This document shows positions 1 through 64,000 of a stretch of DNA of 64,000 bases, piece after piece. Source of the DNA: Eledone cirrhosa (Eukaryota); contig OZ024745.1 in NCBI GenBank assembly GCA_964016885.1, positions 74,400,001 through 74,464,000 on the forward strand, in the 5' to 3' direction. Under the pieces are notes generated by a model. That model made no database searches, was not told where the DNA came from, and worked only from the letters and a program-made list of their open reading frames with translations. Positions within the stretch are counted from its first letter, which is position 1, and each line of letters starts with the position of its first letter. Position numbers and translations under genes: made by a program.

Positions 1-165
1 CCTGCTAGAAATAGCAGCTCACTCCCCTTCAAATCACAGTCACCATCTTAAAATGGATGGACACAGTTAATGCAATCCTAGATATCACTAAAAAGATAGG
101 ACAATCACCGCTGAAATGCTTCTGATTATAGATCTGCTTTATCAAGATTAAAATCTGGGCTACAC
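1..165 (+). repeat. Abundant interspersed repeat (SINE/LINE-tail-like, 'cctgctagaaatagcagc...' family)
   Basis: Same ~170-bp unit recurs at ~4690-4870, 55800-55965, 59690-59860 and 62745-62910 (+), and at 52060-52240 and 54560-54690 (-). Confidence 0.7.
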
Positions 166-229
166 AGTAGATTGTGAAGGCATATAAGTAAAGAGGTTGT
201 GGCATACATTACTTTCTCAAATTAATTAA

Positions 230-1375
230 GAATATAGTTAATGGGAAATATGTCCTTAGATAAAGGCAAATCCACTGTAACTAGCATTTGAGAAAGCCTG
301 TTACAGGGTGTTATGTCTAGTAGTGAGGTGGTTGTCAAGAAAGCTAGGTGTGAATGAATGACTTGTGAGAGCTTTGTAAGAAAGATATAAAAATGCTGTC
401 AGTAAGGTAAAAATTATCAGCATATTTGGCAAGATATGCAAGTAAGTATGCATCAGGTCTCACTTCTTAGAACCAACCCCTGTTTATTATAGTTCTCCAA
501 GCCAAAGCAGAGGACTTTAAAACCAGCTGTCCAAAGAAATTTTTTTATGACAATAATGTACATCTCAAGGATGAGTCATTTGAAGAATTAGAGAAGATAT
601 TCCAAATGTTTAAACAAAACCTTGAATGAAGAAGCATAAGAGCAAAAAATTAACTGAGAAGACGGACTCTATTGCTATGTAGGAAATGGCTTTGCTTGAT
701 ATGGTACAAAAGGAGCAAATACAAATCCTATACAATACATCCCATGTAAATTACAGGTGCATAGATAAGCTGATTGTGAAGAATATCATAGGAATTGTTA
801 ACAATAAAATCACCCGTGAAATAAAATCTTTCAAATACTTGGAAGGTTCCATACAAGTAGCTGACATCTTTTTGAGTTATCAAAAATAAGTTTGAGGAGC
901 TATTACCTTTAATATGAAGGTTGATGCTGGTGTGTGAATTGGATGATGCTGGTGTGTGAAGTGTGATGTTGCATGGTAGCGAAATATTGGCTTTGAATAA
1001 AGAGGATGCATGAATGCTAGAAAGAAATGGAGTGAACATACTCCATAAGATATGTAATGTTAGAGTGAATGAGCAACAAAGCACAAGTAAACTGAGAGTA
1101 AAAGCTAGGTAAAAGAAATCAGTGTGTAAAAGGAAAGACTGTGCTGGTACAATCCTGTGATGTGTATGGAGGATGAAAGTTGGGTAAAGAAATGCTAAAC
1201 ATTACAAGTGAAAGGACCTGCAGAAGAGGAAGATTTCAAGAGAAGTGGTCAATACTGATATTGTGGTATGGAACGTCCTGAAAGAAATGACAAGAAAATA
1301 TAAGTGGTATGATACTGTGCTGGAAAAAACCCATGCAAGCATGGAAAAATGGACATAAAGTGATGTTGATGATAC
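230..1375 (+). mobile_element. Degenerate RTE-clade LINE (RT core to 3' tail), same family as 47421-48326
   Basis: Broken-frame remnants of EKAFDRV, LGVNEWLV, PLFIIV and MLHGSE.W-like motifs; decayed GKWPC segment; 3' tail 'cccatgcaagcatggaaaaatggacataaagtgatg'. Confidence 0.75.
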
Positions 1376-1379
1376 ACAT

Positions 1380-1625
1380 ACTTCTTCTTCACCAACTTAT
1401 TCCTGAGAAGGTTGTTGGGGACAGAGTCCTCAAACACTCCTCCCAACAGGTCCTGTCAGAAGCAGTCATCTCTAACTGATCCTGCTGGATCCCCAAGCAA
1501 GACCAACCAAGCTCATGGATGTTATCCAACCATCTTGCTCTACCCCTGGGACCCCTGGATCTCTCAATTCAGAGAAGTAATGGCTCCACCTGGAGCGATT
1601 CTCTGATCTACGCACTCTATCAAGG
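1380..1625 (-). mobile_element. 3' fragment of Rex3/Expander-like RTE LINE
   Basis: Homologous to 15345-15620 and 34478-34860; ends in a short GAA tail. Confidence 0.7.
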
Positions 1626-1959
1626 GTTGAATAAGTTGTTAGCAGATTAGGTTGATACTCAAAACAGGAGTACTGACTGCTCAGTGGGCTCAGAGTCTGC
1701 ATCTTGCTTACATATGTTCATTCACCCTACCAAGTACTTAGATGGGCCAGCAGCCCGCAACTCACTTACATACAATTCCACACACTACCATGTGCATTTT
1801 ATTGTGATACCAGCACTAGGGAAGTTGTCATGTCTTTGACTGAAGAGTCCCGCTGATCCTTTGTTTGGTAGGTTTTCTATGGCTGGATGACCTTCCTATC
1901 AACAACCACTTTACAGAGTGTACTGGTTACATTTATTTACTGGTTACATGTAAATCACC

Positions 1960-3170
1960 AAAGTCCTTCCAACCCTTTGTTGATGAAGGTGATATTTAAA
2001 GGAATTCTTTGTTAAGTTGATGTATAGTGCATTTTACTTATTCTTTTACATCATTGGAGTGGTTTCTCTTATTTTTTGTTAGATAAGAGTTGTCTAATGG
2101 ACATAACTCTGGTTTCCTGTAATTACATTTCTTCTAGTTGATTGTTTTCTTCACTCCAGTATTTCATAATATAATTTGTACATAACTGTTCATAGAAGGT
2201 GTTATGTTATTAAAAGACAGTGTTGTTCTTTTTATGAAAGAATTACTGGAATTTGTGGATCAGAGAGAAGTATCTGCTTTGATGTACAAGTCTTCATATT
2301 CATATAAAATAATGGTTTAAACTAATCATGTTTTCCTCTCTTTTCTTAGCTGGTAGATAGTTCATAGTCTTGGGTGTGTAAGTCATTGCCTTTTTGTGTA
2401 CACTGTGTATCAATGCCTAGTTATATTGTCCTGCTACTCTCAAGTCACGAGTAATCGTCCCTCTCCACTTATTAATTTTTCAAATTTTTTCCAGCCCCCT
2501 TATTAAATTTTGCTAACCTATCTCCGGCGAAATTTAATTTAAGTGGTAACATTCCTATGACAATTAATTTTCTTTAGACATTAAAAAACATTATACAAGA
2601 CAAAAAAGAGTACATTACTAAAAATCCCATTGGTTAAAAATAAATAGGATGGGTTAGGGTCCCAATATGTATACTATACAACTAATTCTATTTTTTTTTT
2701 TAAATCAACAGAACAACCTAGAAAAATTACCAATTTTCCAAAAGTACCTTGTCAAAATTTATGTTGTCTGAATAAAATGAGTTCATTCCTTTGCCTATAT
2801 AGGTGTGTCTGATGATGTTGAATGAGTTGTTGGATTTTATATGAATGTACATTATTTTTGTTATTGGACTACCTGAAATGCTCCTAGGTTGAGCATGGTA
2901 CCTAAGTGGTTTACCAAGATAACCTTGTGTCAATATATTAGTGATGAATTGATTTCTTTAACTAGTTGAATCCTGGTTTCATATTTCTATTAGGGTGGGA
3001 CTATTGGTGTTAGATAGATAGTTTACGACTTGTGTGGTACCCCAATATCCAATAGTATGTCACTGCCCTCTCAGATATGAACAATTAATTTTCTGTAGAT
3101 TCTGACTAAATGTTGAGTCTGGTATCTTTAGAATTGATATCTAAAATATGACTCTTGGATACATTCAAAC
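1960..3170 (-). mobile_element. Old degenerate Penelope-like element (same type as the 28-30 kb copy), interrupted by a MITE
   Basis: Minus-strand 'IMYIHIKSNNSFNII...MNSFYSDNINFDK' aligns to 'LHYIHRRSNHPRNIT...ISRLSANEQIFE'; 'AGQYN*ALIHSVHKKAMTY' aligns to 'APYYNQALKRSGFREEISY'. Confidence 0.55.
2434..2736 (+). mobile_element. TA-flanked MITE (Tc1/mariner-like ends), partial
   Basis: Homologous to 32411-32797, 10785-11075, 25660-25810 and 51680-51950. Confidence 0.65.
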
Positions 3171-3234
3171 ATTCTTTTTTTTTTTTATGTAGACAATGAT
3201 ATGTAATAAAACGATGTGAAATGGACAGTAAAAT

Positions 3235-3530
3235 GAAGGCAATGAAAAGTTTTGTATTACCTGGTATTTATTATCATCATTTTATTTTCCATCCTAATAT
3301 TTTGTGACCAAAAAATCCCTTCCTCGGAGCATGGAAAACTTTCAGAGCAAAATGTTTCAGTTTTATCGCTTTGAAATTTGATTTAAATTTAAATCAAACT
3401 AATTAGACCAGAATATTTGGCTCTGAGAGTTCCCCATACTCTGAGGAAGGGATTTTTAAGTCCCAAAATATTAGGACAGAAAAAAGATAATAATAAATAC
3501 CAGGTAATACAAACTTTTTCATTGCCTTCT
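3235..3530. mobile_element. ~295-bp imperfect palindrome: inverted pair of PLE-type terminal repeats with degenerate hammerhead cores
   Basis: Left arm gaaggcaatgaaaagttttgtattacctggtatttattat is nearly the reverse complement of the right arm; right arm has CTGAGGA-aggga...tccc-AAAAtatt; single-arm homolog at ~9725-9905. Confidence 0.7.
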
Positions 3531-4432
3531 TAAACATATCATTTTCTATGTCATATGCTACATTTTATTATTTTTTATAAAATTGTTTGACAGTTGCATT
3601 AGCAAATGAAATTATGTATATAGAAAGTCCATCTCAATGACTTCTGTGTTTTTGTTATTGTTGTTACCAAGATATTAATTGTTTAATAGTTAAAGTTAGT
3701 TCTGCTAACATTCTGTACCACATGAAATCACATTAGCAAGACATTCTTAAAAAGTATATAACAAAACAGTATTATGACTACATGAAATTAAAATTGAAAT
3801 CTTTAGTCTAATACAAATTTTCACAATGTCTAGTAAACACTATAAATATTTGAATTAATGAATCCATTTTTAGACATTCTCTGCTAAATCATTACAGAAT
3901 GTTGAGAGTTAAGTTGCTCCTTGTCATAGATGTAGTTGATGGAATGCTTTGGAACAACTCATGGTTCCAGCATTTCAAATATGCCATTCTTTACTCCTTC
4001 CTATCTGGGACTATACAATATACTTTGTTATATGTGGTTGATCATGCGAGATACTATGTGGCATCCATTTTGTTTGTCTGATTGTTTGAATATAATTAGA
4101 GGTTCCGGCCATGGCAAAAGCAAAGGTTTAAAACACAATGCAAATATCTCCTTAGCTTTGGGGGATCTCTTAAAACTTAATATGCATCTACTTAATGTCA
4201 TAAAACTAGAACTGAGAGACAAATCATCTCCACCTTGGCTAGAATGGTGATCTCTCATTGATAATATTTCAAATGACTGTGGCATAGAATGAAGAGTACT
4301 GCAGAATATAGATGAATAAATCCACAGATTTGGTCTCAATGGAACATAGTTAACACAACAGCCATGAATCAGCTATACATCATTTTTAAAACTACTGCTG
4401 TCATCATGATGTCTTCCTAAACACAGGCTTAA

Positions 4433-4630
4433 CCCTTTAGCATTTGCATTACTCCATATTTACTATTGTATTTGGCTTTACCTCACATAATATCGAATCT
4501 ATGAGATTTTTATATTATTTATTTTGAGAACAATACCTTAACATCAGTATGAGTGGCTAGTTACAGCCGGTTTGAACAGACAGAGGTGAGAGAATTCTGG
4601 CCGGATACAGCCAGTTTAAATGCTAAAGGG
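4433..4630 (+). mobile_element. piggyBac-like MITE family A
   Basis: TTAA|CCCTTTAGCATTT ... AAATGCTAAAGGG|TTAA; copies at 13472-13678, 52315-52529 and ~63585-63760. Confidence 0.8.
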
Positions 4631-5514
4631 TTAAAGCCAGTCTCTTAAACTACCATGTCCAAAAATGAACCAAGAGAGCCTCTACTAGGCTGCCCAATCT
4701 GTTGGAAATAGCAGCCAAATCTCCTTCAAATCACACTATATCTAAATAAGGAGATATCACATTAACAGTGCAGTTCAATATTTTAAAAAAAGGAAAGGGT
4801 GGTTATAGCTGGAATTTTATTATTATTATTATTCTACTCAGAGTTAATATGCAGCTAAGCCACAACAATGTCCAAAAAATCCATCATCATCATCATCATC
4901 ACCATCATAATTTAACGTCCCTTTTCCTTGCTAGCAGCTCATGACTTCAGTATCTGATGGACCCATTATTGACTCATATTTATATCCTACTTTTTTTTAT
5001 TTTCTGTATAATAACACATGATGTCCAAAGGATTCTCCTGTAAATACACTAATATATCTAATATGATCATGGATAGTTACTACTTTATACTGCTTTGTTT
5101 GTTTTTTAAAAACTCTTCCACTGCCATTAACAGCTTCACTTTTCTGAAAATGGAAAATAAATTTTCAGGGATTTTTTCTCTTTTTTTTTTTTCCAAGTTA
5201 TTTAACATTTTGCCTAAAGCTATGAATTAAAACATGGAGCTGAGCTGGTGGGTAACTGGATGAGTGGTTTTTGTAACGTTTCAAGGATTCATGATTCCTT
5301 AGCAGTGACAGGGAATGTCAGACAGTGTAGAGTAATCAATAAAGGGAATTTGGCATCCAGGCTGAACAGTTACTGTCTGTGACCTGAAATTCTGCATGAT
5401 ACATTTATGTTATATACACACATACACAAACATTTACATGTATGTATTCTTTAATTATCTAAAAAAAGCTTCCCATTATTTTAACACATTTCATTAATAT
5501 GTGTCTTCTACATT

Positions 5515-5718
5515 GAAACACACACACACAGCTCAATACAAACAACACACACACCACTCACATACAGAGTACACACTGCACACATGCAACACACACACTG
5601 CTCACATGCACATACATACGAGTGCACACCACACACAACACACATGCATGCATACATACATACAGAACACACACAACACACACACCACTCACACACATTC
5701 ATACATATATACACATAA
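5515..5718. repeat. Imperfect (CA)n low-complexity tract
   Basis: Direct inspection. Confidence 0.9.
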
Positions 5719-6224
5719 CTAAATAAAGTGCTGTCTCATTTCCTCTGTACCCAGCTTATCTTCAATTTCATCTCTCTACTTTATACAATCATTTGCTCAA
5801 CTAACTAATTCATTAAGGACTCATACAGCTGTTTACCATAACTGCATTCTTTTATGTTAAATCCGTGCTAATAGACTTAATGTAAAGACCCAAACAATTT
5901 TAATTAATTAAAACTATACCCATAGGGAAGAGAGAAAGAAAAAGAAACCATTAGCTTAATTATTAATTCTGGTTAAGAAACATAGGGGAGACAACTCCAA
6001 AGTTTAAATTAATTAAAATTCAATGTAGGATAAAGAATTTGAATGAATAAACAGGCATGACAACTTAAAAGTGTGACCAAGAGAATTTCCCTGGGACACA
6101 TTCTTGCAAATAGTTAAGATGGTGCTAACAGTTTTAATGTAGCAAACCAAAATATTTTAATTAAATAAAATTACGCCCATAGCAAGCAGAAAAAATAAAC
6201 AATAGTTTAATACCCACTTTCAAT

Positions 6225-6520
6225 GTCACTCATCTGGGACACTACATATTGCAACATTTTCTCTGCTACCAACCCCATTGCTTAGGGTGCTGTTGCATGT
6301 AATACAGAGAAGTTGTCTAAATACCATTCATTAACTGACCATTTCCTTTTATGCCAATCACTATTGAAACTTCTGGTGTCCTCTATCCCAGGACTGACAT
6401 TTTTTCCTCTATATCAGGATAAGGGCATCTCACCTGAGGAAAGAGCCCTGCAAGCTGGCATTGCTGATGCAGTGGGTATTACTGGCTACTATCTACAGTA
6501 ATACTTTTACCAGCTTGTCT
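6225..6520 (+). mobile_element. Degenerate CRE-clade non-LTR fragment (restriction-like endonuclease)
   Basis: SLIWDTTYCNIF...KLSKYHSLTDH...MPITIETSGVL, homologous to 52960-53790. Confidence 0.65.
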
Positions 6521-7324
6521 ATGGGATGCAGCTGAGATATACCATCTAGCTAATGGTGCAGAGTTTGCTTCTTCCCAATTTCTCTCTCTCTCTTTTGCTG
6601 CATGTTTGAATTTTCAGCCTTGCCTCTAGTCTCAAATATGTGTAGAATCATCATTTAACTTCTATTTTTCCATGCTAGCATGAATCAGATGAGTTGTTAC
6701 AGTCAGTACTTAATCAGAACTTATGTCCTCCAAGGCAGTTTGGTACCACATCTCACTTACATATATTCTGGTTTGACATGGTTTCTACCTCTGAATACCC
6801 TTCTTTATACAAACAACTTTACAGAGTTTACTGTGTTCATCTTATTTTGACACCAGCACTATGGTTGGTAAAGTACCACCAGTCATTCTGAATATTCAGG
6901 TTCAATTAAAAGTTACCTACAGTTTCTGTAAAGGTGTATGGTTCTGTGTTTGGGGTACTGATCACACAATCATGAGGTTATACATTTTATTCTTTGGCAC
7001 AATTCTTGATTTCACGTTTCTCTTCATGATACAACCTCACAGGAAGCCAGTTAAACATACATAAGTGTGAGCTATAAATTCTATTTTTCATTTTTACCTC
7101 CAGCTTGAGATTGTTGACTTTAAGCAAATTTGTCTAGTTTTTAGTCCCAACTGGTTAATTCAACAGTCATGAGCTACCTCTTCCGAGGTTCCACTTCATA
7201 TTGTCCCCGGCACTGCCTTGGGTTTGTGGCCAATTGAAACCTCAGTCCGCTTGGCTGTAAATGACTGTTCTAGATAAGCATTTGTCACTACTCTAAAGAA
7301 AGGGAAGACTATATAATTAAACAT

Positions 7325-7500
7325 CTGCAGGAATTGGCTGTATGGTTAAAAAGTTTGCTTTACAAAAAATGTGGTTTATGGTTCAATCCCAGTGCATGAC
7401 ATCTTGAGAAAGTGTCTTCTATTATAGCCTCAGCTAACCAATGCCTTGTGAGTGAATTTGGTACATGAAACCTGTGGAGAAGTCTATTGTCTGTCTGTAT
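7325..7500 (+). mobile_element. tRNA-headed CORE-like SINE
   Basis: 'tggctgtatggttaa...ggttcaatcccagtgc...gtgtcttctattatagcctc'; copies at 9060-9250, 13450-13820 and 24255-24410, and minus copies near 42100-42290 and 51610-51680. Confidence 0.7.
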
Positions 7501-8184
7501 GCACTGGGTCTGTCTTTGTTTATGTCTTCATAATAACATTTTAGCAAGCAATGCTATTTGTTTATATCCCACAAATTAGCAGTTCAGCATTGTTCAGTGA
7601 ATTTAAGTGCCATACTTAAAAATAAAGTATGGGTGTAAAATTAATGATGATAGTGTTCATGGCTGCAGTCGTTGTTTTATTCATGAACTTGTCATATGAA
7701 ATTCTTACAGACCTGACCCCTGATGATAGAAAAGCTACTACCAAATCTATCCATGTTTAACCAATTCTATTTTTTTCACACTAAATGAAGCTGTTTGTGC
7801 CTCTTGAAGAACTGAATGCTGACACACCAGATAAACATTATAACTAAACAATTACTCAAACATTAGATTACACTATTACCAACACAAGTTTTAATCTTTG
7901 TAACTGTGTTTGAGGTGCACTTTCTTTGAAATGATTTTATTAAATAATTAATGTAATACTTTTCTCCAGCTTCTGCACTGTCTTTAATCACCTGGTTGAG
8001 ACAGTTGGTACCTCCCACTTACAATGTCATTTTTACATTACAACAACAAAAAATAGTAAAATTTGTCTTTTGTCCTTTGGGAGTGAATAAGCATTAGAGG
8101 AAATAGATAATGTTACTTGGAATGTTGCACAAGAGAATCCAATCTTCGCTAATATAATAGCACGCTAATAATAATTTTTAATAT

Positions 8185-8630
8185 TCATACAAAGTTACAC
8201 GCATTTTGATCTCCGATCAAGAAAACCACAAAAATTAGGCTAAAGTAATGGTTGAGTCCATTTTCCTGTAGGGATGTGAGTCTTGGACACTGACAAAAAC
8301 ACTCACAAAGAGGATTAATAACACATTCACCCAGATGCTGAGAATGGTCCAGAACATATCCTGGAGAACACATATAGCAAAGAAATCACTCTACGTCTCA
8401 CACCTTCACCTTTCTGACAGCATAAGGCATAAGAGGCTTGCATTAGGCAGACATGTGAAATGTCAAAATGAACTTTTCTGGAAATGTGATGCATGCAGAA
8501 GAGTTGGGAGACCAACCACAATGCTGAAGGATGTTCTTGAAGATGACAAGGAAAATTCATATGGCTAGACAGAGTAAGCTGGAGGAGGAACTTTGTTATG
8601 GCACTAGTAATGGATGTCTAGAAGAAGATA
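8185..8630 (+). mobile_element. 3' fragment of an RTE-like LINE (third family)
   Basis: GCESWTLTKTLTKRINNTFTQMLRMVQNISWRTH...IRHKRLALGRH...RRVGRP. Confidence 0.7.
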
Positions 8631-9799
8631 TAACTCGTACTTATTTTATTGATCCCAGTCGGATGAAAGGCAAAGTCAACCGTAACACAATTTGAACTCA
8701 GTACTTAAGGTGATATAATTAGTTTAGTCCAATATATAGATTCTGTTACCAATTCTCTTTAATGCTATCAATGATAATTTCCTTTTATATTCCTGATCAC
8801 TAAAAAGAAGCTTTTAAACACATCACAGAGGAATTTAATTCTTCAGAAGATTTATAACTTACAACTGTATTGCTAGTATTATGTAGGACTGCATTCTGTT
8901 GAATCAACAAGCTATTGATTTAATTGTTTTCCATCACTAGAACTGTACTGTGTCCATGGCAAAGATACTACTCTCTCAATAGTTTATTCAACTTAGTTGT
9001 AAATAGGCACCATCAAACGGTACAGCCTACCACTAATAAGCAGTATACTCGACAAGTGGGTGCAAGTATAGTTGTGGGTCTAAGAAATTTCCTTTGCAAA
9101 TCATGAATCCAGGCTTGATCCCACTGCGTGGCTACTTGAGTGTCTTCTACCTGAGCCTCAGATTGAGCAATGCTTTTTAGGTAAAATTTTGTGGACAGAA
9201 ACTGTGAGGAAGCTTTGTTATATAATGTGTGTGCATGTCTGTGTGTACACATTGATGAGAAAAAGAATGAATTGAATGTGTTTGTACAAAAATACCTTGT
9301 AGTATTTATTCTGCCTCATTTGCATGGATGGCCTCTTGTCAATCTCCCCACCAGAAATACAGTTAAAAACTGATTGGCTCATTAGATAAAATTAAGATAA
9401 ATAGATGGCGGTCCTAAGGTCAATTTTCCCTGGAGTATAGCTTGAAAAGGCCTGGTCTCCTTTACATGGCTGACTTGCCTCAATATATGATGGACAAAGC
9501 TTTCAAATATTGTTTCTCCTGCCAGGTTATGTGACTTTCTCAAGTAACTATTATGATTTCATCTTTGCTTTATTACACTAGCATGCTGTCCTTTTCAGTC
9601 GGTTTTATATAACTTTGATAGGTTTCGGCCAGTATTGGCCCAGGCCATATCTAACTTAATAGCACCACCTGGTGGAAAGGGATATAAGGCTAAACAATGC
9701 AATATGGATGGTAAGATGAAGGTAACGATAAAGTAAGTTACCTGGTAATCTTTGTTTGTTTTGCTTTTTTTTTTTTTTTTTTTTGCTGTTGTTTCTTTT

Positions 9800-9840
9800 G
9801 TCCTAATATTTCGGGACTTAAAATTCCCTTCTTCAGAGTA
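9800..9840 (-). ncRNA. Minimal hammerhead ribozyme core (PLE type)
   Basis: Minus strand tactCTGAAGA-aGGGA attttaag TCCC-GAAA-tattagga, with palindromic AATATT at stem III; stem I is weak. Confidence 0.55.
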
Positions 9841-10294
9841 TAAGGAACTCTCAGAGAAAAATGTTCTGGTTTCTTATCTTTGGAATTAAATTTAGATTTA
9901 AATTTCTTAAACCGCTCTCAAGCGTTGTTTGATGGTTACTTTGTTATTCATGAGAAGAATGATGTCAATTGCCGATGTAGTATTTCATGGAATCAATTTT
10001 CTTTTTTATACATATATACCTTTTGGTGTATTCGCTGAAACTATTTTTCTACTATTCTTCAAATAGCATATATTTATTCCCTTTGCTTCAACTTTGGGTG
10101 TGATCATTGCTGTATGATGGAAATAATCACCAACTTTATATGATTTTCTTGTTCCGACTGAATTTTTACAAGAGTGCATAGCAACAAAATGTTATAAATC
10201 AAGCATTGGATTGGCAGATAAATATTGTACCTAATCAGTGAAAGTACATGTAAGAAAATATTTTGGTTATTTAACTGCTGGGAAGTGTCAGCCT

Positions 10295-10545
10295 TATCAT
10301 AAACTATATCTTAATGGGAAGATGTGTGCTACTATAGAATCAATGATAAATTATAAGTTGATGGCAAGACTTTTCCTATTAAGTCTATCATAGACTATAT
10401 CTGAGTGGTGGGATTTATCCTACTATAAAGTCTGTCATGGACTATAACTTGATGGTGAAACTTACACTACCATAAGCTCTGACTTGATGGTGAAGCTTGT
10501 TTTATGTTTAAGTCTATCATATCTTGATGAGGAGACTTGTCTTCA
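10295..10545. repeat. Degenerate minisatellite, ~45-bp unit, about 6 copies
   Basis: Recurring 'tatcat(a/g)gactata.cttgatgg...ctat..aagtc'. Confidence 0.65.
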
Positions 10546-12699
10546 GTTGACAAAATACTATTAAACAATGGATTGTACGCAACTCCCTGTGGGCTGAAAA
10601 AATTGCAGAGCAATGTTGGCAGTGATATACGTTCATGATTAAAATCTTAGTTGTATTAAAGATTGGGAAGATGAAATGAGATATTTCTGTTCCTTTCTAA
10701 CTGATTATGATCTGTAGTATATAGTTTCATTTTTTGGGAAACAACTTTGTTTTAATGCACCTTCTTTAGTTCAAATCTCTTTTTATGTATTCTTGGGTAC
10801 CAAATAAGGTTGAGGGGGAATTGCTCATTTTTCTAGGTTGTCTCCCTTGGTGTTTTTTTTAAATCGAGAATTTGTCATTTAGTTTACATACCCATCGAAT
10901 TTATTTTGTAACGTATCAGATTTCTTGTAATGTATTTTTTTCGTCATGTATAATGTTTTTTAATGTCTAATGAATATTAATTATTGCAGGAATGCTAAAA
11001 CTTAGAATTAAATTTTGCTGGAGATAGATTAGCAAAATTTAATAAGCAAGGGACGATTATTCAAGACCTGAGAATATCGTCTTTAGTTTAAATCTCTTTT
11101 AACATAAAAAAAATGTTTCTTCTTATGTGTGAATACAGAGGATTTTGAAATGACCACTTTTGCTTTTGCTGAATTTCCTGTGTTTATGCTTTGGATTTTG
11201 TGTCAAATTCTAAAGTTCGTCATCATTGCCACATTGGTTTCCTCTTGCTCAAAATGTGTTCCAATTGCTTTTGTCAAGGACTCCATTGTTTGTAAGGCAA
11301 ACTCATCCTTGATGTTTCCAAAGTTGGGTAGACAGCTCAGTATAATCAAGTTAAATTAATATTTGGCTCTTATGTATAAGATGTCTACAGTTGGAACTGA
11401 AATTGGTTTATGAACTCCATTCCATGTTGGACATCTGTGGTCTGCTAACTCAACCTGTCACGGATGAATGCTGACATAAGAACAAATACATCCTTTTTAT
11501 AAGTGATTGATTCTTCAATGTATTTCATACATAACATTAATGCAAGTTACCAGCTTTTTAGATATATCTAAAATAAAAGTAAATTTTTAAAGATTCAATT
11601 CTAATACATTTTCATAAAAATGTTGCTTTTATATTCCACACCATCTTTGCTCAAAACCCAGACCTGACATTCATAACAGTCACTGCTTCTATTTCTTGTG
11701 TCTAACTTTAACCTTTTCTTTGCCATATTTCTAATGAAATACTTAGTATTTTGATTAATTAATGAAGAATTTGAGACAGATTTACCAAAATTATAATTTC
11801 ATTCAGATGGTATTTGAATACAAAATACAGGCAGTTTGAGGCAGGTTAGTAGTAAAAGAATTAAATACAAATCACTTTTTTGTCACTTCCAGTTGCTAGT
11901 ATAATCTTAGAGAGCAAATCAAAGTTCTTTCACATTTCACTATTTTATAATGTTTAATGTTTGAAAGTGATTTCAGTAATATTTGTGTTTCCTTTTCATA
12001 AAGTTATTTCAATATTTATTTTGGAGGGGTTTTTTTTTGTTTATAAATATTTAAAACTTATTTCACTTTTGCTTTCTTTTCCCTTTATATTTCAGTAACT
12101 ATTGATCCAAATTATTTTTACTATTTATGTATTTCAATCTTTCATATAAATTTTACAAAAATGGCACTTACTCATTTAATCCTTTTGTGACTGTGTTTTT
12201 AATGAAATACTCTCTATTTCAATTTATAAATGAGAAATTTTGAGGGATTTACTAAAATTATTAATCATTTCATTACTAAGATAATAATTTAAATTATGGT
12301 TCTTATAAAATTATGTTGGAAGATTTCAATTTAAAAAGGAACCTTTTAGAATGGGTGATTTTGTTTCATAAAACCAGAGCTGGTTGTGGCTAGGTTGGTA
12401 TCAACTTTATATATATGCTTCCTGAGATTCGCCAACACTACACCTAATATTCCCCCTCCATACACATATACACATGTATATTATTCTATGTACTATACAT
12501 GCACCTTTGACAAGTTGTAGTACACCTGAGCACTTTACACAATAATTTCATCATTATTATTATTATATATATATTAGAAAGTGTCTTGCTGTTTCGACAG
12601 CTAGTTACAGACAGCTGACTCTTTCTAATATAATCACATTCTACTATTCCAAGTATCTTGTACTCTGTTGAATAATGGCCTAACTAGTTTAATACTGAT

Positions 12700-12960
12700 A
12701 TATCATCATCATCATTTTACGTCCGCTTTTCCCTGCTTGCAAGGGTGGGACAGGAACTGATTCTGGCTTGATTTCTACAGTTGGATCCCCTTCCTAACAC
12801 CAACTTCATTTACAGTGAGTGCTGGGTGCTTTTTTGCCATGGCACCTCCACTACCACTTTGCAGTGGAACGATAGGGACCTCAGTCCCTATCATCTCATT
12901 TCTACAGCTAAGTAAACTGGAGCAATGTGAAATAAAGTGTCTTGCTCAAGGAAACAACAA
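12700..12960 (-). mobile_element. 5'-truncated composite SINE (same family as 57690-58007)
   Basis: High identity to 57700-57930, including the internal junction; (GAT)n tail. Confidence 0.8.
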
Positions 12961-13471
12961 GAGCATATGTATATATATATATGTACATTTTTTTATTGTA
13001 TATAATAATATTTCAGTTGCATTTGAAATGTATAAATATATTTTGTTTCCATTTCTAATTACTTTTCCTCCTTAATAAACAATGGCATTTTAGATTAACA
13101 AAAAGTGAAATAGTACAATGTTGAATGCAAAATATTTTCAATACTTAGAAAATTAATACTGCTATTGTAAGATATGTTCTGTTCTTTATTCATTTAATTA
13201 ATATATAAAGGCAATAAAGCAATGGATTGAGATTCCTTATTGCTGTTTTAAAAAGAACAATTTTATATTTTTAAAGAAATTTCTTTTTCTGTAGATTCTG
13301 AATCTCTGTTGTTGAAACTGTTTAAAAAATCACATAAAATAAAAATAATGAAATGTAGGGTTAAATAATGTATTGTTAAATATTGTATTGTTAAACGAAT
13401 AAGTGCACAAATCTTAAATGAAGAAAGAAACACATTGGACAATATAAGTGCTGGCATGGCTGTATGTGTAA

Positions 13472-13678
13472 CCCTTTAGCATTTAAACCAGCTATATCCA
13501 GCCAAAATTGTCTTGCCTCTTTTTGTTCAAACCGGCTGTAGCTGGTGCTCATACCAATGTTAAGGTATTGTTCTCAAAATAAATAACATCAAAATCTCAT
13601 AGCTTCGATATTATGTGAGGCAAAGCCTTTACCGTGAAAATACAATAGTAAATATAAAGTAATGCAAATGCTAAAGGC
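13472..13678 (-). mobile_element. piggyBac-like MITE A nested in a SINE head
   Basis: CCCTTTAGCATTT termini; splits 'ggcatggctgtatgtgtaa|ggagtttgcttc'. Confidence 0.75.
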
Positions 13679-14690
13679 TTAAGGAGTTTGCTTCACAACC
13701 ACATAGGTCTGGGTTTAGTTCTGCTTCACTACTGTATTTTGGGCAAGTGCCCTCTACTATAGTCTCGCATTGACCAATGTCTTGAGAGGGAAATTAGGAA
13801 GCTACAGATGCCAGTCTTGTGTGTGTGTGTGTGTGTGTGCGTTTAAGAAAATGGGCAATTTTATTGTCAACAGTACATTACTAGTATCGACTTGTGGTGG
13901 AATGAAATGTGAAGTCAAACCCCAACTGGATTTGAACTCAGAAAGAAACTCATCATCATCACCATTTTACATCCATTCTTCCACGTTAGCTGGATTAGAC
14001 AGGTTGTCCTGTTGTGGGCAATGCCAGGTCAGGTGACCATGTCTTATTCAGTAATTGTATCATTTCTACATACCTTCCTGGTTTATAAATCACCCAATAC
14101 CAGCCCAATACTAGCTCTCCTACATGGACCTCACCATGGTTCCATCATTTATTGCAAACATTTATTTACATCTCATCCCTTCTCTCCTTCTCCACACTCA
14201 CTTATTCCCTTTGTCTTATAGAGTCTTTATTGACTCCCTTTTTTCTCTCATCTCCCTCCTCCATCACTCCTTCTCTGTCATTTCCCCCTCTCTCTTGCAT
14301 TTCTCCATCCCACTCCCTTATCTCCAATATTCATTTCTCATACTCTATTCTCTCACTCCTCAGCCCTCACTCTCTCTCATTTGTTCAGCTCTTCCAATAT
14401 CTTACTTTCTCTCTTCCTATCCCCTGCTCTCCCACTACTACCTTCCTCTCTCCCCCTCTCTCTCAGTTCCCTGGCTGCCATTATATACAGATATTTACAC
14501 TGCCCCACACTCCTTCCCTCATACATCATGTTTATAAACTAACTATGGCTACAAATTGAAATAGTGTTAATTAGCCATGACCTTCATTATTGTATTCATG
14601 CAAATTATTAAGCTTGACCCATATAATGCTTATTGTCATTTAATAACCAGATGCTAGCATCCTTCATTTTTATCATTTGTTATCATTATG

Positions 14691-15240
14691 CAGAGGTTAG
14701 CTTTGCTTTTCATCCTTACCTTATGGGGGTCAATAAAATAAAGTACCAGTAATGCACTGGGGTTGATTTAATCGACTTCCCCGATCCTCAAAATTGTTGG
14801 CCTTGTGACTAAAATCAGAAACCATGATTAGGGCAGTGGATTGGCAGTATCGGTAGAGGGTCGGATGCCATGCTTTGACGCATAGAGTTACGGCCCTTGG
14901 CAGTCTGAGTTCAAATCCCGCCGAGGTTAACTTTGCCTTTCATCCTTACGGGGGGTCGATAAAATAAAGTACCAGTAATGCACTGGGATAATTGCTGGCC
15001 TTGTGCCAAAAGTAGAAACAATTATTATTGTGGATAGGGTGGTATCGGTAAAGCGTCAGACACCGTGCTTTGCAGCATAGAGTTACGGCCCTTTACGTTT
15101 TGTGTTCAAATCCTGCCAAGATTAGTTTTGCCTTTCATTTTTATGGTGTCGATAAAATAAAGTACTGGAGTCTATGTAATCGACTTTCTCCTTCTCTTCA
15201 AATTGCTGGCCTTGTGCCAAATGTAGAAGCAATTATTATT
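14691..15240 (+). mobile_element. Head-to-tail array of three tRNA-headed Meta/MESC-like SINE units
   Basis: Repeated 'gagttcaaatcccgccgaggttaactttgcctttcatccttacggggtcgataaaataaagtaccag...ggccttgtgccaaaagtagaaacaattatt'. Confidence 0.8.
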
Positions 15241-15344
15241 ATTGTAGTATTACTACTACTACTACTACTAGTGGTGGTGGTAGTAGTAGCTGCAACAGTT
15301 GTAGTGCTTGCATTGTTTGTTGATATTATTGGTTTGTTTATATC

Positions 15345-15620
15345 TTCTTCTTCAGAGGGTTGTTGGGGCAGAATCCTCAAATACTCCTTCCAGTGGGTCC
15401 TGTCAGAAGCATCTGTTTCCAACTGATCCGACTGAATCCCCAAGTGAAACCAGCCGAGTTCATGGATATTATCCACCCATCTTGCTTGGAGTCTACCCAT
15501 GGCTCTCCTGCCAGTTAGTTTTGCCTGTAAAATCTGCCCAGCGATTCTTTCTTGAGACATTCTAACTACATGCTCTACCTGGAATGACTCTCTGATCTCC
15601 GAGCTATGCACTCTATCGAG
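15345..15620 (-). mobile_element. 3' fragment of Rex3/Expander-like RTE LINE
   Basis: HVVRMSQERIAGQILQAKLTGRRAMGRLQARWVDNI...DRTHWKEYLRILPQQP. Confidence 0.8.
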
Positions 15621-15868
15621 TAATGTTTCTCTTCTTGCTATTATTACTAATTAATGTACTCCTTATCTTTTATATCTTTAATCTTAACACCACTGCATGA
15701 CATTAATCCAACATGGCACCTCAATACTATCATCATCACCAATACAAACACCAAATACTCTTTAAAGAATAAAGTAAGGGAAATATTTTGGATTACTCCA
15801 CCCCAAAATTATTTTTTTAAATATATATAATTGTAAACCTATTGGTCCTTTGTAGTAAACACGTTTAA

Positions 15869-16098
15869 CCCTTTAGCTACCAACCTGGCCAAAACCAGCG
15901 CTGATTCTATGTAATAAAACCACCCATTTTAAAGGTTTCCAGTATAAATTAAAATCTTCCAACATAACTTTATATAAAGAACTTTACATTAAGCTACTAT
16001 CTTAGTAATGAAATAATTAGTTTTAGTAAATCCCTCAAAATTCTTCATTAATTAATTAAAATAGAGTGTATTTCATTACAAATATTGTAATGAAAGGG
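15869..16098 (+). mobile_element. piggyBac-like MITE family B
   Basis: TTAA|CCCTTT ... AAAGGG|TTAA; copies at 18174-18388 and 62959-63147, and reversed at ~12180-12403 and ~11710-11860. Confidence 0.75.
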
Positions 16099-18761
16099 TT
16101 AACATTACTATTGGTGTAACTAAATGATTTCAATTAGATCAAAATCTTCTAAGAATAAGCAGTGTGGGACGGGGGAATTGATAATTTTTCTAAATTTTTT
16201 TTTTTTTTTTGTAAACCAGAATTAGTTGTTTAGTTTACATCCTGTCTCTGTGTGGACACTTATTTCTGGTTTCAGTGGTTAGGTAAATGAAATAAATATC
16301 CCTTTGTATAGGATACTAAGCTATCACTGCTAAGTTTTTTTCTGTGAGAAGGTTAAACTCAACATTTGTCTATATTACTGTGTAACCACAGATTACAGCA
16401 ATAAATTATACCCGATTATTAAAGCTTGAAAACTAAAAAATTGAGAATTGTTTTGGATGTAGAGAGAATGTAGGACTAATGACAAGAGAGAGACACTGAT
16501 TGGCTCTTAGTTGGCTTCCAGTACCCTAATAATTCAGCCAACTAATCTTTTTAAAGTTTGAACTCTGTGCTGAGATCTTACCATGGATGTGAGTTTGAGA
16601 AACCCTCTTTTGAAATCGATAGAGTTAAGTAATGATCAATGGCTTGGTTGATTAAGAAAAGTCAAATATTTGACGCTATTTACTACACATGCACCATGAA
16701 ATTTATTCAGTCTGGTTAGATTCAGATCTTAAAAATCTGCTGCAGTGAAACAGTAGTGATAAAAGATATATTCTTTCTGATATCCACAACAAAACCCAAT
16801 GTCATTAGTGACTTTTGAAGATAATATTGGTGGTTTGATCACAGTGGAGAAGAATGGTGTCTTCTTTTGTTAAAGTTAGCAATGGAAACTGTAACTGAAC
16901 AGTAATAAGATAACTAATTGTATCTACGAGGTGTGTGTGGGGGGGGGGGGTATAAAGAACATGAAACAAGCTTGTGTGGCTGTAAATATTATAGACATGT
17001 GAGGAGGAGGAGAATGCAATATGTTTGTGACAATAATTAGTAATTCTGAAAAAGAAAAACTGGTAAATGAAAAAAAAAGAAAATTGCCTAGCAGAGAATC
17101 GGGTTGGTTAGAAAATGCTGGGATTGAAAGTATATATGACCATACTATTAATCTATGTTAATATTGAAAAACAACAGTAAAATGAAAAAGGAATCTACAT
17201 GGCTAACTGTCATAAGCTAGTCATCAAGTAGTGAAATGTGTCATGCAATCAAACAAACATTATTTTTCTCTGTGATTTATAGCTAAAATGAACTTGATTT
17301 TTCTGTTCAGTAGCTATTTCTCAACTATTTGTAATTGGAAATTATTTAAATTAAAAGCATCAATTCAATTCTTATCACTTTGGAAATGAGGGTTTTCCAT
17401 TACTTTTCTTAAACCAATTAGTTTCTAATTAGACAAGAGTAAATCATCAACCCGATTACAGTTTGACCATTACTATTAAACAGCCACTATAGTTAGTATA
17501 TCATGATATGATAAATATCTTCACAAACCAACCATATAAGCTCATACAAAGATAATGCTTAACTCTTAATTCAGTAATGTTAGAAAGGTGGGTCTCTGGT
17601 ACCTATTCCTTATAGCTTGATTAATGGAGACATGTAGATTTAAGACAATGAAATGACTAAATTGGATTTAAATCTAGGAGTTGGTAGTCCAATATCTTAT
17701 CTACCTTTGTATTTTGCTTGTCACACCTTACAATATTTCTTGTAGTTTGTGGTAGAGCCATTAAAGTGGATACTTGTTTGGCCTGTCTGCATTTTGAGTT
17801 CAAATTCCGCTGAGGTCCACTTTACTTTTCACCTTTTTGGGGTCAATAAAGAAAGACTAGATCATGTCTGGTGTAACCATCTCTCCTTCCAACTATCACA
17901 TCCTGGATATTCCACTGAATCAAGGGAGTGATAGTCAGGAGAGTATCTGTATCAGATTGGGACTGCATAGACACCTAAAACTCCTAGTGAAATCATGGAA
18001 CATACCACCACGTCATACTCAATTGTGAATAATGGCTGCTGATTTTATATAAATAAGATTGTGACTAAGCCAAACCTCATTAAAAGAGAAAGTAGTCTAA
18101 CTTCATTATCTAACCTCAATATAACTCTTGGCTGTCTCCCTAATCAATGAATATTTCACGTAAAAGCAATTAACCCTTTTGATATCTACCTGCTCAAAAC
18201 TGGTTGTGGTTTTATAAAATAAAACTACCTGTTTTAAAGGATTCCTACTTAAATTAAAATCTTCTAACTTAATCTAATATAAGCACCCTTTGTTATGTTA
18301 CATGTGCCATTTTAATATTGAAATAATTAATTTTTCATTTATTTATTCAAATACAGTGTATCTCATTAGAAATACAGTAATGAGAGGGTGAAAATATTTA
18401 CAGTTCTAGGACCTCACTAAAATTCAAGGAGAATGTTGACAAGAGAACCCAAAATGTTAGTTTCTAAATTCTCATGACACACCAACATACCATGCTCTGT
18501 ACAGTTTTTACTGAACTTTAATCAGATGAAAACTGCTAGAGGTGCAGAAGCTATACTTGAAAATGTGTAGCAATTACCTGCTCTATTGGTTGTGGGTTAC
18601 CATAATATCTTAAGTCTACTTCTTAGTTCATTAGTATAATTGAACTATTTACAATTTAGACATGATTTGTTCACATCTAATTCTCCTCCCAACTCATGTT
18701 GCCATTAATTGGATGAACTTACTCAAACCTATCTATCTATCTCTTTCACTTCATCCACCTT

Positions 18762-18762
<1 letters not shown>

Positions 18763-18851
<89 letters not shown>
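18763..18851. repeat. (CT)n microsatellite
   Basis: Direct inspection. Confidence 0.95.
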
Positions 18852-18853
<2 letters not shown>

Positions 18854-19187
18854 GTCCACCTAACTAATGCTTAGTATTCTCTATCTAATTCTTAATCATA
18901 TTCTAAAGACTTTTACTGGAGTCTCTCTCATCCATTCTCACATGACCATATTGAATCACCACTTTCCATTATTAATCTAATGGAGCTAAGATATATTTGG
19001 AAAACTAGACTGTTGGTTACTACTACTACTGCTGCTGGTTTTGTGTCGATTATTGAGGAATGGACATTCACATAAGCATATGGCTACTATTGCTGCAACA
19101 ACCATTACTACTGCTAATCCTTCAATATATCAATCCCTCACCAAATTTGTCATTGTTATTATTATTCTCCAACAAAATTAAGTTAGT

Positions 19188-19570
19188 TGGTGCCACAATA
19201 AAATGCATTCAGCCCACACACTATAAAGTGGCAATAATGGTGCCATGATAAAAAAAAAACACCTAAAAAGCATCCAATCCACCCTATCATGGTAGTGCCA
19301 CAATAAAATCCACTCAGCACACACTATAAAGTGGCAGTAGTGGTGCCAAGATAAAAAGCACCCAATCCACTCTGTCATGTGGTCATGGTGGTGCCAGTAT
19401 AAAATGCATCTGGTGCACACCATGAAGTGGTTGGTGTTAGGAACGGCATCCAGCCTTAGAAATCAAACCGGAATGGAACATATGAGCAAGACACTGTCAT
19501 CTTACATGTCTGACCTCAGAAACCCATCAAACCCAATCAAGCATGGAAAATAGACAAAGTGGTGATGATA
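19188..19570 (+). mobile_element. SINE/LINE-3' repeat with tandem ~50-bp 'ggtgccacaataaaa.gcacccag' subunits and an RTE-type tail
   Basis: Homologous to 48360-48618, 30830-31003, 54390-54560 and 24570-25080. Confidence 0.75.
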
Positions 19571-19929
19571 TTGATAAATTCCTTGTTGAAGCCATTTTGC
19601 TTATACTGCTAATACTTTTGGAACAATAAGTAACATCACAACTTACTTGTTTACACTCCTCTCCAAATATTTATAGCTTGGGGGAATTATTTGTAACAAA
19701 CGCATTATTGATACCTTTATATATTTTCACAATGCTAGACATTTGTAAGTAAATGGGATAATCAGTTGAATTAACCCTTATACATATGGCTTAAACCACC
19801 TTCTATTGACTATGAAGAAAAGCAAAGTACAGCCAGCTTTAACTGGATTTGACTTCAGAATGTAGAGATGAAAGTTAGTTCAGTCTTCTACCATTTGATA
19901 TTTCATTTTCTAATATATTCACCAGAGCA

Positions 19930-20212
19930 TTGAATTGGCAGAGTTGTTAGAACATCGTATAGAATGCTTTGCAGTATTCATTCCAGCTCTCTGCTCTCTG
20001 ATTTCAAATCCTGCCAAGATCAACTTTGCCTTTCATCCTTTCGAAGTTCATAAAAAAGTACCAGTCTAGTACTGGGGTCGATTCTTCCTCTCTCTGGAAG
20101 AAATCTGCTGTACTCAGTCCTGGAGAGGGATGGGCTCCACCAGGCTTAAAATGCCCAAGAAACGCTGTGTGTCAATATAGCACCCCTATGACTCCATCAG
20201 GAGTTATGGGTT
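19930..20212 (+). mobile_element. tRNA-headed Meta/MESC-like SINE, tail type B
   Basis: A box tggcagagttgttag and B box gatttcaaatcc; homologs at 33496-33830, 38467-38760 and 36575-36870 (-). Confidence 0.8.
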
Positions 20213-20658
20213 CTAAAAAAAATTTTTTTTTAGATATTTACAGACTTAAGCTACTCGATAATTCTTGCTTCATCTAAATACAACTTAAAGCCTTCGGTCG
20301 TCTTCTTAAATCATCCCAATTATAATAAATCAGTTCCCTAAAGAAATCTTTTCCATTTCAATCCAATTATTCCGCTTGTCCTACTTTGCAAAATATAACA
20401 CTTTCAATATGATAAAATCTAATTTTTATACAGCAGAGACATGAGTTGAAAATCTTTTATATAACTTTAATACTCTTAGTTTTGCTTCATTTATCTATTA
20501 CGTTTTCATTGTCCTCTGTACTTATTTAGTTTAATCTCTTGTCCTATTGTGCAATTCTTTCCATATATAAATATATATTGGCCACGCTGTACCTTGCTCA
20601 GACAGAACTGCAAATTTGGCAAGGATTTTTACAGCTGGATTCCCTTTCTAACACCAAC

Positions 20659-20705
<47 letters not shown>

Positions 20706-20736
20706 GTGGTTGGTGTTAGAAAGGGAATATATATAT

Positions 20737-22050
20737 AATGAAGGAAGTGTGGTAAGGAACCAGGTGGACCATAACGCACCAGAGTACTCGATACTTTGGG
20801 TAGTAGAGTGGGTAATAGGAAAAGGTTTAGGACCCCGACGGCAAAGCTCAAGCCGTTTTGATGGCTATTTCTGGACTAAATTCAATTTTTAGCGTGATAA
20901 TGAAATAGCCTAGCTTTTCGAGGGGTAATTCCATATATGGGCATGCGATAATCAGGTATTTCAAAAGGATTGGTCGAAGTTTCTTGTAAACACAGTTAAA
21001 TCTTTCATAGCAGTGGGTAGGGGGTGAGGGTGGCTGAACTTGCCTGTAGAACAATGAGGGAGTGGGTGAAGCTGGTCAGGCGTTAAAAGTAAATTCTATA
21101 CAGCAAATTCTAAGGAGTGTGGATGAAATAGGCTAGCTAGAAAGTAGGCGAAAATAGAATTATACAAGAATCTGAAAATTATAAAATTAAAAAAACTAGA
21201 GTCTAAAACAACTGTTATATTTTTAGCTGGTGTTGCATTTTCAGCCAATGTTATATAGAATTCACTGGGGTGGGGGTACTGAGGCTACAAAAGCCCAATG
21301 GGCTGCCTCAGGTAAGCAAAAGAGGAAAAAGGAGAAGGAAGAGGTGAGGGAGTGGAAAGAAGTGAGAGGAAGGGATAAAGGGAAAAAAGAAAAGAATTAC
21401 ATCTACCTATGTATGCTGGGTTTCCCCTATCTTGTTCGGCAAGTGGGGAAAAGAAGGATGTTACAGCCACTGTCTACCCACCCGGGTCATGAGGGGGTTT
21501 GAAGGCGAGGTAAGTCCTACGCAATTGGTGTTTACATGCGGTTACAAGTTCGTCTTTTTGTTTAGGAGTTGGTCCTTCGTAAACAGCATTTGTATTGTTT
21601 CCTCCGACCATAAGTTACACAGACGGCGTCCTCCCGATAGGAGTTAGCCCTGGAAAGTAAGCTCCAAGTAAGATGGTATGTGATGTTATTATCTTGGAGG
21701 TATCTTGGAGGTCCCAAACTCCGACAAAGCCTATATAGGATTAACTGCCTGTGACTTTAAGACCCGGCTCTACCAACACTGACATACGTTCAGAAACCCG
21801 GCCCAGCGACATGCCATTCCACTTTCAGGCCACATCTGGGACCTCCAAGCTAATAACATCACATACCATCTTACTTGGAGCTTACTTTCCAGGGCTAACT
21901 CCTACTCAGGAGGACGCTGTCCATGTAACTTATGCTCGGAGGAAATAATACAAATGCTGTTTATGAAGGACCCACTCCTAAACAAAAAAGATGAACTTGT
22001 AACCGCATACAAATACTGATTGCATAGGACTAACCTTGCCTTCAAATCCC
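20737..22050 (-). mobile_element. Penelope-like element copy B: minus-strand 3' end (20737-21715) plus inverted plus-strand GIY-YIG fragment (21716-22050)
   Basis: Homologous to 28030-29600; plus part reads DKAYIGLTACDFKTRLYQH*HTFRNP...HIWDLQANNITYHLTWSLLSRANSYSGGRCPCNLCSEE; 3' end abuts TA repeats. Confidence 0.9.
20830..20932 (-). ncRNA. Decayed type I hammerhead in the pLTR of copy B
   Basis: acccc-TCGAAAA-g..ggctatttc...gaaatagcc..c-AAAA-cggc...gccGTC-ggggt; the GAAA motif is mutated. Confidence 0.55.
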
Positions 22051-23269
22051 AAGAAACGCCATATGACACTACAGTGCCTATATGACATCATTGGGTGTTA
22101 TGGGACCATACCAAATACCTACCATAATTCTAAATGGACTTTGCTAGTATAAATTTAAATTCAACCAACATCAAATATCATTAGACTGTCTTAAGTCCAA
22201 GGAAGATACAAAAGCAGTGCAGGGGAAGAAAGGCTAGGTAGATATTTAGTGCAAGCTTTGGTGGTGGGAGATACAATAGGGATGATAAATAGAAGAGAGA
22301 CAATGCATTGAGTGGCATTGTTCAAAAGAACTGGTACAATTGTATTATTAATATAAGAAACAAAGAAACGTTTATGGGCTTAAAGGTTGTAACATGCTGG
22401 TGAGTGCATTTTTGACAATCAAATAGATGGCTCTATTTTGGATACAATTATCGGATGTCTACGTATGCAGGACCTAATAGAGCAAGATCCCTTTTAAAGT
22501 AAAGTCTGCAGGAAGATTTCAGCTCAATTATTGAGTGCTTATGGTGTTAATCTGTGTAGCTTCATAATCTCTATTTACAATTAGATGATTTTGACTATTG
22601 AGAATTAAGAATGCTTTCCAATGATATTGACTGCATACTGGCTATTAACCTTACCAACTTAGCCAACCAACATCAATTTTTAGTTAAAGTGTATAATGAC
22701 TATAAGAGTATTGAACAGAGAATATCACTGTGGACATGCATCTGAATGAATTCCATGATTGAAACATTGAATATAACTTGTTCAGCAATGAGTCAGAGAT
22801 GACCTGGGGTAGAAGATTAGTTCTTTTGATATTGAGACAAGTAGATGAGTTAATACAGAATATATCTAAATATCTAATTAGAAATGTACTATAGAAAAGA
22901 TACATCCCATTGATGATGGAATGAAAAAAAACAATCATTAAGCTGTCATTGAACTGATAAAGTTAATAGTGATGGTGTTGATGATTTTCAAATTGCTGAT
23001 TCATTCCAATTGCGATGGAGGAAGTAAAATGAAAAATGATAAAATTATTTCCTCTCGGTTTTCAATAAATCCAATAATTAGCCTAGTGACTTCTTTCAAT
23101 ATTTTATTCAGATCCAGAAGATATTCAGATAAATATCTATTGATTAGAAAAATGTATGTTTCAAATAGGGAGGTAAAGTGCTTTAACCCAAGTGATAGCA
23201 TTTAATTATTGATAGATTTAAATGGAAATAAGTCCTACTTCTTGCACTTGCGCTGCAAGCAGGTGTGAA

Positions 23270-24150
23270 AAGTTACAGCAGTAAAGGCATCCAAAGATAA
23301 GATATGGGTAGACTTTGGGATTAAGCTGGAATCCGACTTCATAATAAGAGATCCTCCTCCATGCCTGCTATCATGAAAATGACTGGGGTTCTCCTCCCTT
23401 CAGAGAGGTGCATCCTTGTGAGGTGGCGAGAATACTTTGTTGATCTTCTAAATTCGGTCAGAACAGCGACATCTCATGTACACACAGTGCATCTGGGAGC
23501 AATGACGGAGGTCACAAGAGCAATTAAAGAGCTAAAATGTGGCAAAGCTGCTGAAGAGGATGAAATTCAACCAGAGATGTTAAAAGCCTTAAATAGAGAA
23601 GGTATTCTCTGGCTGGCTGGTGTGTGCTGAGTGGCCTGGATTTCTGGAAAGTCACCTAAGCAATGGCAATCAGAAGTGATAATCTCAATTTTCAAAAAGG
23701 GAGATAAGAGAAATTGCTCCAATTATAGAAGGATCTCCTTGTTAAGCTTTCCTGGTAAAGTCTATGCTAAGAGTCTGGCAAAGAGATGTAGGGATATTGT
23801 TGAGTCCAAGCTAACTGATGAACAGTTTGGTTTTCACCTGGACGTAGCACTGCCGACCAAGTGTTCACACAGTGGCAGGTCTTTGAAAATCGTGGGAGTA
23901 TTGCCAAGAGGTGTATGCTTGCTTAATAGACCTTGAAAAGGCATATGACCACATTCCACAAGACCTGTTGTGGAAGGTTCTTAAGGAGTAGGGGATTGAT
24001 GGATAGCTTCTTATTTCCCTGATGTCTCTATACAAATGCCCTAGTATTTGTGTTCAGTTAAATGGTACTAAGTCAAAACAAAAAATGTGGGTGCTGGACT
24101 CCACCAAGTACTGTCACCTAATCTTCATGGACAGGATTGACTTGCAGCTG
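23270..24150 (+). mobile_element. RTE LINE RT fragment (Rex3/Expander-like), with stops and frameshifts
   Basis: RWREYFVDLLN, GKAAEEDEIQPEMLKAL, WQSEVIISIFKKGDKRNCSNYRRISLLSFPGKVYAK, DLEKAYD. Confidence 0.9.
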
Positions 24151-26981
24151 GTTTGGAAGTGGTGTCATGACTGGCAGGGGTAGGATCAAGAGAAACCATA
24201 CCTTTGCATTAAATCGATTACAAACCTCTATTTAAGTGGTTATGGTACCTGTGTGCATGGCTAAATAGTTAAACAGTTCACTTCCCAATCATGAAGTTCC
24301 AGGTTTGTTCCTACAGTGAAGTGCCTTAGGCAAGGGTATTGTACTATAATCTCAGATTAACTGAAGCCTTGCTACAGAAATTCGGTTATCAGAAACATGT
24401 GAAAACCTGTTAGATGGACTCTAGTTGTAATTTTAAGCTTTAGTCATATTATAATACAATGAATAGGTAGTTCTTTTGATTGAGATCTATTCATCATTGT
24501 CCACACACACACATGCACGCACACACGCACTCGCACACGCACGCGCGCGCGCACACACATACGTATATATCATCACCATTTAATATCTATTTTTTCATAC
24601 TTGCATGGATTAGACAGATTGTCACATTCCACTTTTGGCTTGGTTCATTTGGCTGGGTGCCTTTCTTAATGTCAACCATTTTAAAGCATGTACTGGGAAC
24701 ATTTTATTGTGGCACCACACACTACCACTTTATAGAGTAAGTTGCATATATTTTATTGTGCCAAGTTACATGTTGCTTGCTGAGGGAGGAGGTCACCCCA
24801 GAGTGAGAGAGCTAGCATCAAGTCATGGTGGTAGCCTTGAAAAGAGTGAGTTGAGGCTGGTAGTATATTGCAGGGGCATCCCTGGCTTTCCATGCTGGCA
24901 TGGGTTGGACAAAGAAGGTGAATCAGGGATGTGGGCAGGAAGAGGGGATCATAATGTGGAAGAAGGTGCAGTGTATGGAAAATGATTAATACATGTTGTA
25001 AAGTGGTCTTGTGGGTGCCACAATAAAAAGCACCCAACTTGCTTCTAAAGGGACAATCCATCTAACCCATGGATGTTAAACATGAATGAATCTAATTTGA
25101 TTAATTTCATCAAAGGGATTGCCTATAAATTGTATTATAGTGTAAGGGATTGTAAGCCTTTAAACTACAATTACAGCCCATCCAACATGCTTTCACTTGT
25201 TTCTGACAATTTATGTAATGCATGTACATGTATTAACAAAGCATGCCACTTCAATTGCCTCAGTTAACCTAACTGAAAAACAAGAAGCACTTCTAGTACA
25301 TAAGTTGGTACAGAATATATTTAAATATCTAATTAGAAAATGAATATATATCTCATTCAGCACTAAGGCATTTTTATGTTTATTTATACCTTATTTTACT
25401 AGTTACAGCCAGTCGGCTATGGCTGTACTGGGGGAAAGCTAAGATAATGTGAATTTGCATCCTCCTTAGACGGGAGTGATGGTAATATTCTCTGTATAGC
25501 TTTAATTGTAGAATATGGTGTTGTCAAGGTGAGTATGTGCTACATTTAGTCTATTGGTTGGAAGCCAGTTTTCTAGGTGGTTGATATAGGATTGAAATAG
25601 TTCTGTAGCAATGTCTGGGGAATATGAGATGGTGTGAATTTGTGTCTCAAATAATGGGTTGGGATCTCAATATGTAAACTAAACGACTAATTCTGGGGGG
25701 GGGGGGGGGTTAAAATCAATGGAGACAACCTAGAAACATTACCGATTTTCCACCCCCATACCCCTTCCGCTTATCCCGATCCCACTTATCCTCCCGAGAC
25801 CCGTCAGTATACAAGTTTATGCACAGTCGTTTTCGTTTTGCTAGGATTAGCAACCAACTATACATCAAACTGCTCTCTGTCATTTCCAAAAGAGTAAGGC
25901 ATTAGAAAATGCGATCCTAAATAAGATATGTCACACAACAAAAATTTGATTCTTGCGACTTGAACGGCAGTCGAACAACCAAAAGAGAATATGTATATAA
26001 GAGAAATGCGAGAGGTATGGGGGGGGGGCGTATCTGTGCGTGATTCCAGTCCAAATTCCTTCTATAGATGCATTAACATGTATATAATTCCTATGAGAAA
26101 GTGTGACAGAACTGAAGATTCAGCCACGTTGTTTATCCAGAATTTGTTTCACAAGAAGGAATTTAATTCCCTCCAATTAGAAGAATGTGCTTTGCTTAGT
26201 TTACTATATTATACCATCGTTGTTGTTTATGTTGATTTAATAGTCTTTGCTGTTGCTAGTTAGCTCGTTAAGGCATTGATTCATGCTTCTGTACAATGAT
26301 CTGATAATGTCTTACTTCTAGTATAGTATTGATTCTTCTGGACTTCAACGATCTTAACTGGTTAGATTTATCTTGTGTTATTGATTATAGTTGTGTAAAG
26401 TAACGAAATCTGATAGTGTTGCTATGTTTTCATAGTAATAGCCATTCCATTTGTCAAAAGTAATCTGATAATGCAGTTGGATGTTTAATGATTATGAGTT
26501 TCAGCGTGTACCTTCATACACACATATTGTGTGTGTGTACATATGAGAGAGAGATCTTAAATAAAAAATACAGACTAAACCATCGGGTAGATCCCAGTAA
26601 AGTAATTTAAAGATAAAAAAAGACTTCACAAACACCCTAGAGCTAGAGTATTCGTTAAACAACCTAAAGCTAGAGGGCTCAACAAATATCCTCCTTGCTG
26701 CAGTTTCATGAGCAAAGGAACAGAATTGACCATCCTAATTAATTAAGACAGTTTATTCTGCCAGAATATATATATATTTAAAAGAATAGAGGTGTAACAC
26801 ACGAGTTGTGATATATTAGTAAAAGGAAAAGAAAATGCTGACAAATTTTTCCCAGTGAAAAATAGTTTAATTAGGAATAAGTATAAATTAGTAATAAGTA
26901 TTGGTTAGTATTCTTAGTTTTAAGTTTTTACCGGTTGCGCTTTTCAAAAATAATTTTGAGATAGAGCGCCCGTGGTGTTTG

Positions 26982-27047
<66 letters not shown>

Positions 27048-27216
27048 CTATTTATAGTTATGTATATATTATAAACAACTATAAACAGGAAGGTCAGTAA
27101 TTTCTTAATTACCTTATTACCAGTAAGAGAAATAGCTCAATGTATGAACATCAGTTGTTTTACAGAGCAGGAAAATAAATAAATTATATAAATATCAAAG
27201 TTGTGTTCAAATCATT

Positions 27217-27270
27217 TAATAGCTGACAATCGTTTCTTCCAAACTCTCGTTTGGAATCATCGGACCATTA
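27217..27270 (-). ncRNA. Minimal type I hammerhead ribozyme
   Basis: taatggt-CCGATGA-ttccaaac gaga gtttggaa-GAAAC gatt GTC-agctatta. Confidence 0.75.
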
Positions 27271-27682
27271 TCAATGTTTGCACATATAATTAACCTCCTA
27301 TTCAACTGAACAATAATATAGATACATATAAATTGATGTTGTGAACAACAGTTTCGTATTTAAAGGGTGGAATGGATGTGACATATATTTTACGAGAATT
27401 GTACAATAATTGTACAAACATTCAAGTTCAAATTAAAATTAAATTAAAATCAAAAGCACGGAGTGGAATACATGCAACAGTTAAAACAAGGGAATAGTCT
27501 AAATATTAAAGAGGCATTGAAGAAGTAGTTTTGAGAAAGGAAGAGTGCAATAAGAATTCATATGCAGGCGTGTGGATAGTGCAACCGCGTAAGTCATATA
27601 CATGAGGAGGAGACAAGCAAAGCTATTATGCATATATAGATGAATAAATACTGCACTTTAAGCAAATATGTGCAAACATTGA

Positions 27683-27736
27683 TAATGCTCCGATGAATCC
27701 AAACGAGAGTTTGGAAGAAACGATTGTCAGCTATTA
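27683..27736 (+). ncRNA. Minimal type I hammerhead ribozyme
   Basis: taatgct-CCGATGA-atccaaac gaga gtttggaa-GAAAC gatt GTC-agctatta; predicted cleavage after C27728. Confidence 0.75.
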
Positions 27737-27798
27737 AATGATTTGAACACAACTTTGATAATTATATAATTTATATATATATATATGTGGGGGGGGTA

Positions 27799-27837
<39 letters not shown>

Positions 27838-28121
27838 ATGTGTGTGTGTGTGTGTATTCTGGCAGAATATACATATATGAGTTGATGATTAGTGATTCGG
27901 ACGATTTCTCTACAAAGGAATTAAATGTTACTTCCTATGTAGTTGAATGAAACATATGTAAATCAATTAAATAAGGTATTAGTGTATTGAGCCTTGGGGA
28001 TTATTATTTTTTGTGTATATATATATAAATAACGAAGGAAATGTGGTAAGGAACCAGGTGGACCATAACGCACCAAAGTACTCAATACTTAGGGTAGTAG
28101 AGTGGGTAATAGGAACGAGTA

Positions 28122-28225
28122 GGACGCCGACGGCTGAGCTCAAGCCGTTTCGACGGCTAATTCTGGACTAAATGAAAATTTTTATCCTGGTATATGAATA
28201 GCCGAGCTTCTCAGGGGGTAATTCC
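28122..28225 (-). ncRNA. Type I hammerhead-like ribozyme with variant core in the 3' pLTR
   Basis: Reverse complement of 30648-30751. Confidence 0.65.
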
Positions 28226-29296
28226 ATATATGGTAAAAGTGATTGTCACAAGGATTGGTCAAAAGTTTGTTGTTGAGACACATAATTCTATCATGGCAAT
28301 TTGTGGAAGGAAGGGGTAGCTGAACCTGCCAGTAGAAAAAAGAGGGAGAGGGAGTCGAGGAAACCCAGTCGTGCGTTGATAGTGCCAACTACAGCAGGGC
28401 AGGAGGTCAAGCAAGTATACTAGGGAGGGGGAGGAAGTCGAAACAAAAAGTAAATCAATATGGAGTAAATATATAGAAGAATACCAAGAATGTTAAAAAT
28501 ATTTAAAAAAAACAATTTCTGGTTACTATTTCCTAACGACAGTCATCAATTCTCTCACTGGTACTGCTAAACTATAGAAAAGTTTACTAGGTGGGACGGA
28601 ATTGTAAAGAGACCAATTTAAGAGTTAGTAGTAATCAACCAAGTATATCTTATGGTGACAGGTCAACAAGTGGGGGGGCCACAATACTAAAGAAACTACC
28701 ACGAAATAATAATTCAGAGTCCCGAAACTAATACGAAATAATTGCCTCCACCCTAGGCACAAGGCCAGCAACTACCCAGTGCAAAAAATAAACTAATACG
28801 AAATAATAATTCAGAATCCCGAAAATGAATACTAATACTATCTCTAAGGGTGCCGCTACGATACAAAAATTCTAGTGCAAACTACATAAATGCTCGTACG
28901 AGGTATATGAAAAATTTGATACGGAAAATTAATTCAGAATCACCCCCCCCCCCCCCCCCCCCCCTCCAAAAAAATACTGATATACGAGAAATTAAAGCAG
29001 TGATACCACTAAGAAATGTAGAAAGCACGGAAATGGGGCAGCCATCGGATAAGAAAGCAAGTATCTGGGGTCTATCACATCTGCTATAAAAAGCCGAGTC
29101 GGCCAATTCTATCATAGAATAGGGGATGGGGGGTGGGGGTACTGAGGCTACAAAGGACCGAGGGGCTACCTCGGGTGGGCGAGAAAATGAAAAGGACGAC
29201 GTCAAAGAAGGAGGACTGGGGAGGAAGGACTAGGAAGGGATGGGGTGAAGAAGCAAATATAGAGGAAACGATAAAAAGATATGAAAGATCTTACGT

Positions 29297-30361
29297 CTAC
29301 CTTTGCAAGCAGGGGTTACCCATTACAAAGTCGGCAAGTGGGGTGTTACAGCCCTTGTCTAAACCCCCCCCCCCCGGGTCATTATGGGGTTTGAGGGCGA
29401 GGTAAGTCCTACGCAATCTGTGTTTGCATGCAGTTACCAGTTCGTCTTTCTTGTTTAGGAGTTGGTCCGTCGAAAACAGCATTTGTAAAGTTTCCTCCGA
29501 GCATAAATTGCACGGACGGCGTCCTCCCGTGTAAGAGTTGGCTCTGGACAGTAAGCTCCAAGTGAGATCATAGGTGATATTGTTGTCTTTGAGGTCCCAG
29601 ATGTGGCCCAAAAGTGTGGTGGCGTGATGCCGGGCCGGGTTTCGGAAAGTATGTCTGTGTTGGTATAGTCGGGTCTTGAAGTAACATGCGGTTAATCCTA
29701 TATAAGCTTTGTTGGAGGTGTCCGTCCTCACGTTGCACTGGTAGATCACATTACGATCTCTGCATCTGTTGTCGAGGGGGAAAATGGATCCATCAGGACA
29801 GTTGCGCCTCCTGGTCGGCTCTCCACTGCTATTTAGGTTATTTCTTCCATAGGGGTTGAGTTTTTTGTTGTTAGAGGAGACGATGTTTTGTGCAAAGTTT
29901 GGTTTGGTGCTGTAGGAGAGTTTGATGGTATTTTTGTTGATTATGTTGTGGTAGCGGTGTTGTAGTGGGAAGTGTTTTTCGATGAGCCTAAAGAAGATTT
30001 TCCCGATAGGAGTTGTCGCCTCGGCGTTGTGAGGGGGATTGAACCATGTTACATTGCGTGAGCGGCGGTGTCGCCTGCTGGTTCCGCTAATGGAAGCTGG
30101 ACAGTAGGATATTTCCTCCCGGAAACCACTCCGCTTGAGGGCCTGGTTGTAATAAGGCGCATGTTCCTCGAATATCTGCTCATTGGCGGACAAACGAGAT
30201 ATGCGGAGAGAGATGTTTTTAACCAGGTTATTGGTGATGTTCCTAGGATGGTTTGACCGGCGGTGGATGTAGTGCAGGTTGTCATTGGGTTTCCTGTATG
30301 GGTAGTACAGATCATTATCGAGGTCAAGGGTAACGTCCAGGAAGTTTACTCGGGTCAGGGA
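29297..30361 (-). CDS. PLE ORF remnant: RT C-terminus/thumb plus GIY-YIG endonuclease (open frame, no start codon)
   Basis: VNFLDVTLDL..YRKPND, WFNPP, IKLSYS, NVIYQC...AYIGLT...FKTRLYQH, CNLCSEE, LNKKDEL..CKH; the frame continues upstream of the listed 298-aa ORF. Confidence 0.9.
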   Translation of the reverse strand, partial: SLTRVNFLDVTLDLDNDLYYPYRKPNDNLHYIHRRSNHPRNITNNLVKNISLRISRLSANEQIFEEHAPYYNQALKRSGFREEISYCPASISGTSRRHRRSRNVTWFNPPHNAEATTPIGKIFFRLIEKHFPLQHRYHNIINKNTIKLSYSTKPNFAQNIVSSNNKKLNPYGRNNLNSSGEPTRRRNCPDGSIFPLDNRCRDRNVIYQCNVRTDTSNKAYIGLTACYFKTRLYQHRHTFRNPARHHATTLLGHIWDLKDNNITYDLTWSLLSRANSYTGGRRPCNLCSEETLQMLFSTDQLLNKKDELVTACKHRLRRTYLALKPHNDPGGGGLDKGCNTPLADFVMGNPCLQR

Positions 30362-30647
30362 CGTTTTTTATATTTTTAACATTCTTGGTACTCTTCTATA
30401 TATTTACTCCATATTGATTTACTTTTTGTTTCGACTTCCTCCCCCCTCCCTAGTATACTTGCTTGACCTCCTGCCCTGCTGTAGTTGGCACTATCAACGC
30501 ACGACTGGGATTCCCCCACTCCCTCTCCCTCTTTCTTCTACTGGCAGGTTCAGCTACCCCTTCCTTCCACAAATTGCCATGATAGAATTATGTGTCTCAA
30601 CAACAAACTTTTGACCAATCCTTGTGACAATCACTTTTACCATATAT

Positions 30648-30751
30648 GGAATTACCCCCTGAGAAGCTCGGCTATTCATATACCAGGATAAAAATTTTCA
30701 TTTAGTCCAGAATTAGCCGTCGAAACGGCTTGAGCTCAGCCGTCGGCGTCC
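30648..30751 (+). ncRNA. Type I hammerhead-like ribozyme with variant core in the inverted pLTR
   Basis: acccc-CTGAGAA-G..cggcta...tagccg.C-GAAA-cggct tgagctc agcc-GTC-ggcgt; predicted cleavage after C30744. Confidence 0.65.
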
Positions 30752-30757
30752 TATTCG

Positions 30758-30829
<72 letters not shown>

Positions 30830-31194
30830 TCCACACTGTAAATGTGGTTGGTGTTAGGGAGGGCATCCAGCCGTAGAAAACCTGCCAGAAACAGTTCTGT
30901 ACGAGCGAGACGCGGTCTCCCGACCAATCTCACCTCAAATGGGACAAAGCTGTCCAACCCATGTTAGGGTGGAAGCTGGACGTTAAATGGTGATGATGAT
31001 GATATTGTGTGTGGGAGAGAGAGATTATTGGGGGTTACAGGTTTAAATATCGAAGTGTGAATACATGCTTATGATTAAGTATGCAGTATTCGTTATTTGT
31101 ATGTTAATGCAATTGTGTCTTCAAATCAAACCATGTTTTCATTTATTTTAGTCAAGAGTCACCCCCACGCCCCAAACGCAGGACTAAGCTTTGT

Positions 31195-31370
31195 GTAATA
31201 GTACAGCCTGTGGTATTAGAGATGTTTGGGGGAGCTGTGTCGCTGACAACAAAGTTCTTATCATTGTTGGCTGCTCGCCTTACAGAGGTATCAGATGATG
31301 CCCACAATGGTTATTCCAGCGCTTTAGCCTGGCTATTTCTCGCACCAATGCTGCGAATGCTAACTTCCTT
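31195..31370 (+). mobile_element. CRE-clade 3' fragment
   Basis: VQPVVLEMFGG...KFLSLLAARLTEVSDD / WLFQRFSLAISRTNA. Confidence 0.7.
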
Positions 31371-32410
31371 AAAAAATTAATTAGAGAAAAGCTCCCAAGC
31401 CCTTTGTTGTGGTGTGCAGATCTCCTTTTTTCTTCCTTTTTAGTACTGCGTAGTCTTTGCATAGTCTTATTTATTACATAAATTGTATTTTTAATAATAA
31501 TTCTGATAATTGATAAAAAGGTAATAAAGTGCATCCTACAGATGACAGCTCCCAGTCAAATCTCCTTCACATCACATCTTTCTGTCTTAAAAGTCATTAA
31601 CTAATTAGAGTAGCTTCATTGTGGAGCCTTTTTTTTTTGTTTTTGCTTAATATAATAAGCAAAGATATCGCTTTAATAAGCAAAGATATCGCTTTTCAAC
31701 AAATTTGGACTAGTACCGTTTAACGTCTACATCAGAGAGACCTCAAATCTCAGACCTTAATAAGTTGTATGCAAACCAATTCTCTTATGTTGCATACTTC
31801 AGACAATTTTCTTTATCTTGGTCAACAAACACATATGTTCAATACACATGACTAATTATATCTCTGTCTGTTTAAAAGTATAAACAATAATATTAAAGAA
31901 GACTTTTTTTCTTGTCGAACATCTAACTATTTTCTTCCAATCGAAATTTTGAACACTGGACAATTCTTTTTCTCATTTGAATATTGGAAAACGTGTTTCA
32001 GCTGTATTTGAGTTAATTGTTCTACTTGTTTTAAATAACCAATCTTACTGCTGTATATTCATGAATGCCAATGTTACTTTTTCTCCATCACCTGGCCATG
32101 TTATGTTATTAGCGTAATTGGACCTTGTTGATCTTCAAAATCTTCAAAAATGTTTACATCTTTAGGGGTTTATATGCAAGATATTCTCGACTATTTTATA
32201 GTGAAACCTGCTTTGTAGCAGCTTCGTCAAACGATTGTTTCTTGGTTTATATATCCTGTTGAATGTAATAGCGACGCAGCCGTCCGGCATACAACAGATG
32301 CAAGTTCGATTCTTGCAGGCGACTCTGTCCATTTTGCCAACTCTGGAGGTTTATATGCCCAACTTGTTTGATTATCAACCTGCATTGTAGTAGCTTACAA
32401 TAAGCTAACA

Positions 32411-32797
32411 CACTCTCGGGTCTCGAATAACCACCCCCGCCGCTTGTTAATTTTTCAGACCTTCCCCCCATCATTATTAAATTTTGCTAATCTATCTCCT
32501 GCAAAATTTTATTTTAATTTTCTTTATACATCCTGCAAAATTTTATTTTAATTTTCTTTATACGTATAATGTGCTTTTAAAAAAAGCACATTATACGTGA
32601 TTAAAAAAAGTACATTACTAGAAATCCCATGTTATAAAATAGATAGGATGGGTTGGGGTCTCAATATGTAAATTAAACTAGTTCTGGTTTTTAAAAAGTC
32701 AACGGAGACAACCTAGAAAAATTATCGCTTCTCCACCCACCCCAGCCCACTTATCCCCCTACGCACACACTTCTTATTATTTGGGATCCGTGAGTAT
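32411..32797 (+). mobile_element. Full-length TA-type MITE (~385 bp)
   Basis: Ends cactctcgggtctcgaataa ... ttatttgggatccgtgagta form imperfect TIRs; at least 5 copies in the window. Confidence 0.7.
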
Positions 32798-33276
32798 TTT
32801 CGATATATTTTTTCTCTAATCAAAATCTGGTCCCACATCAAGTATTTCTATCTTCTCTCACTGTATTTACCTGTTATTGTATCCCATTGTTTTATCTCTA
32901 CTGTAAATCTCTATCTTTCTTCTTTCCACCTCTCCTCCTTTGAGCTATCTCTTTCACTCTTCTATCCATCCCCAAATTTCACTGTCTGCCCTCCTAACTG
33001 TTGAGTGATTGCTGCCTATCTCTCTCACTCTCCCTCCATATCCCCCCCCCCCTCTATTTTTCTCTCTCTTATCAAGAAAAAAAAACGAACACGTGACTTG
33101 CACTTGTATCTTTTAATGTTTTTACATTTTCTCAGTTACGTTATTTTATCTAAACAGTAGTGATAATCTATTTTAGGCGGCGGTTTGTATTTCTTAGTAA
33201 ATACATTATCTTTATCCATCCATATCTGATCAGTAGTATTGTCATCATATTGGTATAATGGGGTACAAATTATCAA

Positions 33277-33474
33277 ATTAGAGACAAACCTTTCCATTGC
33301 GAAATATGTGGGAAAGCTTTCACTGAAACTACTGGTCTTCTAGTTCACAAAAGAACACACATAAGAGAGAAACCCTTTCATGGTGAAATATGTGGGAAAT
33401 CTTTCTTTCAGAATTCTCGTATCCTTGGAATTGAACTATTGCACATAAGTTCAAGTATTCATTACAGGTATTAG
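33277..33474 (+). pseudogene. C2H2 zinc-finger fragment (one intact finger plus one broken finger)
   Basis: RDKPFHCEICGKAFTETTGLLVHKRTHIREKPFHGEICGKSFFQNS; in-frame stop upstream at 33256, no ATG. Confidence 0.85.
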
Positions 33475-33495
33475 TCTAGTACAATTAGTCTAACA

Positions 33496-33830
33496 GGCGG
33501 CGAATTGGCAGAGTCGTTAGAACGTCTGTTAGAATGCTTTGCGGTATTCTTTCTGGCTCTCCGCTCTCTGAGTTCGAATCCTCTGAAGTTAACTTTGCCT
33601 TTCATCCATTCGAGGTTGATAAAAAAAAAAGTGCCAGTCTAGTACTGGGGTCGATTCTTCCTCTATACCTCTTTCACACTTCCATTCTGTCACTCGCTCT
33701 ATCCTTCACTGGAAGAAATCTGCTGAATTCAAACCTAGAAAGGAGATGGGCTCCACCAGGTTTTAAAATGCCTTAGAAACGTTGTATGTCAACACGGCGC
33801 TCCTACGACTCCCCTAAGAGGTAAGGAACC
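33496..33830 (+). mobile_element. Full tRNA-headed Meta/MESC-like SINE, tail B
   Basis: ggcggcgaattggcagagtcgttag (A box), gagttcgaatcc (B box), core domain. Confidence 0.85.
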
Positions 33831-34477
33831 ATGCATACATTAGTCTTACATTTGTTGATGTTGAACAATCATTCTTTTTCTATTTGCATTATGTAATCTT
33901 CATTACACCCATTCCATTTAATAACATCAATTGAATTTCCTAATGCGCAACTAAAGTCATGTGGTAAATATTTGTCCTAATTTGAATCTATAAATTGCAC
34001 ATTCAATAAGATAAGTTAGTTAGTTAGAAGAATATCCAAGCTTTAAATTCAATAGCCTATCATTCGTAATACAAAGGTTCACTAAACCTCTGTTCTTTAT
34101 TTTCCGTGAGATGGTTTAAATATAGATGTTATCTCTTACGACACTGGGTAACTCTTTCACGGCACGAACCCGCTTTCAGTCGGTCTTAATTCTTAACACC
34201 CTGTCATGATTTTGCTGAAAATATCTTAAAAAGTGGGTTTGTAATCTAAATGCTTTATAGTGTCTTTACTAGTGGACAGATCGTTGTGAAAATTTGTATT
34301 AGAGTAAAACATTTAATTTTCAATGTAATCATTGAAAAACTAACGTAAAATGATGATGGTGTTATAATCCGATACCTACATTAAATGGTTTGTACTTCCA
34401 TGTGGTACAGGATGTTAAGAGTTAATTAGGATGTAACATAACACACACTGAAGTTGATTCTCTACAGATATTGCTTT

Positions 34478-34860
34478 TTCTTCTTCTTGTTGAGCGGATC
34501 GTTGAGGCAGAGTCCTCAAACACTCCTTCCAGTGGGTCCTGTCAGAAGCAACCGTATCCAACTGATCCGGCTTGATCCCCAAGCGAGACCAGCCAAGCTC
34601 ATAGATGTTTTCCAACCGTCTTGCTCGGGGTCTACCCCTCGGTTGGTTTTTGCTCGTAAAATCTGTCCAGCGATTCTTTCCTTAGACATTCTAACCACCT
34701 GCTCATAGTATCGAAGCTGTGGTCTCTCAATTTGGAAATGTAATGTATCTACCTGGAGTGACTCTGATCTCCGAGCTACACACTCTATCGAGTAACGTTA
34801 CTCCAAAGACTCTTCGGAGGAACCCCATTTCGGCCGCTTGTATTCGCAATTTTATTCAAT
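34478..34860 (-). mobile_element. 3' fragment of Rex3/Expander-like RTE LINE
   Basis: RIQAAEMGFLRRVFGVTLLDRVCSSEIR...VVRMSKERIA...DRTHWKECLRTLPQR. Confidence 0.85.
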
Positions 34861-34969
34861 GTGACCGAAAGAATATTAGTTATTGTTTTGCTTTTGTAGA
34901 TTTTGGCAAATCTGTAACAATTACTGGTTTTGTATGTAGAATTCATTCTGAAGGTGTGACGTTTCTTCG

Positions 34970-35160
34970 GGCTGTGGTTGGCAGTATCGGTAGAGGGTCG
35001 GACACCATGCTTTACAGCAAAGAGTTACGACCCTTTATGATCTGAGTTCAAATCCCGCCGAGGTTAACTTTGCCTTTCATCCTTACGGGGTCGATAAAAT
35101 AAAGTACCAGTAATACACTGGCATAATTGCTGGCCTTGTACCAAAAGTAGAAACAATTGT
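34970..35160 (+). mobile_element. Meta/MESC-like SINE, tail A
   Basis: Same unit as the 14.8-kb array. Confidence 0.85.
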
Positions 35161-37067
35161 ATATTTTTTCATAGTAGGTACTATCTTATAGTAAAGTTAT
35201 TGCGGTGTTTTTGTAATATGCAAAATCCGTAATGACTATAGTATTAACACCATTTGCTTTAATTATTATATCATTATTATTTTTAAGTAACGGGGTTATT
35301 TCCTATTCTTTACGGCTGGTATATTTATATAAAATGGTAGTTATATAATAACAGTTTTTGTGGGGGCGGAGTCTGCTTTTTGGTGAACTGTATTTTTCTT
35401 TCGTAGAATTGCTTCATCATTTTCTGTTAAGCGTGTTTTCTACAAAGGTCCGAAATATCGTGTTGATTCATTAAAATGAGTTTCACGGCGGATTTTAGTC
35501 ACTTTGATAGATCTTGAATCAATTGCGTTGACGTGTTTCCCCCACACACCCCTCCGATTAATTACTTTCAGTATCATATTTGGTTTGTACTATCGAGCAG
35601 AGCATCCCCATTTCCGTCGACTGAATCTAAAAGAAACAGAAACCCCCTCTTCTGTTTCGTTCCATTCAATTGGTATTTCTGTAAAGAGTCTGTCTACATT
35701 TTGAATTCATTTGATCTTCTGTAGTAACTTTATTCATTTCTGGGTCCAGCTCGTGGTTGGCGTGTAGCAGTAATTTGATACTCTCCCCAATAGAGTTTCT
35801 TTCACACTATCAAACGCTCTCCAAGAAGCTGACCTTTGTGATCTCATAAATAAGTTTCGAGTCACCAATATATCTGAGGTTTTGACATATCAAACAGCCA
35901 TCTGTTTATTCTCGAGTCTTGATAACCATGGAAGGAATACTCATAAATGGCCTTCTCCCAGAGTCAATTCCAGCAGTTCCAGAGTGCATATCGACTAGAC
36001 AAAATGTGGTGGTCAACTGCCTCACACACCGACCCATTTCGGTCTCTTTCTTTTTGCTCCTCTCTCTCTCTCGCTCGGCCAAGCCAGCGAAATTCATCCC
36101 ATCAACATAAGTTTGGCAAATACATTTTAAATAATACCTTTGCAAGCAAACCGGCATACACATCACGCAATTCAACTGTGGTTATTTGTTCTTCATGTGT
36201 GTTACCGTTTGCACATAGAATTGGCTGGTTCTATCTGTTTTCTTCATGAAATTTTTATTTGATTTCATAATCATTAAACTCACCATCACTCTTTTCCCCA
36301 TTTTTGTATTATTCGAGACCCAAGAATAGGTGGATTTTCATATAGTATATTTGAATATAATATCTTCTTATCTGTTGAAAATAAGTATTAGATCTTTTGA
36401 GAATGTTACCTGTGTTAGACTAGTGTACAAATCAATGAAACAATTATCTTATCAATGCCTTGGTATAAGAAATAAGTATGAACAAACAAATAAATACCTT
36501 GAAATATAGAAAACCGGAATGTGAGGATTGAAAACAAAAACAATCTTCAGAATAATGGGTATATTGTATGTAGTGTCCCTTAACTCCTAAGGGTGTTGAG
36601 ATGCGGCGTTTCTAGGGCATTTTTAAACCTGGCGAAGCACATTTCCTCTCCAAGTCAGATTTTTTCCAGAGAAGGATAGAAGGAGAGTGACAGAAAAGAA
36701 GTGTGAGAGAGATATAGAGTAAGTATTGATCCCAATACTAGACTGGTACCTTGAATAGATGAGGGGTAAAGTTGACCTCGGCGGGATATGAACTCGGGGA
36801 GCAGAGAGTCGAAACGAACACCGCAAAGCATTCTCTCCAACCTTCTAACGACTCTGCTAATTCACCGCCTAATAGGTATATTGGAGGCATTAAAGAAAAA
36901 TGAATAACGAAAATACATGACAAAACTATGAAGACATATAGTGTATGTTGATACAGAAAAATGAATTTGAAGACGTAGTTTGGGAAAGACAATAAAGCTC
37001 AAACTCCGAAATAAATTGAATGACTAAAATGGAAAGGTATGTGTTGGACAGAGAAATACCAACATTA

Positions 37068-37326
37068 GACTTTGCCTTTCATCCTTACGGGGTCGATAAA
37101 ATAAAGTACCAGTAATGCACTGAGTAATTGCTGGCCTTGTGCCTAAAGTAGAAACAATTATTATGGCGGTGGATTGGCAGTATCGGTTACGGCCCTTTAT
37201 GGTCTGAGTTCAAATCCCGCCGAGGTTAACTTTGCCTGTCATCCTTACGGGGGTCGATAAAATAAAGCACCAGTAATACATTAATTTAATTGCTGGCCTT
37301 GTGCCAAATGTAGAAACAATTATTAT
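37068..37326 (+). mobile_element. Tandem Meta/MESC-like SINE units
   Basis: Two head-to-tail units. Confidence 0.8.
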
Positions 37327-37922
37327 AGTGCTGGTAGAAACCAAGCCCAAAACAGTTCTGTATGATCAAGACATGATCATGTGACCTGGCTTATCTCACA
37401 ACAGGACAACTCGTCTAACCCATCATAGCGTAGAAAAATGGACGTTAAAGGTGATGATCACACACAAACAAACAAACAATTGTTCTTATGTTTGTTTTCC
37501 CCGTGCTTGAATGGGTTGGGCAGGCAGGTCGTTTTATAATTTGATAACAGACGAGTGCACGAATCATGATCTTTATTTTCGGCATCAAGGTTTGTTGTGG
37601 GTAGTAACTGCAGAAGTGAGACGTTTAATTTATTATTTATAGTTGTAAAAGGGTTGAATTACGTTGTGCTACCTAATTCTTCATAAACTCATTGTTCACT
37701 CAATTACATTAGTAAACCATTTCGGTTGATTGTATTTATCATGTGTCTTCTCTAATAACGTCCATGTGTCGACAGTATTCATTTATTGTTTCTCTAGCTG
37801 CAATAAATTCCGCATTTATAGATTATGTACACTGACAGCTGCAGCGGATGTGAATTTTATCACACTACTCCAGAAGGAAAGATGGAACGGAAGGCAGAGC
37901 AAATTCATTACCTTGACTGATA

Positions 37923-38015
<93 letters not shown>

Positions 38016-38086
38016 TTCTGATTTTTGCGTTTCGCTTCGCTTTTTCCTGCCCGCCGAAAATGCGATTCTCGCTGAATCTTTATTTG

Positions 38087-38131
<45 letters not shown>

Positions 38132-39177
38132 AGAGAGAGACTGGCATATATTTCTTCTTTTCTAAGATTGCATAGTCCGTCTGGAATTTTTGGGTATTAT
38201 GTAAATGAATTATAAAAAGTTTTTTGTGTATCGATTTTTAATTTATTTATTTTTCCGTGCTAATATATTTCTATTACTCTTCGTTTTGGGTGTTGGAACA
38301 ACGTAGTCAAATGGATATGGCATCAGACAATCTCTTGCCTCTGCCTAGGTCTTGGTTTCAAATCCATTGCCTCTATTTCGTAGTATATCGAGTTACACGA
38401 GATTAACTTGAAATGGTGCCTGCTACAGTCTGGTGATGAATATAACACCAGTATAGGAAGAATTGAGGCGGTGAATTGGCAGAGTCGTTAGAACGTCGGA
38501 TAGACTGCGTTGCGGTATTCGTTGTGGCTCTTTGTTCTCTGAGTTCAAATCCCACCGAGGTCAACTTTGCCTTTCATCCATTTGAAGTCGACAAAAAAGT
38601 ACCAGTCTAATACTGGATTCTTCCTCTTATATATCTTTCTCAATTTCATTCTCTCACACTCTATCCTTCTCTGGAAGAAATCTACTGTATTAAGATCTGG
38701 AGACATGGGTCCGCCAGGTTTTAAAATGCCCTAGAAACGTCGTATGTTAATACCGCGCCCTCCTTTGAAGTACTAACAGCAGGGCCTGATTTTTAAGCAG
38801 GATAAGGTATGGTTTAAACCATAGAATAATTTGTCTTATCTTAGGAACATGATTCAATGGCTGTAGAAATGTGTTTGAACTGGTAAATTCACACATTAAA
38901 CTTTATGTTCACTGTATTTCATCCCCTTCTGGAATTGTTTCGTTTCACTGTTATCATCAATACCATTTCAGTCAACGTCCTATGCTTATGAAGTGTTTGT
39001 ATCCATGTAGAAAAGAACAATCTGGAAATAATGTGCAGTGTTGTTAACTTACATTGTCGGTGACCCATGGGCAAAAGCGTTCCATCTGTGAACATCCTCT
39101 ATCTCGAAAAAAATTGTTTTCCGTTCCTTTCTCTTCTCAATCTCTATCATTCTATTTCATCTTTTATTTCTCATTCT

Positions 39178-39216
39178 GTCTACTGATGAAGGACTAGTGT
39201 CCGAAATGTAAAAACT
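39178..39216 (+). ncRNA. Degenerate minimal hammerhead core
   Basis: gtcta-CTGATGA-aGGAC tagt GTCC-GAAA-tgta; stem I not restored. Confidence 0.5.
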
Positions 39217-39857
39217 ATTTTCCTACTCTATCGTTAAATATTTCTTCATTTTATTGTGTTATTTGCTTTGTTGTTTCCATTTACTTTCTGTGTGTCTATA
39301 TATATAAATATATATATATAATTATAAAAAAAGAGAGGCGGTTTTAAGTATACATTTTCTGTTTATTATATAATCCTGTTATACGTATTTCAAAGACATA
39401 AAAGTGATTGCATAATAACCTTTTGACGTGTTTTCATCAGTGTTTTTGATATGCTACAGTAGTTAGGAACACTATGACAGCAATGTTATCTAAGTGACCT
39501 TTTTTAAGCAGTAACGTGCAATTTGTGTTATTTGTTTGCTACTCAGCCAGACTCCCTCATTGGTCTATATTACTGGAACAACAAAAGAAAATCTATTTTC
39601 TAATACCTTTCTAAGACCTTGGTCGTGTTGCTTCCAATCAATATATGCGTGCACATATCTTCTGTACAGCCTCACGCATATATCGAAATGTGTTTGTGGA
39701 AGCTTGGTAGATCTCCTTAGTATGTGTAACTCAATACGCTTTTATTTCACTAGCAACCACATGAAAGCTTTTTATTTCAATCATCCTCGATCCTTCCTCA
39801 CCAAGAACAATGCTGTGTGCTTAGCTCAGCTGCCTAAGAATGCCCCTCCCCCGTCTG

Positions 39858-39871
39858 GTTGTCATGGCAAC
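39858..39871. promoter_or_regulatory. RFX X-box
   Basis: GTTGTCATGGCAAC, one mismatch from the palindrome GTTGCCATGGCAAC, in non-repeat DNA upstream of a candidate exon. Confidence 0.6.
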
Positions 39872-39899
39872 TGATCAATTTCTGTCCAGGCTAGTGCAG

Positions 39900-40313
39900 G
39901 AGAGGAGGAGGAGTCCAGTTATAGTATATGCCTATCAATTGTGAAAGGGAAGAGGTAGGTATGTTGATGGGTGAGTAGGTAAGACGGTAGGTAGGTAGGT
40001 AGACAGGCAGGCAGCTGGCTATTTCTGCCTATTTGCTTTAGAGCTAAATAAACATTGGTTAGTCAGACTGCTCACTGACTGACTGACTGCCTCTAGGTCC
40101 AATGTGGAAGAGTTCAAAAGATATTGGACTACCGTGCAAGGGGGCGGCTGCTGGTTGGTGACGGCGATACTGAAGTTATAGGGGAATATATAGAGAAACT
40201 GTTAGCTAGCTAGTGGACAAGGTAGGATTGGCATTCAAAGACAAGTAGGGGCGGGGGAGAAAGGGACAGAGTAAATTATTAGTTTATATTGTGGTCTCTT
40301 TACTGTCTAGTTG
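39900..40313 (+). other. Candidate non-coding first exon
   Basis: Sequence not repeated in the window, after the X-box, ending at consensus donor TTG|GTAAGT (40314); start position is a guess. Confidence 0.35.
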
Positions 40314-41114
40314 GTAAGTTCATCTTCAGCAATCATTCAGTTTTCCCCACTTATCCCAGACAATCAGTTAATGCATGAGTGACAAAGTGTATGTGTGTGT
40401 CTCTTTCCCTGTAGAACACGTGACTATATACCTACATGCTCATCACTCTTAAGTGATTTTTTTTCTTTCCTGCTTTCTATCCAACATAATATATATATAT
40501 ACCTATGGTCCTTTTATTGTCGTTGTTAATGTTGATAATTAACAGCATTACGTGATCACGAAAATGTAAGCGAACGTGAGATGCCGTAAAAAGATGGGAA
40601 AATATATGTGTGTGTGTAAACACTACTTCTGTATTGAATACTCATTCTCACGTCCGTGTATGTGTGTATTTATAAAGACGTTTCGTATCTTCTATTTCTT
40701 GCCATGTTGGTGAAGTCGAGTACTTAGATGCTTCATGTGAGGCAAAAGTGTTTGTGATTTTCCTTATAGGAGTGTGTAACCTTTCTAGTAGCATTTATAT
40801 ACACGTCTGTTTATTTTACCGGTTTTGTATTGATCGTTCGATAACTCTTGTGGATTTACAGAGTAAAAAGTCCACAATTATATAGACAAGCTTCTTCAGT
40901 ACATGTGGTTATTGTACTTAGTTATTTATGTATGCTTTACTCTGTCGATGTGGTTTTCTCCGGCATCAGCAGCAGAGAGATAACAACAGCAGCAGTCGTA
41001 GGAATAGTATTAACAGCAGCAGCTTAATCACGGACAACTTAAAAACGACAGGCATGTGTTTACATTGATATGAATATAGACGGGGTAATTTTCTGGGATG
41101 TAGGTTTTTATAAA

Positions 41115-41175
41115 ATGGCTAAAGAACTCATCGAAAGGGGACATCTTAACCAAAGACAGTTGCAGGTGGCTAAAG
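41115..41175 (+). CDS. Candidate first coding exon MAKELIERGHLNQRQLQVAK (phase 1), product unknown
   Basis: aaaATGG context, 20 open codons, donor AAG|GTACGA followed by T-rich intron-like DNA; no downstream exon identified. Confidence 0.45.
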
Positions 41176-41588
41176 GTACGATTAAAGCTAGTTAATGTTT
41201 CTTCTTGTATCTAAATATTTTGTTTGTTTTTTACCTGTTCACTTTTTTTATGTAGTTGTTAAAGCTAACGTTTTGTCGTGTTAGCCGAATAAAATTTGTT
41301 GTGCATTTCTTTTTAGTTGAGGATATTGATATTTCTTTTAAGTTTCCTTTATGGCTAGTTCACCGCTGACACATTACTATGAACTTGAAAGATTTAAATC
41401 CCTTCATAAACTTAGAAAAAAAATCTTTATAAAATTGACCGTAGACAAATGTCGAGTAAGAATTAACACAGTACTCTCCCTTGTTTACTTCTGTTCATAT
41501 TAACTTACTCTCATTTCATTACATTACTGACCGTCTTTAATGTTTTTCTTTATTCACTTTCTCACTGCGCGCACACACACACACACAC

Positions 41589-41634
<46 letters not shown>

Positions 41635-41640
41635 TATATA

Positions 41641-41757
41641 AAGTATTAAACTAGTAAGGCCATTATTCAACAGAGTACTCGATACTTGGGATAGTAGAGT
41701 GTGGCTGTAGCTGTCGAAACGGCAAGAGCTCAGCCGTCGGACCCCAACTCTTTCTAA
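41641..41757. mobile_element. Miniature PLE remnant in (TA)n: minus-strand 3' tip joined to a plus-strand half hammerhead
   Basis: agagtactcgatacttgggatagtagagtg matches 20781-20810; tagctgtcgaaacggc..gagctcagccgtcgg matches 30714-30746. Confidence 0.75.
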
Positions 41758-43627
41758 TATATATCTTTCTATATATATATGCAGTTTAGAATAGTGTCGG
41801 CAAGCCATTTCAGTGCTTCTGAGGCTGTTGAGAGGTCGGGAGGTATCCGAAGACCTGATCCGAATGCTTGCAACTCCACTAAAGACATATAGAGAGCGGA
41901 GGGCTATGTGGTCTCATCATAAACAGTCAATCACTGTATCATTTGCAATAATCTTCATTACCGGGTATTCTGTTACTGGTTTTAGTTTCGTGTTTTTAGT
42001 TAATCATCGCGACCCTAGTATGGTATTTTACTGATTGATTCAACACTGGTCCTGTTTCTAATATATATATATATATACACACGCGCGCACGGTGGACTTC
42101 TGAACGGTTTCCATCTACCAAATTCCACTCACAAATACCCGGTTATTTAGGGTCTTCAATTAAAATTAAGTTACCCTAAACATGATTATGCGACCTGTTA
42201 GTTTAGTGTGTGTGGATGTAGAGATACAGCAAGCGATCGTCACCATGTGCCGCGCCGTGGGGGTGAACCGGAACCACATGGTACCTAAGAGAATTTAAGA
42301 CATGTTGCATTTATAGATCAATCTATTTTTGTCAAGATTTCTAAACTTTCCTTCTGGTGATTTTTCTATTATGACTTCAAATCAAAAGGATTTCCATACA
42401 AACAGTCGAAAGTAAATACACTGTATTTACTTATTTAATAATAATAATTTTCGTTTTTATCTTTCTTTTTTTCATATTTATGTAATCATTAATAGCTTTT
42501 AAGCCAACTTTGTAAATAAAACTTACATTGTCATAAACGGGTATATTTTTTTAATAGGATTTTCCATAGGTATATTTTTGAAGGTGTGAATTACGATTAT
42601 GTTAAATTTGAAAAAAGAAAAATATTTTATTTTTATAATTTTCATCATTATATACTTTCTGTCTGTAGTTGTTAGTAGCTAAACTTAAACTTGGGGATTT
42701 TCTTTTAACTTCCAATTTCGTTTTGACAAGATAATGTCGGGTTTTCTATGAGAATTAAATGTCACTTCTATAGCTAGAAATGTGGGCTCGACATTAAATG
42801 TTAAATCACCTTTGAAAACATATCGCCACAAAATTCTATTAAAAATATACATTAAGAAAGTCGGGTTGTGACACTAGTTACGCTAAAAATAAAACATTTA
42901 GGGACTTCAATTGCAATTAATTCAAGCTACACTCAATGTGATTCTACGACCTGTTAGTGTAGTGTGTCTAGAGAAAACGTGGAGACAGCGGAGCAACAGA
43001 GTAGGTGCCTGTCACCTGCATAGTTTTCCGTGTGATAGTAACGGCCAGTGTGTATATAATGCAATAACAGGAGAGAAAAGTTACAGATTTATATGTGCTT
43101 GGTTGACCAGTGTTGAAGTTATGGTATTAAACAACCATTGAACAGGTGAACGACAGATGACGAACACAAGACCAAAATAAAAACAACAACGATATATATA
43201 TATATATATATATATATAGTGTGTGTGTGTAAAAAGTAAACAGAAATAACAAAGCAAACGACACAGTACGTTGAAGAAATATATTAGTTTAACGCTTGAA
43301 GTAACAGGAAAATAGGCTTTATATATATAATGTGTGTGTCCGTGTCCCGGGTTCAATTGGGGGTAACCACAATAAGGTACTCAATTTATAGTAGAGTATA
43401 TATATACATTACTATGCATACACACAGAACAAACCCCAAAACATGGGTTAAATAAATGTCCTCTATTATTCTGTCCACCGAACCGGCGACCTAAATTCCT
43501 CGTTGAGTGAGAAAAAAAGAATATGAATAATTAGAACCCAATGGTTTTATATTATTTAGTGGTTGTTGTAGTGATGTTGATGGTATGATTTGGTCTGGAC
43601 TGTTCTGCTGTCTACTGTTTCACATAC

Positions 43628-44100
43628 CATTGCCACATTACCGCCAATCTCTTCTTTGCTTTCATCAATTTCTCCTTCCCTCCTCTTACTAGTACTCAAA
43701 GTTGAGGTGGTTGTGATGTCTATGTTGTTGTTGTTGGTGTGGTTACATTTTTCTTTTTCCTGCCTTTGTCGCGCTTTTTCTGTGATGATGATGATGATGA
43801 TTATGATGGTGGTGGTGAGTAGCATTGCTGGTGATAGTGGGTAGCATTGCTGGTGATAGTGGTACATGACAAGTGGTGAATTTATGGAATGCCCTAGACA
43901 TCTACTACATGAGCACTGTCTGTTTTTCTATTACTCTTTGTCTCTCTCTCTCCCTTCTAGCGAGTTGCCTATATTTAATAAACTGAAAATACTCCCCAAA
44001 AACAGTGGAGACAAGACTTCACATGAGGAGGAGATGGGCTGTAGATATAGGAGTGGAGTGTTTAGAATGGAATGTCGTAGATCCACCCAACTCCCTCCAC
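43628..44100 (-). other. Candidate minus-strand first exon ending ATG|GTATGT
   Basis: UTR-like sequence with CAT/CAA repeats; ATG at 43630-43628 directly followed by donor GTATGT; X-box ~370 bp upstream of the guessed start. Confidence 0.3.
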
Positions 44101-44107
44101 ACACACA

Positions 44108-44146
<39 letters not shown>

Positions 44147-44464
44147 GCCTTGTTAAACAGATGCACTTTCTGTATCTCAAATTAGTGACAAGAAATGGAA
44201 CATTAAAAGTAAACAAAAATGATTAATCAAGTCATCATTATCACTTTCATTTTCCTCCATGTTTCATACTGCTTTGTGGGAGGTGTGGGATATTTTCTTT
44301 AGCTTCATTTTTAACCATGTTATGACTAAGTCTATCTTGGTTTGTCTATAAGTTACTCTTCGCTTTATATTCTTCAGGGCTTGGCCATCTGACTAAAAAC
44401 TGTCTATCTCTATCAACTGTAAATCTTTTGCAATTTGCTTCTTCAACTATTCCCCCAGTGGCTA

Positions 44465-44477
44465 GTTGCTAGGTAAC
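44465..44477. promoter_or_regulatory. RFX X-box (13 bp)
   Basis: GTTGCTAGGTAAC. Confidence 0.5.
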
Positions 44478-44993
44478 CGACACTCAGGAATGGTATCTAT
44501 GCATCTAATACTCACCACAACCCTTCTACCTCCATCCCCATTCTGACTAAAACACTCACATTGCCCTCTACATCCATTCAACTATGGCAGGGTGGAGTGG
44601 AGAAGGGAAGAGATAAGTTTCTAAAGCTTTTTATACTCCATCATTTATGATTGCTCTCTATTTCTCACCACCACCACCACCTCTCTCTCTCTCTCTCTCT
44701 CATGTACCACTTTCATTCCTGTCACACTTCTCTCTGTTCAGTCTATTCCTCCAATCATATTCCTCCTTGCATATCTATAACTCCTTTCCTCTTATGATTG
44801 AGTTCTATATAACTTATTTGTCTGTCTGCCATGTCCTCTCTTGGACTATATAGCTTTTCAAGCCACCCTTTACTCCTTTACTATTAAAGAACTAAATTAT
44901 TTCCAAAGCATCATCCACTATACACATTTCAAAACAGCTTCTCCCTAAGGGAACTTGTTTTACATTTTGTTTATCATCACATACATACACACA

Positions 44994-45024
<31 letters not shown>

Positions 45025-46650
45025 GCAGCATTATTTAATGTTTTCCCTGCTAGCAAGGGTATAATAATTTATTTTTTTCTTTTCAAACTCATTTTTTATT
45101 TCAAAATTCATTTGCTCCTTTATCTGAAGTGATCTCTCTAAGATTAATTTTTATTGTTCTCTGAGGAATACAGACCATGTCATTAAGCCAAATTAATGTT
45201 TTAAAGATGGAAAAATTTTGTATTAAGGGTTGGGGGGGGGGGTCTTTTATTTTCAAAAGTGTGTAATTATTGCCCCACCCCATTCTTTTTTCTTTATCTA
45301 GCTATATATATCTTACACTTTCAATTCTCAACTTCAAAGCACATTGCATTGTCAGAGTGATGGGATTTAATCAACCTTCATGAAAATAGCTACCATTCCC
45401 TCTTCATGCTTGAAGAGTTAACTAAAGAAGAGCAACCATCTGTAAATTGACTTGCTCCTATAATCCATGCAGATATCCAAAAGCAACCAACCTATGCAAT
45501 AATAACAATAATAATCAATATGATAGAAACACCATCAGAACATAACACTACACATAGCCTAGCCAAATCACACAGAACTCTGCTCAGTAATGCAGTGACA
45601 GCTCAAAATAAAAAAAAAACATTGATAACAAATTACAAAGACTCAACATCATGAATAGTAATTTAATTATATTTAAATTGTTTTCCTCCTAAATTCGTTA
45701 TTTACTTTCAAATTCAGTTTTATTTTTTATGAATTTTTCTCAGAAATATTTCTTAAAATCTTGAAATTTCTAATTTAAAACTTGATGGTGCAAAGCAAGA
45801 ATGGTGGCTCAAGTACTTATTGAGCCTGATTGAGCAGATCTATAATTGAAGCATGTCTCTAGGGATCACACTGCTTCTCCTCTGGTGTCAAAGCTAGGGA
45901 ATAAATTACAAGGTTTCTGGCAAAGTTATCTTTAATAGGTCAATATGCTACTCAGAAAGAGAATTATTTCATTGGCTTAGCAGTTGTGGTTCACAAGAAA
46001 ACTAAGTACATTGATTTTACACTTTACAATTGAGAATAAAAAAATAAGTGTTCTTCAAGTCCCAAGAATAGTTGTTTGGGGTTTTGCATCTTGGAATGAA
46101 AGGTAGATAGGAAGTTTGGAGCAGAACTCCAAGGGAACACCATGCTTTTGATGGAGAGGCATTGATAGAGGGAAATGATTGAGTATCCACAGTTCACATT
46201 TAGAACCATTCTTTTGAAGACCCCTACTAAAAAGTCCCTCCATCATTGGCTCTGCCATGATCAGAACCCCACTATGAGGTTCCCTAATTATGAATCAAAA
46301 AGGTCCCAGACATTTTTATCTAAATAGGACCTTGTACCTGAGGGTACAAGAAAACTACTTTAAATATACTGTAAATTCAAATTCTACTGCTGCTAACTGC
46401 AGTTAGCATTCACAAATTCCTTATTACCATTTGTAAATATTAAATTAAATACAATACAGACTTGAATGCCTTTAATTTTTCTAAAGAATCAGTTTAATTT
46501 AAAAGAAAGGGAAAAAGAACCAAGGATGAATATTCTGTTGTATTTCATCAAAAATTGATGGTTAAAATAGGGGGTTCGTTCGAGATCAATATTTTGCCGA
46601 TTTTCTCCAACTTCTACCTAAATGGGGTGAGGTGCTAAAATATTTTTGGT

Positions 46651-46768
46651 TTGGAGGTGAATATTACACCAGCTTCACTTTGGATGTGAATATTACATTT
46701 GCTTGACTTTGGATGTGAATATTACATTTGCTTGACTTTGGAGGTGAATAATTCACTAGTTTCACTTT
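46651..46768. repeat. 29-bp tandem repeat, 4 copies
   Basis: ttggatgtgaatattacatttgcttgact; lies upstream of a Tc1/pogo-like end 'cggcttatattcctgactatacggta' at ~47047-47072. Confidence 0.85.
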
Positions 46769-47382
46769 CAACGTGAAATTTGTATTTTTTATGTTTTAAA
46801 TGAATATGGCCTTCAAAACTGTTGGAAATTGGTAAAAACATCATTACATAATGGAGTTGTGAAAGAAAAACTATACTCTAAGCCACACTTAAAATATTAA
46901 AACTTCATAAATATATTCTCCACATGAGAATTTCAAAACCGCGCAATCTAAACATAGTGTGTCAATTACCTGCTTCGGCTTATGAACGGGGTTTGGATTT
47001 TTGCCTATTTCTCAGGCATAAAATAGGGGCCTCTTTATATTTTGATCGGCTTATATTCCTGACTATACGGTAAGTTTCAGACACCAGCTTAAAAATAAAA
47101 AAATTCCTCATTTTACTAAATCATTCAAAATTAGACATATAGAAAGGGAAAGGTTAAACAATACATGCATAGATAAGGAGCCCATTAATAGGTCGTGCTG
47201 AAATACGGAATTCCAAGTTCAAGTCACAATATCAGAACTGAATTGTTCCCCTCCACTGGTTTCTGTCCTCAGCTGCTGAGGATATCAACATAAAACAATA
47301 GGTTCCACTCACATTTCATGCTTCAGTTGTTAGTGACTATTTATTATTCAACAATTAAAATATCTCTGCAATTATCAGTGTG

Positions 47383-47420
<38 letters not shown>

Positions 47421-47423
<3 letters not shown>

Positions 47424-48326
47424 CAAACTTGGAAGCAGGGACTAGAAAGAAAGGGTCTCAAAGTCAACATGACAAAGACTAAGGTCCTTGTAAGTAGACG
47501 AGAAAACAGAACCCAGATCCCCTCAGGGAAATGGCCTTGCTCAGTATGTAGGAAAGGTGTAGGTAGGAACTCCATTCTCTGCCCCAAATGCAAACAATGA
47601 GTACACAAGAGATGTAGCGGGATCTCAGGAAACTTAATTAAGAATGTAGGCTTCACATGCAGCAGCTGTACTGGGACAGCAAACAGCAAACAGCCACAGG
47701 AAACAAGTACCACCAATCTCTGGGAGGGCTCTGTAGAGACAGTAGACAGCTTCTGCTACCTAGGTGACCGAATTAGCAGCGGAGGTGGGTGTTCAGAAAG
47801 TACAAGGGTAAGAACGGGGTTGAAGAAGTTCAGGGAACTACTGCCACTGCTAGCTGCAAAAGGCTTCTCCCTCAAAATGAAAGGCAGACTGTATGATGCG
47901 TGTATCCGAACAGCAATGTTACATGGTAGTGAGACCTGGGCGCTGAAGGTGGAAGACTTACGTAGATTAGAGAGAAACGAAGCCTGCATGCTTCGATGGA
48001 TGTGTAATAGTAATATACGCGAACGACAAAGCATAAATGAATTGAGAGAGAGACTGAGCATAAGAGGAATCAAATGCTGTGTGCAGGAGAGGCGGTTGCG
48101 TTGGTATGGACATGTGATGCGTATGAAGGATGACAGCTGCATAAAAAGGTGCAGAGCACTAGAAGTCGATGGAAACCGCGGAGTGGGGAGACCCAAGATG
48201 ACATGGGATGAGGTGATAAAAGCCAACCTTACCCAATTACACCTCTCAAAGGCGATGACACACGACCGTGACCTCTGGCGTCACGCAATAATACAGAGTA
48301 CCCGACCTCCCATGGGTACAAGCTGA
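47421..48326 (+). mobile_element. 5'-truncated RTE LINE ORF end with an embedded PHD finger; one in-frame stop (47598-47600)
   Basis: GLKVNMTKTKVL-[GKWPCSVC..CPKCKQ*VHKRC..CSSC]-VDSFCYLG...MLHGSETW...RRLRWYGHVMRM...GRPKMTW in a single frame. Confidence 0.92.
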
Positions 48327-48639
48327 AGCATATAGACAATATGCCCCCACACCCTCCCACTGCAAGGTGGTCGTGGAGGTGCCACGGCAAAAAAAGCACC
48401 CAGCCCACACTGTAAAGTGGACGTGTAGGCGCCACAAAAAAGCACCCAGCACTCACTGTAAATGAGGTTGGTGTTAGGAAGGGCATCCAGCTGTAGAAAT
48501 CAAGCCAAATCAGTTCCTGTATGAGCAAGGCATGGTCAGCCGACCAGACACTGCCCACAACAGGACAACCCGTCTAACCCATGCTAGCGTGGAAGAAGGG
48601 ACGTAAAACGGTGATGATATATATGGTGAAGGATCTATA

Positions 48640-49325
48640 ATAATTGTTTCTACTTTTGGCACAAGGCCACCAAATCCCCAGTACATTACTGGTACTTTAT
48701 TTTATCGACCCCGTAACGATGAAAGGCAAAGTTAACCCCGGCGGGATTTGAACTCGGACCGTAAAGGGACGTAACTGTGCTGGAAAGCATGGCGTCCGAC
48801 TCTCTACCAATACTGCAAATCCAATATAATAATGGTTTCTTATTTAGGCAGAAGGCCAGCAATGGGGGGGGGGGTCGATGAAATTGAACCAGTGTGTGAC
48901 TGGTACTTTATTTTATCGACCCCGTAAGGATGAAAGGCAAAGTTAACCTCGGCGGGATTTGAACTCGGATCATAAAGGGCAAAGCATGGCGTCTGACCCT
49001 CTACAGATACTGCCAATCCAACGCACTATAATAATTGTTTCTACTTTTGGCACAAGGCCAGCAATTATCCCAGTGCATTACTGGTACTTTATTTTATCGA
49101 CCCCGTAAGGATGAAAGGCAAAGTTAATAATTGTTTCTACGTTTGGCACAAGGCCAGCAATTACCCAGTGCATTACTGGTACTTAATTTTATCGACTCTA
49201 TAAGGATGAAAGGCAAAGTTAACCTCGGCGGAATTTGAACTCAGAATGGCAAGGACCGTAACTCTATACGTCAAAGCATGGCGTCCGGCCCTCTACCGAT
49301 ACTGCCAATCCAAAGGCAAAGTTAA
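48640..49325 (-). mobile_element. Head-to-tail array of about 4-5 Meta/MESC-like SINE units
   Basis: Repeated reverse complements of the 14.8-kb unit. Confidence 0.85.
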
Positions 49326-50234
49326 TACTAATGAATAAATAGATAAATAAAAATCTTAACCTGTAAATTCTGCTTGTAATTTAATAGGATTTGTTTTCAA
49401 CTTGATAATAGTTTTAGTTTTTATACCATTACCAAAATCAGCTTGTCATTATTGCTCTACTGTTTATAGTTCAGATGAACTCTAATTTTGAGGAGATTCA
49501 CACCAGTTATCTTACAGTTTTGAAACCTTATAGCTTTTTTTTGTTTTATCATATGATATGGACCAATTTAAAAGTGACAATAAATAGTCTATCTCTCTCT
49601 ATCAGATACTTTTTAAGGCATGAAAGCCATATTGCTTTCATTTAAAGAATTAGTACTATTGGAGATTTGTTGTTTAAACCCTCGTCAAAGGTGCTTCAAG
49701 TAGGCCATTTTATAGATTTTGTATATTGAACATTACATATCCAATGTATCTTGCCTTTCTTAAGACAGTAAGCTGTGATTTGAAGGAATTCAGCAGCTAG
49801 TTATAGTTAGTTAAGCATTAAAAGCATCATCGTTGGTTCATATATATGTTTATGCATGCAAATTACACCAGGAATTGTACAAGTTTTTTTGCAGTGTATA
49901 TCCACTTTAGAATAGGTACAACATATCCCTATGTTTTAAGAAGTGACTAAAAGGGTTGGTGTCAGGAAAGGTATCTGGCTGTGAAACATTGCCTCAAAAG
50001 GTCCCAGAAAGGTTGACATAAAACGTGTGTATGTGTAAATGCTTGTTTTATAGATTTAAATTCCCTAAACATGAAGTGAATAAAGCAGTCAGCACTGTTT
50101 GCAGAGTCAGAATATTAATAATAGAGATATTTTACTTTGAAGTTTCACCAATATTACTGACTTCTCAAAACACTTTTAAGAAGCCAGGTAGTATCAGTGA
50201 AACTTTGAAGTCAACTGTTATTGATAATATATAT

Positions 50235-50455
50235 ATAAGAAGACTGTTGGTATGGACATGAGATGTGCATGGACAATGGTCACTGAGTGAAGAAGGAAGC
50301 TGCAGTAGAGGTAGACCAAGAAAGACCTAGGCAAAGGTTGTGAGAGCTGACCTGAAATCGCTGAGACTCAGAGAGGAGAGATGCCGTGCTGAGAAGGACC
50401 CGGCCAACCCATGCAAGTGTGGAAAAACGAATGTAAAAACAATGATGATGATGAA
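50235..50455 (+). mobile_element. RTE 3' fragment (family of 47421)
   Basis: RRL.WYGH, RGRPRKT remnants and (GAT)n tail. Confidence 0.7.
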
Positions 50456-52959
50456 TCTCATTTTCAATTAAAATCTTTATCCCTGTGAAATACACCAGCA
50501 ATTCTGTTATCAGTTTTGCCAGATAGAAAAGTGCAATTGCCACCTGCTGTAAACTTGAACTTGCCGCAACTAAATAATAGGTTTAATCTTGACAAGGCAC
50601 CAAAGAGGAAAAGAAAATATATTAGCATTATCATTGTTTTCTCATGCTAGCATGGATTGGATGGGACTCTTGAGGCAGTGCTTGCAGCTGGATACCCTTT
50701 CTGGCACATCTTTTTAATTACCTCTTACGGCATACCGGGGTCTGGTATACCTATTCTAAAAACAGAATATACATTTTGATTTTTAACTCTTAATATCCTG
50801 TAAAGATTTTGTAGAAAATATTTTTAAATGGGTTTGTTATTCCAATATTTATAGAATCTTTACTATTGAAAAGATCATTGTAAAAATTTGTAGAATTGAA
50901 GTAAAAATATTAATTTTAAATAGTACTGTTTTGTATCGATGTTTTAAAAGTTAATATCTGTATTAAATGGAGAAAAATAACAACATAGGTTGAGAGTGCT
51001 ACCTTAAACGTTAAATGCCCAGAAGTCATGAATTCAGCTTACTATGTAATCCAATCTAGGATGGTAACGAGGTAAATTAGCTGTAGAGGGAGAGGTTCCA
51101 GTATAACCTGGAGGAAACCAAATCTAGTGAAGAATAAGAATTGATTAATCACATTAATCAGCTACTACTGATCCATACATCAGGCATTTCTGCATGTCTT
51201 TTCTACTTGGTCACTTCTTTGGCATGTGCATTTCTATAAATATTTTTATTCTAATTTGGTATATGAAAGCTTTTCACCAAACCTCTGTTACTTCCATTTC
51301 ATATTGCAAATTGATGTCCACAACCAATAAATATAACTATGGCAACATATTTCAAAACATGACTGTATTGTTGCTAGAATATTTTACATTTCCTCCACTA
51401 TTAACTACATCTTATTTCTATTCTTATCGTGGATCCTTCATTGATTTCAATGATGAGCATTCAGATGTTTTATCAACTATATATGTGGCTCATTTAATTA
51501 ACATATAAGTGGTTGAGTATTCCACATAATTCCCGAACCAAATCAGTATGATACAATATGTGACAAAGTTGAGCCTTTAACTTGCAGGCATATTCCACCC
51601 AACAAGCTTACACAGTTTCTGCCCACCCAACTTCAGTCAGTGCTTGGGTTAATCCTAGAGTATGGTAAAATACATTTGCTCGGTAATTTTTCTAGGTTGT
51701 CAACCTGAATTAGTCGTTTAGTTTACATATTGAGACCCCAACCCATCCTCTTTATTTTATAACATGAGATTTCTAGTAATGTACTTTGTTGTCATGTATA
51801 ATGTTTTTTAATGTCTCAAGAAAATTGTCATTGGAATGCTACCACTTAAAATAAAATTTTGTCAGAGATAGCTTAGCAAAATTTAATAAATGGAGGAGGA
51901 TCTGAAAAATTAATAAGGAGGTTGGGGGCAATTAATTGCAACCCAAGATTATTTTCAGTAATGGCAGCCATACTATTTGGAGTCTTACAGGATTGAGTTC
52001 TGCATCGTGTAGATACTGCCTTCATCATTTCCCTTTGCCATTTAGTAAAATGTATGTTGTAGTTAAAAGCCCTCTCAGGTCAGTTGTAATCAATTATACC
52101 TATTGATCAAAGATGTTCCAGCTGTGACCATCCCATCTGTCATTCAGACACAGCATATCTAGTATCACACTATCCAATGTATCCTTTTTTTAAAGATGGG
52201 GAGTGTGTAATTAGAGGAAGATTTGGCTTCTATTTCTAATATGTATTAAGGGAGGACTGCTGTTTATTTAAATGTTCATATTTGCAAACAAAATACTTGT
52301 TTTTTGCCTTTTAACCCTTTAGCATTCACATTACTCTATATTTACTATTGTATTTTCACAGTAAAAGCTTTACCTCACATAATATCTCATAATATTAAAT
52401 CTATGAGATTTTGATATTTATTTTGAGAACAATACTTTAGCATTAGTATGAGCAGCTGGTTATGGCTGGTTTGAACAGAAAGAGGTGAGAGAATTCTGGC
52501 CAGATATAGCCAGTTTAAATGTGAAAGGGTTAAAGAAAAAATATGATTATGACATCATATCTATCCTTCTTATCCTCCTTCCTTAGAATAAGGAGTCATG
52601 ATAATATGCTCCCAGTACACTCTGTAAAGTGTGGGAACATGTTAGCAAGATGCTCCCAACCACTCAGAAGTCAGTAGCACGAATTAAATACTAACTTGGG
52701 TGGTGACAATTTGTCCAACTCTAACTAAGGGAGGAAACAGCTGGTAAACTATGATGTTACTAGCACAAGTTGACACATTAGGTGATTGCTGAATGCTGTA
52801 TTGAAGATCAACCATTCATTTATGAAATAGCTAAAAAATAAATATACTCAACAAACCACTGAAATAGGGATGGTCGTCATCATTAACATTATATATGATA
52901 GTGCACATACTTAAATAAGGAATGTGACCCCCCCCCCCCTTCACACACACACACACACA

Positions 52960-53790
52960 CACAGAGCCCTGGCGGACAGGATGGAGAAGGCGTTCCCCCG
53001 GAGGACGGCAAGGGAGATGTGCTGGAAAATCCACTCCAACTCGTGGGGTTCACACCTGCGGCTGGCCAGCTCAGCGCCTATGGTGGTCAGTAGGGAGGTA
53101 GCCCTAGGGCCAAGGGCACCAGAAGTCTCCACTGCCAGGGGGTACAACCGCAAACCTGTCGGAGAGCGATCAGTATTTGAGGAGTTTGGCCTCCTCAGCC
53201 CGACGTGCAGCAGAACCTGGGTTAGTCGCAGACTGCACCAGGTTGCGGCTGCAGAAAGTGTCGGTGCAAGTAGCATCCCAGACGAGGGGTTTGTCATCTG
53301 GCCTTTTGCCGTCCCCTCGGTCCAGCCCCACCGGCTCGAGCTGGGAAAGGAAGCCCTCAGCGTCCGAGCCATGCTTTATGACCTCGTTGAGGGCAGCATG
53401 GCGTGGAAGGCGGCCGGCACTGTGGCGACAGGAAAGCGGGTGGAGGCCGAAAGAGTCCATGGTGGATCCACAGCGACATTGGTGCGGCTCGCAGATCCAG
53501 AGGCCGAGCCTCAAGGAAACGCTGATGCGCAGGCTATTGTTGTCTAGCTGCGTGCCAGTGGAGAAGGAGGGCAGGGCATGGAGCCAGGCACCACTGTGGG
53601 GTTTAGAGGCCGCACGAAAGCAGGCAAGGCGGTGCTGGTCGAGCTGGCGCGTGAGCCTGTCTGAGGCCAGGCTGCACTGGATGGCATCCCAAGTGCTTTG
53701 GGGGTTGACTTGACGTCAACAGAGAAAGAAGGAGGAGGGACGTCTACTGGGCTAAGTCCCAGCCGGTCCCACGTCTCACAGGCGGCCTCA
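52960..53790 (-). mobile_element. CRE-clade non-LTR retrotransposon 3' part (CCHC zinc knuckle plus PD-(D/E)xK endonuclease), frameshifted
   Basis: HSGAWL..LP, CRCG..MDSFGLHPLSC, RHAALN, DGKRPD, WDATC, AEEAKLLKY, PLAVETSGALG, FQHISLAVLRGNA. Confidence 0.9.
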
Positions 53791-55304
53791 CAACATAGGT
53801 TACAGTTTAAACTAGCTACAAATATAATGTAATTACACTGCATATTTTGATAGCTTCTGAATTGTAATATTCTTTGTGTGTGTGTGTATGTTATAATGTG
53901 TCTGTTCTTTACAACAACCCATGCCACCATGGAAGAACAGATGATGAAATCTAGTCAGTATCCAATTATTATGTTAAGGATGAGGAATCACAGTTTTGCA
54001 TCATTGGCTCAGGTTTTCTGCAAGCCAGAATGGTGTTAAGCCATAACTCTTCTTTTGCTCATTATCTCAAGATTTCAGCTGGAAGTTGTTTTCAGCAGAG
54101 TAATTCAACAAAACATACAGTTCCTGTTTAATGTAAATTAAAGGTCAATTAAATCATTTTATATGTTGGTGCAGCAATAAGTAAGTGCTCAGGACTGAAT
54201 ACACATTCTCTTATGTTGATGCCAAGGTCACCTTAACTTCCAGTGCCAATAAAATAACTATCTAGTGTTGACATTACTGGTTTGTATAAAACCTGAAATA
54301 ACGATTTGGAAAGTGCCTCTTTTCAATTAGTAACAGCAAATTAATAGAAGAAAGCTGACCTGATGATTTTGCTTATATATGATATAAAGTGGTCATGTTG
54401 GTGACACAACAAAAAGCACCCAGTCCGTACTGTAAATGTGGTTGGTGTTAGGAATGATATCCAGCTGTGGAAACCTACCCAGAAACAGTTCTGTATGAGC
54501 AAGACACGATCACATGATCTGACTTGTCTCACAACTGGACAACTTGTCTAACTCGTGCGTTTTCAGGCACAGTGTATCTAGAACTACTTTTTTATTTTTA
54601 AGATGCTAATCTGATTTTGCGGGGTGGGGACATTTATTTGCTATTTCTAGCCGGTCAAACGACCATGTAGTGGCTCACTCATTGGCTTATGATTCCCTTA
54701 CATGGCTCATGGCAGGTGTTTACATTATTGCTAAGCCACTAACAGTAGTGACAGTTTGATGTTATACAGAAGAATGTAACTGATAAAAACTCCATTCTTC
54801 GTGATGTATGACAGGAAATATTAAACAGATTTATCCTTCTGGTGAATTTATTCCTACATTTTGTTAGATGAATTATTATAGTACTGATGGAAAAATGTTG
54901 GCCTTTGATATCATGATTTGTATGGGTGGAAATGTGTCTTGTGTGTATATATATATCTGTGTGTGTGTGTCTGAAGAAACATTTCAAATGATTTAGCCTC
55001 CATTTGTCGTTTATCATTCATTTCTAAGTAACATTTCTTGATGGGGGGGGGGGGGGGGTTGAATAAACCTACATAATAAGATGAAGCAATGTTTCAGAGA
55101 GCGAGAGAGCAAACACCAGAAGGAAGACAGAAAACAGGACTGGTAGTAGTAGAAAGATGAGTGCTAGTTAGACAGGTGGTTAATTGGTTAGTGTTACAAC
55201 TAGGATGAAATGGGAATCTGAATAGCAGATTCTGTCTGTGTGACTGGTGAATCGAATTAAACAAAGAAATAATTCTTATAAACAGAAGAATGTTTAATTT
55301 ATCT

Positions 55305-55510
55305 GGTTGCTCTCTGATAGGTTTGTAGTAGAGCCTGTAGCAGTGGAGACTTCCAGCATTCTTGACCCCCAGACCACATCCCTGCTCACTGCTATCGGAG
55401 GAGTTGACTACCTACACGTGCGAGTCTCACGAGGTGGAGAGACTGTTCCAGCGCGTCTCCCTTGCTGTCGTCCAGGGCAATGTATTCTCCATCCTGCCGG
55501 CTGGGACCAA
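55305..55510 (+). mobile_element. CRE-clade 3' fragment
   Basis: FVVEPVAVETSSIL / ERLFQRVSLAVVQGNVFSIL. Confidence 0.8.
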
Positions 55511-57689
55511 GCTTCAGACATCACACATTTCCTCTTCTCACTCCACTTTCACTCACTCAATCTCTCTTTTCTTTAATTTATGTTATGTTCAACAAAGGAG
55601 GATCTACATAGTTCCCTAACCTGCTCAATATGGTAGTCTAATCTTTCTCAACAAACTTCCTCTCTATTCTCTTTAGAATAATCATATTGTTTCAAATGTT
55701 AAACCATTGGGCAGGTTCACAATAAAACAGGATTTTCACAGGTAAGAGCACAAAACATTCGTTCTGATATGTAGCAACACAACAATACACACAATAAGGA
55801 CCTGCTAGAAATAACTGTCAAATCTCCCTCAAATCAGGAATGCATTTAGTTAAATGTAGTTCAGAATGCACTGGCTGATTAAAAAAGGCATGATGTTGAT
55901 GGTCATAACTAGAATATTTTTGTTGAGAAACTAGATCAATCAATACCTGGGATGAGCCTAAACAACTGCAGAATAATGAGCTTTCTATGATGAGTGCATC
56001 AGTCAGTGTTTAGTCATATATTGACTAAACAATACTGTTTCTAATGTCAGTTCTTTATATCTCCCACCACTCATGCTCAAGGAAATAAGTAATTACGTAT
56101 ATGTAGATAGAAATTGTGATTGCTAGATAAGACTTGTTATATTATCTGATTTTGTGTCACAGTTTGTAGAGTGGTACTAAAATGCTGCATTTGACTGTAT
56201 TTTCATGATTATTTTGTCTATTATATGCTATTTAGAAAAAAATGTCATGTCTCTTAGTGAAATGGCCATCAATTAGCTGTACATGCCTCCTGCCCTTCAG
56301 TAAAATACATGTATATTTATTCTTATATACATAATTTGCATTTTGTCATAATGTTGACCAGTATTCTTGCCTATCTTATATGTAATTTTTGATAAATCTT
56401 ACATGATGCAAGCAGAACAAATCTCTCCCTCTCCTCTACCTGATATATATATTCTTCATTCTTTCTTTTTTTCCTCTTCCTCACCAAAATAACCAGCTGT
56501 ATGTTCTATTAAGACAATGATACAAGCAATTGGCTCAGGCAGGTTTCTCACAGTTCACTCTTCAGCAATCCTCTTTACTTCATCTTTGCTCTCTCTCTCT
56601 CTTTCTCTACACTGCAACTCCCTCAATTCACTCTCCAGCAATCCTCTGTACTTCCATCTTTGCGCTCTCTCTCTCTCTCTCACACTACTATGCCCCAGTG
56701 TGCATATTCTTATATGCTATTGTTTGTTTACTTGCAGTGAAGGGCTGTGCATTTCTTGACCCTCCCTTCCTTTTACTTGGTCCTCCCTTCCTTTTCCTTG
56801 GTCTAGAAGCCAAAGGCTTGTATGTTTCTGCAATTTATCAAAGACTGGCTGACATTAAATAAAAGCTTTGCTACCACATGACAAAACAATAAAGAAAAGC
56901 TTCTGTACACTCATATATATGTGTGTGTGTGGACCCCTATTAAGTTCTAAGGGCTTAGTTATCTTTCTTCAGTAAAAGGTCTCCTGCTGTTTTTCTATAC
57001 AACCCCAAAGTTTAGGGTGGTGATGGTAGTGTCTAACTGAACTACCTAGTTCTACTTATTAGATCTGTTTAACTAACTATACTTTGATGTAAGTTGAAAT
57101 GTTTTATTAATTTTATAATATTGTTGTTTGTTTTATTTCATTGCTTATTGGCTTTCTGAAATACATATATGATTTAGTAATGACTAGGTAGGAAAATTCT
57201 GTTGTCTCTATTGGATGTCTAGTTAGTTTAAAATATAAAAACATTGTGGGTGAAGCATTCACAGTTGCATTGGAAGAAAGAAGAGAGATTTTCTCAAAGC
57301 TGTTGTAAACTATAGAGATGATGCTCTCTCTCTCTTAAATGTGTGTGTGTTCCGACACAAATCCATTTATCCACTATGTAACATATTGTGTCCACTCTGA
57401 CATGCAAATTTGTATTTTCAACATACATTTTGTAAAATCATTCAGTGTGTGGAAAACGGCAATCTTAGGTTATATCTAATTGCCTGACTCGTTATAATAA
57501 TAATAATTATGATAATTATTATTATTATTATTATTATGATTATCATCGTCATCATTTTATGTCCGCTTTTCCTTGCTTGCAAGGGTGGGATGGGTTCTCT
57601 TCAGCACAGCATCTCTCCATTCGTGTCATGATCCCTCATCATCTCTGTGAGCTTCAGCGATCTGAGGTCAGCTCTCACCTTTATATATA

Positions 57690-58007
57690 TATCATCATCA
57701 TCATCATTATTTTACGTCCGCTTTTCCCTGCTTGCAAGGGTGGGACGGGAACTGATTCTGGCTTCATTTCTACAGCTGGATGCCCTTCCTAACACCAACC
57801 TCATTTACAGTGAGTGGTGGTTGTTTTTTTGCCGTGGAATGATATGGACCCCAGTCCCTATCATCTCATTTCTACAGCTGAGTAAACTGGAGCAATGTGA
57901 AATAAAGTGTCTTGCTCAAGGAAACAACACATCACCCGGTCTGAGAATTGAACTCACAACCTTTCGATTGCAAGGCCAATGCTCTAACCACTAAGCCATG
58001 TGCCTCC
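57690..58007 (-). mobile_element. Full composite SINE: tRNA head, V-like core, second domain, RTE-type tail
   Basis: Minus strand ggaggcacatggcttagtggttagagc...gagttcaattc; gtttccttgagcaagacactt; ggttggtgttaggaagggcatccagc; gcggacgtaaaataatgatgat. Confidence 0.8.
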
Positions 58008-58198
<191 letters not shown>

Positions 58199-58422
58199 AA
58201 GTAAGTAAAATCAAAGTCAGTGTTGCAGCATATGTATAAACTTCATTGGCATATTACAATTGTTTCAGTAATGATCAGCTCAGGGTACAATCATAATGAC
58301 ATGGGTCTGACGCTTTTTCGACATCTCCTCAGGAATACAATTCACCATGAGATGAACCTCGAAACAGCAGTGAATGCTTTGAACAGTGTGCTGCCTGTGA
58401 CTGTAGTTACACACCTAACTAA

Positions 58423-59296
58423 TCTATATATAAAACTGAGGGTGTCTGTCTGTGTGTGTGTGAGTTGGAATCCCTAAAACTCGAGAAGCACCCAACCGAC
58501 TGTTTTTAAACTTTACACATGTAATACTTATGTTTCAGGGAGTGTTCTGAGCAAAAAAAATTTCAAATTTTCAATGCCCTAGAGACCGCATTAGACGATT
58601 TAGCGATCTCTCTCTATAATTCTTAGTCTTTCTCTTTTTAGATAGATACATACATATAACGTTGCGCCTTTATAATATATGTCTGTATGTCTGGCTGTCT
58701 GCATTACGTCACTTCCCTGAGGATGTCTGTTTCTGTGTGTGTGTCTGAGTTTGAATCCCTAAAACTCGAGAAGTACCCAACCGAATTTTTTTCAAACTTT
58801 ACATGTGTATTACTTATGTTTCAGGGAGTGTTATACACATAAATTCAACTTTTTGATCTCTTAGGTGAAAAACTGTGTATTTTAAACTTTTTAGGGTTTT
58901 TTTGAGGCGTTACGTCAGACCGATTTCCTTGAAATTGTAACTATGTATTAGTCAGTCTCTTCTTCTTTTTATGGTCTAGGGCCCGCATTAGGTGAAAAAC
59001 TTCATTTTTTTTTCAGCTTTTTAGGGCTTTTTGGAGGCGTTATGTCTAGCCGATTTTCCCGAAATTTCAAGGCATATTATGCACATAAAAAAATTCATTT
59101 TCTTGATCCCCTAGGGCCCGCATTCGGTGAAAACCTGCATTTTTCCTGCTTCATCAAGGAAAATCTTAAAGATTATCCAGCCATCAGAATATTCGGTTTA
59201 TTTTCTTTACAGGCATGCAGTTTTTCCACGATTAGGTCTGTTGATGGCCCGCCTTCCAAAATACCTTATCCCGTGCAACGCCGGGTACCACTGCTA

Positions 59297-59297
<1 letters not shown>
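58423..59297 (+). mobile_element. Non-autonomous Helitron
   Basis: A|TCTATATATAAAA 5' end; subterminal hairpin cccgtgcaacgccggg (59270-59285); CTAG|T 3' end; no TSD. Confidence 0.85.
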
Positions 59298-59357
<60 letters not shown>

Positions 59358-61584
59358 AATCCTTTCCACAATTCTACTTCAACTATGAAACAAATTTAGT
59401 TAGATTCTCTAAGCATATCAACTATTTTCTTGAGTGGTTTGGATATATTGACATCTACAGCTTTATTCAGTCCCATCTTGTCATTTATAATATTATACAT
59501 ATACAGAGCTCTTGTCATTGCATTGAAGATAAGAAGCACTGCTATAACATTGGCAAAGATTTGGCATTGAAATAAACTTTTATTTATAACCAACATATAT
59601 TGATTTATGAAAGGAAAAAAAGAAATGTTTACATGATATATTACAGTATGGAGCAGCTACAAGCGTGCTTTGTCCAACTTGTTGTTGCTTACCCTGCTAG
59701 AAATAGAAACCAAATCTTTGGATTACACTACTGTCTTAAATGATGAGTAGATACATCAGATAAAGTAGTCCTAGACACCACCACCCCCTAAAATCTCTGG
59801 GTGGAATGCCTTTGACTCGAGGCCTGCTCAGTCAAAGTTGACCTGGGGCAAAACAACAGTAATATATATATCAGATGAAAATGCTGACCAGTTTAGCTCT
59901 ACATTGAACACAGTGTTTGTTGTGACAACCAAAACCTGAATCAACTGCCTGTGTTCCAAAGATATACAACAGTGAGCAATTACTTCCACATTTTCAACAA
60001 AACTGTAAGACTATGCCAACTTCAGAAAAGGATAAAGAACTAGGCATAGACTAGCTAAGTATGTATATGACTTATTTTACCAATCATTTACTTACTCAGC
60101 CATGCCAGACTTCTAAAGTGATCTGGCTGATATCCAGTCTCTTAATGTCCTATACCACATAATATTGCAAGACATTCTTAAGAAATAAAAAAAAAAACAG
60201 CACTATAATTGCATCACTTTAAATATTAGTCTTTACTCTAATATTGCAAAATTTCACAACAGTCTATCCACTATCAAAGATACTATAAACATTTGAATTG
60301 ACAAGTGTTTTTAGGTATTTTCTGCTAAATCATTACAGGATGTTAAGAGTTAAAGCTGATTTATTTTTATAAAGATTTAAAGATATATTTGTTTAACATC
60401 AGCCATTATGTATGTGATCATGAATGGTTATTCTGTTGCATCACCAACAGGAAACCTAACAGAATTATCATTTCAGTAATGGTCCATAATGTAAAAACCA
60501 GCCAAATTCATGTACTTAGAACACAAATGTTCAAAGTGGACCCTTGAGCAATGTAAAAGATAATGTTAGTGAAGGTCATTCTTACACTACTAGCCAAAAT
60601 CATTATCACATATATTTAATAGTATCTTAGGTTGAATTTATGCTCTTGTATTTTATTATCTTTATGCATCTTTATATTAGTCGTGACTTGGTTTTTTTTT
60701 TATTGTCTGCTTTGAGTTTCATAGTGCAGCTAGTATTGTTCAAGTTTTCCTGTAGGTATTTTGTGTCTTCTGCCAGTTGTTATTTTATTTCACTATCTTT
60801 CTTGCATCAAACTAACCAGACATACAGCAGAATCCCTGAACAGAGAGCCCTGCTCCCACTGTTTACCCCCTCGATGCCACAGGAAAATTCATATACTTTA
60901 TTTTTCTGTTTATTTTAATCATTTTTATTTTTAGATACATTCATCATTGTATACTTTTGTTTAACAATAAATTCAAATTTTCATGTCTATATCAAATCTG
61001 TCCTCCATTTATCTTGTGCGTTCCTTGAGTTATTTCTCATTCCTTCCAAACAAGGGGAATTCATTAATGGGTAAACCAGCAAGTTACTCACAGGTTGAAA
61101 TATTCTACAGTTACAGAAATAGGATTCTGCCTTATGACTCCCCACTCCCAATGTTTTACAATCGTATTGTTCTGGGATTTGGAAACTTAAACCATGTCTT
61201 ACCCTTATTTGAAAGGCAATAGAGTTTGTTGACGTAGATTTCTCTGGTACTCTGAGTGTTTAAGTGACTTGACTATCTACACAACAAAAATGCTCCCTTC
61301 ATCCAACAATTTACTGTAATCTCTTTCTGTCTATTACTTACTGCTTCTACAATGGTTATTTCATCAGACATTAAAAAAATACTTTATACCTCTCTTCCCA
61401 TCTGTCTTTTTTCTCTAATGTGTCTTACCCTTTACTAAAATATTTCATCTTCAGAAATATTTCGATGCTTAAAATATATACATATATATATATATATTTT
61501 TTTTTAGATGAGTGGTTTTCTAGTATATAGAGTGGGTGAAAGTGGGGTGAGAAGGGGAAACGAGTATCCCCCCCCCCCTCCATC

Positions 61585-61722
61585 TAACTTCCTCTTGGTC
61601 CCGGCCAACAGGATGGAGAATACATTGCCTCAGAGGGAGGACGGCAAGGGAGACACACTGGAACAGCCACTCCACATCATGGGCTCGCTCCTGTGGGTAG
61701 CCAACTCAGCTCTGATAGCAGC
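61585..61722 (-). mobile_element. CRE-clade 3' fragment
   Basis: AIRAELATHRSEP / VEWLFQCVSLAVL / GNVFSIL. Confidence 0.75.
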
Positions 61723-62237
61723 TTAAATATCATTTTATAGCATTAAGTTGATGATTCTGTTCATGATTTCCTGGCAGACTTTTACCTGCATAAGTTCAAA
61801 TTGAACAGCTATCTGAAAAGTTATAAGCCCTCCCTACCTATGACTAAATCTTTTTTTTTTTTTTTTTAGTGATTCGATTTTGATTTCCAGTTGGAACTAT
61901 TTCACTTATGTTAGAGAAGAACAAAATTCCATTTCTTTAGTTTCATGCTTTCTACCAAATCATCATCCATCAAGAAAAGGTTTATGACTATTTCACTTAC
62001 ACACACACCAAGATAGTCACTTTTGTGGCTGATTATAAATAAGACAGGAAGTAAAGAAAGGGACTGTTCTGATGGAGGGTGGGGTCTGAATTTGGAGTCT
62101 GGAAGTGTTGTCTCAAAATTAGGTCAGGCGTCTATGTTCAGACATGTCTCCTTTCTAAATAATACACTACACCTCTTGGCAGCACTACAGAAAATATTTT
62201 GTCTTTATGTGTGTTGTTTTAATCTAATCTCCCACTC

Positions 62238-62283
<46 letters not shown>

Positions 62284-64000
62284 ACACTAATATTTTTTCT
62301 TCCCCCTCCCCCCTCTCTCTCTTACCAGTTTCTTCCCTACCATCGCACTTTCTTCTTTCACTCCTTGCTCTTTATTTTTTGTTTCAACTTTTACGTTTCA
62401 CTCTCCTTCTCCCCCATTTCTACTCTCCTACCACTCACTGTTAAAGTATCTTTCAATTCTGACACTCCCTTCACATACTCCATACATCCTTCCTCTCTCT
62501 TTTTTTTTCTCTCCCAATCCCCCCTTCCATCTACTAGAATTCCCTTGATTCTTTTTAAGCACTCCACTCTTTCTTTCACTTTCATCACTCATTCAGCCTT
62601 TCTCTCTCCTTTACACACACACACACACACACACACACATCCAGCTAAGCTCCAATGCCTTTCATTCCCTTTTCCCTATTTAACCTCCTACCATATCCCA
62701 CAGGCCATCAATAAGCATCAGAGGAGGCCTCTACATGGTCACTTGACCTGCTAGAAATAGAAATGCCCTACCACATTAGAAAGTAAACATTGGTTGGATA
62801 ATGTGTTCCTTAATTCCTTACATACAGAAAAACAAAATGGTCATGTCTGGAATACTTTTGATCATAGGTCTACTGGATCAGGGTTGATATTAGTCTAAAC
62901 AACAACAACCATTACTCTGTGTTATGGTTAGATTCTAGCTAGTCAATAGTGTCATTAAACCTTTCGATAGCAACCCATCCAAAACTGCCTGTGATACTGT
63001 GAAACAAAACGACACACTTTAAAGGGTTCCTATTTAAATTAACATCTTCCAATATAATTTATATGAAGACATTTTGTTATGTTACAAATATCTTCGTTAA
63101 ATAATAAAAATAAAAAGTAATTCATTAGAAATACATTAACGAAAGGGTTAATATATTTAGTTGGTTGAAAAGCGTCTATTATTGAGACCAATGGAGAATC
63201 TATACTGAAAGTTACTGCCTATCATTTTTCTAATAATAATTCGACCTAATAGTCCTTGCTTTTCCTTTGATTTATGGCATTTATAGTCCTTTCCTGTGCA
63301 GCCAGGTCTGCCCTTTATCCTTCTCCCCCTTTTTTCATTACTTAATTTTGTTTTTATCCTTTCTTTTCATATTCACATCATTGTATATTTTTGGAGGGAT
63401 TTAGTAATATAACTAACTTTTCCATCAAGTTGGTGTTTAGAACACCTTAGTAATACAATCTATAAATAAAGAAAAATAAGCCACTATATAGTTGAAAACA
63501 ACAGCGAGCAGGGTGGGGGGGGGGGGGGGGGCAATAAACAGTAAAGACGATAAGAAAACTAAGAAACATTTTAAAAAGGTTCTTAACCCTTTACCATTTA
63601 CATTACTCTATATTTACTATTGTATTTTTGTGGTAATGGCTTTATCTTTCACAATATCAAATCTACAATATTTTGATTTTATTTATTTTGAGAACAATAC
63701 CTTAACATCACTATGAGTGGCCAGTTTGAACAGAAAGAAGTGAGAGAATTCTGGCTGGGTTAAGTGAAATTATGCTGGAAGGTTTTTAGAAAAATATAAA
63801 TACTTTAAAACAAACTGCTTAGAAACCCTAACAGTTTGGTATCAAAGGAGTTAAAATCAAGTCTGAAACATTGACCTTGCTTAGATTTTGAAATTACAAT
63901 GAAACAGAATTTAGTGTCATTTAATGATCTGAGTTCAAATTTTACCTGGTGTACATTAATTTTCGACCCAAAGTTGATCAATGGTTCCTGTCGAGCTGTC

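Follow-up and report, generated by a model that had tools for sequence, protein, structure and literature searches.

A Hydra-clade PLE in Eledone cirrhosa with a long-stem hammerhead whose core went from U3 to C3 and back

We analysed a 64,000-nt stretch of the Eledone cirrhosa genome (contig OZ024745.1, positions 74,400,001 to 74,464,000; hereafter the window) and found that the CUGAGAA hammerhead core of one of its PLE insertions is not a product of decay: the C3·A8 mismatch was fixed over several successive subfamilies and later reverted to U3. The overall reading that we consider probable is of a truncated, inverted-repeat PLE of the Hydra clade with a U3-A8 family core, in which the fixed C3·A8 core of the window's subfamily is predicted to have little or no cleavage activity and copying likely proceeds from uncut tandem RNA. 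Elements of this class, hammerheads within them and the U3-A8 variant are already known.

Structure and classification of the element

The insertion is organised as an inverted repeat (30364-30759 versus 28114-28508, about 98% identity), its 5' side repeating, in inverted orientation, the ~395 nt that precede the tail (Table 1). An insertion into (TA)n, proposed in a first-pass annotation made from the sequence alone, was confirmed by the (TA)n found flanking the element on both sides. The same annotation had placed the cleavage site at C30744; a GUC with C17 at 30744 (+) is indeed present, but it lies in the inverted arm, and the sense-strand site is C28129 (-). Copies of this family are usually truncated and carry an inverted arm, and the available part of PMC8557442 (Fig. 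2 legend) describes the same for PLEs in general. The main-arm end of the tail falls at +99, where we infer an RT start site; in longer copies the tail runs on into the next unit, taking in its 5' region and start codon. The inverted arm ends 15 nt past the cleavage site, and the family's usual end is at about +20. The near-complete relative L378 has a 724-aa ORF lying between two hammerheads 3,533 nt apart. Within the 3' UTR, a 47-nt piece (28737-28783) shares 85% identity with a short repeat that is dispersed in the window; the window's short repeats may be octopus SINEs.

Table 1. Coordinates of the element, its parts and two further copies in the window
Feature	Positions	Strand	Basis
(TA)n target microsatellite at the element's 3' end	28016..28029	.	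sequence
Tail, 79 nt, +20 to +99 past the cleavage site	28030..28108	-	
Sense type I hammerhead motif, C17 = 28129	28124..28219	-	
Long 3' UTR, ~1.1 kb, common to other subfamily copies	28220..29296	-	
5'-truncated ORF, 356 aa: RT end, thumb, linker, C-terminal GIY-YIG endonuclease	29297..30367	-	
Inverted pseudo-LTR copy, hammerhead 30654-30749, C17 = 30744	30364..30759	+	
(TA)n at the insertion's other end	30760..30820	.	sequence
Copy B: older-subfamily hammerhead	20826..20930	-	
Copy C: short truncated-and-inverted insertion, tail (-) and hammerhead 3' half (+)	41640..41760	.	

Two further copies lie in the window. Copy B has private changes (TCGA; GAAA to AAAA), and 9/10 members of its cluster carry TTGAAAAG, the usual older-subfamily core with U3-A8; its TCGAAAA, first read as one change from TTGARAA, is therefore private to this copy. 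The diverged third copy at 41.7 kb does keep GAAA, stem III and GUC, as had been noted, but it lacks the stem I 5' arm, the core 5' half and the stem II 5' arm. What remains is the 3' half with an inverted tail attached, so the copy does not count as a third hammerhead.

The ORF remnant of the window (30367 to 29297, -) encodes WFNPP, IKLSYS, VIY...AYIG, CNLC and CKH; its endonuclease has the CxxC-E-N-CxH arrangement without CCHH, and the CNC codons of its linker are disturbed. The intact 724-aa ORF of L378 encodes RWR, DKT, YRDD, WFNPP, IKLSYS and C-terminal VIY..AYIG, with a CNCPDGSIC linker (CxCx5C) and CNLC..E..LLNK..CKH, and again without CCHH. We compared these motifs by eye with the Hydra definition and the Fig. 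S7 rows in the available part of PMC8557442. The RWK motif and the change from DKG to DKT are represented by RLRWRTFF and SDKTGNLY, and the RWR form is also present among homologues. The CxCx5C linker and the CxxC/CxH pair around a conserved E and N (CNLCSEE..LLNK..ACKH) were both found, as were a single ORF with RT and C-terminal GIY-YIG endonuclease (L378; window remnant) and the (TA)n insertion. A canonical CUGANGA hammerhead was not found in the pLTR, where the cores are UUGANAA or CUGAGAA; a canonical hammerhead is a reported trait of the clade, and the basis of the clade is protein. The element is thus assigned to the Hydra clade by its protein motifs, in agreement with the first-pass annotation.

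The likeness to the Hydra clade, as described in the same source, extends to inverted truncated copies and to a sense type I hammerhead in the pLTR. The unit is longer (3.5 kb here versus under 3 kb), and by eye the family is separate from Hydra-1_Obim (WFNPPH here, WFAPHF there). Among 8,000 scored candidate proteins, 1,974 match, and the best 120 (37-50% identity) are nearly all unnamed. Local sequence searches of Pfam and PDB gave no match. As oldest-family ORFs for rooting the protein-region tree, those upstream in L125 and L138 were considered and rejected, being only 29-37% identical and looking like another Hydra family.

The hammerhead motif and its core variants

The motif is a type I hammerhead by its sequence elements, with an unusually long stem II. 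On the sense strand, stem I pairs 28219-28215 with 28128-28124, with a private G>C at 28126, and the core CUGAGAA has its C3 at 28214, opposite A8 as a C3·A8 mismatch. Stem I (ACCCC/GG(C/G)GT), stem III (ACGGCT/AGCCGT), GAAA and GUC are all present. Stem II has a 56-nt arm with a loop of ~30-32 nt, and stem III is closed by the palindromic loop TGAGCTCA, whose GAGCUC palindrome is found in the majority sequence of every subfamily. The GGCGT form of stem I occurs in 2/41 aligned arms (the best matches, chosen for likeness to the window), both of them in the window insertion; the usual state is GGGGT.

The window copy has every stem of the long-stem type I hammerhead first proposed for it, but this is not how it folds best (z = 0.07), and a fold constrained to the hammerhead lies ~8 kcal/mol above the ensemble. 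The majority sequences of the four oldest clusters have the full three-way junction as their best fold, and that of the window's subfamily has a competing hairpin; both the copy and its subfamily are drawn away from the junction because AGCCGU is present twice. In an alignment of 45 copies (nine clusters), 94% of cells pair under the hammerhead structure versus 31-51% with slid partners; the three-way junction, with its open stem I and the G10.1-C11.1 and A15.1-U16.1 pairs, was found. RNAalifold, run on the same alignment, did not recover the hammerhead fold and gave a different, weak structure. Alignment of the copies, suggested earlier as a check, showed covariation no greater than in shuffles: both partners change in three pairs, all of them in stem II and mostly at one family split, against 3.1 in shuffles, and one of the three is forced by the search pattern. 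Four loci retrieved with only the 5' half (L176, L223, L224 and L232) show this forced pair too.

We searched with a 21-nt family pattern (stem I, NNGANNAG and the start of stem II), which has 6,361 exact matches in the genome versus 0 for the reversed control, so the motif is not due to chance; these are counts of motifs rather than insertions, and exact matching undercounts old families. The U3-A8 core TTGANAAG accounts for 4,584 of the matches and is the family norm, in keeping with the variant first proposed. A further 1,567 matches have C3; among the 100 of these listed, 94 are CTGAGAAG, one has G8 and five lack G7. C3 is also found in 40/41 of the aligned best-matching arms. CTGAGAA, which had been taken for a single change from TTGARAA, is accordingly a fixed subfamily state. 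The first-pass annotation had further held that a core unable to pair positions 3 and 8 would speak against a hammerhead. The window's subfamily has just such a core, but the family as a whole does not, with a Watson-Crick 3-8 pair in the 4,584 U3-A8 matches.

Among U3 subfamilies, N7 is T, A, C or G depending on the subfamily, and this use of all four bases fixes the canonical register, with the U3-A8 pair and G10.1-C11.1. Family-wide covariation of positions 3 and 7 (C-G versus U-A) was considered and ruled out by the TTGATAAG, TTGACAAG and TTGAGAAG subfamilies. In a second organism, two contigs carry U3, a number too small to draw on (contigs of three runs of unrecorded kind; contigs cannot show ends).

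Subfamily history and selection on the fold

We built trees from the endonuclease region (46 rows) and from the pLTR (36 rows, positions 3 and 7 masked), rooted by the oldest family as pLTR outgroup and by copy ages. Both trees give the same ladder, from TTGATAAG/TTGAAAAG as oldest through TTGACAAG and then CTGAGAAG (three subfamilies) to TTGAGAAG/TTGATAAG, and both show that the core went from U3 to C3 (with G7) and back to U3. C3 and G7 arise on the same branch, between TTGACAAG and CTGAGAAG. The young U3 subfamilies nest inside the C3 grade in both trees (support 100/98 and 100/99), and an AU test rejects C3 as a single clade (p = 3e-63; 44 rows, leaving out two isolated C3 copies without G7). 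Non-CpG divergence is 0.9% in the youngest subfamily (TTGAGAAG-AT), 3-4% in the C3 groups and 7-8% in the oldest; towards the middle of the series the subfamilies overlap in age.

We counted changes between the majority sequences of ten subfamilies. The core and stems changed in 5/387 position-steps versus 271/2,152 in loop II and the flanks, the downstream flank including TA noise. The 13 core positions besides 3 and 7 had no changes (0/117), and N7 changed in 4/9 steps; a conserved U4, G5, A6, A9, G12, A13, A14 and H17 with a variable N7 was thus found, as in a hammerhead. Within the C3 stretch alone, the core and stems changed at 0/43 position-steps versus 37/251 (p = 0.003). The fold was kept under selection, the C3 period included.

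Copying and the role of cleavage

We examined 30 near-full-length loci found with their 5' region; these amount to 27 events, as L366-L369 share one junction. In 19 of the 30 the element continues upstream past the cleavage site; the other 11 begin on its downstream side, at +8 to +97, and there was no pile-up of 5' junctions at the site itself, with 0/30 loci starting within 5 nt. Insertions end ~20 and ~99 nt downstream of C17. The read-through loci indicate that the template spans an intact junction, as in an uncleaved tandem RNA or a circle. The U3 copies L350, L372 and L375 also read through, and a re-ligated circle would give the same result, so read-through cannot tell active from inactive cores.

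In the mechanism that we favour, the GIY-YIG domain would nick (TA)n, and the RT would use the +20 and +99 sites for priming on RNA, giving rise to the tail and the inverted arm as has been shown in vitro for a Poseidon PLE; priming at these sites would make cleavage dispensable for each insertion. Subfamilies with C3·A8 would have been cleaved weakly or not at all and still have amplified. Their fold may have been retained for cleavage at a low level or with protein help, serving to process or damp transcripts, or, alternatively, as a structure recognised by the PLE protein near the priming sites. The return to U3 restored the 3-8 pair. The invariance of the remaining core during the C3·A8 period is compatible both with retained activity and with a non-catalytic role. 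Both arms of the window insertion share the private stem I change, which may reflect a second defect already present in the template or, alternatively, gene conversion from one arm to the other.

A comparable system is Poseidon PAc of Anolis. In the available sections of PMC11167929 (Frangieh et al. 2024), two internal RT starts make its tail, its targets are AT-rich and unprocessed RNA is the main substrate; single mutants at positions 3 and 8 (C3G, G8C) abolish cleavage by the PLE hammerhead and leave in vitro insertion unchanged, and one Poseidon hammerhead cleaves only with its protein. The family described here appears to share the internal starts that define the tail, the AT-rich targets, the uncleaved RNA template and the insertion unblocked by a 3-8 mismatch. 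Poseidon PAc belongs to another clade and its mutants were engineered and assayed in vitro, whereas here a natural mismatch persisted over several amplifying subfamilies.

Three other readings of the C3·A8 period were weighed. The core might have stayed active through a register shift in CUGAGAAG, with C3 pairing with G7 in the role of G8, N7 absent and the second A an extra base before G10.1. The joint origin of C3 and G7 would fit such a shift, as would G7 in 95 of the 100 C3 matches listed, the scarcity of the U3/G7 intermediate with the older flank (only 36 genome matches) and the conservation of the remaining core; an extra base between 9 and 10.1 is, moreover, common in PLE hammerheads according to the accessible text of PMC4209133. 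However, N7 changes often, so that G7 would presumably arise by a roughly one-in-four chance anyway, and the lineage went back to U3 with G7 kept. The pairwise mutagenesis of another hammerhead, in the part of PMC9901934 available, found all single and double mutants of the CUGA region low except for the G:C swap, and so gave no rescue of this kind; it also favours weak or absent cleavage by C3·A8, although that scan is not a sensitive test because the U3-A8 double mutant was low there too. Nothing relevant on hammerheads lacking N7 was found in the literature. We regard the shifted register as unlikely, and there seems only a small chance that the series records a natural switch from U3-A8 to an active register-shifted core without N7, kept over several amplifying subfamilies, and back. 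It is also rather doubtful that the C3·A8 core cleaves usefully in vivo in the canonical register, by way of a C·A wobble, the PLE protein or dimerisation through loop III. Purifying selection on the core and stems through the C3 period, the GAGCUC palindrome kept in every subfamily majority and the protein-dependent Poseidon hammerhead would suit useful cleavage; the loss of cleavage in the C3G and G8C single mutants of the Poseidon system and the competing hairpin as best fold of the window's subfamily argue against it.

A structure that was formerly a hammerhead, and now serves only in protein binding or priming with no subfamily cleaving, strikes us as very unlikely. The lack of copies starting at the cleavage site and the toleration of C3·A8 are what such a structure would produce. 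The low U3-A8 double mutant of the scan just cited and the often weak in vitro activity of PLE hammerheads, mentioned in the accessible text of PMC4209133, also point that way. Against this, it was precisely the 3-8 pair that the reversion brought back, the 13 other core positions stayed unchanged in nine steps in which N7 changed four times, which is the pattern of a hammerhead, and natural U3-A8 cores are reported as active in vitro in the available part of PMC3088659. Our preferred reading, copying from uncut tandem RNA with weak or absent cleavage during the C3·A8 period, bears on a standing question. The role of hammerheads in PLEs has been addressed by one in vitro study, in which cleavage was dispensable, and PMC8557442, in the part available, asks whether hammerheads merely parasitise PLEs. 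The subfamilies form a natural series of close relatives in which the core is paired, mismatched and paired again with the remaining fold conserved. The lineage could show whether a PLE amplifies when its ribozyme is disabled or whether a core arrangement not yet described is tolerated, and its fixed-then-reverted C3·A8 core with a long stem II offers a small, direct test of what the hammerhead does in PLEs.

Relation to known hammerheads

The first-pass annotation had taken Hydra elements to lack canonical hammerheads. The available text of PMC8557442 (Craig et al. 2021) says otherwise: it reports them as readily detected and universally present in Hydra, and gives Naiad and most Chlamys as the clades without hammerheads. 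Its File S2, as far as available, lists Hydra hammerheads, including those of an Octopus Hydra family, all with CTGANGA cores. Those hammerheads have C3-G8, short stem II arms, a stem III of 3-4 bp and tiny loops, whereas ours have U3-A8 or C3·A8, a stem II of 56 nt, a stem III of 5-6 bp and a 7-9-nt loop. A descriptor built on CUGANGA that allows only a short stem II would overlook thousands of hammerhead motifs in this genome.

Several of these features have precedents. Natural U3-A8 hammerheads were described in 2011 (Perreault; PMC3088659, available part), and the accessible text of PMC4209133 (Cervera and De la Peña 2014) reports PLE hammerheads with U3-A8 cores, an enlarged helix II and the extra base between 9 and 10.1. 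The Cercyon PLEs of Schistosoma described there share with our family the U3-A8 core in the pLTR, the enlarged helix II, the short helix I, G10.1-C11.1 and the palindromic loop III. Their hammerheads are minimal, are proposed to act as dimers and have a helix II of 7-8 bp, whereas here stem III is full and stem II much longer; that text reports no fixed C3·A8 subfamily for Cercyon. We found no paper describing the window's PLE family, and neither the long stem II arm nor a fixed-then-reverted C3·A8 core was found in the literature.

Finally, we searched metagenomic Hydra-like loci, 77 of them drawn from the best 80 of 417 stretches. The family covariance model had no match in these 77 loci. 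Rfam hammerhead models had no match in the window; this is uninformative about the core variant, since they also missed the canonical Hydra-like hammerheads of L272 and L279. With a descriptor, a sense hammerhead was found in 27/77 loci versus one antisense and 0-1 in shuffles; of these 27, 25 have C3-G8, two have U3-A8 and none has C3·A8. The U3-A8 descriptor match at L329 (56-nt span) was dropped, as by eye it reads as RT coding sequence. In the 26 credible metagenomic Hydra-like hammerheads, stem II spans 14-30 nt, versus 56 nt here.

Short insertions and hammerhead variants

Many insertions of ~150 nt combine the tail, which spans about +20 to +99 past the hammerhead cleavage site, with the hammerhead's 3′ half in inverted orientation (window 41640–41760 and loci L092–L120), and their breakpoints lie within or adjoining stem II. 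In X1, one of three sequencing runs of unrecorded kind, the summed contig depth was >10× greater on that side of stem II where the tail lies. Together, these breakpoints and the step in depth suggest that the long stem II is a point where reverse transcriptase either stalls or changes template. The U3-A8 variant is recurrent within the Hydra clade, because another Hydra-like element, on a metagenome contig (L335, about position 1768), carries a clean U3-A8 hammerhead with the core TTGATAA and a short stem II.

Neighboring repeats and related copies

The 3′ UTR of the PLE contains a 47-nt stretch (window 28737–28783, + strand) that shares 83–85% identity with the terminal part of a short, abundant, dispersed repeat, which we take to be SINE-like. 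The same stretch is also present in the copy at L038, and it thus seems to have been captured by the PLE source element. A distant second Hydra-like family (motifs WFSPPF and CSCRKPEAC; identity 29–37%) lies immediately upstream of short old-family copies at two loci. Finally, four near-identical copies are regularly spaced, by about 15–30 kb and about 44 kb, at L366–L369 (G000:C20) and at G000:C2:338.34–338.47 Mb; these are probably tandem segmental duplications.

Coordinates of repeats and element copies (window positions unless a locus is named)
Feature	Coordinates	Remark
Second Hydra-like family	L125:202–615; L138:12–646	Oriented to hammerhead
Matches of 47-nt 3′ UTR stretch	37162–37116; 49126–49172; 49030–49077; 15026–14979	
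Copy B	20735–22051	Truncated insertion, older subfamily
Inverted piece of endonuclease region	21719–22051	In copy B
Inverted repeat around (TA)n	20641–20726	Adjoining copy B

What the first reader, a model, noticed from the sequence alone, without database searches (positions are those of the whole stretch)
28738..28783. SINE fragment with a pure A>G pattern: possible genomic fossil of ADAR hyper-editing
Seen: ataattgCCtcCacCCtaggcacaaggccagcaaCtacccagtgca versus the family sequence ataattgTTtcTacTTt(a/t)ggcacaaggccagcaaTtacccagtgca (49034, 49127, reverse complement of 37116-37162). All six differences (28745, 28746, 28749, 28752, 28753, 28772) are T>C, i.e. A>G on the strand that is sense for both SINE and PLE. 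The changed As have 5' A/U neighbours and the A after G is spared, matching known ADAR preference. This runs against the usual C>T decay. Coleoids are known for very extensive A-to-I editing. Inference: edited RNA was reverse-transcribed into the genome.
Basis: partly seen in the sequence, partly recalled or inferred. Interest (0 to 1): 0.75.

Follow-up and report, generated by a model that had tools for sequence, protein, structure and literature searches.

The report
RNA edits fossilised in jumping genes
A 46-base SINE scrap carried inside a Penelope-like retrotransposon gained only A-to-G changes, step by step, as the element spread, and SINE scraps in other retrotransposons of this genome show the same host-strand pattern, likely because the RNA-editing enzyme ADAR edited the RNA and reverse transcription fixed the edits in DNA.

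Summary
The six T>C differences are real. The fragment is a SINE 3' tip inserted once, with a target-site duplication, into a Penelope-like family (539 flank matches). Of 90 copies chosen by flank alone, 40 carry the tip and 6 of those are unedited. Edits accumulated stepwise (0, then 4, then 7; one reverted in this copy). In 39 flank-chosen copies the tip shows 24 sense A>G events against 3.4 expected from the rest of the element; other change types are at background. No free SINE subfamily carrying these alleles turned up. Mirror test: SINE pieces inserted antisense in other retrotransposons carry A>G on the host's strand (44 loci same strand, 1 opposite, 11 without a host; mostly one family). 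In an inverted pair both arms are edited, only where they pair. The 5' neighbour order is U>A>C>G (p=5e-7), as for ADAR. Best reading: ADAR edits SINE-derived double-stranded stretches in retrotransposon RNA and reverse transcription fixes them in the germline (0.85). No RNA data were available, and the partner strand for this tip is inferred. I found no report of this in non-LTR elements or cephalopods.

The parts
28738..28783 (-). 3' tip (46 nt) of a tRNA-type SINE, captured in sense orientation in the 3' region of the Penelope-like element
   Evidence: matches the free-SINE end; empty-site copies of the host lack it
28752..28753 (-). two A>G changes of the early round(s), shared by most filled copies
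   Evidence: C on + strand in 71 and 70 of 81 copies
28772..28773 (-). two A>G changes of clade a; 28773 has reverted privately in this copy
   Evidence: C in 68 and 69 of 81 copies
28745..28749 (-). three linked A>G changes (28745, 28746, 28749) of the later round, clade b; 28747 (5' G) spared
   Evidence: linked in 12 of 30 nearest copies; clade b without L004 has support 0.96; 28747 unchanged in 81 of 81
28725..28742 (.). left copy of the 18-bp target-site duplication; last 5 bases overlap the SINE tail
   Evidence: present once in empty-site copies
28784..28789 (.). 6-base filler at the 5' junction of the truncated SINE
28790..28807 (.). right copy of the target-site duplication
28016..30366 (-). 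5'-truncated Penelope-like element (Hydra-type by motifs), host of the fragment; starts at a short TA run
   Evidence: homology with other copies from 28016/28109 to 30366
29297..30367 (-). C-terminal part of the host ORF: end of RT, linker, GIY-YIG-like endonuclease with CxxC and CxH motifs
   Evidence: longer copy L343 has the RT YRDD motif; 100 homologues listed; no Pfam or PDB hit
30364..30759 (+). inverted copy of 28114-28510, the inverted 5' extension typical of Penelope-like insertions; followed by (TA)n 30759-30829
   Evidence: 97.7% identical
35066..35158 (+). nearest free SINE copy in the opposite orientation; an example of the kind of copy that could supply the partner strand in a read-through transcript (inferred, not shown)

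Best explanation
A SINE tip inserted into a Penelope-like element has gained only sense-strand A>G changes in successive sub-lineages, likely because ADAR edited the element's RNA where the tip paired with an antisense SINE RNA and the element's reverse transcriptase then copied inosine as G. Shown: one insertion with an 18-bp target-site duplication; empty, unedited and partly edited copies; nesting 0 -> 4 -> 7 changes; excess confined to the tip; the same host-strand rule in other retrotransposon families; restriction to paired arms; ADAR-like 5' context; an ADAR deaminase domain in the genome. Inferred: that the change happened on RNA, that ADAR did it, that it happened in the germline, and that the partner strand came from an inverted SINE in a read-through transcript or from another RNA in trans. 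Each new retrotransposition of an edited RNA would found a sub-lineage that can be edited again.
For: History: 40 of 90 flank-chosen loci are filled, 6 of the 40 unedited. A tree built without the fragment nests unedited and variously edited basal copies, then clade a, then clade b. Rate: 24 T>C events against 3.4 expected, 9 of 9 internal-branch changes T>C, mirror A>G 3 against 3.8 expected. Tree-free test: 9 of 11 sites against 35 of 192. Second sense capture: an RLE-type LINE 5' UTR carries a 52-nt tip with a different set of 5 T>C and no other shared change (37 filled, 7 empty of 44). Mirror: forcing two antisense A>G gave 10 matches, 6 with more, whereas 4 of 100 listed single-forced matches had more. 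Edits lie on the host ORF strand in 44 loci, opposite in 1, no host found in 11. Inverted pair in an RTE-like element: both arms A>G on one strand, 18 of 27 As in the paired part against 1 of 20 unpaired. Context over 27 clusters, forced sites excluded: 5' U 58/102, A 91/197, C 48/153, G 10/73 (p=5e-7); 3' G not significant, as reported for invertebrate ADARs (PMC5625713, passages). ADAR deaminase domain in G000.
Against: No RNA-level observation is part of the evidence. The partner strand is unidentified: the local 361 nt do not fold better than shuffles (z=0.42), and only 4 of 36 filled copies had an inverted SINE tip within the 2.4-3 kb fetched. Tree support is modest (filled 0.72, clade a+b 0.73), so parsimony may over-count events. 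The pooled spectrum (A>G 268, T>C 14) was selected on A>G and is not an unbiased test. About 36 of the 44 same-strand loci belong to one family, some loci overlap, and one counted piece (L387) lies outside its nominal host. L292 is on the opposite strand. The element's own inverted repeat region shows no sense A>G excess. Human L1 RNA was reported not to be edited by ADAR1 (PMC5224506, passages).
Confidence: 0.85

Rival explanations
1. The G alleles come from a SINE subfamily (older or parallel), by insertion or gene conversion, with no editing.
For: Free copies occasionally carry one of the alleles (2 of 30 at the 28746 site, 1 of 30 at the 28752 site; 4 of 100 at the 28773 site).
Against: None of 30 free copies has more than one of the six. 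The 30 loci read from the 683 C-allele matches all belonged to a second host element with a different set. Unedited filled copies are basal. 0 of 141 young free pieces are dominated by A>G or T>C. Direction follows the host strand, not the SINE strand.
Confidence: 0.02
2. A general mutational bias: reverse-transcriptase misincorporation, strand-asymmetric mutation or GC-biased gene conversion.
For: Transitions are common, and all hosts pass through reverse transcription.
Against: Outside the tip the same element shows T>C 7.9 and A>G 9.0 per 1000, no sense bias. None of the 12 diagnostic changes outside the tip between basal, a and b groups is sense A>G. GC-biased conversion would act on both strands. 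The pattern recurs with PLE, RLE-type and RTE/APE-type enzymes and stops at the edge of a paired arm.
Confidence: 0.03
3. Adenine deamination on DNA, for example ADAR acting on the DNA strand of R-loops formed with SINE RNA, with no RNA-to-DNA copying.
For: ADARs can deaminate DNA in RNA:DNA hybrids in vitro (recalled, not from a call). One single-copy locus without a visible host (L345) has three edited pieces on one strand.
Against: Hybrids with SINE RNA would hit the antisense DNA strand of all copies, yet free copies are unedited, sense tips are edited, and both arms of an inverted pair are edited on the same strand. Changes are concentrated on internal branches (11 internal, 21 terminal in the tip; 83 internal, 1396 terminal outside), as expected if they arise at retrotransposition rather than with time in the genome.
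Confidence: 0.06
4. Ordinary mutations selected among active copies, for example to escape SINE-directed small-RNA silencing or to keep an RNA structure.
For: Edited clades outnumber unedited filled copies (34 of 40), so selection on edited variants may add to the pattern.
Against: A>G barely weakens pairing with antisense SINE RNA (-85.0 to -83.2 kcal/mol), so it is a poor escape route. Other change types in the tip are at background, not depleted. Terminal-branch T>C is also in excess (15 events in the 39 flank-chosen copies). No local structure. It does not explain the 5' neighbour order.
Confidence: 0.04

Closest known systems
ADAR hyper-editing of inverted SINEs in RNA (Alu; metazoan survey PMC5625713 and PMC3197674, passages read)
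   Same: A>G clusters in SINE sequence, both arms of inverted pairs, 5' G depleted; weak 3' G preference as reported for invertebrates
   Different: Seen here in genomic DNA, inherited and amplified by retrotransposon lineages, and cumulative over rounds
APOBEC DNA editing of LTR retrotransposons (PMC4866542 and PMC2873906, passages read)
   Same: Strand-biased clusters of one change type fixed in genomic retroelement copies and polarised against the family consensus
   Different: There G>A on the sense strand by cDNA deamination, in vertebrate LTR elements, reported absent from 19 invertebrate genomes; here A>G on the sense strand, in non-LTR and Penelope-like elements, confined to pairable SINE segments
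A-to-G hypermutated retroviral genomes attributed to ADAR (recalled; no paper read)
   Same: Edited RNA copied by reverse transcriptase into DNA
   Different: Somatic viral isolates rather than germline-fixed endogenous non-LTR families
Repeat-directed A-to-I editing in coleoid cephalopods (PMC9068888, passages read)
   Same: Widespread editing of repeats, proposed as a defence against transposons; SINEs dominate octopus repeats
   Different: That work is at RNA level; in the passages read it reports no genomic fixation
Hydra-clade Penelope-like elements (PMC8557442, section 11 and passages read)
   Same: C-terminal endonuclease, CxCX5C linker, CxxC and CxH motifs, (TA)n insertion, inverted truncated copy
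   Different: No hammerhead core found here; N-terminal motifs untested; no phylogeny against reference elements

Membership tests
ADAR A-to-I editing signature | One change type, A>G, on the transcribed strand | tested here: met
   24 against 3 mirror events in the tip; 44 loci on host strand, 1 opposite, 11 no host
ADAR A-to-I editing signature | G depleted 5' of edited A (U>A>C>G) | tested here: met
   58/102, 91/197, 48/153, 10/73; p=5e-7; 28747 unchanged in 81 of 81
ADAR A-to-I editing signature | G enriched 3' of edited A | tested here: inconclusive
   57/126 against 150/399, p=0.14; weak 3' G preference is reported for octopus and other invertebrates
ADAR A-to-I editing signature | Edits confined to double-stranded RNA | tested here: inconclusive
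   Met in the RTE-hosted inverted pair (18/27 against 1/20; two related copies 13/28 against 1/19 and 9/28 against 1/19); for the window tip the partner is not identified
ADAR A-to-I editing signature | Inosine or RNA-DNA difference seen in transcripts; loss on ADAR knockdown | not testable with these tools
   no RNA holder listed
ADAR A-to-I editing signature | ADAR encoded in the genome | tested here: met
   PF02137 matches at 4 places; HAE, PCG and SCSDK motifs in L398 (motif roles recalled)
APOBEC-edited retroelements | G>A on the sense strand of LTR elements | tested here: not met
   sense G>A (C>T on + strand) at background in the tip, 14.1 against 14.6 per 1000; hosts are non-LTR or Penelope-like
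SINE subfamily with G alleles | Free full-length copies sharing the alleles | tested here: not met
Hydra-clade PLE (host) | C-terminal GIY-YIG-like endonuclease with CxxC and CxH either side of E and N | tested here: met
   motif scan of the window ORF; Pfam gave no hit
Hydra-clade PLE (host) | CxCX5C linker | tested here: met
   present in family copy L342; degenerate in the window copy and L343
Hydra-clade PLE (host) | Insertion in (TA)n, inverted truncated copy | tested here: met
Hydra-clade PLE (host) | Canonical hammerhead ribozyme | tested here: not met
   no Rfam hammerhead match at E<=5 in 27900-30800; no core motif on the sense strand of 28016-29300; only a truncated copy was examined
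Hydra-clade PLE (host) | RWK and DKT motifs; clade placement | not tested
   no full-length copy recovered

The most novel reading that the evidence does not exclude
In this animal, ADAR editing feeds back into the germline genome at scale: besides SINE pieces riding in at least six retrotransposon families, edited host pre-mRNA is sometimes written back at its own single-copy locus by cDNA-templated conversion. L345 would be an example: three SINE pieces in both orientations edited on one strand, joined by single-copy sequence, with no host element and no parent copy found.
Probability: 0.12. Interest if true: 0.92.

Novelty: new variant of a known kind. Interest (0 to 1): 0.74.

Why it matters
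It would be a heritable, datable record of germline ADAR activity readable from DNA alone, the A-to-G counterpart of APOBEC scars in vertebrate retroelements. Coleoid editing is usually treated as a non-inherited RNA layer; here it would act as a directional mutagen on mobile elements. It makes the proposal that ADAR restrains transposons directly testable: one can ask whether edited sub-lineages amplify more or less, infer the enzyme's motif through time, and compare species. It also warns that repeat consensus sequences in such genomes may hold edited, not ancestral, bases.

Tried and rejected
RNA evidence: no RNA holder listed. Three contig sets of one sample were laid on L345 and one on the window; they match single-copy stretches almost letter for letter, so they may be the source sample and are not independent. 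They do show both alleles at 28745, 28746, 28749 and T>C at 28754 and 28773, so the haplotypes are not peculiar to the assembly. Local RNA structure around the tip: none. tRNA scan: 0 genes. Rfam: only TA-repeat noise. Pfam and PDB did not recognise the host ORF, so its class rests on motifs and structure. Clustering edited pieces by shared edit positions merged unrelated insertions and was replaced by flank clustering, which still lumps 47 pieces of one family. Search for a parent of L345: only itself at high identity among 40 scored of 1735 candidates. Rows dropped: 15 of 150 loci did not project on the window (6 free SINEs, 9 empty-site or other), duplicates were merged, and L193 (cut inside the tip) was left out of the counts. 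31 of 87 forced-pattern loci had no piece with 5 or more edits. No control search forcing two changes of another type (for example G>A) was run. Earlier findings of the scan: none returned. Literature searches found no report of germline-fixed A>G clusters in non-LTR or Penelope-like elements; the library lacks most subscription papers and I read no supplements.

Full report
Observation. The 46 bases at 28738-28783 differ from the majority of 30 free SINE copies by exactly six T>C changes at the stated positions. The SINE variant is abundant: 39,149 exact matches of a 35-mer in a 3.0-Gb genome. Its sense strand is the minus strand here, as is the ORF at 29297-30367, so the changes are A>G on the sense strand of both. 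A coleoid origin is inferred only: homologues of the host ORF include Octopus and Argonauta proteins, and the SINE resembles octopus SINEs (recalled). I did not identify the species.

What the fragment is. It lies between 18-bp direct repeats inside a multicopy element: all 40 scored matches cover the whole 261-bp query at 94-100%. The host has a C-terminal GIY-YIG-like domain with CxxC and CxH motifs, a CxCX5C linker in a family copy, (TA)n flanks and an inverted truncated copy. These fit the Hydra clade of Penelope-like elements as described in PMC8557442 (section 11). Pfam and PDB gave no hit and no hammerhead was found, so clade membership is likely, not established.

History of the tip. 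A search on the left flank alone gave 539 matches; 90 of the 100 listed were read. Forty carry the tip, 49 are empty sites and one is something else. Six of the 40 are unedited; others carry one to seven T>C in several combinations. A tree from 1046 columns outside the fragment (81 filled and 41 empty copies) places unedited and variously edited copies at the base, then clade a (28752, 28753, 28772, 28773), then clade b (plus 28745, 28746, 28749). The window copy is in clade b with a private reversion at 28773. Support is modest for the deeper nodes (0.72, 0.73) and 0.96 for clade b without one stray member. So the six changes are cumulative and arose after capture.

Is it more than chance? 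In the 39 flank-chosen filled copies the tip has 24 T>C events against 3.4 expected from the rest of the element; all 9 internal-branch changes are T>C; the mirror A>G has 3 against 3.8 expected; other types are near background. Without a tree, 9 of 11 T sites vary against 35 of 192 outside (p=2e-5), and 8 of 11 against 4 of 192 in two or more copies. Outside the tip there is no sense A>G bias (T>C 7.9, A>G 9.0 per 1000), which argues against a polymerase bias.

No SINE subfamily explains it. No free copy among 30 has more than one of the alleles, and 0 of 141 young free pieces from loci mostly fetched for other reasons are dominated by A>G or T>C. The search for C alleles instead found a second host (683 matches): a LINE with RT and an RLE-type C-terminus (the label R4/Dong-like is recalled). 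Its 5' UTR carries an independent 52-nt sense capture with a different set of five T>C; 37 of 44 flank-chosen copies are filled and 7 empty.

Mirror test. If editing acts on the host's RNA, SINE pieces inserted antisense should show A>G on the SINE's antisense strand. Forcing one such change gave 390 matches, with 4 of 100 listed carrying more. Forcing two gave 10 matches, 6 with more, and 70 in a second region; the T>C counterpart there gave 7. Across 87 loci from these searches, 108 pieces had five or more edits, in 27 clusters; 31 loci had none. Edits lie on the host ORF strand in 44 loci, on the opposite strand in 1 (L292), and 11 had no host within 1.5 kb. Most of the 44 belong to one RLE-type family, some loci overlap, and one piece (L387) lies outside its nominal host. 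The independent weight is therefore about six host families: this PLE, two RLE-type LINEs, an RTE-like element, an APE-type LINE and a second PLE.

Pairing and context. In the RTE-like element an inverted SINE pair has A>G on both arms on the same strand, and the longer copy is edited only where it can pair: 18 of 27 As against 1 of 20. Two related copies show fewer, partly shared edits. Over the 27 clusters, with forced sites excluded, the edited fraction by 5' neighbour is U 0.57, A 0.46, C 0.31, G 0.14 (p=5e-7), with no significant 3' G preference. This matches the invertebrate hyper-editing motif in PMC5625713 (passages). The genome encodes ADAR-family deaminase domains.

Mechanism. Most likely (0.85): the host transcript presents its SINE piece in a duplex with an antisense SINE, ADAR converts several As to inosine, the element's RT writes them as G, and the new copy can found a sub-lineage that is edited again. 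RNA stage, enzyme and germline setting are inferred. For this tip the partner is not in the local 361 nt and is rarely within 3 kb (4 of 36), though the window holds six inverted tip-bearing copies, the nearest 6.3 kb away. No RNA runs were listed. Rivals: DNA-level deamination 0.06, selection on ordinary mutations 0.04, general mutational bias 0.03, SINE subfamily 0.02.

Comparison and novelty. It works like Alu hyper-editing and leaves a scar like APOBEC editing of LTR elements (PMC4866542, PMC2873906; passages), but with the other chemistry, in non-LTR and Penelope-like hosts, in an invertebrate. Repeat-directed editing in coleoids is known at RNA level (PMC9068888, passages); human L1 RNA was reported unedited (PMC5224506, passages); the ultra-editing motif is from PMC3197674 (passages). 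Eight searches (listings only for other papers) found no report of germline-fixed A>G clusters of this kind, but subscription papers and supplements were not seen. Verdict: real, new variant of a known kind, interest 0.74.

Noticed in passing
L345:3872-5445 (G000:C2, near 367.006 Mb): Three SINE pieces in both orientations carry 13, 9 and 6 A>G on one strand while two neighbours are unedited; the sequence between is single-copy and no host ORF or parent was found.
   Followed up: partly
L397:5780-6500: Tandem array of about nine 80-bp SINE tips, each with 7-13 shared A>G, just before what looks like a splice acceptor and exon; probably one edited unit amplified in DNA.
   Followed up: partly
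L387:23-293: A diverged copy of the window's Penelope-like family has 21 A>G against 4 T>C on the antisense strand across non-SINE 3' sequence, suggesting hyper-editing of an antisense or inverted transcript.
   Followed up: partly
L346:5072-5259: Full-length SINE with 22 A>G and no T>C on its antisense strand, next to the inverted arm of another Penelope-like element.
   Followed up: partly
L347:7745-9044 and about 30 related loci: The 5' region of one RLE-type LINE family has repeatedly taken up SINE pieces in antisense orientation; edited and unedited pieces sit side by side and could date successive rounds.
   Followed up: partly
L158, about 70 bases past the empty site: A second, independent SINE insertion into the same Penelope-like 3' region.
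   Followed up: no
L136: An empty-site copy falls inside the filled clade and has many mixed differences, suggesting recombination between sub-lineages or precise loss.
   Followed up: no
window 47601-48326 (+), 23325-23936 (+), 15198-15650 (-), 53170-53715 (-): ORF fragments resembling RTE-type LINE RT and another retroelement C-terminus (labels recalled).
   Followed up: no
window 46650-46768: 29-bp tandem repeat, 4.1 copies, 86% matches.
   Followed up: no
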